Of a stretch of 64,000 nt of DNA, positions 1 through 64,000 are shown piece after piece. Every line of letters begins with the position of its first letter. Within the stretch, counting starts at the first letter, position 1. Where the stretch lies: positions 13,020,001-13,084,000 of the forward strand of contig OX597831.1 in assembly GCA_951406725.2 (NCBI GenBank), given 5' to 3'. Made by a program: the position numbers and the translations under genes. Origin of the DNA: Octopus vulgaris. Lineage: Eukaryota. Under the pieces are notes generated by a model. It searched no databases, was not told the origin of the DNA, and was given only the letters and a program-made list of their open reading frames with translations.

Positions 1-34
1 TTTACATTTCGAGCCTACGCTCTTCTACAGAAAG
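1..34 (-). ncRNA. Variant/degenerate minimal type I hammerhead ribozyme (cut by window edge)
   Basis: Minus strand reads CTTT-CTGTAGA-A-GAGC-GTAG-GCTC-GAAA-T-GTA-AA. Same layout as the motif at 50524-50558 but with A6->U. Confidence 0.6.
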
Positions 35-429
35 GAGCACAGAAAGAAACAAGGGGAGGAAAAAATGTGTGTAGTGGCTACCGATCTATCATGGCGACTG
101 ATGTATGCATACGCATGAACCCAACTTTTTGTACCGTTCTTGTAACTCACAGTGTTTGTGTTTTCGCCTATGCTGCTGCCATCGTGGTAGTTGTTGTTGT
201 CCATTGTTGTTAGTCTTGTTGTTGATATTGTTGCGGCCGTCTTTGAAGTCACCGCATGTGTGTTTGTGTATGTATATGGGTTCGCTTCCTATTTTATTTG
301 GACCCATACCTTTATACAATTTTTTTTTGTCTTTAATTTCTTCTTTTATATTTATCATAGGTAAGTGCATATATGTCTATTGTATATGCATTACGTTGTT
401 TGTATCTGAGTTTTTTCTCACTTCAGTCT

Positions 430-911
430 TTAGTCGTCATGTTGTGTGGTGTGGTGGTGGGTTTTATTGTTCCATTCGTGTTTCCTGTTGAGGCTCGATA
501 TGTCTATTGCTATGTGTGTAGTTCCTGTGATCTAAGTGTTGTTTTAGTTCGATGCGTTGATAATACTTTGACCTCTATGCTATTGACTGAGCCTCTACGT
601 TCTGCTTGAGCATGTTGATAGAGCACTGACGAACCTTTCTCTTCTTTGAGCTCTCGCCAGTCTTCACCTATGCGTTCTCTTATGTTGCGCGCTGTCTCGC
701 CAAGGTGAGCAATTGTTATGCTTCTGCACCGTCCCTCAGTACATCGTAAGTTATACACTATATTCCTAACCATACAGTTAACCTGTGGCTTTATCCTACA
801 TACAATACAATTATTCTCCGTACACAGGGACCCATCGAAGGGATAAGTTCTACAAATCAGGGATTTTATAGTGACACCAGGCCTTTCTACCACTTTAATA
901 CGTAGATTGGC

Positions 912-912
<1 letters not shown>
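430..912 (-). pseudogene. PLE GIY-YIG endonuclease fragment with Cys-rich linker, frameshifted
   Basis: KANLRIKVVERPG..C-x4-C-x2-C..NIVYNLRC..C..HLGETARNIRERIGEDW..VLYQH. After a frameshift near 525 it continues ..THIAIDISSLNRKHEW..*. Homologous to 46943-47221. Confidence 0.85.
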
Positions 913-942
<30 letters not shown>

Positions 943-954
<12 letters not shown>

Positions 955-1221
955 GAAATGAGGTACTCAGAAGATCGGATGGTTTATATTTACAGATATT
1001 TATTTGTATATTACATTTTTTATATATATCATATCACTTAGATCATTAGCGCTTTCTGCCATTCTAGTGGGGTTTTCAAATCAAATGAAAACCCCACTAG
1101 AATGGCAGAAAGCGCTAATGATCTAAGTGATATGATATATATAAAAAATGTAATATACAAATAAATATCTGTAAATATAAACCATCCGATCTTCTGAGTA
1201 CCTCATTTCTTCTAATATATA
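943..1221. repeat. Perfect fold-back inverted repeat, ~135-bp arms, 7-nt spacer
   Basis: ~943-1078 is the reverse complement of 1086-~1221 with spacer AATCAAA. I found no mismatch. The outer ends merge into TA repeats. Confidence 0.95.
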
Positions 1222-1250
1222 ATACCTGTACATCATCTCCAAACCTTCCA

Positions 1251-2558
1251 ATATATATATATATAAAACTGAGAATGTGTGTCTGTCTGTCTGTGTGTTT
1301 CGCTAAATCTTGAGAACTGCACAACCAATTTCATTAAAATTTTACACATGCCTTACCTAGGCTCAGGGGAACGTCATCAGCAAAAAATGCTTTAACTTTT
1401 TGCCTAGGGCGAGCCTACAGCAATATCATATCTTCTCCACTACGATTCCCTAAAACTTGAGAACTACACAACCGATTTCATTCAAATTTTACACATGCCT
1501 TACTTAGGGTCCATGTAGTTTCATGGGCAAAAAAAAATGTTCAACTTCTTGCCTAGAGCGAGCCCATAGCAATATCATATCTTCTCCACTATTTCAGTAT
1601 TATGTGTTAAAAGTGAAACAAAAACATTTCTCTATTTTATGTCAGATACTTTCACTTTAACAATAAAAATAATAATAACAATTGAATTATATGTAGTAAG
1701 TAATAATTAAAGTATAATATAATCGTAACATAACAAAAGTAAAAATAGCAATTGGTATAAAATTGCATCAATGACTTGAACAAGTGGTTTCACATGAATG
1801 GGAATAAATTAAAAATAAAATTAGCATGCAGAAATGGAGTAGTCCAGATGGATAATAAAAAATTAAATTAAAGAAAAGGCTATTGTCTATAAAGTATACA
1901 ATATAGAAAAAAAAAATTTGAACACCTGGAGGAAAGCACCATTGAAAAGTGTCTTGGTGCGACTATGAAAAATATCTAACCAGAGGCGGTAAATTCGCCG
2001 AGGTCGACTTTGCCTTTCATCCTTTCGGGGTCGATAAATTAAGTACCAGTTAAGCACTGGGGTCGATATAATCGACTTAATACCTATATCTGTCCATGTT
2101 TGTTCCCTCTATGTTCAGCCCCTTGTGGGTAATAAAGAAATAGGTAAATTCGCTACAATAGAAGCAAGGTTCGAGTCAACAGAGCGTGCAAGGGAGTACT
2201 CGACTCGAACTTGCAAAGTGGAAATATTTTATTTTTACCTTTATATCTGGGACGTAGGACGTGCCGGATAAAAAAAATGCCCCCCCTCCAGTAGGTAGGC
2301 TGGATTGTAGCCACACTTCTATACAAGAGGGAGGACAAAATCCAATTGATCGAAATTGCAAGAGACTGGCTTACAATTCCTGTCTGTTATATATTTTGAA
2401 TATTGTTATCACTAGCGATATCAAGATATAACTTTGTATTTTGTGTTTTATGTGTAGATGTATATATATAGATGTACATGTAACATGTACACATATATAT
2501 ATACACATATATACATGCACTAGCACTATGACCCGGCAACGACGGGTCATAATGCTAG
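1251..2558 (+). mobile_element. Non-autonomous Helitron with internal ~148-bp tandem duplication and nested SINE
   Basis: 5' TATATAAAA..(GTCT)n..CCAATTTCATTAAAATTTT signature; two ~148-bp units at ~1308-1455 and ~1456-1592; 3' hairpin ATGACCCG-GCAACGA-CGGGTCAT then CTAG|T at 2555-2559. Confidence 0.7.
1988..2153 (+). mobile_element. SINE family A, 5'-truncated, with 11-bp TSD
   Basis: GCCGAGGTCGACTTTGCCTTTCATCCTTTCGGGGTCGATAAATTAAGTACCAG core; direct repeat GGTAAATTCGC at 1988-1998 and 2143-2153. Confidence 0.9.
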
Positions 2559-2587
2559 TATATATATATATCACGGTTATCAGATAC

Positions 2588-2777
2588 TAACAGAAGAAGG
2601 AGTGAGAAAAAGTTATGGCGAAAGAATACAGCAGGGATCGCCACCACCCCCTGCTAGAACCTCGTGGAGCTTTAGGTGTTTTCACCCAATAAACACTCAC
2701 AACGCCCGGTCTGGGTATCGAAACCGCGATCCTACAACCACGAGGCCACTGCCCTAACCACTGGGCCATTGCGCCTC
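2588..2777 (-). mobile_element. SINE family C (tRNA-derived head), partial
   Basis: Minus strand GAGGCGCAATGGCCCAGTGGTTAGGGCAG..GGTTTCGATACCCAGACC has A/B-box-like motifs. Matches 14019-14331. Confidence 0.85.
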
Positions 2778-3007
2778 TCTCCACACACACACACACACAC
2801 ACATACACACACACACACACACATATATTTGAGTAGTTGAATGAATTATCTTGTTATGGATAATTCGGTTAACCGATATCTGGGTAGCAAATTCACATCA
2901 GAGAAGACACGTTTGAAGTTACGTGCTTTCGTGTAGAAATTTGTGTTTTTTTTAATATAAATATATGAAAGAATGGAGTTGAACAACGAATTAACAAAAT
3001 TCCTTTA

Positions 3008-3090
3008 TTTTCGACATATGTTTCGAAGGCTGCATATTCCTAATTGCGAAGGAATAAGGAGTATATTATGCCGCTTTCTCATCAGGTAAA
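3008..3090 (-). ncRNA. Type I hammerhead ribozyme, intact core, long stem II
   Basis: TTTAC-CTGATGA-GAA..(long stem II)..TTC-GAAAC-ATAT-GTC-GAAAA; palindromic stem III; GUC cleavage triplet; stem I imperfect. Confidence 0.8.
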
Positions 3091-3314
3091 GCAAGGAACT
3101 TATGTCAACATCAAGATGCACAAAAAACTTTTAGATGACTGCTCACACGGAGCCTATAGTGAAAATGAGTGTCTCTTTAAAAAATTCCTTTATAAGGAGT
3201 GACATCAAAATGGTTGGATGTAGAAGAATCTAGAAGGTTCTAGGGGTTCAAACGAAGTAGGAGAAGAGAGGCATGAACCCTTGAACCTTTAGAACCTTCT
3301 AGATTTCATATATT

Positions 3315-3358
<44 letters not shown>

Positions 3359-4088
3359 AAGAGAAAATTGCACAAAAGGGAGACAAAGGAACACACGGAA
3401 AGAACAAATATGACATGGGACAAACTCCTTCTTCCTCAGTTAACGATTCAGAATCCTCACAATTTCGCGTGATTTATACATGATTTTAAGTTCAATGAGT
3501 TTTATCGAGCCCTCGTATTAAGCGCGTTGGTGGAAAACTTAATTCTTTTAAACAACAAAATAGTTATCCATATTATTCCTCACACACAAGCGCACACACG
3601 CATGCAACAACAACAACACACACATACTTGAATCTGTCGGTTATGTTTACGAAATGAATCAGCCACTTGACTCGAAGAAATAAACAAAAATAGTCTGTGT
3701 GTTAAGCACTGTTTTTCCTGTTTGCACATCCAAAAGTGCCCGTGGGTGCAGGGATCTCTGTGAGAGCGCGTCTGATTTTATGCGTTTGTATGTGTCACTT
3801 CTGTTGTATATAAAGGGATTAAGTGAAAATTATTATTATTATTAATATTAGCTTTTGTGTATGTACAAATAACTGTATGTTTTCACACATTTTCAGTTAA
3901 CTTACAACATTTCGGGTTTGATGAAATCAAATACCAGTTAGATACTGGATCGATGTAATCGATTTGATCCATTCCCTTAAAAGCTTGCTGGCCTTGTGCC
4001 AAATTTTGAAAGAAATATTATTGCTATCTATTATATCATATTATTATTATTATTATTATTAGTAGTAGTAGTAGTAGTAGTATCATAA

Positions 4089-4712
4089 GGGCTGCGATCT
4101 GGCAGAATTGTTAACACACGGACGAAATGCTTAGCAGTATTTCGTCTGCTGTTACGTTCTGAGTTCAAAATTCACCGAGGTCAACATTGCCTTTCATCCT
4201 TTCGGGGTCGATAAATTAAGAACCAGTCAAGTACTGGGGTCGATGGGATCTTTTCGGTTTGAACGGCAGTTTTTAAAAATAATTTCCACGTAACTAAACA
4301 CTTTTAAACTTCGTATACTGGTAGAATGTGTTTATAAAACATCTTTTTCTCTTGGCTTTATTGAGAAAATTCTATAGTTTGTAAGATATTTGTTGTTTTT
4401 TTTCTTCAATTTCTGCAATTTCAACCAATCAATGACGTCTATTGAGGTGAAAACATTCTGTGCCTTATGAATATGTCCGTCGTTTAAGAAACATTCCCCC
4501 CACCCCTAACTAACTCTAAGTAACCCTAACTAACCCTAACCCTAAAACAGATTGAAATGCAATAGATTGATACTAGGGTCATAATTATGGGTGACAATTT
4601 CATATGACACCGCTAGAAAAACTGCCGTTCAAACCGAAAATATCCGGTCGATGCAATCGACTATTCCCCCGCCCCACAAATTCCAGGCTTTGTGCCTATA
4701 GTAGAAAATATT
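4089..4712 (+). mobile_element. SINE family A interrupted by a DNA transposon
   Basis: Head GGGCTGCGATCTGGCAGAATTGTTAAC..GAGTTCAAAATTC, core, and the tail resuming after 4645 (..GGCTTTGTGCCTATAGTAGAAAATATTATT). Confidence 0.85.
4246..4645. mobile_element. 400-bp non-autonomous TIR transposon (Merlin-like) carrying CCCTAA-type repeats
   Basis: TIRs GGATCTTTTCGGTTTGAACGGCAGTTTTT / AAAAACTGCCGTTCAAACCGAAAATATCC; 8-bp TSD GGTCGATG at 4238-4245 and 4646-4653. GG..CC termini plus an 8-bp TSD fit Merlin (superfamily call is inference). Confidence 0.85.
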
Positions 4713-5022
4713 ATTATTATTATCATCATCATCATCATCATCGTCATCATCATTCTTCTTCTTATTATTATCTTTCTTCTTTTTCTTCTTCTTACTTTTG
4801 TTGTTGTTGTTAGCGGAATCGTTTACACGTCAGACAGAATGCATAGCGGCATTTCGCCCGCTTTTACATTCAGAGTTCAAAACTTGCTGAGATCGACGTC
4901 TGTCTTTTCTCCTTTAGAGGTCAATGTAATCGACTGACTAACCAACTATAATCCCTAAAACTGCTCGCATTGTGCCAAAATTTGAAAGAATTATTATTAC
5001 TATAACATGTTACCTATTAAAG

Positions 5023-5279
5023 AATAAAATACCTATTTCTTTACTACCCACAAGGGGCTGAACACAGAGAGGACAAACAAGGACAGACAAACTGATTAAG
5101 TCGATTATATCGACCCCAATGCATAAATGGTACTTAATTTATCGACCCCGAAAGGATGAAAGGCAAAGTCGACCTCGGCGGGATTTGAACTCAGAACGTA
5201 ACGGCAGACGAAATACGGCTACGCATTTAGCCCGACGTGCTAACGATTCTGCCAGCTCACCACCCTTTAATAAAATACC
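5023..5279 (-). mobile_element. SINE family A, full length, with TSD
   Basis: Complete head, core and long tail; direct repeat AATAAAATACC at 5023-5033 and 5269-5279. Confidence 0.9.
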
Positions 5280-5402
5280 GTATAGTTCTTCATCGTGCTG
5301 ATCTCTATTTGCGTTAAGTTCCCTCTCGACAGAGCACCAGTTTTATGCTGAACCACTAATAAATCTACAAATGTGATCACGACCACAGTTCATGCTTGGA
5401 TT

Positions 5403-5464
<62 letters not shown>

Positions 5465-5468
<4 letters not shown>

Positions 5469-5592
5469 AGCCTCTTAATGTGTTCTAATGTGCACGATAT
5501 TTTTATGTGAATAATATATAGTCTATTGACTAATTTTTTTTGTGCTAGGCCACTGGTAATAATAATTTCTATAATTCTTATTACCCTAATAT
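5465..5592 (-). mobile_element. Short terminus fragment of a (TA)n-associated element family
   Basis: Reverse complement TTAGGGTAATAAGAATTATAGAAATTATTATTACCAGTGGCCTAGC..AATTAGTCAA is similar to ~46189-46265 and ~47612-47687. It lies between two (TA)n runs. Confidence 0.65.
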
Positions 5593-5629
5593 TATATATA
5601 TATATATATATATATCGTATTTTAAATTT

Positions 5630-5980
5630 TATTTTTAATTCCATTCCAATGTTTATGTGAAACTCCTTACCAACATAAAATACTATCTACTAATATTTAC
5701 TTCATTCATTATAATATTATTTTCAATTACAGATTTTAAATTTTAAATTTACAGATTTTAGATTTTAAAAATCATCATTATCCTTACTATTAATTCGTAG
5801 TAAGGATAATGATGATAATCTAAATTTTTTAAATCTAAAATCTGTAATTGAAAATGATATTATAATGAATGAAGTAAATATTAGTAGATAGTATTTTATG
5901 TTGGTAAGGCGTTAATTGGTAGGATTTGAACTAGGATAGCTAACTTCACATAAACATTGGAATGGAATTAAAAAAAAAAT
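5630..5980. repeat. Imperfect fold-back inverted repeat (~160-180-bp arms)
   Basis: Centre ATCATCATTATCCTTACTA-TTAATTCG-TAGTAAGGATAATGATGAT; outer arms TAATTCCATTCCAATGTTTATGTGAA / TTCACATAAACATTGGAATGGAATTA; indels between arms. Confidence 0.9.
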
Positions 5981-6022
5981 ACTATAATGGAATGGTCTGA
6001 ACTGAGCTTAACACAGGCCTTT

Positions 6023-6102
<80 letters not shown>

Positions 6103-6704
6103 GCACGATGTGGGATGTATATAAATGTATGTATATACACATTTATTAATATATCTCTCAGTACAAAAACGGGAAACCTATAATTTGTTTTTTCCTCTTA
6201 ATGAGGACAATATTTCAAAGAAGAAAGCCTACAACGGCTGAAGTTCAATTTTCCTACACAGAATAGGTTACACAGAATACATTAAAGGCGGGAAAACCTA
6301 TATCGTGTTTTTTCCTCTTAACGAATATAACAGTTAAAAAAAATAATAAAGTCTACAACGGCTGGAATTAAATAATTAACAGTTCTTATCCCACCCCCGT
6401 TGGGGAGTGGGGCGCAACGATAAGCCTACAACGGCTTCAAAAAGTTCAATTTTTAGCATATAACGATTGCCAAAATGGCTTTAGACAAACAATTCCTTTC
6501 TCCCGTCACCGGGGAAAGGCACAAAGAATATCAACAGTTCAATAATTTTCAACAATTCAAAAATGTTCGACACGATAACAATAAATTAAATTTTGAACAA
6601 AACTTTCAACTTACCAAAAACACGTCCGACAACGAGACAGGTCAGCAAGCAACTTACCACACAGCCATTCCTGCGTCTCTCACTCTCTCTATACATATAT
6701 ATGT

Positions 6705-6905
6705 GGAGGCGCGGGGCTTAGTGGTTAGGGTGTCAGCATCATGATCGTAAGATTGTGGTTTCGGTTCCTGGACTGGGTGACGCGTTGTGTTCTTGAGCAA
6801 AACACTTCATTTCGTGTTGCTCCAGTCCACTCAGCTGGCAAAAATGAGTAACGCTGCGATGGCCTGGCGTCCCGTCCAGCTGGGGAACACATACGCCATT
6901 GAAAC

Positions 6906-6963
<58 letters not shown>

Positions 6964-7044
6964 TAATAAAAGATCCGCGCCCTTTTAAAGCCTAGCCAGG
7001 CTCATGGGCCTGGTTTCCCGGTTTCAATGGCGTATGCGTTCCCC
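6705..7044 (+). mobile_element. SINE family C with its 3' tail inverted
   Basis: Head GGAGGCGCGGGGCTTAGTGGTTAGGG at 6705. The body stops at GGGGAACACATACGCCATTGAAACC (6882-6906), and the tail occurs reversed at ~6970-7044. Confidence 0.8.
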
Positions 7045-7120
7045 TAATATATATGAGGATATTATTGTTTACAATAATATCAAGTGGCATAGCATGCGTA
7101 AATAAATACCACAGGGTAAA

Positions 7121-7356
7121 AATTAATAATTAAGGGTGCTCCAAGTGACACCAGCACGCTAAGAATAGCAGCCAGAAGTCGACTACAACCACTGATCCCC
7201 CGCAATTCATTTCGTTATTGGTACGGCGGCTTAGAATTTCTGCTCATTCCCCCGATTTCAATTAATGTGGGTCAGTGGAAATGTGTGGTTGTAGCCGTCA
7301 CGTGACTGCAATATTTAGCGTGCTGGCGCCACATGTAGCACTCTTAATGATTAATT
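7121..7356. repeat. Diverged fold-back (~70-bp arms)
   Basis: AATTAATAATTAAGGGTGCT..CCAGCACGCTAA..CTACAACCAC versus GTGGTTGTAG..TTAGCGTGCTGG..AGCACTCTTAATGATTAATT. Confidence 0.75.
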
Positions 7357-7517
7357 ATATATATATTTATTTATGAATACCCTGTATATTATACAGAGTG
7401 CTCATAAATTATCTTTCCTCCAAAAACTGCCCATCGCCTACATGTGTTTGCATGCAACCAATTGAGTTCGCGTGGAAATGGTCTGACTTTTCTAATAAAA
7501 TTTCGTTTCTCTTGTGT

Positions 7518-7723
7518 CTTTTACATGTTTCAGTCATTAGACTGCGACCATGCTGGGGCATCACCTTGAAGAAACTTTAGTCGAATTGATCGACACGAGT
7601 ACATTTGTTTTTTAAAAACCCGGTACTTATTTTGTCGGGTTCTTTTGTCGAGCCACTAAGTTACGGGAACTTAAATGCGCAAACATCAGTTTCAAAGTGG
7701 TGGGGGTGGGGAGACACACCCAC

Positions 7724-7776
<53 letters not shown>

Positions 7777-8078
7777 CAGGGTGATTCAAAAGTCACCATA
7801 AAAAACGGTTTCTTATAAAAAAATAAATTGGTCTGATGTCTGGCAACTTTTGAATCACCCCGTATATATATATATATATATATATACACACCCACATGCT
7901 CAAACGCACATTTATGTATAACGGTCTTCTTTCAGTTTCCGCTTACCAAATCCACTCAGAGGGCTTTGGTCAGCCGAAAGGTATTATAAAAGACACCGGC
8001 CCAAGGTGTCACGCAGTGGGACCGAACCCGCAACCATGTGGCTGGAAAGCAAAATTCTTACCACACATACACTTCTGC
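7518..8078 (-). mobile_element. SINE family B (tRNA head, CORE-like segment, internal microsatellite)
   Basis: Diverged match to the better copies at 36705-37080 and 62677-63062. Confidence 0.85.
7777..7862. mobile_element. Tiny Tc1/mariner MITE inside the SINE microsatellite
   Basis: TIRs CAGGGTGATTCAAAAGT / ACTTTTGAATCACCCCG flanked by TA. Confidence 0.85.
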
Positions 8079-8173
8079 CACTATATTTTTCACTAAACTC
8101 TGTCGATTTATCTTTATTTTTCATGTTTTCCTGAATTTTTCAAATTGCAGAAGTAATTCATATATATATATAT

Positions 8174-8256
<83 letters not shown>

Positions 8257-9302
8257 TATATGTATATGTGTGTGTGTGTGTATATATATATATTTATATA
8301 TATATATATACGTATATGTGTATATATATATACACGTTTTTTATGAATAACCGGTAGAAGTGCATGCATTTTGAAATATTAAATGAATTTAGGCGTCATT
8401 GATTTGAAACAAGTCTGATTATTATCAACATATGAAACATACGAACACACATACATACAAATGTACGCACATACATACATACAGAATCTCACCCTCACAC
8501 ACACACACACACTTACATAGACACACGTGCGCGCCCATATACACATAAGGGCATTCTGTATATTAGCATTACTTAATTTTCGCTTCCATCTGTCGACACA
8601 TAAATCACAGCCCACCTCTGCTCGCTCAGTCACAGCAGCAGACCAAGCCAGCTTTTCTTACGTTTTTATGTAACGAACAAATGAAAGGGGAATTGCTGAT
8701 GTCAACGAAAATATGAAAAGAATGTGTTGTTGTGGAGAGAAGCTGATCAAGTCAGCATTCGTATTTCTTACACATTTTGGCTGCCTTCGTCTGTTTTTAT
8801 AATGTTTGCTAGTGACACTAAGGCAAACAAAAGAAACGATACAGCCATGATATCGGTGATGGTAAAAGTAATAGTAGAGGTGGTGGTGGTGGTGGTTGTG
8901 GTGGTAGTGGAGATTCGCGTGGTGGCATTGGCTGTGGTGTTGGTTTCACGGTGAACGTCTGACAACTGGTGTCATTCGTGGTAGCGGTGCTAGTGTCGTT
9001 GTGGTTGTAGTTGTGGTGGTGGTGGTGGTAGCGATAGTGATTGTAGGGGTCGGGGTCGTAGTGTCGGTTGCCGATTTGCAGCTAGAGGTCGTGGTGGTGT
9101 TGGTGGCAACGGTGGTGGTGGTATGCATGTGGGGACTATACGCCTTAAAGAATCCGGGCAACCGGTTTTATGAACTTATGACTTGGGAAGTACCTTTGAT
9201 CCTTTACTGTATATATACAAGCATGCATGAATCTATATATACCTATTTATATCTATATATGGTTATATATGTATATGACTATATGTGTATTTATATGTAT
9301 GC

Positions 9303-9333
<31 letters not shown>

Positions 9334-9509
9334 TGCAGGCATGCAAGTGTGTGTCTGCATGTATATGTATATATAGGTATAATATGTATATATGTATGTA
9401 TGTATATATATATATATAATAAAAAGTAAATAATATATAGTATATATATATATATATATATACATACACACACACATATATATATACACATATATATATA
9501 TACATGCAT

Positions 9510-9760
9510 ATCTGGGTACAGGACGTCACCAACGCTGCAAACAACATGAAATACGTAAACAAACGAGTTAAATATGTAAAGAACGAGAGAAAAAACTGGA
9601 AAACATGTCAAGTAAACACAGAGAAAGTACCCATCACCAGTTGTAAGGTGTCTATCTACTCATTTCTAGTATTCAACGACAATATGAGTCTTCAAAGACA
9701 GTTGCTCCCATAAATTCCAAAATTAAATTCAGGATTTATGGAGGGTCAAAGTTGGGAACA
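9510..9760 (-). mobile_element. pLTR-like fragment beginning TGGGTACAGGACGTCA beside a TA/CA run
   Basis: Shares its terminus and layout with 39309-39600 and carries degenerate hammerhead-like motifs. Confidence 0.5.
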
Positions 9761-9885
9761 AAAACATGATAGCGGAGACATACAAGGAACCCGAACGAAA
9801 ATAAATATGGGGGGGGGTCGTTAGACCAGAACGACAGGAAAATAGTGAACGCTGTGACAAACATCTTTTCGGAAAGGGAAAATAT

Positions 9886-9938
<53 letters not shown>

Positions 9939-10684
9939 GTCCGCTCTTTTGAATGTCCGTGCAGGAAAAAAAGATGGTCACGTAAGGAAAAGAAAGATGG
10001 ACGATGGTCACATGTGAGCAACGAGAGAGAGAGAGAGAGACAGATAGAAAGCGATGGAGTGAGAGAAGGACGTAGGAAGAAAACAGAATAAAGTATAGAG
10101 TAGGAAAATGGAGATATAACATTTAATAAAAATTAATGAAAATTTAATAAAAATCCATTTTCTTACCTTCTTTTGAATGATTATAAACCATGATTTATAT
10201 ATGAACCTATTGTTTAAAATCTTATGCTCGTATATATTTTATCTTATTTAACGTCATTAACTTTACAAGAAGGGTTTGTTATAAACAGGTAAATGCTAAA
10301 TGCACTTACAAAGACGAAAAGTTGAACGACTCCAGTCGATAATAAACCATAATGTAAACGGTCGATGAAAAAAAAACAATAGCATTCGTGTTACACCCAG
10401 AGTGGCTGATCGCGGCAACACGAAACATCAAAACAAAAGATATGTTTCACATCCTGTTGTTTGTTCTGTTGACTAATACTACAAACAAACCAGATACCTG
10501 CAGAAATGCCCCGATCAGAGGTAGAATCCGGTTACACTTTCCCCCCTAATGTTTATGAGTTTTGTCAGTGGTGCTTAAACGGAGAAATACCAGGCCTCCT
10601 ACCAAAAGTATTCACGAAAGTTTCGGACCTTCTTCTCTTTATTAATGAAGCGGCAAAATAGAATTTCTATTCATATTTGTTTCA

Positions 10685-10905
10685 GATTTTGGTACAATGC
10701 CAGCAATTTCGGGGTGGTGGTGGCGGTTTAAGTCGATTGCATTTACCCCCCCCCCCCAGGGTTAAACTTGTCCTTATTTTATTGACTCCTGAAAAGATAG
10801 AATCAAAGTCGACTATGGCAGAATTTGAATTTAGAGAATAAAAACAGATGAGATGCGGCTAATTATTTTCTTCAGCGTGCTACCGATTCTGCTCGCTCGC
10901 TCGCC
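10685..10905 (-). mobile_element. SINE family A, diverged
   Basis: AAAGTCGAC..GGCAGAATTTGAATTTAGA..GTGCTACCGATTCTGC matches the reverse complement of family A. Confidence 0.75.
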
Positions 10906-11144
10906 ATCGTATTTCTATTTATAATATTATTTCTTCGACATGTTAAAATTCCTTCGAGGTCAATTTTACCTTTCATCCTTTCAGGATCGATAAAATAATT
11001 ACCAACTAAGTATTGGAGTAAATCTAATCGACACTTACCACCACCTCGAATTTGCTGCCATCTGGTCCAAATTTGAAACAAATATTATTTCCTCGGCACA
11101 AGAGTAAAATGTTTAAAACCTATAAAGTTTACAAATAAAACTGA

Positions 11145-11520
11145 ATAAGGGTGCTCAGAGAGCGCAAACCTCCGCCAAGACAACACCAATTTCCTCTCAG
11201 CGATTAACCCGAGATGAGATTTAATACCTGAAATAAACTCGACAGCTCTTACAAATGAGAATACTAAAAATGAACCCGACCGCTCTCAAAAATTAAGCAA
11301 AAAAAAAAAGATAATACATAAACAAGAAAAACAATCCATAATCCTTGTCCAGTATCGGATCGATCTCCAAATCTAATCAGTTCGTGCCAGTCACGAGGCC
11401 ACACATTCCTGAAAGTTTCATCCGAATCCATCCAGCGGTTCTTGAGATATCTTGTCCACAGACAAACAAGCAAACCAGCACGACTGAAAATACCTCCGCT
11501 TTAACGAAGTCGGAGGTAAT
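11145..11520 (-). mobile_element. Non-autonomous Helentron-type (HINE/DINE-1-like) element
   Basis: Minus strand begins ATTACCTCCGAC..GCGGAGGTA (subterminal IR), then TTTGTCTGT..GGATGGATTCGGATGAAACTT, and ends GGCGGAGGTTTGCGCTCTCTGAGCACCC (second IR plus hairpin). Confidence 0.75.
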
Positions 11521-11649
11521 GAAGAGGAGTAACACGTAATGGCTAATAATAGGTATTTGGACAACAACATAGACGAATAGAGATATATCAAATACTATAC
11601 AACAGAAGGTCTTAATTTTTTTTAAACTAATAACTGTGGTTTCTCGATT

Positions 11650-11932
11650 CCAAGAAAGACACTTCTTGCAATTTCTTGCCGAACAACCAACGCAATTGAT
11701 TTGTCTTCAGAGACCAAATGTTTGTGCCGCACACAAGCTCGCTCCCTCCGCCAAATCCTTTGCCTTTATATAGGTGTTACGATGTGCCATAGGTCAAATG
11801 TCGAAAGGATCGTAGAACAACGTGGCATGAAGTTTTGTACTCAAGAACGCGACGCACCGCCCGTTCCAGGAATCGAACTCATGACCAGGTCATCCTGAAA
11901 GTAACACCCTAACCACTAGGCTGTGCGCGCTC
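11650..11932 (-). mobile_element. SINE family C variant, diverged
   Basis: CCAGGAATCGAACTCATGACC..CACCCTAACCACTAGGCTGTGCGC is the reverse complement of the tRNA-like head. Confidence 0.7.
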
Positions 11933-12030
11933 ACTGATTTATTAAATAGTAGACCGTAAATGTGTTGTAGTCCTTTTCAATGAGTCTAAGTCCCTTGGCA
12001 TCGTTCCCGGAAATAATGTTCGACAATTGT

Positions 12031-12070
12031 TCTGCTAATGACGCCTATTGCGTCAGAAACATGTTTACTA
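12031..12070 (+). ncRNA. Degenerate hammerhead motif, paralogue of 37436-37476
   Basis: TG-CTAATGA-CGCCTATTGCGTC-A-GAAAC-AT-GTT; G5->A would inactivate it. Confidence 0.55.
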
Positions 12071-12512
12071 CGTCGCCTTACCTACCTCCCTTCTTGAGAT
12101 TATCTCCCTTCCTCGAATGAAGCTGGTCTCAGTTGCCTTTGGGTAATTAAGACTCATCTTCTAGACACGGATATGGATTTAATAAATCAAGAATTTATAT
12201 TGTACTGTGTTTGATATATCTGCATTGCTCGTAAGTTTGGAAACGTGGAAAATTTTCCGTTCTCCATATTGTGTACAATATTTAAAAAATGTGGCTTTGG
12301 TAATGTCCTTGATAGCCTTGAAGATGTTTTATTTCTTGAAGAATATATTCATGATCAAATCTTTTGGCGGATAATTCTTGTAATGAAGATGACAATAATA
12401 TGGATGTCTTCAAAATGAATTGCTTGCTTATGGAGTTCTCAAGATGATTCGCGTTTTGAATGCATGTATACACATATAAGTAAATATACACAAACACGAA
12501 TATATATATATA

Positions 12513-12542
<30 letters not shown>

Positions 12543-12544
<2 letters not shown>

Positions 12545-12617
12545 CGAAAGAAGGTTTGAAAATGCAATTTTAAAAGATGTTTATTTAAAATTACATTTTC
12601 AAACCTTCTTTCGTATA
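12543..12617. repeat. Short fold-back between (TA)n runs
   Basis: TACGAAAGAAGGTTTGAAAATGCAATTTTAAA / TTTAAAATTACATTTTCAAACCTTCTTTCGTA. One arm recurs at ~46128-46160. Confidence 0.9.
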
Positions 12618-12654
12618 TAATTCCACTCGTGCGGTACCCTATAACTCCAATTTG

Positions 12655-12714
<60 letters not shown>

Positions 12715-12981
12715 GCATGTTTGTATGTGTGTATGTATATATATATACGTATGTATGTGTATATATGTATATATAAATATATACGCACTCACAAAGAAAG
12801 AGAAAGATAGGACACACACACATATATGCAGATATAAATCTATGTATGTATGCACATAGCTACCTATTCAGTTATATATTCATGTGTGTATGAGTGTTTG
12901 TATGTCTGTCTGCACGTCTCTCTATATATATACGTATGCACATACATATAAACATACATGTATAAATATGTGTGTGTATAT

Positions 12982-13127
<146 letters not shown>

Positions 13128-14018
13128 GTTCCCGTTTCCAATGCGGTCTGTTCTGTTTACTGACATAACCAGTTACTATATTAGATTACATTCAATTTTC
13201 TCCTGTTGCTTTTTTCGTGCATTGATATTAACGAAATGGTTACTTTATCTGTTATGTTCTCTATCTATAGAAGTTCGTTCACATTCCGTCTACATTCTTT
13301 CTTTCTCGCAGGTTTTATCAATATCTTTGCTTTGTCTGCGCAGACCAATATCCAATGATACCAATATGCGGTATTTCTTTTCATCTGAAGCACATTCAAT
13401 TTATTTTCCTTTCAAGATTAGTATAATATTACTAAATATGATTTCGTACTTGATTCCACTTAATGCATAAAACCATATTTCTTTCCCTGAAGAAAAAACC
13501 CACTTTAATTAAATGTAAGACAACATTAATATTAACATTTACTTACGAACTATCCACGTAAAACAGTGATGTACCTTATACGGAATCACGTGTTATACAC
13601 CAGCAAGTACAATCTTTATCCTCGAAAAGATTCTTACAATCTTTATCCTAGAAATACTTCTAAAATTTACATAAACCGTAATATTCTTTCAAATGTTTGC
13701 ATAGGACCAGCAATTAGAGTAGGAAGGCCTAGTAGATTGCATTGACCCAAATATTTGACTGGTACTTTGTTTAATCAAACCCAAAAAGATGAAAGACTAA
13801 GTTGATCTCAACGAGAGTAAAGACCAACGCATAAAAAGCCAGAAAATTGCCGCTAATAATTTTGTTCGACGCACTAATGTTTCTCTCGTTTCACAGCCTT
13901 TCAATAGCTTCAAATTTCTTGCACAAGGAGAGTATTTTTGAAGAAGAAGGGACAAGGCAATTACATTGATTTTCGTGCTCAACTGGTATTCATTTTTCCG
14001 ACCCCCAAAAGATTAAAA

Positions 14019-14331
14019 GCCCGCTCGTGAAGTTAACGTGCGATTGACTGGGTACTCCACAGACACGTGACCCTTGACGTAGTTCTCGGGGAGATTCAGC
14101 GTGACACAGAATGTGACAAGGTTAGCCCTTTGAAATACAGGTACAACAGAAACAGGAAGAAATAGTGAGAAAAAAGTTGTAGTGAAAAAGTACAGCAGGA
14201 TTCGCCACCACCCCCTCGTAGAAATTTAGGTGTTTTCGCTCAATAAACACTCACAATGCCCTGTCTGGAAATCGAAACTGCAATCCTATGTCTGCGAGTC
14301 CGCTGCCCTAACCACTGGACCATTGCGCCTC
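14019..14331 (-). mobile_element. SINE family C, near full length
   Basis: Head as in 2588-2777; tail GTTCTCGGGGAGATTCAGCGTGACACAGAATGTGACAAGG shared with 54870-55145. Confidence 0.85.
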
Positions 14332-14920
14332 GGTAGACGTTAATATATCCAGATACACTCTCTGCTTAAAAAAGCGAAAAAAAATTTAAGAAAAACACAG
14401 CCTCCACCAACCACAGCAATAGTTCAGCTGGCGTTCACATACTTTTCAATCAACTCTTACACTTGCTATTTCTACAAATATTTCTGTAATAAAATACAAT
14501 AAAATAAAATAAGCTTAAAACAAGTAAACAAAACTATTCACTCTCTGACAGCGAAATGAATTTAAACTCTCCTATGGGATGATGGGTTGACGTAATGCTT
14601 TGCATAAATCCTTCTGAAGTTTCGTCAGGTAATACGAGACTGGTCGAGTACTTGACCGACTTAGATCTATTAAAAATACCCAAACAAACAAAAGACAAAT
14701 CTTAACCCAGACTTCAGGACGCGGGAACGAAAGCTCTCCGTTAACAAGACGTCATCCTGTTCAGATACCGAAGCGAACGGTCGTAATATAAGTGTAATAC
14801 TTAAGATCAATTGTTTCTGAGCTACAAGGCCAGTCATTTTGAGCGGATGGTGGTGGGTGGTGGTGGTGGTGGTCAATAACATCGAGCCCAGTATGCGTCC
14901 GGTGCTTTATTTAGTCGATC

Positions 14921-15430
14921 CACCACGGGAGTCAGTCCTTGTTGCAGTGTTGTAGCTTCTGTGCCTCAATGATGGCTTAGAGGGATCCCAGAAAAGTACA
15001 AGTTCCTAGTAGGGTCTCCCATGTTGGCCAAGTCGAAAGATAGGGACCAGGGTAATCAGAATCACCTCTTCCTAAATGTAAAAATAGGTCCGTGTAAGGT
15101 CAACACTTCTACCCAGGAAAATAAAAGCTAAGTTACAGGAACGTTGATGACAACTTAAAAGCCAAAACGACTTTGGAGAGAAGAAGAGCTTTCCTCAAGA
15201 AAACATGAAAGGGAAACCAGCGTTCTGCATACCACGTTATGCTCTGACCTGGAATCCACAAAGGAGGCGGGAGAGAGGATACCCTAAAAATAACTGGAGG
15301 CAGGATACTGAGGCAGAGAAGAAAATAACAGAAAGTGAAGCGGGAAAGATATCCCAGAGTCGAAAACCGTGGAGAAAACTCGTCGATGGCTTCTGCTCCA
15401 TAGGGAGCGAACGCTTAAGTAAGATAAGCA
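14921..15430 (+). mobile_element. Internally deleted RTE-clade LINE (5'UTR joined to the ORF C-terminus), inserted in a minus-strand SINE A
   Basis: C-terminal peptide IPRYALTWNPQRRRERGYPKNNWRQD..SRKPWRKLVDGFCS is typical of RTE ORF ends; TAAG-like tail; the upstream part resembles an RTE 5'UTR (GTAGGGTCTCCCATG..). SINE A halves flank it. Confidence 0.7.
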
Positions 15431-15577
15431 AAATTATTGACCCCGGAAAGATGAAAGGCAAAGTTCTCCTCGGCTCAGTTAGATTTGAGCTCAAAAAATA
15501 AACAAGCACTTGACAGATTTATAGATATTTCAAAATTATGATGCTATGATGCTAGGTGTTTCCATTATTTTGTCCAG

Positions 15578-15665
<88 letters not shown>

Positions 15666-15668
<3 letters not shown>

Positions 15669-15803
15669 TAGCTTGCTTCCCAACCACATGATTCCGGGTA
15701 CAGTCCCACTGCATGGCACCTTCGGGAAGTGACTTCTACTATAGCCTCGGGCTGACCAAAGATTTGTGAGAGGATTTGGTAGACGGAAACTGAAAGAAGC
15801 CCG

Positions 15804-15860
<57 letters not shown>

Positions 15861-16062
15861 TGTGTGTTTGTCCCCACCCCACCCCCACATCGCTTGACAA
15901 CCGATGCTGGTGTGTTTATGTCTCCGTAATTTAGCGGTTCGGCAAAACAGACCGATAGAATAAGTACCAGGCTTACAAAGACTAAGTCCTGGGGTCGATT
16001 TCTTCGACTAGAGGCGGTGCTCCAGTATGGCCGCAATCAAATGACGGGAACAAATAAAAGAA
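15666..16062 (+). mobile_element. SINE family B
   Basis: ..CCAACCACATGATTCCGGG..GGATTTGGTAGACGGAAACTGAAAGAAGCCCGTC-(TA)n-..GGCGGTGCTCCAGTATGGCCGCA. Confidence 0.9.
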
Positions 16063-16161
16063 TTGATAGATAGATAGATAGATAGAGAGATAGATAGATA
16101 GATATATGCAGCTACGCAAGAGTGAGACAAGTGTGAGTGTATACATGTAAATACATGCGTA

Positions 16162-17651
16162 CAGTAAGTCGGCAAATTCTCGCAGACAACTGAAAAACTG
16201 CATTGCTAGAGAGTTTATTTTGTGGAGCTACTTGGAATTGGTAAGCTCGTTCTTTTGAACTTTAAATTGACGGAAAGTATGATGCGTGTTCCATTTCTTG
16301 TTTTGTTTTTGTATTGCAAACTTATTTTGCATATCTTGATATTAATTACGCGACAACCATTTCTCGGACATAACACAATGTTTACTTCAGCATCACCTTG
16401 GATAATCCTTTCAAAAAATTTTAATGCAGATTTTCTACTGCAAAAGCAGCGTGCGATAGTGTGATAGGTATTATCCTTTAAGGCATTTTTCTTTGCATTC
16501 AAAGGGAATACAAAGGGAATACACTACGAAGGAAGAAAAAAGATGGTCTTCGCCCGGGAAAATAGCTGTTGATTTGAAAATTTCTAAGTCTAGAGTGGTA
16601 TATATTGTTAAGAATGACTGTAGCCGAAAGAAGAATATATAAGGAGGGAAAAAGTCGCTTGGGAAGAGAATTGAAAGGCGGATGAAGATGACAGTGTCTT
16701 GTGATGTGGCAGTTGGAGAAAATGTAACGGTACAGAGGTGAAGGAGAAATATGAAATAGATTTAAGTATTCGAATAGTTCAAGGAATGCCGAAAGCATGG
16801 GAGGGCCAAGAAGTAGATCCATTCAAGCAAAAAAAAAACGTAAGAAAGCAGGGTTGGACTGCACAAAATTATTGTTAACTACCTCTGTTGATTTTACCAA
16901 AGTAAATTTTAATAAGAAGCGATTTAAGGCCGATGGACCTAACAACTGGTGTTCTTGGTCCAAAGAAAGATGAACCAGTGATGCTAAACAAAAGGTAGAT
17001 GGGCGGAGGAGGAGTTATGGTATAGGGAATAGTCTTTCCAAGGGAATATTTTTGGTTAGAGTGGTCGAAAACAAAGGCAGAACAGCACGAGTTACATTCG
17101 GTTACATTCAAGCGAAAGTCTTAGAAAAGAAATGAGAGAGAATTTTATCCTCCAACAGGATAACTGCAGCATTGAAGTGTCAAAAACATTCAAGAAATGG
17201 AAGAGAGATATGGAAATAAGTCCACTGGAATGACCGGCGAGCTATCCAGACTTAAATTTAATTGAATATATATGGACAGTGTCGGCTCAGCTTATGTGTG
17301 AAGGGCCAGAAGTGACAAATGAGGCAGAATTATGGAAACGGATTTTAGGAACCAAAAGAAGACAGAAACAATAACGAACATTTCTGTTCTCCGGTACAAC
17401 GAACAAATAACGGACATAATCGGAAAGAAAAGGCGACTGTGTGGACGACTAAAGCTGAATGGTGTTGTCGGCAACATATGGCATTTTCATGCAATTTTCG
17501 TAAATTTTTGTTACATACGTGCTCAGGGCGTGCAATCAGAAGCGGAAATATTACGCACAGTCGACATTGTTTTACTTTAGAAGTGCGTTTATCACTAAGT
17601 GTCTATAAGCGCTGCTTCTCAGTTGTCCCCCAGAAATGTGTCGATCCCCTG
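16162..17651 (+). mobile_element. Full-length decayed Tc1-like DD34E transposon
   Basis: Diverged TIRs TA|CAG..GACAACTGAAAAACTGC / GCTGCTTCTCAGTTGTC..CTG|TA. Broken transposase motifs KKRFKADGP, GGGGVMV*G, FILQQDNCSI, LE*PASYPDLNLIEYIW. Confidence 0.85.
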
Positions 17652-17665
17652 TATGTACGTACATG

Positions 17666-17708
<43 letters not shown>

Positions 17709-17817
17709 GTATGTATATATACATATATACACACATATATATGTTTCTATATGTATATGTATGTATATATATAATGTATATACACACACACATATATATA
17801 CATGTATATATACACAC

Positions 17818-17891
<74 letters not shown>

Positions 17892-17994
17892 ATGTGTGTG
17901 TATATCTATCTAATCTATCTATCTATCTATCTATCTATCTATATATCTATATATATGCATCAAATGAAATAAAAAACAGAACACAAAGGATGTC

Positions 17995-18076
17995 GCGGTA
18001 CACGTGTTTCAAGCTTTATGCAACCACCTATTCTTACATCAATGTATAATCGACAATGTATAATCCCTTCAGCCGC
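17995..18076 (-). ncRNA. Type I hammerhead-like motif with A9->G core and long stem II region
   Basis: GCGG-CTGAAGG-(~50 nt)-GAAAC-ACGT-GTA-CCGC; perfect 4-bp stem I and palindromic stem III. Confidence 0.7.
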
Positions 18077-18591
18077 ATGCAATTGCTATATCAAAGACTT
18101 CCATCACATTATGAAAAATCCGAAATTGTACATTTGGTATTATCTATAATGGCGGGTATATTGAGTTTCACTGAGAAAGTAAGTTTGTAAATCTTCATAA
18201 TCAAATAGGTATGTAGGGTATGATTGGACTTCAAAAATCCGTCCATACTTTATCATCAGTCAACATCAGTCATACATATATATATTTGTGTATCTGTATG
18301 TATAGGCGTAAGTACTGTTTGTGTGTGGATGTATTTGCTTGTCTGAAGTTATGAGGATGGATCCGTTTTTTTATTTATGTCTGGGTGTGTCCGTCATATT
18401 TATTTACGGAGAAAGTTGTACCCGTGTTCGAGCTTGCGCGCGTGCGCCTGAATGCATGCGTTTGTACGTGTGTGTGTGTGTATGTGAGTGTTTGTGTGTA
18501 TGTGTATGTGTGTGTATAGAACTATATCAATGAATGCATGCATCCATCCATGCATATATATATAAATATATAAATATGTATAAATACATAA

Positions 18592-18622
<31 letters not shown>

Positions 18623-18706
18623 CAAGTTTTTAGTGAAAAATGAACGCTTATTTATAACTTTAGTGGGAAGATAACGTTCCACAAATTCCAGTGCCAAGAC
18701 AACAAG

Positions 18707-18744
18707 ATCACATGTTTTCGACCTTCCTTGGTCTCATCCGTGAT
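18707..18744 (-). ncRNA. Degenerate minimal hammerhead
   Basis: ATCA-CGGATGA-GACC-AAGGAA-GGTC-GAAA-ACATG-TGAT; stems I and II intact, core U4->G, cleavage site altered. Confidence 0.55.
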
Positions 18745-19344
18745 AGACCCTCGGCCGCTGCTTTAACACATCTTTAATAATCAGTTGCAATTCTTCCTGT
18801 ACCAATTCCGCTTTCAACGTCTGTTCACGCAAAATTTCCAAGAGAAAAAATTATGTAATATTTGTAGTTATAAGCATTAGAGTGGCATTGTCTGAGAGAT
18901 GCGCTCTTAAATTGTACATCTGCTTCACTTTGTGTTTTGCCTGAAGCCAGGCAAAGGTAGCAAGGTAAGTCTGAATCGATTTTCGAAACTTATTGATTGG
19001 TCATCAGAGATGTCTATATGACTTGACCACTTCCAGAGAAATAAGTAACCAGTCGGTTCATAAAATCACGAACACACACACACACAGTCACACACTTACA
19101 CACACATATGTGCACGCACACACTTACACACACATATGTGCACGCACATACGCACACACACATACACACAAACACACTTCACTTACACACACACAAGCAA
19201 ATACATACACATACATACACGTACACACACATACAGACATGCACATACGTGCACACACGTACGCACACACACACACACACACACACGCGCATACACAGAC
19301 ACTCAGGCAAACACACAAATATACACAAACGCACACTTACATAC

Positions 19345-19968
19345 ACACACCTTTTATTTTTGATCTTGGACGGCTGCAACGGACACAACGAAGCTGTGGT
19401 CAGCAGGAAGGGCTACAGCAAGCGTCCTGCGTGTTGGCCGGAATTCAGACAACACCTGACGATCAGAGCCTTAAGCTCAATTCAGATGGCTATGTGAAGC
19501 TGCTGGAGACTCTAGTGAATCCCTGACAAAGGAGGATCGCTGTTGGAATTTTATATGTGTGGCAACAGAGTTTGTCTCCTTGCCATAACTCCGGAAAGCG
19601 TCACAAGTGGTTGCTGGAGAATTCCTACGATTCCACCAGATCCAATTTCTGGCCTCCTAATTCCCGTGATTATAATCCCATGAATTACAATGTATTGGTG
19701 CGGTTCAGAAAGACACCAATCGCTCTGCATACAAAACCAAGGCCGAGCTGTTCGCCAAGATCAAGGTGGGTGTTCACCATGATCTTCCCGGGGTCACCTT
19801 GAGGGCATGGTAAAAGCTGAGAGCGGCTATTTCGAGCAAATTGTTACCACCCTTCCATTATCTGCTTGGTATGTCTTGAATTCTTAAAAATACTTTTATT
19901 TCTGGATGGAGTACTGTGTTTTCTTTCCTTTTTATACAAACTGTCAAATTTAGTTCGAACGCCCCGTA
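19345..19968 (+). mobile_element. maT/DD37D-type Tc1-mariner remnant (catalytic C-terminal part and right end)
   Basis: LKLNSDGYVKLLETLVNP*..YVWQQSLSPCH..KWLLENSYD..NFWPPNSRDYNPMNY matches WQQDSAPCH..WPPNSPD.NP.DY. End reads ..CGAACGCCCCG|TA. Confidence 0.8.
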
Positions 19969-20186
19969 TGCATTTCAATAATTTGCTTACGCATAACGAT
20001 ACTAATAACCTGCTATTAGAACTCAAAATACGGATGCCTCAGAGGAAAACATTAATCGAGTTCACAGCGTAATAAGAGATTATATAAATGACAAGGGAAC
20101 CAGGAATAATAAACATTCGTTACGCTAATGAAGCTCATTACATAATTACTTGTTCCCTTGCCAGTTATATAATCTCTTATATATTC

Positions 20187-20390
20187 TTTTATTCTGTTGC
20201 TTGTTTTAGTCGTTTGACTGCGGCCATGCTAGAGCACCGCCTTAAAAGGGTTTTTCAGTCGAAGAAATCGACCCCAGGACTTTATTATTTGTTAGTCTAG
20301 TATTTATTCTATCGGTCTCTTTTACTGAACCGCTGGATTGTGGGAACATAAACAACCGATGGCAGAGGGACAAGCACTGACACGCATATG

Positions 20391-20421
<31 letters not shown>

Positions 20422-20515
20422 TATTAATTAGAGACAAAACCACTATTATGCAAATCAAACAAAGAAAGACTTAAGCCAATACATAAAAAAAATTATATAA
20501 TATGTATGTATACAT

Positions 20516-20554
<39 letters not shown>

Positions 20555-20762
20555 TATATGTATGTGTGTGTGTATGTGTGTGTGTGTGTGTGTGTGTGTT
20601 TTCTTTCAGTTTCTGTTAACCAAATCCACTCACAAAGATTTGGTCGGCCCGAGGCTATAGTAGTAGAAGACACTTGCCAAAGGTTCCACGCAGTGGGATG
20701 GAACCCGGAACCATGTGGTTGGGGAGCAAGCTTCTTAAAACACAGCCACACTCACGCCTACG
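20187..20762 (-). mobile_element. SINE family B with expanded internal microsatellite and a small insert
   Basis: Tail at 20187-20380, head at 20600-20762; a ~110-bp non-repeat insert within the TA run. Confidence 0.85.
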
Positions 20763-20806
20763 CTTGTGTGTGTGTGTGTGTGTATGTGTGTGTGTGTGTG
20801 TATGTA

Positions 20807-20837
<31 letters not shown>

Positions 20838-20841
20838 GTAT

Positions 20842-21056
20842 AAATTACTATAAAGAGCTAAGCCCAATATAATACCGCAAAGAAAAACATTTTATCGTCC
20901 CTAATTATGACTAGGGGTGGGTGCCGAAGCACCTATATTGCAAAAAATAAGTATTTAACTCTTATTACTTGCAATATAGGTGCCTCAGTCACAGTTAGTG
21001 ATGATAAAAAATTTCCTTTATGGTATTATATTGCGCTTAGTTATTTATAGCAAATT
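20842..21056. repeat. Diverged fold-back (~100-bp arms)
   Basis: CTATAAA..CTAAGCCCAATATAATACC..GCACCTATATTGCAA / TTGCAATATAGGTGC..GGTATTATATTGCGCTTAG..TTTATAG. Confidence 0.85.
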
Positions 21057-21102
21057 TTGATATACGCCACAATCAGCCACAAATGTTTATGGTAAAAATA
21101 TA

Positions 21103-21999
21103 CGAGGGAGTGACACAAAGAAACCGGAATTTTGCAATATTATTTTATTCACTTAGTTTTACATGTTTACACTTTTATCGCCTTCAAAATATTTTCCATT
21201 CGAAGCAATGTATCGGTCCAGGCGCGTTTTCCATTGTTCGAAGCAATGCTGGAACTTTTGCGAAGTGATGCCTTTTAACGCATCCATCATTTTATTCTTC
21301 ACCTTTTCCACGTCTGCAAATTTCGTAGCACCAGCTTTCGGAACCAGTAATGACATTCAAGTAAAGATCCGGATCAATTTCCACCTTTTCTTTCAGTTCA
21401 CGACACGCATTCAGCCGTGACTGTTTCTGATCTTCCGTGACCAAGTGAGGTACAAATTTTGTTGCAACTCTTTTCAGTCGCAATTCTTCGCTCAAAATTC
21501 GTTGGCAGGAGCTCCAGGACACACCAATCATATCAACAAGTTCGTCAGTTGTTTGGTGATGGTTCTCCAAGATCAGTTCATGAATTTTCGTGATGCTTTC
21601 ATTCGTTTGGGAGATCGACGGTCGTCCTGCACGAAGTTGGTCTCCAAGCCACAAGTGACCATTCCTAAAGCTTGAAAACCACTCATAAACTTGTGTTTTG
21701 CTCATGGCATCGTCCTTGTAAGCTGTTTGAAACACGACAACTATTTTGGCTGCCGTTTTCCCCGGCAGAAAACAATTTCACGAAAGCAAGCTGTTCCTTC
21801 GTTTTACATCGCAAAAATCGAAGAGGAACGGAGCTCTGCAGAACAAAGACGCACGACGTGGCAGTAGGACGCCAGAGGACGACACCGGTCGGCAGACTGA
21901 TCCGTGAGAGTCACATCAAGTGGACTCTAGCGGCAGAAGCCTGAACAACTTCGGTTTTATCCTACTGAGAACGTTTCCGGTTAGTTTTGGGTACCCTCG
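21103..21999 (-). mobile_element. Mariner transposon, internally deleted transposase pseudogene
   Basis: ORF 21292-21735 MSKTQVYEWF..GRP..KFVPHL..VITGSESWCY (HTH, WVPHxL-like, first D motif) and C-terminus ..CFEQWKTRLDRYIASNGKYFEGD. TIRs TA|CGAGGG.. / ..ACCCTCG. Confidence 0.9.
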
Positions 22000-22048
22000 C
22001 GTGTATACTGATAACCGTATTTAGCCAAACCTTCGAAAATTTGAGTAG

Positions 22049-22099
22049 TCACTACTGACGAACCTGCGACTGATAGGCGAAACTACTCTACTCTAGTGA
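22049..22099 (+). ncRNA. Type I hammerhead ribozyme, near-intact
   Basis: TCACTA-CTGACGA-ACCT-GCGACTGAT-AGGC-GAAAC-TACTCTA-CTC-TAGTGA; 6-bp stem I, single mismatches at the bases of stems II and III. Confidence 0.75.
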
Positions 22100-22144
22100 T
22101 CCTAGAGACGCTCATGGCGCGGTTATGTCCCCTGTCAGTGTATA

Positions 22145-22259
22145 CGAGGGGTGTAAGAAAAGCTCTGAGCCTTCAAGGCCTTTGTGCTTTGAAGTCTTGT
22201 ACCTTGTTTGTGTTTTGTTTTGTTTTTTTTGAGGTTCAAGACTTTTCATACACCCCTCG
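22145..22259. mobile_element. ~115-bp mariner MITE
   Basis: TIRs TA|CGAGGGGTGTAAGAAAAG / CTTTTCATACACCCCTCG|TA. Confidence 0.85.
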
Positions 22260-22849
22260 TATACATTGCACACTTTTTATAACAGTAAAAGTTTGTAACT
22301 CTTAATGCTGTAAGCATGTATACGGTTGTTTATAAATCGGGCTTTAGCGAAACGGTATATTTTGAGTCGACATTTTTGCTAATACAATCAGAAAATTTGA
22401 ACATTGATTTCTTTCGAAATTCCTTTATATTCCCGGTCCTGATTTGAATGCAATATGGCGGTTTTAATATCTCTGCTGAAGTAATACTTTATCATCGTTC
22501 ACTACGTTATGTAATGATTCTAATGTAAAAGATTAGAAGAACCATTCTTGTCGATTCTGTTGAATAACGTCAATTTAACCATGCCGAAATATTACTACAC
22601 CTAAAGCAATCACTGCGTTAGTAGAATCTCCCTTGTTAGATTATTTCTGAAAGCCAATCAGATCATTGAAGCTTAGTGGATAAAATCATTTGATTATTTG
22701 TTGCTTCCTTCGTTTCCTGCCAATTCCACAGAGACTCGTAGACTCACAAATCAGCTTGGAATCTATCGATTTGTTGGAAGATTTGGATTCTTGCTGCTCA
22801 ATCTGTCATTAATGCTGAGAGAGTAGCTCTTGTAATACGATGTAAATGC

Positions 22850-22907
22850 ACATACATACATTCGTAGATACATATACAGTCATAGATACATACATACATA
22901 CATACAT

Positions 22908-22938
<31 letters not shown>

Positions 22939-23102
22939 TATATACATACATATATACGCACATTCACACATACGCACACATAAATATATACATACATATA
23001 TGTATATATATATATATATGTATATGTGTATATGTATATATGCATATGTATATATATGTACATGTATATATATGTGGATATATATTTATGTATGCGTATA
23101 TA

Positions 23103-23147
<45 letters not shown>

Positions 23148-23500
23148 GTGTGTATATATATATATATATGTATGTATATATAGGCACACATACATAAATA
23201 TATATATGCATACATACATATCATACATGCATACACACACACAGACACACACACAAACACACACACGTACGTACATGCATACACGTACGTACATGCACAC
23301 GTACATATCCATGCATACTCGTACAAAAATGCATGCATAAGTACATATACACACATATAAATAGATTAACACATCAAGCTTAATACGTACATACATACAT
23401 ACATACATACATACATACATACATACATACATACACACACACCCACACACACGGACAAACACACGCACGCACACACACACACACACATACATATATATAA
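22850..23500. repeat. Compound (CATA)n/(TA)n/(CA)n microsatellite field
   Basis: Direct reading; source of the spurious CVCMYV/HTYI ORFs. Confidence 0.95.
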
Positions 23501-24095
23501 ACAATCATGAAATCTCAGGTATACTATATAGATAAACACCATATACATAAAAGTATATAAATAAACGTATATTCACAAACACAGGTAAACATACAAGGTG
23601 CATGTGATGAAATATCTACATTAAATAGGTACAAATACTGAATCATAAGCAAACCCACCAACGTTCATACATAGATACACACACACATACACACACTCAC
23701 ACACACACGCAAGCTTAAACACTAACTATGCTACTACATAATGCAATCAGCACTAGATATATTTCCATGTGCCCTTGTGTATGTATGTGTGTGTATTATA
23801 CGTGTGTGTATGTGTGTGCGTATGTGTGTCTGGGTACACGTGCGTGCATGTATATGAATGTGTACCTATACACACACACTTTCAGGAGACGCTTAAAAGA
23901 AGCCTTAACAACACCAGGTAGTATAAGATGAACAGTAGCTTTATACTGATATAGTCTCTCTCTCTATTTCTTTTTCTCTCTCTCTCTCTTTATATATATA
24001 TATATATATACATAGAGAGAGAGAGAGAGGGAGAGAGAGAGATAGAGATATACATACACATATACATACAAACATATATACATGTGTGTGTGTGT

Positions 24096-24132
<37 letters not shown>

Positions 24133-24206
24133 CATACATACATACATACATACATACATACATACATACATACATACATACATACATACATACGTATGTA
24201 TATATA

Positions 24207-24770
24207 CGAGGTATACTTAAAAAGTATACGACCTTGAATGATTTTGCCCAAAATGATAACACATGAGCAAAATCTGCATGGGTATTAGGCGGCTGCATCC
24301 TTTCTGAGCATGCGCAAAATGTTTCGTGTTTGTGGGTTGTGCCATTTACCCACAGAGGCATGTAGAATACAGACATGAAGAGTGTGCTGTGCAGTTTTTC
24401 TTTTTGCGACAAGCTGACCGAGTTCATTGAGCAATAATACCGTACCAAATTCTGCCAAAAACTTGGTGATACGCAAGCCCAGACTATCGAGAAATTTCAG
24501 AAGGCCTTTGGAGAAGTTGCTATGGGAAAAACAGAAATAAAGGAGTGGTACAACCGGTTCAAAGACGGCTGCAGCACAGTATACAGGGAATCACGTTGTG
24601 GTGGACCATCGACTTGCAGAAACGAAGAAATGATTACAATTATTATTCGTCGGCTTCGTGAAGCTGAGCGGCGAAAACGAACTGACCTGTGGGTAGCAGA
24701 GTACTGGCAACTCCAATGTGACTACGTTGTCCAAGCATTCCTCGTTAGGCTTTCGACTCCCCAGACGTGT
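24207..24770 (+). mobile_element. Mariner remnant (left TIR, N-terminal HTH, deleted core)
   Basis: TA|CGAGGTATACTTAAAAAGT; translation EQ*YRTKFCQKLGDTQAQTIEKFQKAFGEVAMGKTEIKEWYNRFKDG..GGPSTCRN. Confidence 0.8.
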
Positions 24771-24947
24771 ATACGGATATATATATATATATATATACTT
24801 CAAGAATTGTGCATAGTATTGAATAACTTCATGCTTGGAGAAGAAGAGCATGCACACACGAACTCACACATGCGCTTAGTACTTGCATACACATTCATAC
24901 ATACATGCATAGATGTAAACATGCATAGGCACACACACACATATACA

Positions 24948-24979
<32 letters not shown>

Positions 24980-25855
24980 GTTGTATATTTATGTTCATAT
25001 ATGATAACCATAGAAAGTTGATAACGACGACGAAGAAGATGATGATGAAAAGATGATGATGAAAAGGATGATGATGATGATGAGGAGGAGGAGGAGGAGA
25101 GGGAGGGCAACGACGACGACGACAACGGCGACGCTAACGATAACAATGACGATAACAATAGCGATGAAGATGATGTTAATGACGGCAACGATGACGAAGA
25201 TGAAGATGATGAAGCAGGTGATGATGATGATGATGATGGTGTTTTTCTTTTCTAAGGATTCGTCTAGGGACTCGATTTTCTCGCCACTGCGATCCTCCTG
25301 CGAAACAGTTGGGTGAACCTTGAGACGAAGTACAAACTCTCAACCTCAGTTTCATATAGAACCATATCCTCTACATCATGTATTGAGCACTCGTTTCTCA
25401 TTCGTTCGATAAAAACAATGTAAGTATTCATATACATACATACACACATACATACATACATTCATAGATACACACATGCATAGATACACACATACATACA
25501 TACATGCATACATACACACATGCATACATACATACATACATACATACATACATACATACACACATGCATACATACATACATACATACATACATACATACA
25601 TGTGATACCATATACCCCTTCCTGATCAATAGCAGCTCATCTTCCAGAAGCCATCTCGGACCTCTTCACCCTGGGTCTCTTCATTTATCTGGTCATTGCA
25701 GAAGCCTGAAGGAGACGGGCTCGAAGTACTACGGAATCCGAATCAATTTTTTTAAACACACACACACACACATTGGAATATATAGGTATGAATATATATT
25801 ATCAGTATGATCAGCAAATATTGAAATGTGTCGGACAAATGGTCAATATGATATA

Positions 25856-25903
<48 letters not shown>

Positions 25904-25952
25904 TATACGTATATATATATGTGCATATATATATATGTATATGTGTATGTAT

Positions 25953-26041
<89 letters not shown>

Positions 26042-26060
26042 TATACGTATATATATATGA

Positions 26061-26126
<66 letters not shown>

Positions 26127-26181
26127 TATACGTATATATATATGTGCATTTATATATATGTATATGTGTATGTATATATAT

Positions 26182-26261
<80 letters not shown>

Positions 26262-27039
26262 TTGTACATATATACATTTATATAATATATATATAAATAT
26301 GTATAGATATGTTTGCGTATATGTATGGATCTATCTATCTATCTATCTATCTACTTATATATTCAATTATTTATCTCTCTCTTCTGCATCTCTCCCCCCT
26401 CTCTCTCTCTATATATATATATATCAGCACATAAAACGGATATTACATAATGATGATGATGATGATGATGATGATCGATGATGTATATATACATATATGT
26501 ACATCACATCCACCCACACCCACCCACATATATATCCCTACATCTATAACAGAATTTCGTCTATTCATACATTCTTTCGTCGCATTCTATCCGAGCAGAG
26601 ATGATACATTATTCATATCTACATGTATCAGAGTAGTCATTTATTATCAAATGACATTCCAGTCTCCCGATAAAATAAATAAATAAATCAACAGAAACAA
26701 TAAAAAAACAATAACCAAATAGAAATACTGTTCTTTTCTGTTTTTTTTTCTTCTTTTTCCTCCGTGGTTGCTAAATGATTATGACCATATCGTATCATTC
26801 CGACATCTTCAGAGTATAGATGACATGCAAGAATACAAGAATGCCATAATAAATAGCTTTAAAGAATCACAATCACAACTAACTGTACTAACGTTGCTAT
26901 GGCGACTATATCGTTGTGTGTCGTGTATTTTCGTGTATTTCCGTAAAATCAGGATTAAGTGGGAAACGGAGGGAATCTGAGAGAAACTTGTTTCGAATAA
27001 TGATTAGTTCCATATTTAATTCAGTTATTGTTTTTCGGA

Positions 27040-27200
27040 AGAAATGCTTTGCCGTCTTTCGTCCGCTCCCTTTGCGTTCCAAGTTCAAAACTCAACTTGG
27101 GTTGGCTTCACATTTCGTCCATTTGGCTTCGATAAAATATCGAACCTGTCAAGTATTGGGATCGATAGTATCTAAGCGCCTCTATCCTCAAAATTCCGGG
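27040..27200 (+). mobile_element. SINE family A (diverged), truncated where a LINE 3' fragment begins
   Basis: GAAATGCTTTGCCGTCTTTCGTCCG..AGTTCAAAA..TCGATAAAATA..GGGATCGAT..CAAAATTCCGGGCCT. Confidence 0.7.
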
Positions 27201-27883
27201 CCTGTTCGGAACAAACTTTACAGGCACGGAAGTGCCGTCATCCGGGCCAGCCCGAGGTGCGCACGGAAGAATGAAACCGTTCTGCACGCCCTAGTCCAGT
27301 GCCCGAGTAATGCTGATCTGTGGCTTTATGTCGAACACCTGCTGTCGCATGTGGGACGCATCCGGCTATCAGCTGAATCCATTGTAAGGATTGCTCCACC
27401 ACCCTCTTTTGGCCAGGAGGGGCAGGCAATTTTTATTTGTCTAGTGGTTGTAGCGAAAGAGGTAGGATGCTGGACCCGTTTGAAAGGGCTAAAGACAGAC
27501 ACTTTCCTCTTTGGTCAAACCCTCAACTTTTTCAAGTTTCACTTGAAAAGAGGGTGGAGTGGGAAGTGTTGCCTTGTAGCAAATTTGTTGAAAGGTGGGT
27601 GAATGATGGAAGAATGGCCAGTGTGAAAGGACCAATTCTGAGCGTGCACCTGTAAAGAAAAGAAGGGCTCTTGCCCTGTTGTTCAGACACCGGTGGCTTT
27701 TGTGGTTTTTTCCATGGGGTCCTTAAAGCTCCTCCCCTATCGGGAGTTTTAAATTGTTTAATTTTTAATTGTTATTTGCCTTGTCTACACATTGTAAAAC
27801 CCATTGCATCGTCCTGTTTTTGCCTTTTATGTTGTATGTCTTTTAATGTAATTTTATGTGAGCCCTTGTGGCTAATAAAAGAA
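27201..27883 (+). mobile_element. 3' end of an L1/Tx1-clade LINE (zf-RVT-like CCHC region plus 3'UTR)
   Basis: PVRNKLYRHG..SPRCARKNETVLHALVQCP..LW.YVE matches the C-x2-C..E..H..C zinc-binding region of L1/Tx1 ORF2. Ends AGCCCTTGTGGCTAATAAAAGAA then (ATT)n. Confidence 0.8.
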
Positions 27884-27912
27884 TTAATCATTATTATTGT
27901 TATTATTATTGC

Positions 27913-27950
<38 letters not shown>

Positions 27951-27951
<1 letters not shown>

Positions 27952-28160
27952 AGGCTGTGATCTGGCAGTATCGTTAGCACGCTGGACGAAATGCTTAGCA
28001 GTATTTCGCCCGTCGCTACGTTCTGAGTTCAATCTCCCCCGAGGTCGACTTTGCCTTTCGTCCTTTCTGAGTCGATAAATTGAGTACCAGTAAAACATTG
28101 AAGTCGATGTAAGTGACTAGTCCCTTCCCCATAAAATTCTGGCCTTGTGTAGAAAGGATT
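27951..28160 (+). mobile_element. SINE family A, full length (short-tail form)
   Basis: AAGGCTGTGATCTGGCAGTATCGTTAGCACGC..GAGTTCAATCTCC..core..GGCCTTGTGTAGAAAGGATT. Confidence 0.85.
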
Positions 28161-28291
28161 ACTCTATCTCTCCTCCTCCTCCTCCCCTCCTCCTCCTCCC
28201 CACCCTCCTCCTTCTCCCCACCCCTCCTCCTTCTCCCCACCCCTCCTCCTTCTCCCCACCCCTTCCCCTTCAACTTCTTTTCTTCTTCTTG

Positions 28292-28365
<74 letters not shown>

Positions 28366-28374
28366 TTTATCACT

Positions 28375-29115
28375 GTTACGTTTACTTTGCATGTTTGATG
28401 CAATCACTTGTCGGGACACCCAGCACCCTAGGGTGAGTGGAGTTTAAGAGATGTTGAAATATAATTGAATGATTGGCGAGGGGAAGTGGCGATGGCAGTA
28501 AAGAAGTGCCTCCATCTAATACAACACGAACATTTAATTTGATCAGATTTTCGTAAGGATGTGTGCAGCACTTATTAGCCACAATCTTCTGGATTTCCTT
28601 GAGACATGGTTCTCCTGGGATGTTATCTAAATGTTTCTGACATCCCTTCTTTATCATACTTAAGCACCTACAATAACAGGAGCAATTTTTGCTTTAATAT
28701 TCTACGTCATTTGTATTTCAGCTTCCAGGCTGTTATATTAACTAAGTTTATCAAACTCCTTTACAGGTATATTTTTATCAGTGGGAATACTACATCCATT
28801 AGTCTGCAAGTATTTTCTTCCCCGTCTTTAATAATTATGTCTGGTCAGTTAGCCTGGATCGTTCTGTCAGTGTTGACTGAAAAACCTCAGAGGACGGTGA
28901 GATTACCTTCAACTACGGTGGGACGGTGGGAGTAGCTTTAACTACTGGCTCAGGTTGATGTTCATACCAGTAAGCAGGGGTATCCATTTTGTAGTGTTTA
29001 CATATTTTCTTAAATATGTAAATACTGTCCCACCCTATCGTGGCGATTTTTGAATGCGTTTGGGGTCAGCACAGGACATCCCGAAACTAGGTGGTCTATT
29101 GTTTCAACAAATGTG

Positions 29116-29117
<2 letters not shown>
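28375..29117 (-). mobile_element. 5'-truncated R4/Dong-type RLE LINE in (TAA)n context
   Basis: ETIDHLVSGCPVL..NRHDRVGQYLH (CCHC remnant and RHD), TDRTIQAN*PDIIIKD (PD..D RLE motif), HLDNIPGEPCLKEIQKIV. (TAA)n tracts lie on both sides, the known Dong target. Confidence 0.85.
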
Positions 29118-29176
<59 letters not shown>

Positions 29177-29269
29177 TCATCGTTATTATTATCATTAGTA
29201 GTAGTAGTATACAAGTGCCATTACATACTACATTAACAAGGATCTTATCCCGAGGTTTGCTAATTATAA

Positions 29270-29885
29270 ATCTCCTTAGATCTTAAGAATCATTCTTAGA
29301 GTCCTTGCTGAATACTAGATGTCCCGGTTCGAATATATCTCAGTCTCAAGAACAGTTATCACTTTTGTCCCCCACAGTTTCTGTGACATTCCTTGAAATT
29401 TCTCATTTTACTTAATTTTATTGATATCCATTTCATCATTATGTGATATTATAAAATCCATTATCTTATACAGCTTTACTGTTCTCTACCATCATATCCA
29501 GTTTCTTTGCTTCAAAATATGGATGGAGTTTATAACGAATTCCACAAAATATTATAATTATCATTTTTATTCAAAGCTTCAGAATGGTGTTTTTATAACT
29601 TTTCTGTTACTTCGGATCCACAAACTTTGCTCACATCCCATTACACTCTTTTATTGATATGATTATTCCTGCGTTTATACTCCTTTTGCGCTAGCTTATT
29701 GCACCCATTTACTGCAGCCACTCCATTTCTCGTATTTTGTGTTTGCTCTCAACTTTGCTCTCTAATCATGCAACAAACCGAATATATTTGCGGTAAAGAA
29801 TACTGCTATTGGCTGGCAGATGGAAAGCCGAAAGAAGAAACTGAATCGTTGATTATCGCCACTCAGGAGCAAGTCATTAGAGTGA
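29270..29885. mobile_element. Older R4/Dong-like fragments in both orientations
   Basis: Plus strand WLADGKPKEETESLIIATQEQVIR resembles WL..G.LK.ETE..I.AAQDQAL. Minus strand ENDNYNILW is followed by a decayed RLE-like region. Confidence 0.55.
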
Positions 29886-30529
29886 AAGAGATAGAGATAG
29901 AGACAGAGTTAGAACAAGTGATTAATTGAGAGATAGACGAAGGGAAGGAGAAAGAGAAAAAGACTGCTAGAAAGAAGGTGTAAGAAAAAAACAAAGTAAG
30001 CAAAACTGTTGTCTTAGACCTATGATGGCCGACATTCTCTTGAACAAGTGTGGTCGCCATATTGTATTGCTTAAAAGGAAAAAAAATGTAATGATTTATC
30101 CAAAGGTGAAAGGTTACCATCCATGACTTTTGTTCAGGGCCTCAAATGCTGGTGGGAGGAAATGAAGGCAAGGAAACTATCTCTATGCTTCACACCTGTC
30201 GCGAACATAGCTCGTAGCAAAGTGGACTCCTCTAAATTCACCTAAATGCCTGATGGTGACATTATATCTAGCGACGAAAGCCACAATATGGTGACAAATA
30301 TTTTTTTTTAATTCAGAGACATTGCGTAACATCTGCAACGGAATTTCTTCTCTCCATAAGCAATGCGATATACGTTATCGATTCAGTCGCATCCAAGTTT
30401 TATTATATAATATAGCAGCAGTATTGTAGTGACTCAATAGTCAACAGCTTAGTCATCAGTTAAGAGCTCCTAAAACGTCAAAGAAATATTTGCTGACGTA
30501 CGGTAATTGAGACGAGCTGACGAGGGACA

Positions 30530-31420
30530 CCTATGAGCGGCTGATCGATCTACTAGAAGTAACAGCGGTGAAATCGCCTTCAAATTGTACCCTATAGAAT
30601 TAAAAGAAAAAAAAGCATGTTATCTAAGATAATCTCGTTCTACTTATTGTATGTATGTATGTATGTATGTTTGTATGTATGTATGTATATATGTATGTAT
30701 GAAAATTAGGCTAAATGTTCACAGCTGCAATGTCTTTTGATCAAACGCCAGTTAGATTAGGGCAGGTTTTGAGCTACACAAAGCAACGACGATGATTATA
30801 ACAACAACATAAAAAATAAAGATAACAGTGGCGGTGGAAGAGGAGAAGGCGGTGATGTTGGTGATAGTGGCAATGGCGGCGGTACATTGAAAGGTGATAA
30901 TGAGTAACAGCTGTCGTGTTCCGATCGAATTCCATTGACCTACCTATGCAGAGAACAACATCAAAATCTATAGACAAGTAGCAGGAGTTAATGAAGGTGA
31001 GGAAACTTCTAAGTGATCACTCGTCCTGTCGGAAATAACAGCAAATTATCTCTCAAATCAAACACAAACGGTCTTATAAAAGGAAGGACACATTGGATTA
31101 TGTAGTCTGAGAAGACAAATAAAGGGATAATAACCGCTGAAACACCCCTGATCATAAATCTGATCGTTCAGAGACGATCTGAGACTAAACATCAACCGCA
31201 GCAGACACTGAGACAAGGGCCTCTGTATGTGGTTACTCATTCGGCTAGAAATAGCGGCTAAATCTCTCTCAGATCGCACCTTAGCATCCTAAAAAGAAAG
31301 ATCCCTTAGAAAATGCTGTCCAGGAAACCCTTTTCGGTGTGTCATTAAAAGACTGGATGGTCATGGTTGGACAATTTTGATGATAGGTTCCGCACGATTA
31401 AGGATCATCTAGGGCTAAAT
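30530..31420 (+). repeat. Three diverged copies of an unclassified ~200-bp interspersed repeat
   Basis: Recurrent GCTAGAAATA(A/G)CAGC.AAAT.T..CTCAAATC.CAC..TCTTAAAAAGGAA..ATGGTC..G.TGGA..TTTGAT.ATA. Further copies at ~40520-40960 and ~51220-51370. Confidence 0.65.
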
Positions 31421-31537
31421 ATAAACAACAGCAATAACGACCAACAAATTATGAAGTCTCAACGCAGTCTCCAGGATCTAGACAATCAGACTTGACCTGA
31501 TCGAACAAAGAGGGCTACGATCAAGGTAGCAGCATGT

Positions 31538-31790
31538 GGAGGTGCGTGGCTTAGGTGGTTAGGGAGTTGGATTCTTAATCGTATGATTGTGGTTTCGATT
31601 CCTGGACCGGGTGATGCGTTGTGTCCTTGGGCAAAGCACTTCTTTTCATGTTGCTCCTGTCCACTCAGCTGGCAAAAATGAGTTACCATACGATCGACTT
31701 ACGTCCCGTCCAGGGGGTTCTATATACGCCACAGAAACGGGGGAAATCGGCCCTGTGAGTCTGTATGACTCGGGAATGAGCTTTATCCTT
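31538..31790 (+). mobile_element. SINE family C
   Basis: GGAGGTGCGTGGCTTAGGTGGTTAGGG..GGTTTCGATTCCTGGACCGGG..CCACTCAGCTGGCAAAAATGAGT. Confidence 0.85.
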
Positions 31791-32550
31791 TAGAGTAGCA
31801 GCAACGACTACAGCAACAAGAATAGCAACAGCAAAAACAACAGCAGCAACAATAATTCTTCGTAATTTTACCAAGAAGCTAGCAAAGTTGAAGAGAGGGC
31901 GGGGGCGTCGTCCTCACAGTGCTTGATATCTGCTTTATTTTATCGACCCCGGAAGGATGAAAGGAAAAGAAGTCGACCTCGGTGGGGTTTGAACTCAGAA
32001 CATAATGAGTCGAAAGAAAACGCAATAATTACAACAACAACAACAACAACAACAACAAATAGCAACAAATACATGAATAGCTACACCGCGAAGAACAAAC
32101 AAGCAACAACAACAACGACAGCAACACCACCACCACCACCTAAACCAGCACCACCACCATCAACAACAACAACAACAATAGCAGCAGCAACAACATATAC
32201 AGCAGCAGCAACAGCAACAGCAGCAGCAGCGGTAACAACAGCATCCGACATCGTCACTGCATTAAATCTGCTGCAGTCTGCATCTGCAGTTTGTTCTCTT
32301 AATTTGTACAGAAAATATGGAGACGAATCTGTAATCTGGTTAACGAGATTAAAACGGAATAAATTATCGTCGGATTTTATGTAATATCTGACGTTCGGTG
32401 TGGACGGTGGAGGTGTCGGCTAACTGAAATCTGTACAACGTCTTTCGTTCTACAACTTCATCAAGGTGACTCACTGGCAGAATCGTTAACAAACGAAGAA
32501 CGAGAAAAACACCGGAGTCAGTGGAATCAATCAGCACCTCTTCTCCGTAG

Positions 32551-32733
32551 AAAGGATTGTTGTTATTATTAAGGTTTGCTATTATAAAGGATTGTTAATA
32601 TAAAGGATTGTTAATATAAAGGATTGTTATTATTAAGGATTGCTATTATAAAGGATTGTTAATATAAAGGATTGTTATTATTAAGGTTTGCTATTATAAA
32701 GGATTGTTAATATAAAGGATTGTTAATATAAAG
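32551..32733. repeat. 16-bp-unit minisatellite (ATAAAGGATTGTTAAT and variants) inside a SINE A remnant
   Basis: About eleven adjacent units, no spacers. Confidence 0.9.
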
Positions 32734-33419
32734 GCGGGATTCCGCCGACGTCGACTTTGCATTCTTTTTCGAGTCGATAAAATACCAGTTGAGCACTGGG
32801 TCCAAGTATTCGACTTACTCCCTCCCACTAATTAGCTGGCCTTGTGCCAAAATTTGAAATCATTAATATAAATGGGGTGAGCTGGCAGAATAGGAAGCAG
32901 GCCGGACAAAATTCTTAGCAGCATTTCTTCCGTCTTTACGTTCTGAGTCTACATTCCAGTAAGTTTGACTTTGCCTTTCATCTTTGGTCAGTAAGTGTGA
33001 TTTCCTATTTGCTTCTATCTAGAAATCAAAGGAAATGGCTACTATTCCCTTCAAACTTTGCTTTTGTGACCTGGACATCAATGTTTTGGAACTGACCTCT
33101 TTTCCATTACATTTCAGACAGATTCAGCGCTGAGTTGCTGAAGCAGAAATATCGTTATAGCAAATATTCTGTTGAATACCACAGATTTGCTTGTCAGTTG
33201 CTTGACCTTAGCCACTTGAAAATGTCCCTTAGTGGCTGACAATATGTGCATCTCTGATCATGTGCAAGAGCAGTGGGCGGGGGGCATCGTAATCCTGTGA
33301 TGAGAGGCATTCTCTGAGGTTTCAATAAATATCATTACAAAAGCAAATTTTAAAGGAAATATTACCCATTTTTCATACTTTCTAGGGGACAGCAAATGGT
33401 AAATAACAGTTGGCGGGAA

Positions 33420-33635
33420 AGGCGGCGAGCAGGCAGAATCGGTAGCACGCCGAACAAAATGCTTGGTGGCGTTTCGTCCGTCTTTAAGTCCTCAAATAAA
33501 TATCGCCGTGGTTGACTTTAACTTTCACCCTTTCGGGGTCGATAAAATAAGTACCAGTTGAATACTGGTGTCGATGAACCTCTGATCTACTCCAACCTCT
33601 GAAATTGCTGGCCTTGTGCCAAAATTTGAAACCAA
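33420..33635 (+). mobile_element. SINE family A (short-tail form)
   Basis: GGCGGCGAGCAGGCAGAATCGGTAGCACGCC..TTTCGGGGTCGATAAAATAAGTACCAG..GGCCTTGTGCCAAAATTTGAAA. Confidence 0.85.
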
Positions 33636-34224
33636 AATTATCTGTGGGTTTGATAAACACATTAGCTAGTGTTGAAATGGTTTTGTTGGTAGGAATATCG
33701 GACGGGCTTAATTCTTTGACGATGCCATTAAGTTTCATGGTATTTCCTGTAAGGATATTAATTATTTACCAAAAAATAGAATTGATATTTTCTGTTTCTG
33801 CATCATTTTTTCAATACCTCATGGGGGCACGGTTTTCATATCCAGCTCTAAAACTTATTTCGTTCTTGCCCCGTAAAAAGATAATTGATAAAATATGTGA
33901 AAGAATTAATAAAATCTGAAGAAAGGAAGAAAAAAAAAGAAGAAAAAGTGTTGAAAAAAAAAAAATAAAGTGTCGCTTGGGAATGTCTCTGCTTCTGCCG
34001 GTGTAAGGAGGAGAGGTTTCGGGTTTTCAAAGCCGGGAGGTAAAAGTTCTTTCCGCAATTAACGGTAAAAGTTCTTTCCGCAATTAACGGTTATAAAATC
34101 TTGAGTGGACATGTCCGCCTTCAGAGCTCAAAGAGTTAAACAACAGCAACAACAACAACAACAACAACCTCAACATAAACAACAGTATCGTCGTCGTCAT
34201 CATCATCATAATCATCATCATCAT

Positions 34225-34256
<32 letters not shown>

Positions 34257-34553
34257 ACAACAGCAACAACAACATTCTCGTGCAGTTTGCTAATGTTTCG
34301 TACTCAATGATATGCCAGTTGTTTATTTCACACACACACACACACACATACACACACACACACACACACACGCACGCGCAAATACACACAAGCACACATA
34401 CGCACACATATGTATATATATATATAAATTTAGAAGAAACAAAAAACAAAACAAAAGACAACAAAAACCAACCACCTGATTCATTCTCGGCCGAAATCTT
34501 AATAAACGTTACCCACCCATCGGTTGGTTCGGGGTCATTGCAGCACAGTAATG

Positions 34554-34632
34554 CCGGAAGATTCCATGACGTGGCACGCTTCCGCCAGGTGATTGGCTGA
34601 ATTCAACATCATATGTTGCAAGGGTGCACGTG
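34554..34632. promoter_or_regulatory. Candidate cis-regulatory cluster (ETS, UPRE/CREB3-XBP1, ETS, NF-Y, E-box)
   Basis: CCGGAAG 34554-34560, TGACGTGGCA 34567-34576, CTTCCG 34579-34584, TGATTGGCTG 34590-34599, CACGTG ~34627, all in a non-repetitive GC-richer patch. Motif match only. Confidence 0.4.
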
Positions 34633-34692
34633 CGAACACGTAGTGGTAGACATGGCCAAATACAGATGCAAACATAGGTAAATATCAATGGA

Positions 34693-34855
34693 CAGGAGTG
34701 GCTGTGTGGTAATTAGCTTGCTTACCAACCACATGGTTCCGGGTTCAGTCCCACTGCGTGGCATCTTGGGCAAGTGTCTTCTGCTATAGCCCCGGGCCGA
34801 CCAATACCTTGTGAGTGGATTTGGTAGACGGAAACTGAAAGAAGCCTGTCGTATA
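34693..34855 (+). mobile_element. SINE family B, 5' half
   Basis: CAGGAGTGGCTGTGTGGTAA..GGTTCAGTCCCACTGCGTGGC..GAAACTGAAAGAAGCC then microsatellite. Confidence 0.9.
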
Positions 34856-34859
34856 TATG

Positions 34860-34913
<54 letters not shown>

Positions 34914-35817
34914 GGGTGTTTGAAGTGGTGTACAGATATTGTATATTAAGAAAAAGGGAGCAGCCAGAATTTTGGATAATTCTTTATTAGGGCTTTCGTT
35001 AGTTTAACCGAATTCTTCAAGAAAATTTGAACCAAAATAATAATACATACACACACGCATGCATACACACACACACACACATACATACATACATACATAC
35101 ATACATACATACATACATACATACATACATACATACATACATGCATATACATACATATATACAAGAAAATAAGCCGACGGTGACTTCATCGGCCTTGTCA
35201 CTGATATGTTACTCACGATGACTTGCTGCAAGGAACTTTGTCATCTCCGATATTAGAAAACGTGAATAATGTGATCACTGACGTCCTGAATAGCTGCCAG
35301 GTTGAATAAAAGTCTGGTTTTCGCAATTGAAATAATAATTGAAAATTTCGTATCGCCTACGTATCAAGAAAGACAGTGCGAATTTCCGTGCGTGTCAGAA
35401 ATCTCAAATAGACGCGCTGTATCAAAACGCAATATATATCGGAGGAGGACGAAAAATCAACCTAGCAGTAGCTAACAGGGACGCCAAATGCATTTCGGTC
35501 ACCTTCGGCCTTAGTTATTGCATAAACTGGATATTTATGTGGCCCGGTGGCCATTCACAGTATCATAGAATGTATTCATTCACTTGTTGCAGTCATTAGA
35601 CTGTGGCCATGCCGGGACATCACTTCGAAGAATTTTGGTCGAACGAACCAATCCCAGTATATATTTTCGAAGCTTGGTTCTTATTCTATCGGTCTTCTAT
35701 ACCGAACAACTAGGTTACGGGGACATAAACCTACCAACACCCGTTGTGAAGCGGTGGTGGGGGATAGATACAGACACTAAAACACACTCATATCCATCCA
35801 TCCATCCATCCATCCAT

Positions 35818-35877
<60 letters not shown>

Positions 35878-36395
35878 TAGGGAATGGGGCAGATAAAACA
35901 TAGGCTACATATGTTTCATAGCTTGCGGAACCTGGCAATTAAGAAATTATTCAAACGAGGAGTCGACCGCAACCTACTCTTCAGCCCAAGGAGGCCTTGA
36001 TTGTTTTAAGTCAACACGGGGTCTTCTAGCGACAACGTAAACTTCATATAATCAAGGTACCCTTGGCCTGAAGGGTACCTTGTTGTCTACCCCTAGTTTG
36101 GACAATTTATTACTTCAGAGGTTCCTTTAGTTACGAAACAGATGTAGCCTGGATTTTGTCTTCTCCATTCCCTAATTTTTGAGCATTCATTCGCATACAC
36201 AACCCCCGTTGCTTAGCGCGAACTGTAAAATTAACTTTTTCAGCTTATCGGACTTCGATACGAGAAAAATTCACAACCTTCTGTGCCACAATAAACCATT
36301 ATTGTTCCTGAAAGTTCTTCTACGGATTGCTTGAAGGTCACTAACTTATACCCTTAATCCTTACACACACACACACACACACATACACATACACG

Positions 36396-36475
<80 letters not shown>

Positions 36476-36566
36476 CATATACATATATACATATACATAT
36501 ATACATATACATATATACATATACATATATATATATGCATATATATATACATATATATGTATATAC

Positions 36567-36597
<31 letters not shown>

Positions 36598-36598
36598 C

Positions 36599-36641
<43 letters not shown>

Positions 36642-36704
36642 CATACATATATACATATATATATACATATACATATATATATTTATATTATATATATATA
36701 TATT

Positions 36705-36864
36705 GGCGTAGGAGTAGCTGTGTGGTAAGTAGCTTGCTTACAAACCACATGGTTCCGGGTTCAGTCCCACTTCGTGGCACCTTGGGCAAGTGTTCTACTA
36801 TACCCTCGGGTCGACCAAAGCCTTGTGAGTGGATTTGGTAGACAGAAACTGAAAGAAGCCCGTC

Positions 36865-36908
<44 letters not shown>

Positions 36909-37080
36909 ATATGTTTGTGTGTCTGTGTTTGTCCCCCCCCAACATCGCTTGACAACCGATGTTGGTGTGTTTACGTCCCGGTAACTAGGCTTACAATGAA
37001 TAAGTCCTGGGGTCGATTTGCTCGACTAAAGGCGGTGTCCAGCATGGCCACAGTCAAATGACTGAAACGAATAAAAGAGT
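36705..37080 (+). mobile_element. SINE family B, near full length
   Basis: GGCGTAGGAGTAGCTGTGTGGTAAG head, CCTTGGGCAAGTG CORE-like segment, internal (TA)n(TG)n, tail CAGCATGGCCACAGTCAAATGACTGAAAC. Confidence 0.9.
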
Positions 37081-37435
37081 ATAAAGAGTATATATATGCA
37101 TGCATGTATGTATATTAGCAAAAGGCAATCCAGCATAACTTGGATATATGAGAGGCGTTATATGCCTCGAAAGAACTTATCGTACGGACGCATGGGGCAT
37201 AAAAGCAACATTAACTGTATTGCTGGCAGGCGAGAATAGCTAGATCACGTGATTTCGACGTAGAGGGAGCACATCTAAACCACGTTATATGGCAGTATTT
37301 ATACACCCACCCATACACACACACACGTATATATATGTATGCGTATACATACCCAAATTTACTAAACTGTAATCCATTTACTCTCTGCGTTTATGATGAG
37401 GTCTTATATGTTGCGTGTGTTAAGGGAGGGTAATA

Positions 37436-37476
37436 CTGTGCTGATGACGCCTATTGAGACAGAAACGTGTCCACAG
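37436..37476 (+). ncRNA. Minimal type I hammerhead ribozyme, intact core
   Basis: CTGTG-CTGATGA-CGCCTATTGAGACA-GAAAC-GT-GTC-CACAG; perfect 5-bp stem I, GUC triplet, weak stem II. Confidence 0.8.
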
Positions 37477-37820
37477 CTGTCCTACAGAAAATAAATGAAA
37501 ACAGATCCATGTTCTCTTTTAGGTTAATTCACGATATTATCTCTTTGGGGAGTCGATGGCAATCGCAAACATATTTGAGTTAATCTTTTAAAGCGTATAT
37601 AATAAACACTGAATTCATCTAGTGCAGTATTTAGTTTACAATGCTTCGCCTTAAATGTGTACATATATAAATATACATACATACACGCACACATACACAC
37701 ACATATATGCACATATGTATGTATTCCTGTATGTATGTACATATATATATATATGTATCAATATATATATGTGTATATATATGTATACATATATATATTT
37801 ATATGCACAAATACACACTA

Positions 37821-37954
<134 letters not shown>

Positions 37955-38023
37955 CATATATTTAGAGAGAGACATATATGTATATATATGCATTTATATA
38001 CATACATACATACATACACACAT

Positions 38024-38066
<43 letters not shown>

Positions 38067-38457
38067 TACATAGATACATACATGCATACATATACATACA
38101 CACACATACATACATACATACATACACATATATGCATGCATTCATGAATATATGTGAGTTTGTTTACGTCTGTGTGCGCGCAAGTATATGTATGTACATA
38201 TATGTATACATACGTACGTACATATATATACATATATATATATAATACACACACACACGCTCACACATATGCACACACACATACGATATCTCAGATAGAT
38301 TTAAGTTTAATTTAACTGTCTATGCTCTCTACTAAAACATATGGCCTTGTGATAAATTTAGGAACCATTAAAAAACTAATCATTATAATTATTATTACTA
38401 TTATTATTATTATTGGTGTTGTTGTTGTTGTTGTTGTTATTATTATTATTATTACTA

Positions 38458-38536
<79 letters not shown>

Positions 38537-39308
38537 TGAAGCATTTTGTTGTTATTCGCACATACCATCGCTAATGACATCGAGAAAGTTATTGAGACTC
38601 CTCAATTAACGTTGAACCAACACAACAACAAGAAACACGCCGCCACCGCCGCCACCGCCTCTACCAACGCTACCAGCCGCCACCGCCCCCACCACTGCCT
38701 CCATCGTCGCCGCTGCCGCCAGCGCCACCACCACCACTGCCGTCGCCGACAACGACGGCAAGAAATAAACACATCCTACTAACTCTACCATCAGCTTCTG
38801 AAATAGCAAGTAATCAGATAATGTTATTCCAATTATCACAGTGTTTAGCAGTGAAGAAATACAGCTCTGATCTTTATATTTAGCTTAATCTTTTCATACA
38901 CAACAAGCATAACAAACTTCCAGGTCCGCTCTCTGCAGCGTTGCGCAGCCATATTAACGTACCGTGCAACATACGACATCAATAATGGTGAAATGTTCAA
39001 CAAATTATGACCTGGAAAGAAATGAGCTGCAGGACATATTAGATAGTGTAGGCCTAGATGGGCGTAAGCATGGCTGTGTGGTTTAGGAATCTCACCTTGC
39101 AACCACTTGGATTCCGGTTCAGTTCCATCATTCGTCATATTAGGTGACTGCAATCATGGGCCCTGGACACGGCAGCTGTGTGGAAGCACACTGTGTGTGT
39201 ATGTATATATATACGTACACACACACACACAAACACACACACACATATATGCATATATACATACATATAGGTATATAGATACATATATATGTATATATAC
39301 ATGCATAT

Positions 39309-39600
39309 ATGGGTACAGGACGTCAAAAGAAACGTTGAACACAATGAGAAGCGAGAACATAAAAGCAAAAACATAGAAAACGAACTTTTTTTCGAACAAG
39401 GAAAAAAATCCCCCAGAGAAACGAGACATGCAACATAAAGAATATTATCCTTCATCAGTTGTCCCTGTTTCATCTACTCGGCGTTTCGAAGGCAAGGATA
39501 AGACGCGACTACATTGAAACAATCCTTCCCGCAAAGCAAAATAATATAAGGATCGAAATGCTGAAGTGAGTAAAGCGAGCCAATAAGCTATTCGCCACTC
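39309..39600 (-). mobile_element. pLTR-like fragment (TGGGTACAGGACGTCA terminus)
   Basis: Same terminus as 9510-9760; carries GAAAC..GTA and CTGATGA motifs on the minus strand. Confidence 0.5.
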
Positions 39601-39941
39601 TTCTTTAAGCAGAAAAGCAGGGGGACGTTGTTCCTTTGTGTAGCTCATCGTTTTCCCAACTGATTAAATCAGCTCAAATGTTTAAAGTTTTGATCAGTTC
39701 AAATATATTTGGGACATATTTAAAATCTACAAATGGATTTTTCGCTGCAGTTTGCCATAGAATAACAAAATTCTTGTTTTAGACAAAAAAAGGAAGAACA
39801 CGAAAGTAAGAACACTATAGTCTGCTAAGAGGACTCTCTAAAGACTTGTAAATACATTTCCAGTTCCTCAATTGTCTTCAGTACCAGATACAAAGGGAGG
39901 CGATTCTAGGCTAACTGGAAAGTTTAACTTTATCTTACCTT

Positions 39942-40164
39942 TTATCTTTGACTTGTTTCAGTCATTAGACTGCAGCCATGCTGGTGCACCGGCTTGAAGA
40001 ATTTTTGTCGAATGAATCAACCCGAGTACTTTTTTTAAAGCCCATTACTTATTCTACCGATCTCTTTTGGCGAACTGTTAAGTGGCGGGACGTAAAGACA
40101 CCAACACCGGTGGTGGTGGGGACGAACACTGATACAATGACACACACACATACATATATATGTA

Positions 40165-40199
<35 letters not shown>

Positions 40200-40366
40200 T
40201 TACATACATACGTACATACATACAACAGGCTTCTTTCAGTTTTCGCCTACCAAATCCACTCACAAGGTGGTCTGAGGCCATAGAAGAAAACAAGAAGACA
40301 CTTACCCAAGGTGTCAAGCAGTGGGACTGAACTCGGTACCATGTCGTTTGGAAGGAAGCTTCTTAG
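39942..40366 (-). mobile_element. SINE family B
   Basis: ACTTGTTTCAGTCATTAGACTGCAGCCATGCTGG..CTTCTTTCAGTTT..CCAAATCCACTCACAAGG..GTGGGACTGAAC. Confidence 0.85.
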
Positions 40367-40519
40367 TAAATATTCACGAATCAGCCGTAAGGAATATATA
40401 TTGATTTCTACATTTTTTTCTTTTTTTTGTCAACCCTGGGGACAAGAATGACAAAGACAGTCCCCGACTGATTTGAGCTGAGAACGTGTAGAGACATGAG
40501 TATCTGTCACTTCTACCCG

Positions 40520-40960
40520 CCACCGTCCTAGCAAAGCCTTTTGCTCATCCTGCTAAAAATAGAAGGCAATCTTCAAATTACACCGTTTTCTCTTTAAAAA
40601 TGTTCTGCGCAGATTAACCATTAAACCACTTAGCAATAAGTGTCTCTGAAAAAGATAAGATCATCTAAGCTGGAAGGCTTTGGCTAATGCAGGAGGCATT
40701 TTCTCCAACAATTTGGTGCTTTTACGCATCCGCCGTCCTAGTAAAGGCAAATGTGAGAGGTTCTGTGTTGTCACTCATCCTGCTAAAAATAGAAAGCGAT
40801 CTTGAAATTATATCGTTTTGTCTTAAAAAATTAAAGGTCAGATTAGACATTAAACCACTGAATAATAAGTACTTCTAGAAAAAAAAAACCCCGGAAAACA
40901 GCATGGTCACGGCTGGAAGGCTTTGGATTATAGGCCTACATGCTCAGAAGTGACCTTGAG
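40520..40960 (+). repeat. Tandem pair of the unclassified ~200-bp repeat
   Basis: CCGTCCTAG..CTCATCCTGCTAAAAATAGAA..CATTAAACCACT..GCTGGAAGGCTTTGG occurs twice. Confidence 0.8.
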
Positions 40961-41381
40961 ATAAACAACATCATCCGCGACCAAAAACGATCAAAAACTA
41001 AGAAAGAAGAAAACCCGTATCAACAACAACAACAACAACAACATATGAAGCAACAGCAAATGTCAAGAAAATAGAAATGAAAATAAAAATAAAATGAAAT
41101 AATAAAAATCAACAGCAGCAGAATCAACAAGCTCATTGGCTGAATATTTTCTTTGGCAATTTACCACTAATAACAGACCTCCAACAAACAACGATCATAT
41201 GACAACGTAACTGATTATAAGTCAGTTTTCTATGAAAATCAAGTAGCAATTCTCTTTGTAGATTGTACAAGTGACAGCTTTCTGTTGTTTACAGGAGTCG
41301 AAGTCTGTTTTTGAATGTAGCTGATTAGCTTATACGGTCTCCGGCTCTTTACATCTACAAACCTGAAGGCAAATGGTTTTA

Positions 41382-41465
<84 letters not shown>

Positions 41466-41564
41466 CTTTCTCTCTCTCTCTCTATCTAACTATTTGTCTG
41501 TCTGTCTGTCTGTCAATCTCTATAATAAAAATAAGCAAGTGGAAAATAAAAAAATATCTAACTC

Positions 41565-41615
<51 letters not shown>

Positions 41616-41792
41616 CCCTCTCTCTATCCACTCTCTGTTCTTTAATCAATCTATCTAAAGTATAAAAATAGGTAAGAAGAGAAATACTTTAAAACTGGCA
41701 GGTGTCTGTCTATTTATTTATCTATGGCGGATAGACATGTAAAAGAAAAGTTTGAAAGATGGTCCATATCTGTCAATCTCTCTATCTCTCTC

Positions 41793-41847
<55 letters not shown>

Positions 41848-41962
41848 CACTGTCTGTCAGTCATTCCGTCTATATGTCTGTCTGTCTGTCTGTCAATCTG
41901 TATAATATAAATAAGCAAGTGGAAAATATAAAAAAATCTGTCTATCTATCTATTTATTTCAC

Positions 41963-42015
<53 letters not shown>
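41382..42015. repeat. (TATC)n microsatellite field with a duplicated ~60-bp spacer
   Basis: TCTGTCAATCT.TATAATA.AAATAAGCAAGTGGAAAAT occurs at ~41510 and ~41890. Confidence 0.9.
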
Positions 42016-42016
<1 letters not shown>

Positions 42017-42430
42017 GCTTTCAAAATAGCTTTCTTTTTTTAGACTATTCTCACATACAAAAGCACATTAAAATTCTATATGATGTTGGCTGTCTAAAGT
42101 ATGTTCAGTAACTTTCATGTCAGTGACTTTAACGGGACGGACGTTTACAGGTTTTCAATAATAAACTTGATGACTCAGACTGTCACAACACAAACATAAA
42201 TACAGGAAATATTAGTCGACAATATTACCTCACTATATAAATTTTTCCCATGCACACAAAATTGAAAAAAAAAGCTAAACAATTAACTATGTAAGCTTAG
42301 GCGTGGCTGTATGGATAAGACGCTTGCTTCCCAAAGTATGGTCTTGGGTTCAGACCCTGTGTGCGTTGCTTTGTGCAATTATCTTCTACTTTAGTCTCGG
42401 GAGACAAAAACCCTGAGAGTGAATTTGGTG

Positions 42431-42495
<65 letters not shown>

Positions 42496-42543
42496 GTGTG
42501 TGTTATATATATATGTGTGTGTGTATATATATATATATAAATG

Positions 42544-42580
<37 letters not shown>

Positions 42581-44204
42581 CTGTGTGTGTGTATATATAT
42601 ATATATATGTGTGTGTGTATATATATATATAAATGTATATATATATATATATATGTATATATATTATATATATATATATGTGTGTATATATATATGTGTA
42701 TATATGCGTGTGTGTGCAGTTTTCTGATGGTGCACCCAGTGCTAAGTGCATTGTATTTGCTGCAGACCACCGTATCTATATGTACCACGTTGATTTTCGA
42801 GCGATGGTCTCCAGTTCTCATCACTCTTGGTGCATCCACCGCCGTTGACCCCACACTAACCATTACGTCCATTTCTGTTTCACCAGAATATCGTCCCCAC
42901 TGGAATCTTCTCCCTGCGCATGTCCTTCTTGCAGGCGTTGACCCACAACATTTGAAACAGAACAATAGCTGAATCAAACTCACCGGTTTTGGAAGATCTG
43001 CAGAAGTCAAGGGATATTTCCTTTCTTCTAGAACAGGGATGATTCTCAACCAGTTTTCTTTTTATCTTAGGACCTCTTTGGTTACTATTTGATTCTGCTG
43101 GACCCCCTTAGCCTTTCGATGTTTTGTTCTTCGCACATTAACACGTGTAGGTTGAACAATGTAAAATGTAAGAGGAAGAAACGCAGCTGTTTCTTGCATT
43201 ACAGACCCATACATGCATTTAAAGCAAAGTTTTTTTCAGGGGTCCTTAAATACTGTAGTGGATCCATAATATATTATTTTGTCGCATGGAGCCTCCAAAA
43301 CTTTATATGGACCCTGGTTGAGGCTGCCGTTCTAGGCTTAGCAAATACAAAAGATGAAACAAAAAGAATAAGTGTCGTGGTTTTGAACACGGAGATGTTA
43401 GCTAAGCAGTCCAATGTCACTTTAATTTGAACATTTACCGAGGATTTCTTAATAAGAATCACATTGGAACAGAGACATTGAAAGACCACAGCTTATTTAT
43501 TTGTCTTCGTGCAGGATAATTGTTAATATTTTCGTTTTTTATAAAGAATACTACACAAACAAGAATAATAATAAAAAAAAAATTGAAATTTATATTCGTG
43601 ATGAATGATGGGACAGAAGACGCCGTGGACAAAAAAGAAATATATAAAGAAAATAAAATAAAAAGAAAACGAAAATAGAAATTAATTAATTGGTTTAGTT
43701 GAAAGTCGCATTAAAAGGGAAATATTATCACTGGATTATCAATGAGAAATCGATAAATGGTAGCTGGTTGTCACAGGTTTTCACAGAAAGATTATAAAGA
43801 CAATGACCGAAATGAAACAAAGTAGCAGAATTGATATTAATTCATTAACAGGAACGAATGATTTGGTTCGGGCGGGAGAAGGAGCAGCTGAAAAGACTTG
43901 GGGACAAAGAGTTTGAAACAAGACAAAAACAGAGGAAGGAAAAATATGACAAAACAAAAATAAAAAGCAACAGAAAAAAATGGTTCTGCCAAGAAGAATG
44001 TTAGCGACGATGCTGAAGATTTAGTTTTTGTTTAATTCTCTTGCAAAATAGGAATATTTGAAAGGATTTAATTGAAGGGGATTAGAGAGGGAACGGTCCT
44101 TCATCTGATACGTATCAATAACCGTTGCTAAACGTTGCTAACCGATGCTAAACCTTCCTAACAATAATGATCTGTGAAAAATCGAATCTCGATGCTTTTT
44201 ATTT

Positions 44205-44622
44205 TTATCTTTTAATTGTCTCAATCTCAGGACTGCGGCCATGCTGGGGCACCACCTTAGTGAGTCTTAGGGGGACAAATCGACGCAAATATGCAATTAT
44301 TAAAATTTGGTACTTACTGCATCGGTCTCTCCGTTGCCGTATGGCTAGCAGTGGGGACGTAAACAAAGCAACGCTGGTTGTCAATAGATCGTGAAAGACC
44401 AATACAGACACAAGCACATACACACATACACACACATACACACACGCACGCACACATGCACACGCACGCACGCACGCACACACACGCACGCATCATATAT
44501 ATACAACGGCTTCCCCACAGTTTTCGTCCACAAAATTCACTCAAAAGGCATTGGCTTGTCCGGTTTACAGTAGAAAACACTAGCCAAAAATACCACACGG
44601 TGGAATTGAAGCCGAAACCATG
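44205..44622 (-). mobile_element. SINE family B, diverged
   Basis: GACTGCGGCCATGCTGGGGCACCACC..GGGGACGTAAACAAAGCAAC..ACAACGGCTTC..CACTCAAAAGG. Confidence 0.75.
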
Positions 44623-44639
44623 TATATATATATACATAC

Positions 44640-44738
<99 letters not shown>

Positions 44739-44789
44739 AAATATATATATGTATGTATGTACACCTTTAAGGCTATCGTGAAAGGCCTG

Positions 44790-44978
44790 GCTGGAAGCCC
44801 AACATTCCAAGTCATTTCCAAATTTCTGGCGGAGTGAATTGTGTCATGGTGCCGTTTTTCTCACAGACGGGGCTCAACTGACCCTGCTATAGTTGGTAGT
44901 CGGGAAAATCAAAAGCAAACAATGCGAATACGTGAAATTCAAAATATGAAATGGCGACAGTTTACCCATCGCACCTTG
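44790..44978 (-). mobile_element. Left end of a Tc1/mariner (probably maT-type) element
   Basis: Minus strand TA|CAAGGTGCGATGGGTAAACTG is TIR-like and leads to a start MTQFTPPEIWK*. Confidence 0.55.
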
Positions 44979-45000
44979 TATATATGTATGTATATATATA

Positions 45001-45366
45001 TCTATTATATAAAATACGTTCTGTGTGTGTGCGTGTGTGTGTGTGTGTGTGTCTTCTAGGATCTCGGGCATCCTCCATCCGATTGCGCTCAAATTTGATA
45101 TGTAGATAACGATGGTATCAGGGCGCGTATAAGTCTTGAAAAAATTACAAAAATCGATTCCAGGTGAGAATGCGATCGATAAAGCCGTGGGAACGTGCAT
45201 TTGTACGTGCAAGTACATCAGTCGAAATCTGTCTTTTGCTGGTGTCTCAAATTTAGGTTAAATCAGTGTTTCTCAAAGGAGATGTTCGGACAAATTGTTT
45301 TGAGAAAATTTGGTTTAAATGTTTGACAACTCAGCACCGTCCATTGGACGGGGGGCGTTTTGCTCG
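45001..45366 (+). mobile_element. Short non-autonomous Helitron
   Basis: A|TCTATTATATAAAA start, CCGATTGCGCTCAAATTT motif, 3' hairpin CCGTCC-ATT-GGACGG, CTCG|T end (CTAG variant). Confidence 0.75.
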
Positions 45367-45381
45367 TATATATATATATTT

Positions 45382-45612
45382 GGTGGCGAGCTGGCAGAAA
45401 CGTTAGCACGCCGGGCGAAATGCTTAGCGGTATTTCGTCTGTCGTTACGTTCTGAGTTCTAATTCCGCCGAGGTCGACTTTGCCTTTCATCCTTTCGGAG
45501 TCGATAGATAAAGTACCAGTTTCGCACTGGGGTCGATGTAATCGACTTAATCCGTTTGTCTGTCCCTGTTTGTTCCCTCTATGTTTAGCCCCTTGTGGGC
45601 AATGAAGAAATA

Positions 45613-45613
<1 letters not shown>
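45382..45613 (+). mobile_element. SINE family A, young full-length copy (long-tail form)
   Basis: GGTGGCGAGCTGGCAGAAACGTTAGCACGCCGGGCGAAATGCTTAGCGG..GAGTTCTAATTCC..core..AGCCCCTTGTGGGCAATGAAGAAATAG. Confidence 0.92.
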
Positions 45614-45649
<36 letters not shown>

Positions 45650-45724
45650 GTATGTATAATTTTTTTTCGTAATGAGATAAAAAGACCAAGGCTGTGTAGA
45701 TTTTAGAACATTTATAAATAGAAG

Positions 45725-45772
45725 GTCTTACAGCTGTTTCCAGGATATTTATTAAATCCCTTCATCGGAGAC
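45725..45772 (-). ncRNA. Type I hammerhead ribozyme (U4->C variant)
   Basis: GTCT-CCGATGA-A-GGGAT-TTAATAAAT-ATCCT-G-GAAAC-AGCT-GTA-AGAC; palindromic stem III. Confidence 0.75.
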
Positions 45773-46067
45773 GGTGCAAGAGGATGATTAAGTCATAATT
45801 TAGATGTGATACAAAATGGAGAGTGAGGTGGAGGAATGAAAATAGATGTGAGATATGCAGAGATATTGTATTTGTAGATCCATTATTTAGGCAGAATGGT
45901 ATACATATAAGATTCCAATACCTTATGAGTAAAATCCAATAAATGACCTATTTTGAACCCTTTTTCGCATAATCACCGAACCTGGAACTTAACTATGGTC
46001 TATCCATACCACTTATTCAGCATTACCTGACACCTTTGGGTCTCACTGACACCATTACCTCTCATAA

Positions 46068-46114
<47 letters not shown>

Positions 46115-46433
46115 GTCTGTCTAAATCTTTTAAAATTGCATTTTCAAACCTACTTTCATATATATATATAATCATTAATTAATAAATCTTAGGGTAGCAA
46201 AAAAAAAATTTAGAAAAATTCTTTGCTACCAGAGGTCTAGCGTGAAGGAAAAATTAGTCAAAAATTAGGCCTTTCACGATAGCCTTAAAGGCATACATAC
46301 ATACATATATATATTTTATATATTTCGGAATGGTCATTTTGCCAGTTTAGCCAATAAAAACACACGCACTATATATTTGGTGTTATTTTGCTTCAGTGTT
46401 ATTTATTTTTTACATTAATCTTAATCTTATTTC

Positions 46434-46477
46434 GGCCAGAGTTCTTTCGTCACACTCCTGTGACCGCATCAGTGGTC
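46434..46477 (-). ncRNA. Hammerhead-like motif with CUGAUGC core (mirror copy at 47341-47384, + strand, CUGGUGC)
   Basis: GACCA-CTGATGC-G-GTCACA-GGAG-TGTGAC-GAAAG-AA-CTC-TGGCC. Confidence 0.7.
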
Positions 46478-46822
46478 CTTTGTTTTCTTCTTTCTTACTT
46501 GTGTCTCTCCTTACTAACCGTCAGCCATTTTGTATTTCTATTGTATGTCTTCATTTGCGCATGCTTATATCTCTATGTGCGTTTATGTTTATTTAGTGTG
46601 TGTATGTGGGGGGATGCCTGTAATATTTGTATCTTCTGTTTATATATGTTCATGTAATTTGTAATTTTATATGTTCATGTAATTTGTATTTTGTTTTTGT
46701 TGTTTTTGTTTATTCTTATTTAGTTCATGTGTTTACATCCACTTATTATTATCATTACATATGCTTGTATGTATGTATGTATAACAACAATGCTAGTAAT
46801 AACAATAATAAATTGAATCGAA

Positions 46823-46855
<33 letters not shown>

Positions 46856-46942
46856 ATATATATATACATATATATATATAGTTATTTATTTCTATTAGTT
46901 TATTTATCTGTGTATTTATTATGTTTTCAGGATCCTCTATCG

Positions 46943-47221
46943 TCATATGTTGTGGTGTGTGTTAGTGCTCCATTTTAGTTTTCTATTCAGGCTAGGTATA
47001 TTTTCTATTATGTGTGTAGCTTCTGTAATTTGTCTAATTGTTGCATCTAATCTATGTGTGGATAATATTTTAATTTCTATGTTACTGATTGACCCCCCTC
47101 CGTGTTCTTGTTCGGCGTGTTGGTACAGAATCGATGAGCTTTTACCTTCCTTGAGTTGTCTCCAATGCTCATTTACCCGCTCTCCTATGCTTCTTGCCGT
47201 TTCCCCTGCGTATGTCGTTGT
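46943..47221 (-). pseudogene. PLE GIY-YIG endonuclease C-terminal fragment (open frame, no start; absent from the ORF track)
   Basis: Manual translation TTTYAGETARSIGERVNEHWRQLKEGKSSSILYQHAEQEHGGGSISNIEIKILSTHRLDATIRQITEATHIIENIPSLNRKLKWSTNTHHNI* retains YxGET, R, EH, H, E and P.LN motifs. Confidence 0.9.
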
Positions 47222-47559
47222 CTAAATAAACATAAACGCACATAGAGATATAAGCATGCGCAAATGAAGACATACAATAGAAATACAAAATGGCTGACGG
47301 TTAGTAAGGAGAGACACAAATAAGAAAGAAGAAAACAAAGGACCACTGGTGCGGTCACAGGAGTGTGACGAAAGAACTCTGGCCGAAATATGATTAAGAT
47401 TAATGTAAAAAATAAATAACACTGAAGCAAAATAACACCAAATATATAGTGCGTGTGTTTTTATTGGCTAAACTGGCAAAATGACCATTCCGAAATATAA
47501 CAATATCTGTTTCAACACACGACTTCACATAAAAAATCTTGCACAACAAATATTTAAAC

Positions 47560-47604
<45 letters not shown>

Positions 47605-47608
<4 letters not shown>

Positions 47609-48012
47609 TCAATTTAGGTAGCAAAAAATTCAATAGAAATTTATCGCTACCAGCGGCCTAGTGGAAAAGAGAAAATAGTCAAAGACTAAATATATAAATA
47701 TAACAATTTAGGAGTACCTAACAGGCCATTCGTCCACCAGAAAGAGCAGCCATAACTCACACCGCCAAGTAGTAGTAATTCAGAAATTAGGTGAAAATTT
47801 AAAAACATTTACCCTAATTCATCTTTTAGACGATGCATCGTTTCTGTGTTATTAATGATTAAATTAGCTTAATTAAATTAAATTAAGCCAATCTACCATA
47901 GGTCACACTTCATCAGTAAAACCTGGGAGAGACAAATATACACGAGGCATCTGTATCGATGCCTCCGGAATATCTGTCTTAAAATTTTCCTGTTAAGGTC
48001 ACTCCTAAATTG

Positions 48013-48020
<8 letters not shown>
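47605..48020 (-). mobile_element. Non-coding hammerhead-bearing cassette between (TA)n runs with short inverted ends
   Basis: ATATAACAATTTAGGAGT-ACCT-AACAGG (~47698-47725) versus CCTGTTAAGGTCACTCCTAAATTGTTATAT (~47989-48018). Left terminus shared with 5465-5592 and 46189-46265. Confidence 0.7.
47824..47921 (-). ncRNA. Type I hammerhead ribozyme, intact core, ~60-nt stem II
   Basis: TTTTA-CTGATGA-A-GTGT..GATTGGCTTAATT/AATTAAGCTAATT..ACAC-A-GAAAC-GATGCATC-GTC-TAAAA. Confidence 0.85.
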
Positions 48021-48074
<54 letters not shown>

Positions 48075-48525
48075 GTCTATGTATGTATGTATATGTCTAT
48101 ATATGTATGTATGTAAATGTATACCTACGGCACATACACATGTGGATATGTTTATGAAGTGCCAGTGACAATATCAACAGACGTTATTCACCTGGAAGTT
48201 TGTCATCAGATCCTGAAATGTGTGGGTGTCTTTATTTAATTAACGATTCTATACAAACATTCGCGTGCACACACACACACTCACACACATACACATACAC
48301 ACACGCACACACACACATGGACACACGTTCGTACATACATACATTTGGTGGTGTAGGAGTTGTAATACATTTAGAAATGGACTTGTATATAATTTTAAAC
48401 ACACAATCATAGACATTTATACACCCACACAGAATGTTCAGCAATACAAAGACGCCAATCTCATTTATTCTTAAATGTAATTAAAAACTCACAGGAATAA
48501 ACACACACAAACAGAGATACACACG

Positions 48526-48615
<90 letters not shown>

Positions 48616-48699
48616 GGGAGATATGCCACTATACATACATACATACATACATACAAGCTTGCATAAAAGTACACATATTCGCATGGATACACGCATGCT

Positions 48700-48732
<33 letters not shown>

Positions 48733-48798
48733 GTCTGTCTGTCTGTCATTCTGTGTGTTTCTGTGTGTCTGTGTGTGTGTGTCTGTCTGTCTCTCTCC

Positions 48799-48854
<56 letters not shown>

Positions 48855-49368
48855 GTATATATATATATATGTATATGTATATGTATATATATATATACAC
48901 ATATATGTGCATATATATACGTATATATATGTATATATATATATGTATATATATATATATGTGTATATATATATGTATATATATATATGTATATATATGT
49001 ATATATATATATATGTATGTATGTGTGTGTGTGTATATACATATAAATACGTATGTGTTTCTATTTCTTTCTGCCCCGTCTGTCTCTGTCTCTTCACACA
49101 CACACACACACACACACATCAATAAAAATACATAAATGCATGTCTTCACGTATATGTAACTGTGCATATACAATAGCATACACACGTAAAAGGATCAATA
49201 CATACACACATGCACCACATGATGTGTATATATATAGCTGTAATTACTAGCGTGCCACATGTTTATGCAACCAACTGCCGCAGCACAAATCTTGAGAAAT
49301 CGGGTTTCACAACATTACAAAGGAGACAACTAATTAGAAAATTCAATTACACTCTATCAACACAAGCG

Positions 49369-49435
<67 letters not shown>

Positions 49436-49554
49436 CATATACATATACATATATATATATATGTATATATGTATATGTATATATATATATGTATATATGT
49501 ATACACATATATGTATATATGTGTACATATATATATATACATATACATATATAT

Positions 49555-49593
<39 letters not shown>

Positions 49594-49684
49594 TACATAC
49601 ATATATACTCATATATATGTACACATATATACATACATTTATATATATATATGCATATATATATATGTATATATATATATGCAT

Positions 49685-49731
<47 letters not shown>

Positions 49732-49777
49732 CATACATTTATATATGTAGGTATATATATATATATATATAGGTATT

Positions 49778-49808
<31 letters not shown>

Positions 49809-50072
49809 ATATATGCATTATATATATATATATATATGTATGTGTGTGAATATATATGCATTATATGTATATATGTATGTATATCATTGGAGATGTTTTG
49901 CTAGTAGCATGCATAAATTGAAACGTAGAGGAATAGAAACCAGCATTTTCGGATATAAAATATATTGAGATTTAAACGCGAATTCCTGTGCACTTACATA
50001 CATGCATAGCTGTGTAGGTTGCTGCACATGCACATTTACATAGACATGTACATACATACATATATACATACA

Positions 50073-50430
50073 TAGCCCTGGGTTATGTAACACCCAATAC
50101 TAATCGTGAGAAATTAGGTTTGTCAAAACCAGAAAGGAGAAGGCTGATTCGAAGGCTACATATCCAATCCATCACTGGAACTTTAAAAAACCCTGTAAAA
50201 CTTTCCAGAAGTTTATCATTTAAATGTATATGAGCAAGTTTAGATATGCAAGTGTATGCAATGAGAATACATACATAAAACAAGACATACAAATCGTAAC
50301 ATATACATACATACATACACGATAATCCATCTGATGGGTAAATTCCATTGAAAACCTGCTCCTGAGAGATAGAGGCTGGGTTCTGATATATATTCTGGAT
50401 AGAATTTTGAACAAGTAACCTTCACACTTA
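50073..50430 (+). mobile_element. 3' end of an RLE-type (R2/R4-group) LINE starting directly after (CATA)n
   Basis: ALGYVT..EKLGLSKPERRRLIRRLHIQSITGT..CKTFQKFII*. Homologous to 60501-60990 and ~49250-49365. Confidence 0.7.
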
Positions 50431-50433
50431 CAC

Positions 50434-50474
<41 letters not shown>

Positions 50475-50523
50475 TCGTTGGTGATTTTCTTCCTCCGTCT
50501 TCCTTTCTATTGGACTTTCCTCT

Positions 50524-50558
50524 GTTTCTGAAGAAGAGCGTTGCTCGAAACGTTAAAC
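50524..50558 (+). ncRNA. Minimal hammerhead ribozyme in a ~180-bp cassette (50472-50653) inserted in (TA)n
   Basis: GTTT-CTGAAGA-A-GAGC-GTT-GCTC-GAAAC-GTT-AAAC. Stem III is reduced to palindromic ACGT, so it is only formable as a dimer. Confidence 0.75.
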
Positions 50559-51833
50559 CATCGTCCTTTCTTTGCGTCTGCTAATACTTTACATGTACCA
50601 CGTCCTCGCGTTGTTTTGCTTGTGTTTTCTCATCTTCTTTTTGGGGATTTACTATATATATATATATATATATAGGTGCAGGCATAGCTGTGTGGCAAAA
50701 AGTTTGCTTTCCGACCGTATGACTCTGGGTTCTGTCTCATAATGTGTCACCTTGGGCAAATGTCTTCTACCTTAGATCGATCAAGGTGTTGAGAGTGGAT
50801 TTGGAAGAAATTGAAAGAATATTGCCGTGTATAAAAACATATATATATATACACACATACAAAAAAAAAACATATATATATGTATAAACACACTCACGTA
50901 TACACTCACATATTGATATGCCTATAAACATACTGGCGGGAGAGCAAACGAGTGTGTTGTGACTGAGTATATCGCACACTGTTATTACAGTTTTCTTTTT
51001 ATTTTATAAAAGCTCTCCTTAAGTTGGCGATGAAAAACAAGGGTCGAATATTCCGATCTCACCACAAGATACAACCCTGGCCTTTACACCTGTGAGAGCC
51101 CTCCGATTTTGTCTTGGTGCAGTTTTGCAATGGTTGTCAAATTTGCCTTAAATCGTCGCTTATCGTATGACAGAACAAAACACAAAATGAACACATTGGC
51201 TGAGGTACGCTATACTATAATAGCTGCCATATTTACTCCGAATTATAACTTAGCATCCTAAAAACAAAAGAAGTCAATGGATAATGTAGTCCTAAATAAA
51301 TTATGTCTGAAAATAAATATGCTCTGAATTTTGTAGATTAAGGTCAGCCTTGATCGGTAAAGTTTCTGGCCAATTAGGGCGCCGATCTTGGTTAAGCAAG
51401 AAACAATAGTAACAATAACAACGACACTTCCATCTGAAATAGAAACCATCGAAGCTGCCATAAAGAATTCCAATTTATTTACATAATCTTTCCGTTGAAT
51501 TCACATCTATTCCAGTGCTTTCAAAATGTCCGTAAAAGTTTCAGCAATACACACGGACAGACCACACTGCCACACACACACACACATATATCGGAATAAT
51601 CACATAAACAAATGTCGATATTTTGAATCTATTTAATATGTACGTTTCGAATACTTAAGTAAGTTATACTTTACGTAATATTATCCTCGACACTTGACAG
51701 TTCAATATATGAAGGCATGCATAAATGTGTTCTATATATGATAGCTATTTATTGCGTTATAGAAAACCCTCCAAAATACAAAGAAAGATACGGAAAAGTA
51801 CATGGAGAGAAAAAAGGAAGGTATCTATCTATC

Positions 51834-51876
<43 letters not shown>

Positions 51877-51887
51877 GTATCTCTATC

Positions 51888-51964
<77 letters not shown>

Positions 51965-52035
51965 TATATATGCACATACATATACATGGATGGATGAATC
52001 TGTCTTAGTTTTGAAGAAAACCATTCTGCTATTCT

Positions 52036-52163
52036 GGAGGCGCATAGCTTCATAGTTAGGGTGTTGGACTCATGATCTTAAGACTGTGGTTTCGATTCCT
52101 GGACAGGGTGATGCGTTGTGTTCTTGAGCAAAACACCTCATTTTATGTTGCTCCTGTCCACTC
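52036..52163 (+). mobile_element. SINE family C, 5' half
   Basis: GGAGGCGCATAGCTTCATAGTTAGGGTGTTGGACTCATGATC..GGTTTCGATTCCTGGAC. Confidence 0.85.
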
Positions 52164-52909
52164 ATAATACAGAAATATAATACATAAATACACCACACCA
52201 CACCACACCATACATACACTTATACAAGCATACATGCGTATGTGAATATATACAAACACATACGCATACGTATATACACACAACTGCTTATATGTATGTT
52301 TATATACATGTATATGCAAACATACATATATATATGTATACACAAAGACACATATGTATATATACATATATATTTATATTTATATACATCAGTCATGCAC
52401 AAACATGTCAACCTATACAGACACGCACGCGCATACATGTACACACTCACATTTTCATAGATGCCTGCCTATATATCCGACGGCCACGCAGAGCAGCCAG
52501 ATAATTACGGAGACGATGTGAAGCCATACGAAAACCAGTTCAGAGCAAAACAGCTTTCACAGGAAGTATATCTCATGGAGCCGCTCACACCTTCACCGTC
52601 ACCTCCACCTTTACCCCCACCCCACCCCATCCTATTTAGTTCTCACAGACAGCAATGGTTATTCCGAAGCCTGTTATTTAGTCGCTGTTCAAAGAACACC
52701 AAAAGAATTTCAAAATTCGCCATATAAGAACGATTAAAATGCAGACACACAGTCGATGTCACCGCCACTATCATCACCAGCATATCGCCGCCATCACCAC
52801 CATAGAGCCACCACTTCTCTCTCTACCATCTTCATCACCACCGCCATCACTCGAAATTAATTTACCTCCAGACACGAAACGTTTCGATACAAATGATTGT
52901 GGAAAACAT

Positions 52910-52964
<55 letters not shown>

Positions 52965-53092
52965 TACATACATACATACATACATACATACATACATACA
53001 TACATGTGACACCATATGCCCCTTCCTGATCACACACATATACAGATGTAGATATATATTTTTGTATTACAAACTAAAAAGTACACACACAC

Positions 53093-53144
<52 letters not shown>

Positions 53145-53573
53145 TACTAATATAGGATGAAGTTCTTTTACAGAAAAAATTTCATCAAAAAAGTGGCAGC
53201 ATATTAAAATACATTTAAAGGTTAAAATTATAAACAACTTATAAACAAGGGCAAAAGAAAATTATTTCTATGCCAATATGCTGATAACAGACTTTTAAAT
53301 CGTTAGTTTCCACATAGTATTATACCCACTACAGAAATGCGTTGTGCTGAAATCGAGGAAAGCTAGCCAACAGGATCTTTTTAAAAAGTTCGTTATTTCT
53401 ATATTGAATCAATTTCGGAATTAATCTCATAATAGATCTTTTTCCTCTTCAGTAGAAAATACGAATAGAAATAAATGAAATAATTACATGCGCCCATGGA
53501 AAAAAAAAGCTGAAGCAAAAGTCATGAGTACATATAAGTACCCCAGATATATACACAACTTACAAACCCTTGT

Positions 53574-53614
<41 letters not shown>

Positions 53615-53616
53615 CA

Positions 53617-54574
53617 TCTTACTATAATGAGCGTTATGGCCTCCAGTCTGTGTCTTCTTCATAGTCAAACGGCTGGACTAATGGTCACGATGGTTTTTCG
53701 GAATTACGAAGGATGTAATCAGGAAGATTTTAGAGAAAAAATGTGAAAAAGTATGGTTATTTACTGGATATTGAGTTTTCTATTAATAAATCACCTTTGA
53801 TTTTATTTTGTTAAATTCTGGCGACGAGAATTAACTATGGATTCCTTACCACCCTATATTTCGTGAATTTAGAGGGTTTAGATTTGCTATAATATACCTT
53901 TATTTCCCATCATAGACGGGAAGATTCCTAAGGATTCCGCTCATGCATTCACAGCAAACAAAGCAGCACAAGGCCAGGCTTTAGATCGTGTAGGTGTATT
54001 TTTACCCACTCCGATGTTTGCACAAGGCCAGATATACGTGGCCATGAGTAGAGCAACGGACTCCAGTAATTTGAAAATTAGTGTCGACCAAACAGAAAAT
54101 ATTGTCTACAAAGAAGTTTTGTAATCATATTGATATTATCGAAAGGAATATGATTCATAATTTAAATAAGGAATTTTCAGAACTTTGAATGTATAAGAGT
54201 ATAAACAAGCGTAAAATAGTGTAAACAACTAAAATAAAAATATATCTAAACAGCATTTTTTGTCATAATACTTTTTTTATGTTGTGGTCGAAGGAAGCCC
54301 TGGCTTTCATCAGCAGTGGTCCACATAACCATTCATGATAGAGAGGCTGGGAGCCTATTTCAGGTGCGGGAGTGAATCGTCATCACGTGTCACTCAGTTG
54401 CAAACACATGTCATATAGCTGCAGTAGAATGCTGTATCACCAACAATAATGTGATTACTCTAAGACATCAGCCAGTAATCTATTAAGTCCATTTACACAT
54501 TCCTCAATACATACTACTGTTATGACTTCCTTCTCTCACTTTATGCCTCCATCGTAGACGGGTAGATTTGCTAG
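53617..54574 (+). mobile_element. Composite non-autonomous Helitron with RepHel C-terminal remnant
   Basis: A|TCTTACTATAAT start; 3' CCATCGTAGACGGG hairpin and CTAG|T at 54571-54575; an internal degenerate copy of the same terminus at ~53906-53932. Confidence 0.85.
53939..54124 (+). pseudogene. Helitron PIF1-like helicase C-terminus (motifs V and VI)
   Basis: AHAFTANKAAQGQALDRVGVFLPTPMFAQGQIYVAMSRATDSSNLKISVDQTENIVYKEVL*. Confidence 0.9.
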
Positions 54575-54869
54575 TTAGAATAATTTAAAATTGCAGTTAT
54601 ACGTGTATTTTCTTTAAATCCGAAACAACGGATCTTTTGTAGAGAGAGTGTGAAGAGAATTTTCGATCTTTCGTTCTTTGTACACATAATATAGCAGATG
54701 AAGTACAACTTTCATCGGTGGAAAATAAACTACTAATCGTAAACAATCCATAATAAAGACATAATGGCACCAATCGCAGATGATTGATTTTAATTTTGTT
54801 TTTGTTATTTTCTTTTTTTATAAATGAAAATGTGGAAGTTTTCAGGTCAAAAGACGAAAACTGGTACTC

Positions 54870-55145
54870 CGTCAGCTACTGTGTCACGGGTTCCAGTTGA
54901 TCCGACCAACGGAAGCCTGCTCTAAGGTGCAAGTGGTTGATTACTCCACAAAAACGTGTACCCTTAACATAGTTCTCGGGAAGATTCGGCGTGATACAGA
55001 ATGTGACAAGGCTGGCCCTTTGAAATGCAGGTAAAACTCGTTTTTGCCAGCTAAATGGAGTGGAGCAACGTGAAATAAAGTGTCTTGCTCAAGGACACAA
55101 TAGGCCGCTGGGAATTGAACTCATGAACTTGCGATCGTGAGCCGA
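54870..55145 (-). mobile_element. SINE family C variant
   Basis: Tail as 14019-14331 joined to a body as 6705-6906 (GCCAGCT..TGGA.TGGAGCAACGTGAAATAAAGTGTCTTGCTCAAGGACACAA). Confidence 0.85.
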
Positions 55146-55234
55146 AATGATAAGAAGGTAAGAAATTACGAAATCAGCTTTAGTAAACAACATGAGTAAT
55201 CAGATAGCCGTATATAACTATCCTACCACACATA

Positions 55235-55446
55235 CGAGGAGATACTGAAAACTCTCTGTCTTTAAGAATATCTCGAAAGGATTGATTGGATGCACAACCT
55301 CCCGAGTTCTTTTAGAGGGTTTAGAAAAGCTGAAGGACCCTTGTAATAACTGTGTGAATCTGAGAAGGGAATATGTTCAATAAAATCATAACTGATCCTC
55401 CTGCATTTTTTAAAACCCAAAGCCAACGATTTTTCAGTACCCCTTG
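55235..55446. mobile_element. ~210-bp mariner-type MITE, diverged
   Basis: TA|CGAGGAGATACTGAAAA / TTTTCAGTACCCCTTG. Confidence 0.65.
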
Positions 55447-55454
55447 TCACACCC

Positions 55455-55503
<49 letters not shown>

Positions 55504-55969
55504 TAGAGGGAGAGGGAGAGAGGGGAGACAGACTCGTTCATTCAATGACAACGCGTTCAGTTAATTTTGAATCGGTTTCGTGCATTTTGTTTCGTCCGAT
55601 CGCATAAAAAGTTCTAAATTTCGCCAAGGAAGTATCCAAAGCTTTTCATGTTAATTTGTATTGAAAACAACGCTCGAGATTATATGCAAAGGCGTGTTAA
55701 CAGCTACTGGGCACAATATGAGACTATAAAATAACGCGAAGGAAATGACCGCAATCCAGGGAAAATGAAATACGTCAGCGTAAGCTTAGGTATATAACTC
55801 AGATGATAATGTCATCGACCTGCGCCGCAGAATCAAACAATTTAACGTTGTAAATTGGGACAACAATTTCGCTTAATGCAAATAATATTTCAGAAAAAGA
55901 AATTCCCTTAATACGAATGTTATTACATTGGAGAATTTGAAGAATAACATAATAAATTCAATAGGAGTA

Positions 55970-57170
55970 TCTTAACAATCAATTTCCCCAAATACAAGAT
56001 CCGTCATCAAACATTGCAAAGATCGTTGAAGAAACAATGTGAAACCACATTGCTCTAAAAAGAAAGTTCTTGCCATGACTGCAATATTAAAAAACACAGC
56101 ATCTTCAATGGTGATATGATCATTGCGAAGCTCTTTCAGTGTCAAGTCACCAGACAAAATTACTCCAAAACAAGCTCTAAAATTTCTGTAACAAAATGTA
56201 ATAAAGTGTTCCCTTTTTGATACATAACAGTTAGGCACTCAAATACACTTGGAACATCGACTGCTGAGCTCCAAACAACTGCAATGGTGAAACGTACGTA
56301 GCAACTATTAATTTATACTTGTGTTTATCTCAGTTTACCACAACATATGCTCTGTGTATCAGAACTAAATGCAATGCTAAGCACATTGGTAGACTGACCA
56401 CTATACTGGAAGCTGACAGAATAATAATCTAGGTGGCGCTCTAATTCATACAATCGTAGTCGTATATCTAACTGCACACACACAAGATATACACTTTTAT
56501 AAAACGAAATTGCCTTCACTTGCCGATCCATGGGCTACATTTGAAGAGTGATACTGGGAGGTAGGAACTGAACCCTGAACAGTGACACCATCAAACTCCT
56601 GCGATATTTGATGTATGAATGTTAGAGGTGTATAACGAAGCGTTGTCCATAACAGGAAGATGTTTTATTAGAAGCCCATCCAGACAGAAGTAGGAACGTT
56701 CAGTGGGAACAAACATATTTGCGAAACACTCAGCAAATAAACTCCGGGTAAATCAAATCAATGAACACAAAACTTGTTCCTGTCGATGTTTTTGTAGGCC
56801 CTGGAGTTTTCTGAATGATGCACAAGGAGTGGCTTTGTCCTTAAATTTCAGGTTTTGTCTCTGAAATGTTAGGTTTGCCTCACCTTCATCAGCTTATGTC
56901 CAAAACAATTGGACTCCTAGAGGGTTTTTTTCTCTCAAAAATACAAGTCAGTCTCTCATCACAATGAAACCCCTGCTGGAAATATAAACAACATGTCTTC
57001 ACAAGTTCTTAAGCTTCGTACAATTTTTTTCTAAAGTGATTTTTTTCTGAATTAGTAGCTTTACTACACTCAAGAATATTCGAGCGATTTTTAAAGTATT
57101 CAAAGCAATCATAACTGGTTATAAATCTCACAGCCTTTTGGCTCCCTATGATCGTTGCTAATAAAAACTT
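55970..57170 (-). pseudogene. Highly decayed pogo/Tigger DDE transposase
   Basis: Minus-strand fragments in the correct order: FHCDE (FN.DET), LFAECF..MFVP, LPVMDNA (LL.MDNA), VQFLPPSIT..PMDRQV (FLPPNTT..QPMDQGV). Confidence 0.75.
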
Positions 57171-57239
57171 ACCTTTGAAGCTGCTCATAAAGAGGCTTTG
57201 CTTCTGTTCACAAATAAATATCGTTTTTTATTAATGCTT

Positions 57240-57440
57240 TTATCTTTTACTTGTTTCAGTCAATTGACTGCGGCCGCGCTGTAGCAACGCCGTGACAAAT
57301 TATTTGTCGACTGAATCGACTCCAAAACATACTTTTGTCTTAAACTTGATACTTAGTTTATTGGTCTGCTCGGCCGAACCGCTAAGTTACGGGGATGAAA
57401 ACACATCAACACCACTTGTCAAGCAGTGGGGCAAAGAGGA

Positions 57441-57475
<35 letters not shown>

Positions 57476-57632
57476 ACACAGAGTTTAGGCCTACCAAATC
57501 CCCTCACGAGGCTTTTGTTGGCCCTAGGTTATAGTGGAAGAGACTCGTCTACGGTGGTTCCACGCTGTGAGTCTGAACCCTGAACCACATGGTCGGGAAG
57601 CAAGCTTCGTACCACATAAACCTGCCTACGCC
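57240..57632 (-). mobile_element. SINE family B, diverged
   Basis: TTTTACTTGTTTCAGTCAATTGACTGCGGCC..GCCGAACCGCTAAGTTACGGGGA..GAACCACATGGTCGGGAAGCAAGCT. Confidence 0.8.
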
Positions 57633-58184
57633 TACTCCCCTGCCTACCTCCTCTGCCCTGTTTTTCGACCTAAAATTTCCAGTCACTGGTTTTTCTTTCT
57701 TTCATTCTAGCAACAGATTTTCCCATTTACATCCTTGAGTGAAATATGAATATTACAAAGCTAACTATGCCTTCGGCTTTTCATACACTTTTAAACTGGC
57801 CTATTTTGATTCAAATATATTCAGACTGTACATTTATCAATCGATCGATACTCCACACTCAGTTCACTTAATTTGGTGCCACACTCTCTCTTAGAAATAT
57901 TCTCTGTTTATATATTTCTGAAGAAAAGCTCTTTTGTATAAACTGTGTTTTCAGCACACCTGCACAGGTGGAAGGATTTGGAGTTAAATGTTTGAAGTTG
58001 AATATTAAATAAAAATAACTGAAAATATAATTGTTTATTTTTAATTAATTTGCCACTAAGATGAACTGAAAATCATCTCTCTCAAGGCATCTTTGTCTTG
58101 TAAAAGAAGAAAAAAGCATACACACACGCACACATACAAATACACAAACACACACACACATATATTTTGGTATGCGTATACATA

Positions 58185-58227
<43 letters not shown>

Positions 58228-58413
58228 CTTTATAAAAATAGGGTAAAGAAAAATAATTTACTTTACTACACACCGAACTTTTTAGAAATAGCAGCCAAAA
58301 ATTTGTCTATTTCTTCTACTGCAAGAAAAAGTCTCCCAGACAATGCATACTCAGAAATAACTCACATAGGTATAAGGGAAAAACAACGAAAGATCACATC
58401 CATATGAGATCGC

Positions 58414-58475
58414 CCGAGGACAAGCCTGTTTCTGGATTAGTTGACTAAACGCCAACATTTCCTTCATCAGCTCAG
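58414..58475 (-). ncRNA. Type I hammerhead ribozyme, intact core
   Basis: CTGAG-CTGATGA-A-GGA-AAT-GTTGGC-GTTTA-GTCAAC-TAA-TCC-A-GAAAC-AGGCTT-GTC-CTCGG; all three stems formable, GUC triplet. Confidence 0.85.
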
Positions 58476-58849
58476 AGATTTCTTCTGATTTGGATTTGAA
58501 AGTACTAAAAATCAAACATACCCGTCCGATATGGGTAACACCGGACAAATCATGCCAGACCACCAGTACCAGCGAATCCAAAAATACAAATGAGATCTAG
58601 TATTCTCCCTGTCCACCCACGTGAGTCACAGAGTAGTGCATTCCTACAGAGGCAAAACTGTAGTTAAAGTAATATTTCAAATATATCGTAAATGGTCGTT
58701 TTACATACCGAACACTGCTCGGTCGAATTAATTAATAATTAATTAATTTTACCCTTTTTTATTGTATATATATATATATATATATAGGTATGCATAAACA
58801 TAGATGTACTTACGTATGCATATATATATATATATATATACTCACGTAT

Positions 58850-59065
58850 GAAGGTGCATGGATCAGTGATTAGAACGCCGAACTCACAATCATGTGGTAG
58901 TGAATTCGATTCCTGGACCCCGGGATGTGTATTGTGTTCTTGAGCAAGACATTTTATTTCATGTTTCTCCAGTTCACTCAGCTGTTGAAATGAGAAGTGA
59001 CGTCAGTGGTTTCACACTGGATCGGCCTTTGCCTTTCCTTTGGACAACATCGGTGTCATGACTTC
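58850..59065 (+). mobile_element. SINE family C, diverged
   Basis: GAAGGTGCATGGATCAGTGATTAG..TTCGATTCCTGGACC..TGTGTTCTTGAGCAAGACA..CACTCAGCTG. Confidence 0.75.
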
Positions 59066-59118
59066 TGGTGTTCCATAAATAACCATTCATGGCCGTAAGA
59101 GGGTCTTTATCCTTTACG

Positions 59119-59157
<39 letters not shown>

Positions 59158-59298
59158 ACACAGAGAAATGTATATAATCCCCAAATGTAATATCTATTTC
59201 GACACATGATTTCACATCAAGAATCTTGCAAAAATATATACATAAACGTATGTATGTGTGTATATATACATATCTATCTATCTATGTATCTATCTATG

Positions 59299-59339
<41 letters not shown>

Positions 59340-60500
59340 CTGTCTGTCTGTCTGTCTGTCTAGCTATTTATCTGCCCATTATGAACATATACATTCACAC
59401 ATTCACACACACACATGTAAACACACACATAGGCAAAGTACACATTCATACATAAACGAAAGATCAAATTAGTTTCCAACGATTCTTTTCCCGCCCCTGT
59501 CCCGCCCCAGTCCCGCCACATCCTGCAACATGAGCTGATTTTGTCAATCCAGTTTTGACATCCTATCACCGTAAAAACTCATCAAACACGTTGACGGTAT
59601 TCTTTGGTCGAGCAAGAAACAAGGACACCTTATATTCTGCTCTATTGAACGACTAGCTTCAAAAGCAATATCCTTCTTTGTGCATGAAGTAACAAACCTT
59701 TATCGTAAGCTATTTCCTTTCACAAGATGTGAGGGTTGTTACAGTTCGAGTTGCAATTCCTATCTGGGTCACATTGTGGTCAATAAAATTTAGGTGAACG
59801 CATTTATCTTGCTCTATGTATTCACATGATTTATTCACGTAAAATATATATTTACTTATCCAACAACACAAAAAGAATTCGTGCGGATAATTTTGGTTGT
59901 GGACATATTGTCTCTGTGACATACGTCTGTCTTTATGTATGTCCTTCTTTGTTACCTGTCAGTCTGTCTGTTTGTCTGTTTATATGTACTAACACTCTAC
60001 TGTAAAGATAGCGCTTTGGCAACAACACTTGTTTCGTATATATATATATATATATATATAAAGTAGGATATCAGAATACTACTTGCTAGAAAGAGGAGCT
60101 AACACTCCAAAACCACACATTCATGGTCCGGAACTTGATTTTGGTGCAATAAACTGCTCGGCTACATATATTCATACATGCATACATACATTCATACACA
60201 CATATATAGATACATACATACATACATACTTTCACACACACATTCATACAAACATGCATACATACATACATTCACACACACATACACACATTCATACACA
60301 CATACATAAACAGATACATACACACATACATACACACATACATACACACATTCATACACACATAGATACGTACACACATACGTACAGACATCTATACACA
60401 CGTGCATACACACACATATCATGCATACCTACATATATGCATGCATGCATACATACATACATACATACATACATACATACATACATACATACATACATAC

Positions 60501-60990
60501 AGTGGATGTTAACATAAAACTGAAGATCAGTGAAAAACGAAACACCTTTGCCGAACTATTGAGAAATTTTCAGTTACTCTATCCGGATTACAAGTTCAAG
60601 CTTATACCTGTAATTATTGGGATATGTAACACTGCCTAAATACCAATCTTGAGAAATTGACGTTCACAAAAACAGAAAGAAGAAAGCTAATTCGAAGACT
60701 ACAGATCCAATCCATGGGTGGAACTGTAAAAGTCTGTAAAACTTTTCAGAAGTTTATCATTTAAATATATGTGGGCATGTCTAGATATGTAACTATATGC
60801 AGGAGAATACATACATAAAACATAGAAATCTGCACATATGCATACATACATGCATACATACAAACAAAAATTTGACCATTATTTATAACCCGTCTTGCTT
60901 ATGTTGATGTTGAAATTCCAATGAAAGAACCTTGGATCTAGGTTAGAAATGGGTTCATTATTAGTAAGAAATCTCGAAATAAAACTGAAC
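60501..60990 (+). mobile_element. 3' end of an RLE-type LINE starting directly after (CATA)n
   Basis: VDVNIKLKISEKRNTFAELLRNFQLLYPDYKFKLIPVIIG..RRKLIRRLQIQSMGGTVKVCKTFQKFII* (K..KY-like and P..IG RLE tail). 3'UTR contains CATA repeats. Confidence 0.75.
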
Positions 60991-61260
60991 AATCAAATCC
61001 ATCCATCCTTCCATTCATACACACACATACTCGCACAAACACACACACACACATATATATATATTTATTTATGCATGTATATATGTATGTGTACACAGAC
61101 ATATATATTCGTGCATGGTGCTTTTCAATGGTAATGAGCATTCAATATACACTCTCCCCTTGGGTAATTTTGCAACTCCTGGCGTATATAAATAATGAAG
61201 CAAAGACTCACATACTGAGTCTACCCGATGTATATTTACACACATAAATACACAAACACA

Positions 61261-61312
<52 letters not shown>

Positions 61313-61620
61313 CATATTATATGCGTATATACATGTACCTAAGTGTGTATCTGAGTGTGAGTGTGTGTGTGTGCGTATGTGCTGTGCCTATTCCGGGTGC
61401 ACTGGTTCAGCTGTGTGTTCGTACGAATGCTGTTCGGGCAGATACAATCATTATATAACCTGGTTGTAACTTGCTTTCGTGTAATCTAATAACACAAGAT
61501 CTGAAACGCTGATTAAATCAGGTGGAAATCGTTTCTTGCGTAGAACTAGCTTTTTGTTTTGTCTGTTTAAATTTTTGTCAAGGGTAGTAAAACGTTTAGT
61601 TTGGCAGCACACCCTGTCAC

Positions 61621-61651
<31 letters not shown>

Positions 61652-62676
61652 CTACGCACACACACATGCATATATATATGTGTATATACATGTATATGTC
61701 TGAGTGTGTGTGTGTGTGTGGATGTGTCTGTGTGTGCGTGTGTGTGTGTCTGTTTATGAGTTTGTATATTACCTATTTTTTGTATTTTTGTGATAAGACA
61801 TGATACTCTTATAAAAAAAAATCTGCTCTGTAAATCTCGTGTTGTAAATTATCCTTGAATTAAGTAAAACTCCAAAACGATATTGGAACAGCTGCTGATA
61901 AACCGAAAGCAATTTTCGTGTAGGCGTTGCCATGTTCTTCGCCAAATTCTAAGACGTTTATCAGACAAATTACAAATTGAAAGGAAAAAATTGCGAAAAA
62001 AACTTTTGTTCACACACAACTGCGGCTTGATTCGGCGCAATATATTTTTGTTATCTTTTTATATGGTAGGTATGTGGTGAGAGCAATGAAAAAAAAAAAA
62101 AATGAAAATTCTCGGTAATACGACACCCTGCAGTGGTATACACCGAATGGATAGCCAGTTGAAATCCAATACGTTTCACGTCGTTAATACTGCTTTTCGT
62201 TGAGAAGAATCATAAATGTTACTCCGTACTCAGTTTCCATCTGCCATTATGAAGAATGTTTCGACAAAATTAAAGCAACAACAAATAAACTAATGAAATT
62301 TATCGCTATTTGCACCGTCTACAACAAAGCTTAAAACAATAATTTGCATATTTGTTCTTATACATTCCAGCAAATTGAAACGAATATACGCTAGTCGCCG
62401 TTGTGTGCGTCACAGAAGAACTACTACTCCGTCTGATAACAACCGTGTGTTCATTAGACACTGGAATCGTTGGCGCAAACAATTCTAGAACACCGGTGTT
62501 CTTATATGTGCTTCGTCATCAAGTGGACCTTTGTGATAAACAAGATACTGGGTTTGTTTATAATTTCAGCGAACAAGTAGTTTGGGGATCAGTGTTTATA
62601 CCTGCCAACCAAAAAAAAATTCTTTATTTTTTTCTGTACAGTGGGATCTGAAATTAACGAATAATATCGTATTTTA

Positions 62677-63062
62677 CACTTTTACTTGTTTCAGTCATTT
62701 GACTGTGGCCATGCTGGAGCACCGCCTTTAGTCGAGCAGATCGACCCCTGGACTTATTCTTTGTAAGCCTAGTACTTATTCTATCGGTCTCTTTTGCCGA
62801 ACCGCTAAGTTACGGGGTCGTAAACACACCAGCATCGGTTGTCAAGCGATGTTAAGGGGGGCAGACACAGACACACAAACACACACACACACAAATATAT
62901 ATATATATATATATATACGACGGGCTTCTTTCAGTTTCCGTCTGCCAAATCCACTCACAAGGCTTTGGTCGGCCCGAGGCTATAGTAAAAGACACTTGCC
63001 CAAGATGCCCAGCAGTGGGACTGAACCATGCGGTTGGTAGGCAAGCTACTTACCACACAACC
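62677..63062 (-). mobile_element. SINE family B, young full-length copy
   Basis: TTTTACTTGTTTCAGTCATTTGACTGTGGCCATGCTGGAGCACCGCC..CGACGGGCTTCTTTCAGTTTCCGTC..GCAAGCTACTTACCACAC. Confidence 0.92.
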
Positions 63063-64000
63063 AAAGAAAGATAAAGCTACAATCGAAATGCCGAGATTGA
63101 TCTATAATTGTACTTATTTCATGCCATTTTTGTCTTTTAATAACCTCGTCAAAGATGTGATGGTTACAGTTTTCACGTAATGCACACACAAACTTACGTT
63201 CACTCACGCACACACACACACACACATGCCGGAATATATCGGAGAAGGGTGTAAATATCGGTGGAAACCCACGAAGGTAGTGACACTCTTTTGTCAGACT
63301 TGTAGTCAGAAATGCAGTCTATAAGTAACTGGCCATCCTGAAATCTGAAAGAACAAAGACGAAAACTCTTCTCCAGAGATTACAATATAAAGAAAATAAA
63401 TTTAAAGAAAACACATACAACGCTAACCGCAAGCGGGTCATTTATGTAGAAAGAGCTGCCAGTAACATTAGCATAAATTACAGCAATTCTAATCTATTGA
63501 ATATAATATTTTACTGCCGTTCATCAAGTAACATTGCTTTCTTTTACTTCTGCAAGGAAAGTAAGTATTCGCTAGAATCTGCTACATATCCGATTCTTTT
63601 CACTCCCAACATAATTTGTATTAAGTACTTCAACTTGATTAACTATCAGAAGGCTATCTTTTTCCCTCTTCAAATCTCTTCTGCATATCCATTTCCAGTT
63701 CACATTTGTCTTTAGCTTATTTGCTTCTGTTCATGAAATGGCATATTGCCAGATCCTCTCTTTTCTAAACGTTCTTTGATTTTCTGCCTTCTTCTAAATG
63801 TTCGTCTTGTAGCTATCCGTGTTGGCAGTCAGGCAGCGCTTAGAAATATAAAGAAAAAAAATGAAAGAAAGAAAGAAGTCCATTATTTCTAAATCTAAGT
63901 CTCTCTCCTCCTTTCTTTTATGCATCGCTGTGTTCATTCATGCCTCTTTGTCTAATTATACGAGATTACCAGAAAAATTTATTTTTGTCACGCTTGAATA

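Follow-up and report, generated by a model that had tools for sequence, protein, structure and literature searches.

The window analysed here, a 64,000-nt stretch of Octopus vulgaris DNA, contains two traces of Penelope-like elements (PLEs), one of them an inverted insertion with an altered hammerhead motif in each arm. The relevant features are the following:

260-914, minus strand: remnant of a sister PLE family of greater age (61% aa identity at 451-914; PLE proteins match 426-914)
46311..47562, no strand assigned: the entire insertion, in which two 5'-truncated copies of the 3' end of the element stand head to head within a (TA)n tract
46311..47223, minus strand: copy 1, with endonuclease stub, 3' UTR, pLTR and short 3' end (+19 to +26 from ATG)
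46434..46478, minus strand: hammerhead of arm 1, minimal type I, core CUGAUGC plus an extra G, C9 at 46466
46943..47221, minus strand: C-terminal 92 codons and stop of the RT-EN ORF, a non-coding stub
47222..47562, plus strand: copy 2, inverted and tail-bearing, pLTR from -259 to a long 3' end (+82)
47249-47254, plus strand: TATA-like hexamer
47277-47287, plus strand: region -204..-194, where 5' junctions of the family pile up, predicted transcript start
47340..47384, plus strand: hammerhead of arm 2, with C9 (47352) and a private A6G (47349)
47481..47562, plus strand: first 27 ORF codons, including the tail of about 60 nt, 100% identical to the N-terminus of the full-length protein

The inverted arms (46319-46596 and 47222-47499) differ at 3 positions over 278 nt, in line with the 99% identity given by the initial annotation, and the inverted, 5'-truncated Penelope-like layout proposed there is indeed present at 46311..47562. 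The range it gave, 46319..47499, covers the arms and falls short of the full extent, because arm 2 extends 63 nt beyond the inverted repeat into the ORF start and the insertion thus reaches 47562. The left end is blurred, lying somewhere from 46311 to 46319; both ends are within (TA)n, and no target-site duplication is discernible at the insertion. The GIY-YIG frame is open as described (46946-47221, minus strand, 92 codons, 89% identity to the C-terminus of the full-length family ORF), and on its own it gives no Pfam family match. Of the GIY-YIG motif the stub retains the second half, the first being absent; it also keeps the two His of CCHH and has 5 residue changes private to it. The open frame had been read as a sign of youth, a reading undone by these private changes and by the finding that 35/40 long tblastn matches to the family are open too. 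The insertion is fairly recent, as had been claimed, and it belongs to subfamily SF3 (see below) and not to the youngest one. Taken alone, the window locus is a dead and ordinary representative of an already known class.

The family was collected from the 2.8-Gb genome (G000) by an exact search for a 34-nt core pattern with position 9 left free. The motif is not a chance occurrence, since the pattern has 3095 exact matches and its reversed control 0. At locus L031 a full unit has an intact 1309-aa ORF between direct pLTRs, with two further copies before it, one truncated and in tandem, the other inverted. In Pfam the ORF matches RVT_1 (E 3.6e-4) and, at its C-terminus, GIY-YIG (E 4.5e-4), both below the curated cut-offs; it contains the motifs DVVSLYP, YVDDI and VVYSI..YVGET, and the protein has 391 homologs, the closest record (99%) being labelled Octopus vulgaris. 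Upstream of the RT, aa 250-520 form an Asn-rich low-complexity insert (32% N). A single ORF with RT and then a C-terminal GIY-YIG, partial-tandem pLTRs, inverted 5'-truncated copies and a tail, found at L031 and reflected in the bimodal 3' ends of the family, are the features of EN+ PLEs and bear out the Penelope-like identity first assigned. The linker before GIY-YIG (CTDNYCTVC at aa 1183, CX4CxxC), together with (TA)n at most 3' ends, agrees with the CX2-5CxxC linker and microsatellite targets of Neptune. This type of linker also occurs in Nematis, and the element, judged from its sequence, fits an EN+ PLE of Neptune or Nematis type (PMC8557442). It resembles the elements described there in its single ORF with RT followed by GIY-YIG, linker, CCHH-type motif, partial-tandem pLTRs, inverted 5'-truncated copy and (TA)n targets, and differs in its tail (about 60 nt versus 30-40 nt) and in its C9 hammerhead. 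Non-LTR retrozymes consist of tandem units a few hundred nt long that code for nothing and each contain a type I hammerhead; the element is not one of them, as its motif belongs to the pLTR of a 4.6-kb unit with an ORF.

The hammerhead of both arms reads GGACCA-CUG(A/G)UGC-G-GUCACA-GGAG-UGUGAC-GAAA-GAAC-UC-UGGCC, with G at core position 6 in arm 2, so that the C9 and the extra G before a 6-bp stem II with a GGAG tetraloop, recognized by the initial annotation, are found in each. In the ViennaRNA fold stem I has 5 bp with one bulge and stem II has 6 bp; the two stems, the G10.1-C11.1 pair and the additional base that follows position 9 are those of PLE minimal type I hammerheads, and in arm 1 the predicted cut lies between 46439 and 46438. 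The canonical core CUGANGA...GAAA...UH is present in the oldest subfamily (SF1) and in the sister family; in both arms and in 92% of the exact matches it is broken by C9, and in arm 2 also by G at position 6. Helix III is not palindromic, the AGAACU self-duplex having two A-A mismatches and +1.4 kcal/mol in all four subfamilies, as sampled or represented here, unlike the AGAUUU of the sister family, which pairs in the dimer. The stem I sequence also differs between the two families, with pairing possible in both. The motif went undetected by Rfam, which gave 0 matches on 46330-46600 and, for the whole window, microsatellite-driven miRNA matches only among the 150 of 381 matches listed; a PDB sequence search gave no significant match. 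Mispairing of C9 with G12 was considered as a cause of inactivity and discarded, as it is not predicted (P of the C9-G12 pair 0.08 or less). In hammerheads, A9 takes the place of the L-anchor adenine. An L-anchor adenine holds the general-base G through a sugar/Hoogsteen pair, and in the hairpin ribozyme C is the base least tolerated there (PMC6961537). The PLE minimal type I hammerheads described in PMC4209133 share the short stem I, longer stem II, G10.1-C11.1, vestigial helix III, NUH and pLTR location, and an additional base between 9 and 10.1 is among their described traits; their consensus is CUGANGAH, and U17 is common. Here, instead, C9 stands for A9, the extra base is G for the consensus H, and helix III is non-palindromic. 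In the PLE alignment of that work all 44 rows examined have A9, which its search descriptor required, and the extra base is G in 1/44. No CUGAUGC hammerhead and no measured A9C rate is reported in the literature covered, that outside subscription journals.

C is the family state at position 9, as the initial annotation had suspected: position 9 is C in 2846 of the 3095 exact core matches and another base in 249, and the family consensus is not CUGAUGA. Among the first 100 of these 249 matches listed there are 66 A, 34 T and 0 G, counted by eye. Exact core matching favours young copies. When copies were recognized by their flanks alone, with a flank that excludes the youngest subfamily, the first 100 of 1714 had 71 C, 24 A and 5 T, again by eye. 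In four runs labelled organisms A-D, C is also the majority, with A9 at about 18, 16, 13 and 7% of depth, rough values from contigs. A non-random sample of 118 copies (125 covering the region, minus tandem and segmental duplicates) falls into four subfamilies. SF1 has A9 in 16/17 (mean divergence 3.1%), while C9 is found in 10/13 of SF2 (3.4%), in 62/65 of SF3 (1.5%), which holds the window locus, and in 22/23 of SF4 (0.6%, median 0.0), the youngest, which also carries U17; SF2-SF4 pooled have C9 in 94/101. The calibration given in PMC13282606 (a distance of 0.09 for 25 My) would put the age of SF3 at about 3 My. As outgroup served the sister family, with 772 candidates and copies 77-85% alike, whose pLTR core is CUGA(A/G)GA plus G with an identical stem II and a different stem I, and which has A9 in 23/30 rows (about six rows lack the pLTR). 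Because both the oldest subfamily and the sister family carry A9, A9 is ancestral and C9 derived. Thus the claim that A9->C predates the duplication of the arms stands, C9 being present in both arms and in the family majority; its derivation from A9 within the lineage had been missed. The SF4 copies, with 1294 exact 45-nt copies of the C9+U17 form, their divergence and the intact L031 ORF show that the lineage kept amplifying after C9 arose. The novelty at the family level is that A9C, a derived core change, has become fixed in a lineage which is still amplifying.

The 5' junctions of truncated copies bear on how the motif is used. A pattern catching truncations from -124 to -90 gave 372 matches, of which 70 were scored by script (the first 30 loci and 40 from the next listed matches, skipping indel-looking ones), yielding 63 true junctions. 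Three of them lie exactly at the predicted cut (-101) and nine within -103..-101, against 5.4 expected (p=0.09). A pile-up is likewise lacking in SF1, the A9-era copies (1/8 junctions at the cut), so that this comparison does not separate A9 from C9. Further upstream, a pattern for -222..-181 gave 428 matches, and 73 scored ones comprised 71 junctions: 10 upstream of -204 (0.56 per nt), 37 within -204..-194 (3.4 per nt, p=3e-6) and 24 below -194. In several insertions both arms end at -200 to -205, and the TATA-like hexamer lies about 30 nt upstream of the peak. We infer that transcription begins near -204..-200; part of the -204..-194 peak may come from A-rich microhomology. Beside the TATA-like box, the motif GCATGCGCA (pLTR -229..-219, window about 47252-47262) is kept in both families and resembles what we take to be an NRF1-type site. 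Since junctions pile up behind a TATA-like box and not at the cut, the templates were likely copied with the hammerhead uncut, with the proviso that a cut-and-religated circular template leaves the same DNA record as an uncut one. Uncut templates agree with the results described in PMC11167929, where hammerhead (HHR) mutations left PLE insertion in vitro unaffected and none of the RNA ends lay at the cut. The Penelope promoter of D. virilis is described as TATA-less (PMC2377424).

The 3' ends of the family are bimodal, falling at +19..32 and +68..90 from ATG (modes +26 and +82), and inverted pairs combine one of each in 119/121 classifiable cases. In particular, a first set of 70 pairs had 63 classifiable ones, all long+short (63/63, two being duplicates of others), and a second set of 62 had 56 long+short, 1 long+long, 1 short+short and 4 unclassifiable; the long+long exception is a three-part insertion. 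The window locus obeys the same pairing, arm 1 being short and arm 2 long. Among solo copies 30 had a short and 28 a long end, and 5 lay at a locus edge; in 2 more the end was short and accompanied by a minute inverted piece with a long end. Hidden inverted remnants were rejected as a general rule for solo copies, having been seen in 2/60. The arms of one insertion nearly always belong to the same subfamily, and only the old duplicated locus L069-L072 differs at diagnostic sites. In about six inverted pairs a rare change of the extra G to A is present in both arms (e.g. G000:C1:68330139/68332273), suggesting a shared template or arm-to-arm conversion.

Such near-strict long+short pairing suggests twin priming from two fixed RNA sites. 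In the twin priming of LINE-1, two target strands prime two cDNAs whose joining by microhomology gives an inversion, the internal position at which the second primer lands being variable and the resulting parts free of overlap. In the present family, by contrast, the starting points of both cDNAs are fixed, with about 60 nt between them, and the region copied is the same. The GIY-YIG of the element would nick both strands of a (TA)n target; with one nicked strand as primer, cDNA synthesis would then start near +82 of the RNA, with the other near +20 to +26, and both cDNAs would run back through the uncut hammerhead, halt at variable points and be joined head-to-head via short microhomology. 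As the cut is 120-180 nt upstream of both start sites, copies longer than 120-180 nt need an uncut or re-ligated template, and a weak ribozyme would therefore cost nothing and might help. A close parallel is PAc/Poseidon of Anolis (PMC11167929), for which two internal RT start sites within the ORF start, defining the tail, are shown in vitro, and which is also alike in its AT-rich targets, in the extension of both strands and in an HHR cut without corresponding ends; it differs in its canonical core with demonstrated protein-assisted cleavage, and in the present family 119/121 inverted insertions draw once on each of the two sites. Pen2/Pen2a of Adineta vaga (PMC3846280) are alike in inverted pLTRs with the tail on one and in an Asn-rich ORF insert. 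For them the tail is described as optional and self-priming is proposed, whereas the near-obligate long+short pairing found here favours two target-primed cDNAs. A one-sided tail was thus already known and termed optional (PMC3846280, PMC8557442); the quantified long+short end rule is new, and it constrains how PLEs build inverted insertions.

The role of the hammerhead in PLEs, as a processing device or a passenger, is described as open (PMC8557442, PMC11167929), and HHR-less Naiads proliferate (PMC8557442). In the present family the sequence evidence leans towards C9 not cleaving, and we consider it probable, with due reserve, that the ribozyme is weakened and dispensable: C9 is predicted to cut poorly and is likely unneeded for copying, in a lineage that swapped A9 of its hammerhead for C and then went on multiplying. 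How far the motif is constrained can be gauged at two depths. Between the C9 family and the sister, core plus stem II are identical at 29/34 positions and the adjacent flanks at 52-64%. Since SF1, the hammerhead has changed at 2 of 45 nt and the whole at 21 of 344, so that no extra constraint is seen within the family. After C9, one of 15 fixed changes (C17U) lies inside the hammerhead, where about 2 are expected, and it obeys the NUH rule; with this single, tolerated change the power is low, and constraint may have continued. A weak hint of a return to A comes from C9>A in the young background, with 34 matches (15/18 sampled loci not SF1), about 2-fold over the strand-symmetric control G>T, which accounts for 12 among the first 100 of 106 matches listed.

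It seems doubtful, by the same data, that C9 is a functional core variant in which the extra G or the bound RT-EN protein positions G12, the RNA being cut and then religated, or cut late in the cycle, with the motif under selection. The other core letters and both stems do persist through three later subfamilies, the sole later fixed change keeps NUH, PLE hammerheads are described as slow and protein-assisted (PMC11167929, PMC4209133) and natural core variants of low activity exist, none of those examined in PMC3088659 being at position 9. Yet conservation since SF1 does not exceed that of the flanks, the cut site has no junction pile-up, the step at -204 points to templates with an intact 5' hammerhead, helix III is non-palindromic, and A9 is invariant in the 44 alignment rows mentioned above, selected as they were for A9. 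A stricter claim is correspondingly unlikely, namely that C9 and the extra G form an active hammerhead whose core is re-registered or completed by protein, which would make this the first natural family without the adenine anchoring the general base. If true, such a core would be fixed in a live retroelement, in thousands of copies invisible to CUGANGA-based searches, and other PLEs called ribozyme-less may hide similar ones. A non-catalytic job of the motif, as 5'-UTR structure, protein binding site or promoter-proximal element and already so at the A9 stage, would make the stems matter and the core letters not. It draws on the position of the motif, with the inferred transcript start about 60 nt upstream and the ATG 100 nt downstream, on a stem II (and not stem I) identical between families about 39% apart in protein, and on A9-era copies without cut-defined ends; we regard it as quite improbable, given that the unpaired core CUGANGA...GAAA is conserved between both families, which suggests that the motif was catalytic in their ancestor at least. 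A weakened, dispensable ribozyme remains our preferred reading. An A9-then-C9 lineage with one element, an intact ORF and a very recent burst is a natural matched pair, which makes the role of the hammerhead testable with natural sequences, and either outcome would be useful: a new active core, or an element thriving with a crippled ribozyme.

The A6G of arm 2, for which the initial annotation had suggested, as a speculation, A-to-I editing, would most likely be an ordinary mutation that arose after insertion. Genome-wide, the C9 background has 24 position-6 variants, tandem duplicates included, of which 11 are G, 6 T and 7 C, and A6G occurs in about 0.4% of copies. There is no strand asymmetry, as A>G on the sense strand (73/12947, 0.56%) is comparable to T>C (27/6068, 0.44%; p=0.33), and arm 2 has a single A>G. 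All this makes editing of the template RNA very improbable, even considering one copy that favours it (L023/L163, G000:C8:106632821-106633098, minus strand), which has A6G and A-90T in common with arm 2 and six changes from the subfamily majority, all at adenosines and 4 of them A>G; an edited template or a shared source is possible for that copy. A spreading G6 sub-lineage was also rejected, a second change being common to only 2/11 G6 copies.

Beyond the two PLE loci, the window contains other fold-backs and one further ribozyme:

950-1214: near-perfect 265-nt palindrome, a dispersed repeat without similarity to the PLE
5626-5980: fold-back or terminal-inverted-repeat element, no credible PLE similarity
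7121-7356: the same
12539-12619: the same
20072-20180: the same
20842-21056: the same
35877-36175: the same
About 50524-50562, plus strand: canonical minimal hammerhead CUGAAGA-A-GAGC-GUU-GCUC-GAAA-CG-UU with a 4-bp stem I, in a different repeat

A single mechanism had been proposed for the fold-backs and ribozymes of the window, and it finds no support, since they have no credible sequence in common with the element: the best match of the other fold-backs is 20 nt long (E 0.006), and matches of PLE proteins in the window are confined to 426-914 and the 46311..47562 locus. The 950-1214 palindrome has matches of 84-91% in L014, L165-L169 and L178, often beside PLE copies or (TA)n, and sequence similar to the hammerhead at 50524-50562 is present in six fetched loci.

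What the first reader, a model, noticed from the sequence alone, without database searches (positions are those of the whole stretch)
47605..48020. ORF-less ~400-bp cassette: TA run, hairpin terminus, inverted ends and an intact long-stem-II hammerhead
This is the best candidate for a complete non-autonomous unit. It has an intact CUGAUGA/GAAAC/GUC core, a 5-bp stem I, a self-complementary ACGAUGCAUCGU stem III and a ~60-nt AU-rich stem II. The A-stem II-A flanking pattern is shared with 58414-58475 and is similar at 45725-45772, suggesting a lineage-specific variant with extra unpaired bases at the stem II junction.
Basis: partly seen in the sequence, partly recalled or inferred. Interest (0 to 1): 0.7.

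Follow-up and report, generated by a model that had tools for sequence, protein, structure and literature searches.

The report
Truncated two-armed hammerhead retrozyme copy
This is a shortened copy of a young, protein-free jumping repeat that carries a predicted self-cutting RNA; the kind is known, but its many copies end at two fixed points in a way that suggests a Penelope-type enzyme likely writes them from both strands of a DNA cut, and its ribozyme has an extra A-A step that also turns up in phage DNA.

Summary
The hammerhead is real (minus strand, 47824-47921), with compensatory changes in stems I and III among relatives. The cassette is not a complete unit. It is a 386-nt arm plus a ~30-nt inverted arm of a 473/474-nt ORF-less monomer (242 exact hammerhead hits genome-wide) and lacks 82 nt and a second hammerhead. 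Outer ends are constant: of 46 two-armed insertions, 40 pair end E1 with end E2, nearly always on (TA)n; inner junctions are random. A young autonomous Penelope-like element, with a fragment next door, shows the same footprint, but no sequence link to it was found. Both arms share rare variants, which points to one, probably circular, RNA template (inferred). The A-stem II-A junction is real and common in this genome, but a homologous sister family lacks it and phage contigs have it, so it is not lineage-specific. This copy's stem I is weakened. Cleavage and circular RNA are untested. Verdict: new member of the animal non-LTR retrozymes. The scan has already reported the same two-armed footprint for other repeat families of this genome, not for this sequence.

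The parts
47561..47605 (.). (TA)n target, shared with the E2-type end of the neighbouring autonomous Penelope-like fragment
47604..47989 (-). Long arm: monomer positions 311 to 228 (numbered from the cleavage site), 386 nt, ends at fixed 3' end E2; lacks monomer 229-310
   Evidence: 98.2% to the L004 monomer; 2 substitutions, 5 deleted bases
47617..47651 (-). Hairpin just before E2, followed by CUAAAUUG; kept in the ~70% identical sister family
47699..47731 (-). Internal (read-through) copy of the E1 signal: hairpin plus CUAAAUUG; two bases deleted in this arm but intact in the inverted arm
   Evidence: helix 5: 4 of 9 pairs change on both sides
47824..47921 (-). Type I hammerhead; predicted cut between 47829 and 47828; A...A flanking stem II; palindromic stem III
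47845..47909 (-). Stem II domain, 65 nt: A, GUGU/ACAC base, purine-purine mismatch that swaps G.A/A.G between subfamilies, long AU-rich hairpin, A
47944..47965 (-). Short GC-rich hairpin upstream of the hammerhead
47989..48018 (+). Inverted short arm: monomer positions 104 to about 133-141, ends at fixed 3' end E1; joined to the long arm by a 1-nt overlap
48014..48068 (.). (TA)n target on the right

Best explanation
The cassette is a 5'-truncated, two-armed insertion of a young 473/474-nt ORF-less hammerhead repeat (an animal non-LTR retrozyme), likely pasted into a TA microsatellite by the reverse transcriptase-endonuclease of a Penelope-like element. Shown: the monomer, its tandem and back-to-back arrays, two fixed 3' ends (E1, E2, about 90 nt apart, each behind a hairpin and CUAAAUUG), one E1 and one E2 per two-armed insertion, random inner junctions, TA targeting, arms that share rare variants, covarying hammerhead stems. 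Inferred: multimeric transcripts of intact arrays self-cleave (probably as dimers through the palindromic stem III) and are ligated to circles; the enzyme cuts both DNA strands and starts cDNA at E1 from one strand and E2 from the other on one RNA; each arm stops at random and the arms are joined by micro-homology. Here the E2 arm ran 386 nt and the E1 arm about 30 nt, so this copy cannot release a monomer by itself and is most likely a dead end. The A...A junction is most likely a tolerated purine-purine step stacked on A9.G12 (inference), not a lineage mark.
For: Tandem period 473-474; 62 full monomers in 28 of 73 loci; stops in all six frames. Ends: 40 of 46 two-armed loci E1+E2, 1 E2+E2, 0 E1+E1, 5 with one end elsewhere; 25 of 27 one-armed loci end at E1 or E2; 81 of 87 E ends of two-armed loci abut (TA)n; binomial p = 4e-11 for 40 of 41. 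92 inner ends are uniform over the monomer (p = 0.50), 3 of 92 near the cleavage site. One template: 725 of 732 subfamily-diagnostic sites agree between arms; 22 rare variants are shared by all units of an insertion, 17 across both arms; 15 of 46 insertions have more than one monomer on both arms; L048 alternates two unit types in both arms. Same footprint in a young autonomous element with a 1312-aa frame: E1+E2 in 4 of 4 loci where both ends were seen. Published Penelope traits: tandem/inverted insertions, tail at one end, TA bias (PMC8557442, passages); cleavage and extension of both strands and two internal start sites in vitro (PMC11167929, parts 1-2 of 4). Ribozyme under selection: core exact in 154 of 158 copies, stem III GAUGCAUC in 103 and GUUGCAAC in 54; 11 of 33 pairs change on both sides, 0 of 500 shuffles; monomer as circle -127.3 against -92.0 +/- 5.4 kcal/mol in 40 shuffles.
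Against: No autonomous element with a related terminal repeat was found: blastn of the monomer against L101 gave nothing better than E = 0.095 (the L102 part of that output was cut from view), and only two endonuclease queries were run on the genome. The 1312-aa frame hit no Pfam family and no solved structure; its Penelope label rests on motifs that I recognise and on its architecture. No cleavage or circular RNA was observed. Most two-sided changes come from 3 sister-family rows, so few independent events. 118 rare variants sit in only some units of an insertion, and L127 mixes 473- and 469-nt units, so later mutation, dimeric templates or unequal crossing-over also act. The 73 loci were picked by best BLAST score or an exact 26-mer (first 100 of 147 hits listed), which favours young hammerhead-bearing copies. 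The window copy's deletions lie mostly in homopolymers and may be assembly errors.
Confidence: 0.8

Rival explanations
1. Same element and enzyme, but the template is a linear multimeric transcript of a donor array, not a circle; the hammerhead may be a passenger or only trim the RNA.
For: In vitro, hammerhead mutants did not affect insertion by the anole Penelope protein and uncut RNA was the main template (PMC11167929, part 2). Inner ends ignore the cleavage site (3 of 92). Mixed unit types in L127 and L048. Only 1 of 9 frog retrozyme dimers cleaved in vitro (bioRxiv 10.64898/2026.07.22.740005, part 3).
Against: Rare variants present in every unit of both arms (17 cases, up to 9 units) need a one-unit bottleneck, which a circle gives directly; compensatory change in stem III and stem I shows selection on the ribozyme fold.
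Confidence: 0.25
2. The piece is truncated terminal-repeat debris of an autonomous Penelope-like element whose ORF-bearing master I did not find.
For: Penelope insertions are often 5'-truncated with an inverted partner (PMC8557442, passages); the driver search was limited to two protein queries.
Against: 62 perfect head-to-tail monomers without any ORF in 28 of 73 loci; among the 73 loci tblastn with the 1312-aa protein gave hits in only 4 (L001, L045, L046, L109), at positions outside the arrays mapped; every inner junction returns to monomer sequence or target DNA.
Confidence: 0.07
3. A MITE-like DNA transposon with short terminal inverted repeats inserted at TA, or a satellite spread by unequal crossing-over.
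For: The two ends share an inverted CCTAAATTG and both abut TA; satellite-type expansion was proposed for retrozymes (bioRxiv 10.64898/2026.07.22.740005, part 3).
Against: Two-armed insertions range from 232 to 4437 nt, with a random internal inversion and one-armed forms; dispersed small arrays on many contigs; polarity fixed by the ribozyme strand.
Confidence: 0.03

Closest known systems
Animal non-LTR retrozymes (Cervera and de la Pena 2020, PMC7229834, parts 2-4 of 6 read; Li, Clavereau and Pollet 2026, bioRxiv 10.64898/2026.07.22.740005, parts 1-3 of 5 read)
   Same: ORF-less tandem unit of a few hundred bases, one type I hammerhead per unit, low GC, strongly self-paired as a circle, co-existing with Penelope-like elements, solo and partial copies common.
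   Different: 473/474 nt (170-400 nt in the 2020 paper, 51-972 in the 2026 preprint); 65-nt stem II domain with an A...A junction; back-to-back arrays with two fixed 3' ends, not described in the parts I read; circles not shown here; no terminal-repeat homology to an autonomous partner found.
Penelope-like element hammerheads (Cervera and de la Pena 2014, PMC4209133, parts 1-2 of 4 read)
   Same: [quoted passage not shown]
   Different: A second extra A on the 3' side, between the G-C pair and G12; a far longer stem II; a 4-bp stem III that could also close as a monomer. Natural U.U mismatches at this position are published (PMC3088659 passage; axolotl HHR_Amex2 in PMC7229834); I found no A.A report.
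Insertion mechanism of endonuclease-bearing Penelope-like elements (anole Poseidon, PMC11167929, parts 1-2 of 4; PMC8557442, passages)
   Same: AT-rich or (TA)n target, two internal start sites giving a tail at one end, tandem plus inverted 5'-truncated structure.
   Different: The template encodes no protein; the tail is about 90 nt rather than 30-40 bp; both arms can run over several units.

Membership tests
Animal non-LTR retrozyme | Tandem units of a few hundred bases, each with a type I hammerhead | tested here: met
   Family level: 62 full monomers in 28 of 73 loci. This copy alone has one hammerhead and 391 of 473 positions, so it fails the 'active, two hammerheads' criterion of the 2026 preprint.
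Animal non-LTR retrozyme | No protein-coding frame | tested here: met
   5 to 21 stops in each of six frames of the monomer.
Animal non-LTR retrozyme | Highly self-paired circular fold | tested here: met
   Prediction only: z = -6.5, 0 of 40 shuffles, 64% paired.
Animal non-LTR retrozyme | Self-cleavage of the RNA | not testable with these tools
   Needs in vitro transcription.
Animal non-LTR retrozyme | Accumulation as circular RNA | not testable with these tools
   Only assembled contigs of runs not on record as RNA were served.
Animal non-LTR retrozyme | Homology to the terminal repeat of an autonomous Penelope-like element | tested here: inconclusive
   None to L101; only two protein queries run.
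Animal non-LTR retrozyme | Target-site duplication | tested here: inconclusive
   Masked by (TA)n flanks.
Type I hammerhead ribozyme | CUGANGA / GAAA / UH core | tested here: met
   Exact in the window and in 154 of 158 family copies.
Type I hammerhead ribozyme | Stems I, II, III with covariation | tested here: met
   Stem I 3 of 5 and stem III 2 of 4 pairs change on both sides; few independent events.
Type I hammerhead ribozyme | G10.1-C11.1 pair directly next to A9 and G12 | tested here: not met
   An A on each side intervenes in 158 of 158 matched copies (the pattern would miss copies with the A deleted).
Type I hammerhead ribozyme | Loop 1 - loop 2 tertiary contact | not tested
   No such contact was looked for; the long stem II makes the canonical geometry unlikely (inference).
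Penelope-type insertion | Tandem plus inverted 5'-truncated arms, tail at one end only, microsatellite target | tested here: met
   40 of 46 two-armed loci E1+E2; 81 of 87 ends on (TA)n.
Autonomous Penelope-like element | RT plus GIY-YIG frame | tested here: not met
   No frame in the monomer or the cassette.
MITE / DNA transposon | Constant length between two terminal inverted repeats | tested here: not met
   Lengths 232-4437 nt, random internal inversion.

The most novel reading that the evidence does not exclude
A Penelope-type enzyme copies one circular hammerhead RNA from both strands of a TA cut at two hairpin-marked start sites, giving rolling-circle arrays on both arms and occasionally fixing clustered A-to-G edits; and the ribozyme is a fast natural variant in which an A.A step extends the core, reached independently by animal retroelements and phages and missed by Rfam models.
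Probability: 0.4. Interest if true: 0.62.

Novelty: new member of a known kind. Interest (0 to 1): 0.33.

Why it matters
This locus itself is a dead-end fragment. The family matters in two modest ways. (1) Mobilisation of animal retrozymes by Penelope-like enzymes on circular templates was proposed (PMC7229834; 2026 preprint), and this family gives exact start sites, a strict one-E1-one-E2 rule and shared variants between arms, so the model can be tested in vitro with a small RNA. (2) The A...A junction occurs in hundreds of genomic copies of several unrelated families and in phage contigs and escapes Rfam, so hammerhead descriptors that demand a Watson-Crick 10.1-11.1 pair undercount these ribozymes.

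Tried and rejected
Rfam found no hammerhead in the window, in 45600-48100 at E <= 10 (only TA-repeat microRNA artefacts) or in 6 phage loci. The repeat finder on the whole window was swamped by microsatellites apart from the 278-nt inverted pair 46319-46596/47222-47499. Rolling-circle translation: rejected, stops in all frames. Driver: no homology to the young 1312-aa element; a second endonuclease query gave an older family whose longest open frame among 150 hits was 569 aa, and my hammerhead pattern matched none of its 6 loci. Pfam and PDB gave nothing for the 1312-aa frame. RNA editing as a general force: A>G 7 against T>C 5 among shared rare variants, p = 0.20; 5 of the 7 come from one locus, L032. 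Collision of one arm with the other's start site: 8 of 46 E2 arms stop near E1 (p = 0.006, window chosen after looking, one of four tests), the reverse 4 of 41 (p = 0.24): weak. Expression: no RNA holder listed on record; contigs of guessed-RNA runs hold full-length family sequence but cannot show strand, ends or circles. Whether the window's deletions are real could not be told from contigs. Lunse et al. 2016 on Penelope hammerhead variants was not held, so I could not check whether it shows the A...A form; searches for it in print found none, and figures and supplements, where such junctions are usually drawn, were not seen. A first alignment had ragged ends and was not used for pair counts; one search used 32 of 34 representatives of 78 distinct segments (L026 and L062, which begin at a junction, left out). 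The counts (352, control 6; 130, control 1; 242, control 0) come from patterns with different fixed bases and are not a fair ratio of variant to standard junctions.

Full report
Observation. The minus strand of 47824-47921 reads as a type I hammerhead: 5-bp stem I, CUGAUGA, a 65-nt stem II domain opening and closing with A, GAAAC, the palindrome GAUGCAUC, GUC. TA runs flank the cassette, a hairpin lies at 47617-47651, and the last 30 bases are an inverted copy of 47690-47725. Rfam misses it.

The family. A DNA search of the own genome gave 168 matches in 39 scored regions of 1700 candidates, many in tandem with a 473-474 period. An exact 26-mer has 147 hits and a family hammerhead pattern 242, both with 0 control hits. 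I mapped 73 non-redundant loci (39, 34 from the first 100 listed hits) on a natural monomer numbered from the predicted cut. The monomer has stops in all frames; 62 full monomers lie in 28 loci and are 92-100% identical, mean 98%.

This copy. It is a 386-nt arm (monomer 311 to 228) joined by a 1-nt overlap to an inverted arm (104 to about 133-141). Positions 229-310 are missing, and other loci and run contigs continue into them exactly where the window turns round. It has 2 substitutions and 5 deleted bases against the reference monomer; its stem I U-tract has 4 U, against 6 in 137 of 146 copies. The predicted cost of the active fold over the minimum-energy fold is 5.0 kcal/mol here, 1.6 and 0.7 in two intact copies. 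The deletions may be assembly errors. With one hammerhead it cannot release a monomer. So it is a whole insertion event but not a whole unit.

Boundaries. In ribozyme sense both outer ends are 3' ends and fall at two sites, E1 (about 133-141) and E2 (about 226-228), each after a hairpin and CUAAAUUG. Of 46 two-armed loci 40 pair E1 with E2, 1 is E2+E2, none E1+E1, 5 have one end elsewhere; 25 of 27 one-armed loci end at E1 (19) or E2 (6); 81 of 87 E ends abut (TA)n. The 92 inner ends are uniform (p = 0.50).

Penelope footprint. The window's neighbour 46310-47561 is a truncated, inverted piece of a young element whose full copies have a 1312-aa frame. [quoted passage not shown] It too has two TA-joined 3' ends, one per arm in 4 of 4 loci with both ends in view. 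Two start sites and extension of both strands were shown in vitro for the anole element (PMC11167929). The young element is a candidate driver only: no significant similarity to the monomer.

One template. Arms agree at 725 of 732 diagnostic sites; 22 rare variants are in all units of their insertion, 17 across both arms; 118 are in a subset. 15 of 46 insertions exceed one monomer on both arms. L048 alternates two unit types in both arms in the same phase, as a dimeric template would give. A one-unit bottleneck is simplest with a circle, but I saw no RNA; I put the circle step at about 0.6. One locus (L032) carries five shared A>G changes within 90 nt; overall A>G is not in excess (p = 0.20).

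Ribozyme. The core is exact in 154 of 158 copies; stem III is GAUGCAUC in 103 and GUUGCAAC in 54, a double change that keeps the palindrome. The 12-mer is predicted far more stable as an intermolecular duplex (-18.7) than as a hairpin (-1.0 kcal/mol), in line with dimer cleavage (PMC4209133). With 3 rows of a ~70% identical sister family, 11 of 33 pairs change on both sides, in stem I, upper stem II, stem III and the E1 hairpin (0 of 500 shuffles; few independent events).

The A...A junction. Both As are present in 158 of 158 matched copies. A pattern for shorter stems II has 352 hits against 6 controls, from several unrelated families with different stem II pairs, among them the family of 58413-58476 (period 562 in L133); 24 of 30 fetched loci pass a stem test. 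The family of 45725-45772 has A...G in 11 and A...A in 2 of 13 motifs matched in 20 loci. Against lineage specificity: the homologous sister family has one extra U on the 5' side only, or no extra base; 5'-only junctions have 130 hits in this genome; and 6 of 120 viral-contig hits are full type I hammerheads with A...A, five of them with 8-9-bp covarying stems II, with 10 stretches in a tighter scan. The 5' extra base is a published Penelope trait (PMC4209133) and U.U at 10.1-11.1 is published (PMC3088659, PMC7229834). I found no A.A report but could not read Lunse et al. 2016 or any figures. That A.A and A.G form a sheared-type pair is my inference from recalled RNA structure rules.

Verdict. 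A truncated copy of a new family of a known kind. Earlier notes of this scan report the same two-armed footprint for other repeat families in this genome and none for this sequence or for the junction variant; they name the host as a cephalopod, which I did not test. One of them gave me the lead to test shared variants and edits.

Noticed in passing
window 46310-47561; L101, L102: Truncated, inverted two-armed piece of a young autonomous Penelope-like element (1312-aa frame in full copies). Its hammerhead-like motif reads CUGAUGCG with a CUU or CUC site in the young family, while older relatives read CUGAAGAG, so the active family seems to have changed a core base.
   Followed up: partly
window 510-983 (-): GIY-YIG-like fragment of an older relative of that element; used as the query that found the young family.
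   Followed up: partly
window 58413-58476 (-); L131-L160: Member of a second young ORF-less hammerhead family (period about 560-562) with the A...A junction, tandem and back-to-back copies and TA-joined ends.
   Followed up: partly
window 45725-45772 (-); L415-L434: Third family with CCGAUGA core, A...G or A...A junction and GUA site; no frame similar to the 1312-aa protein next to it.
   Followed up: partly
window 46165-46295 (-); L436-L454: E2-type end of an older sister family, about 70% identical and collinear with the monomer, with another stem II junction.
   Followed up: yes
L179, L190, L199, L220, L278, L286, L455-L464 (viral contigs): Intergenic type I hammerheads in phage contigs with the same A-stem II-A junction and covarying stems; not detected by Rfam.
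   Followed up: partly
L032 (monomer positions 144-233): Five A>G changes shared by all units, four of them across both arms: looks like a template edited before copying.
   Followed up: partly
L048 and L127: Arrays with two unit types: strict alternation at one site in both arms of L048; 473- and 469-nt units mixed in L127.
   Followed up: partly
window 37436-37476 (+) and 53396-53458 (-): Two further hammerhead-like matches, the first with a clean core but weak stem II, the second doubtful.
   Followed up: no
window 21292-21777 (-) and 24438-25004 (+): Frames that look like mariner-type transposase fragments; label from memory, no search run.
   Followed up: no
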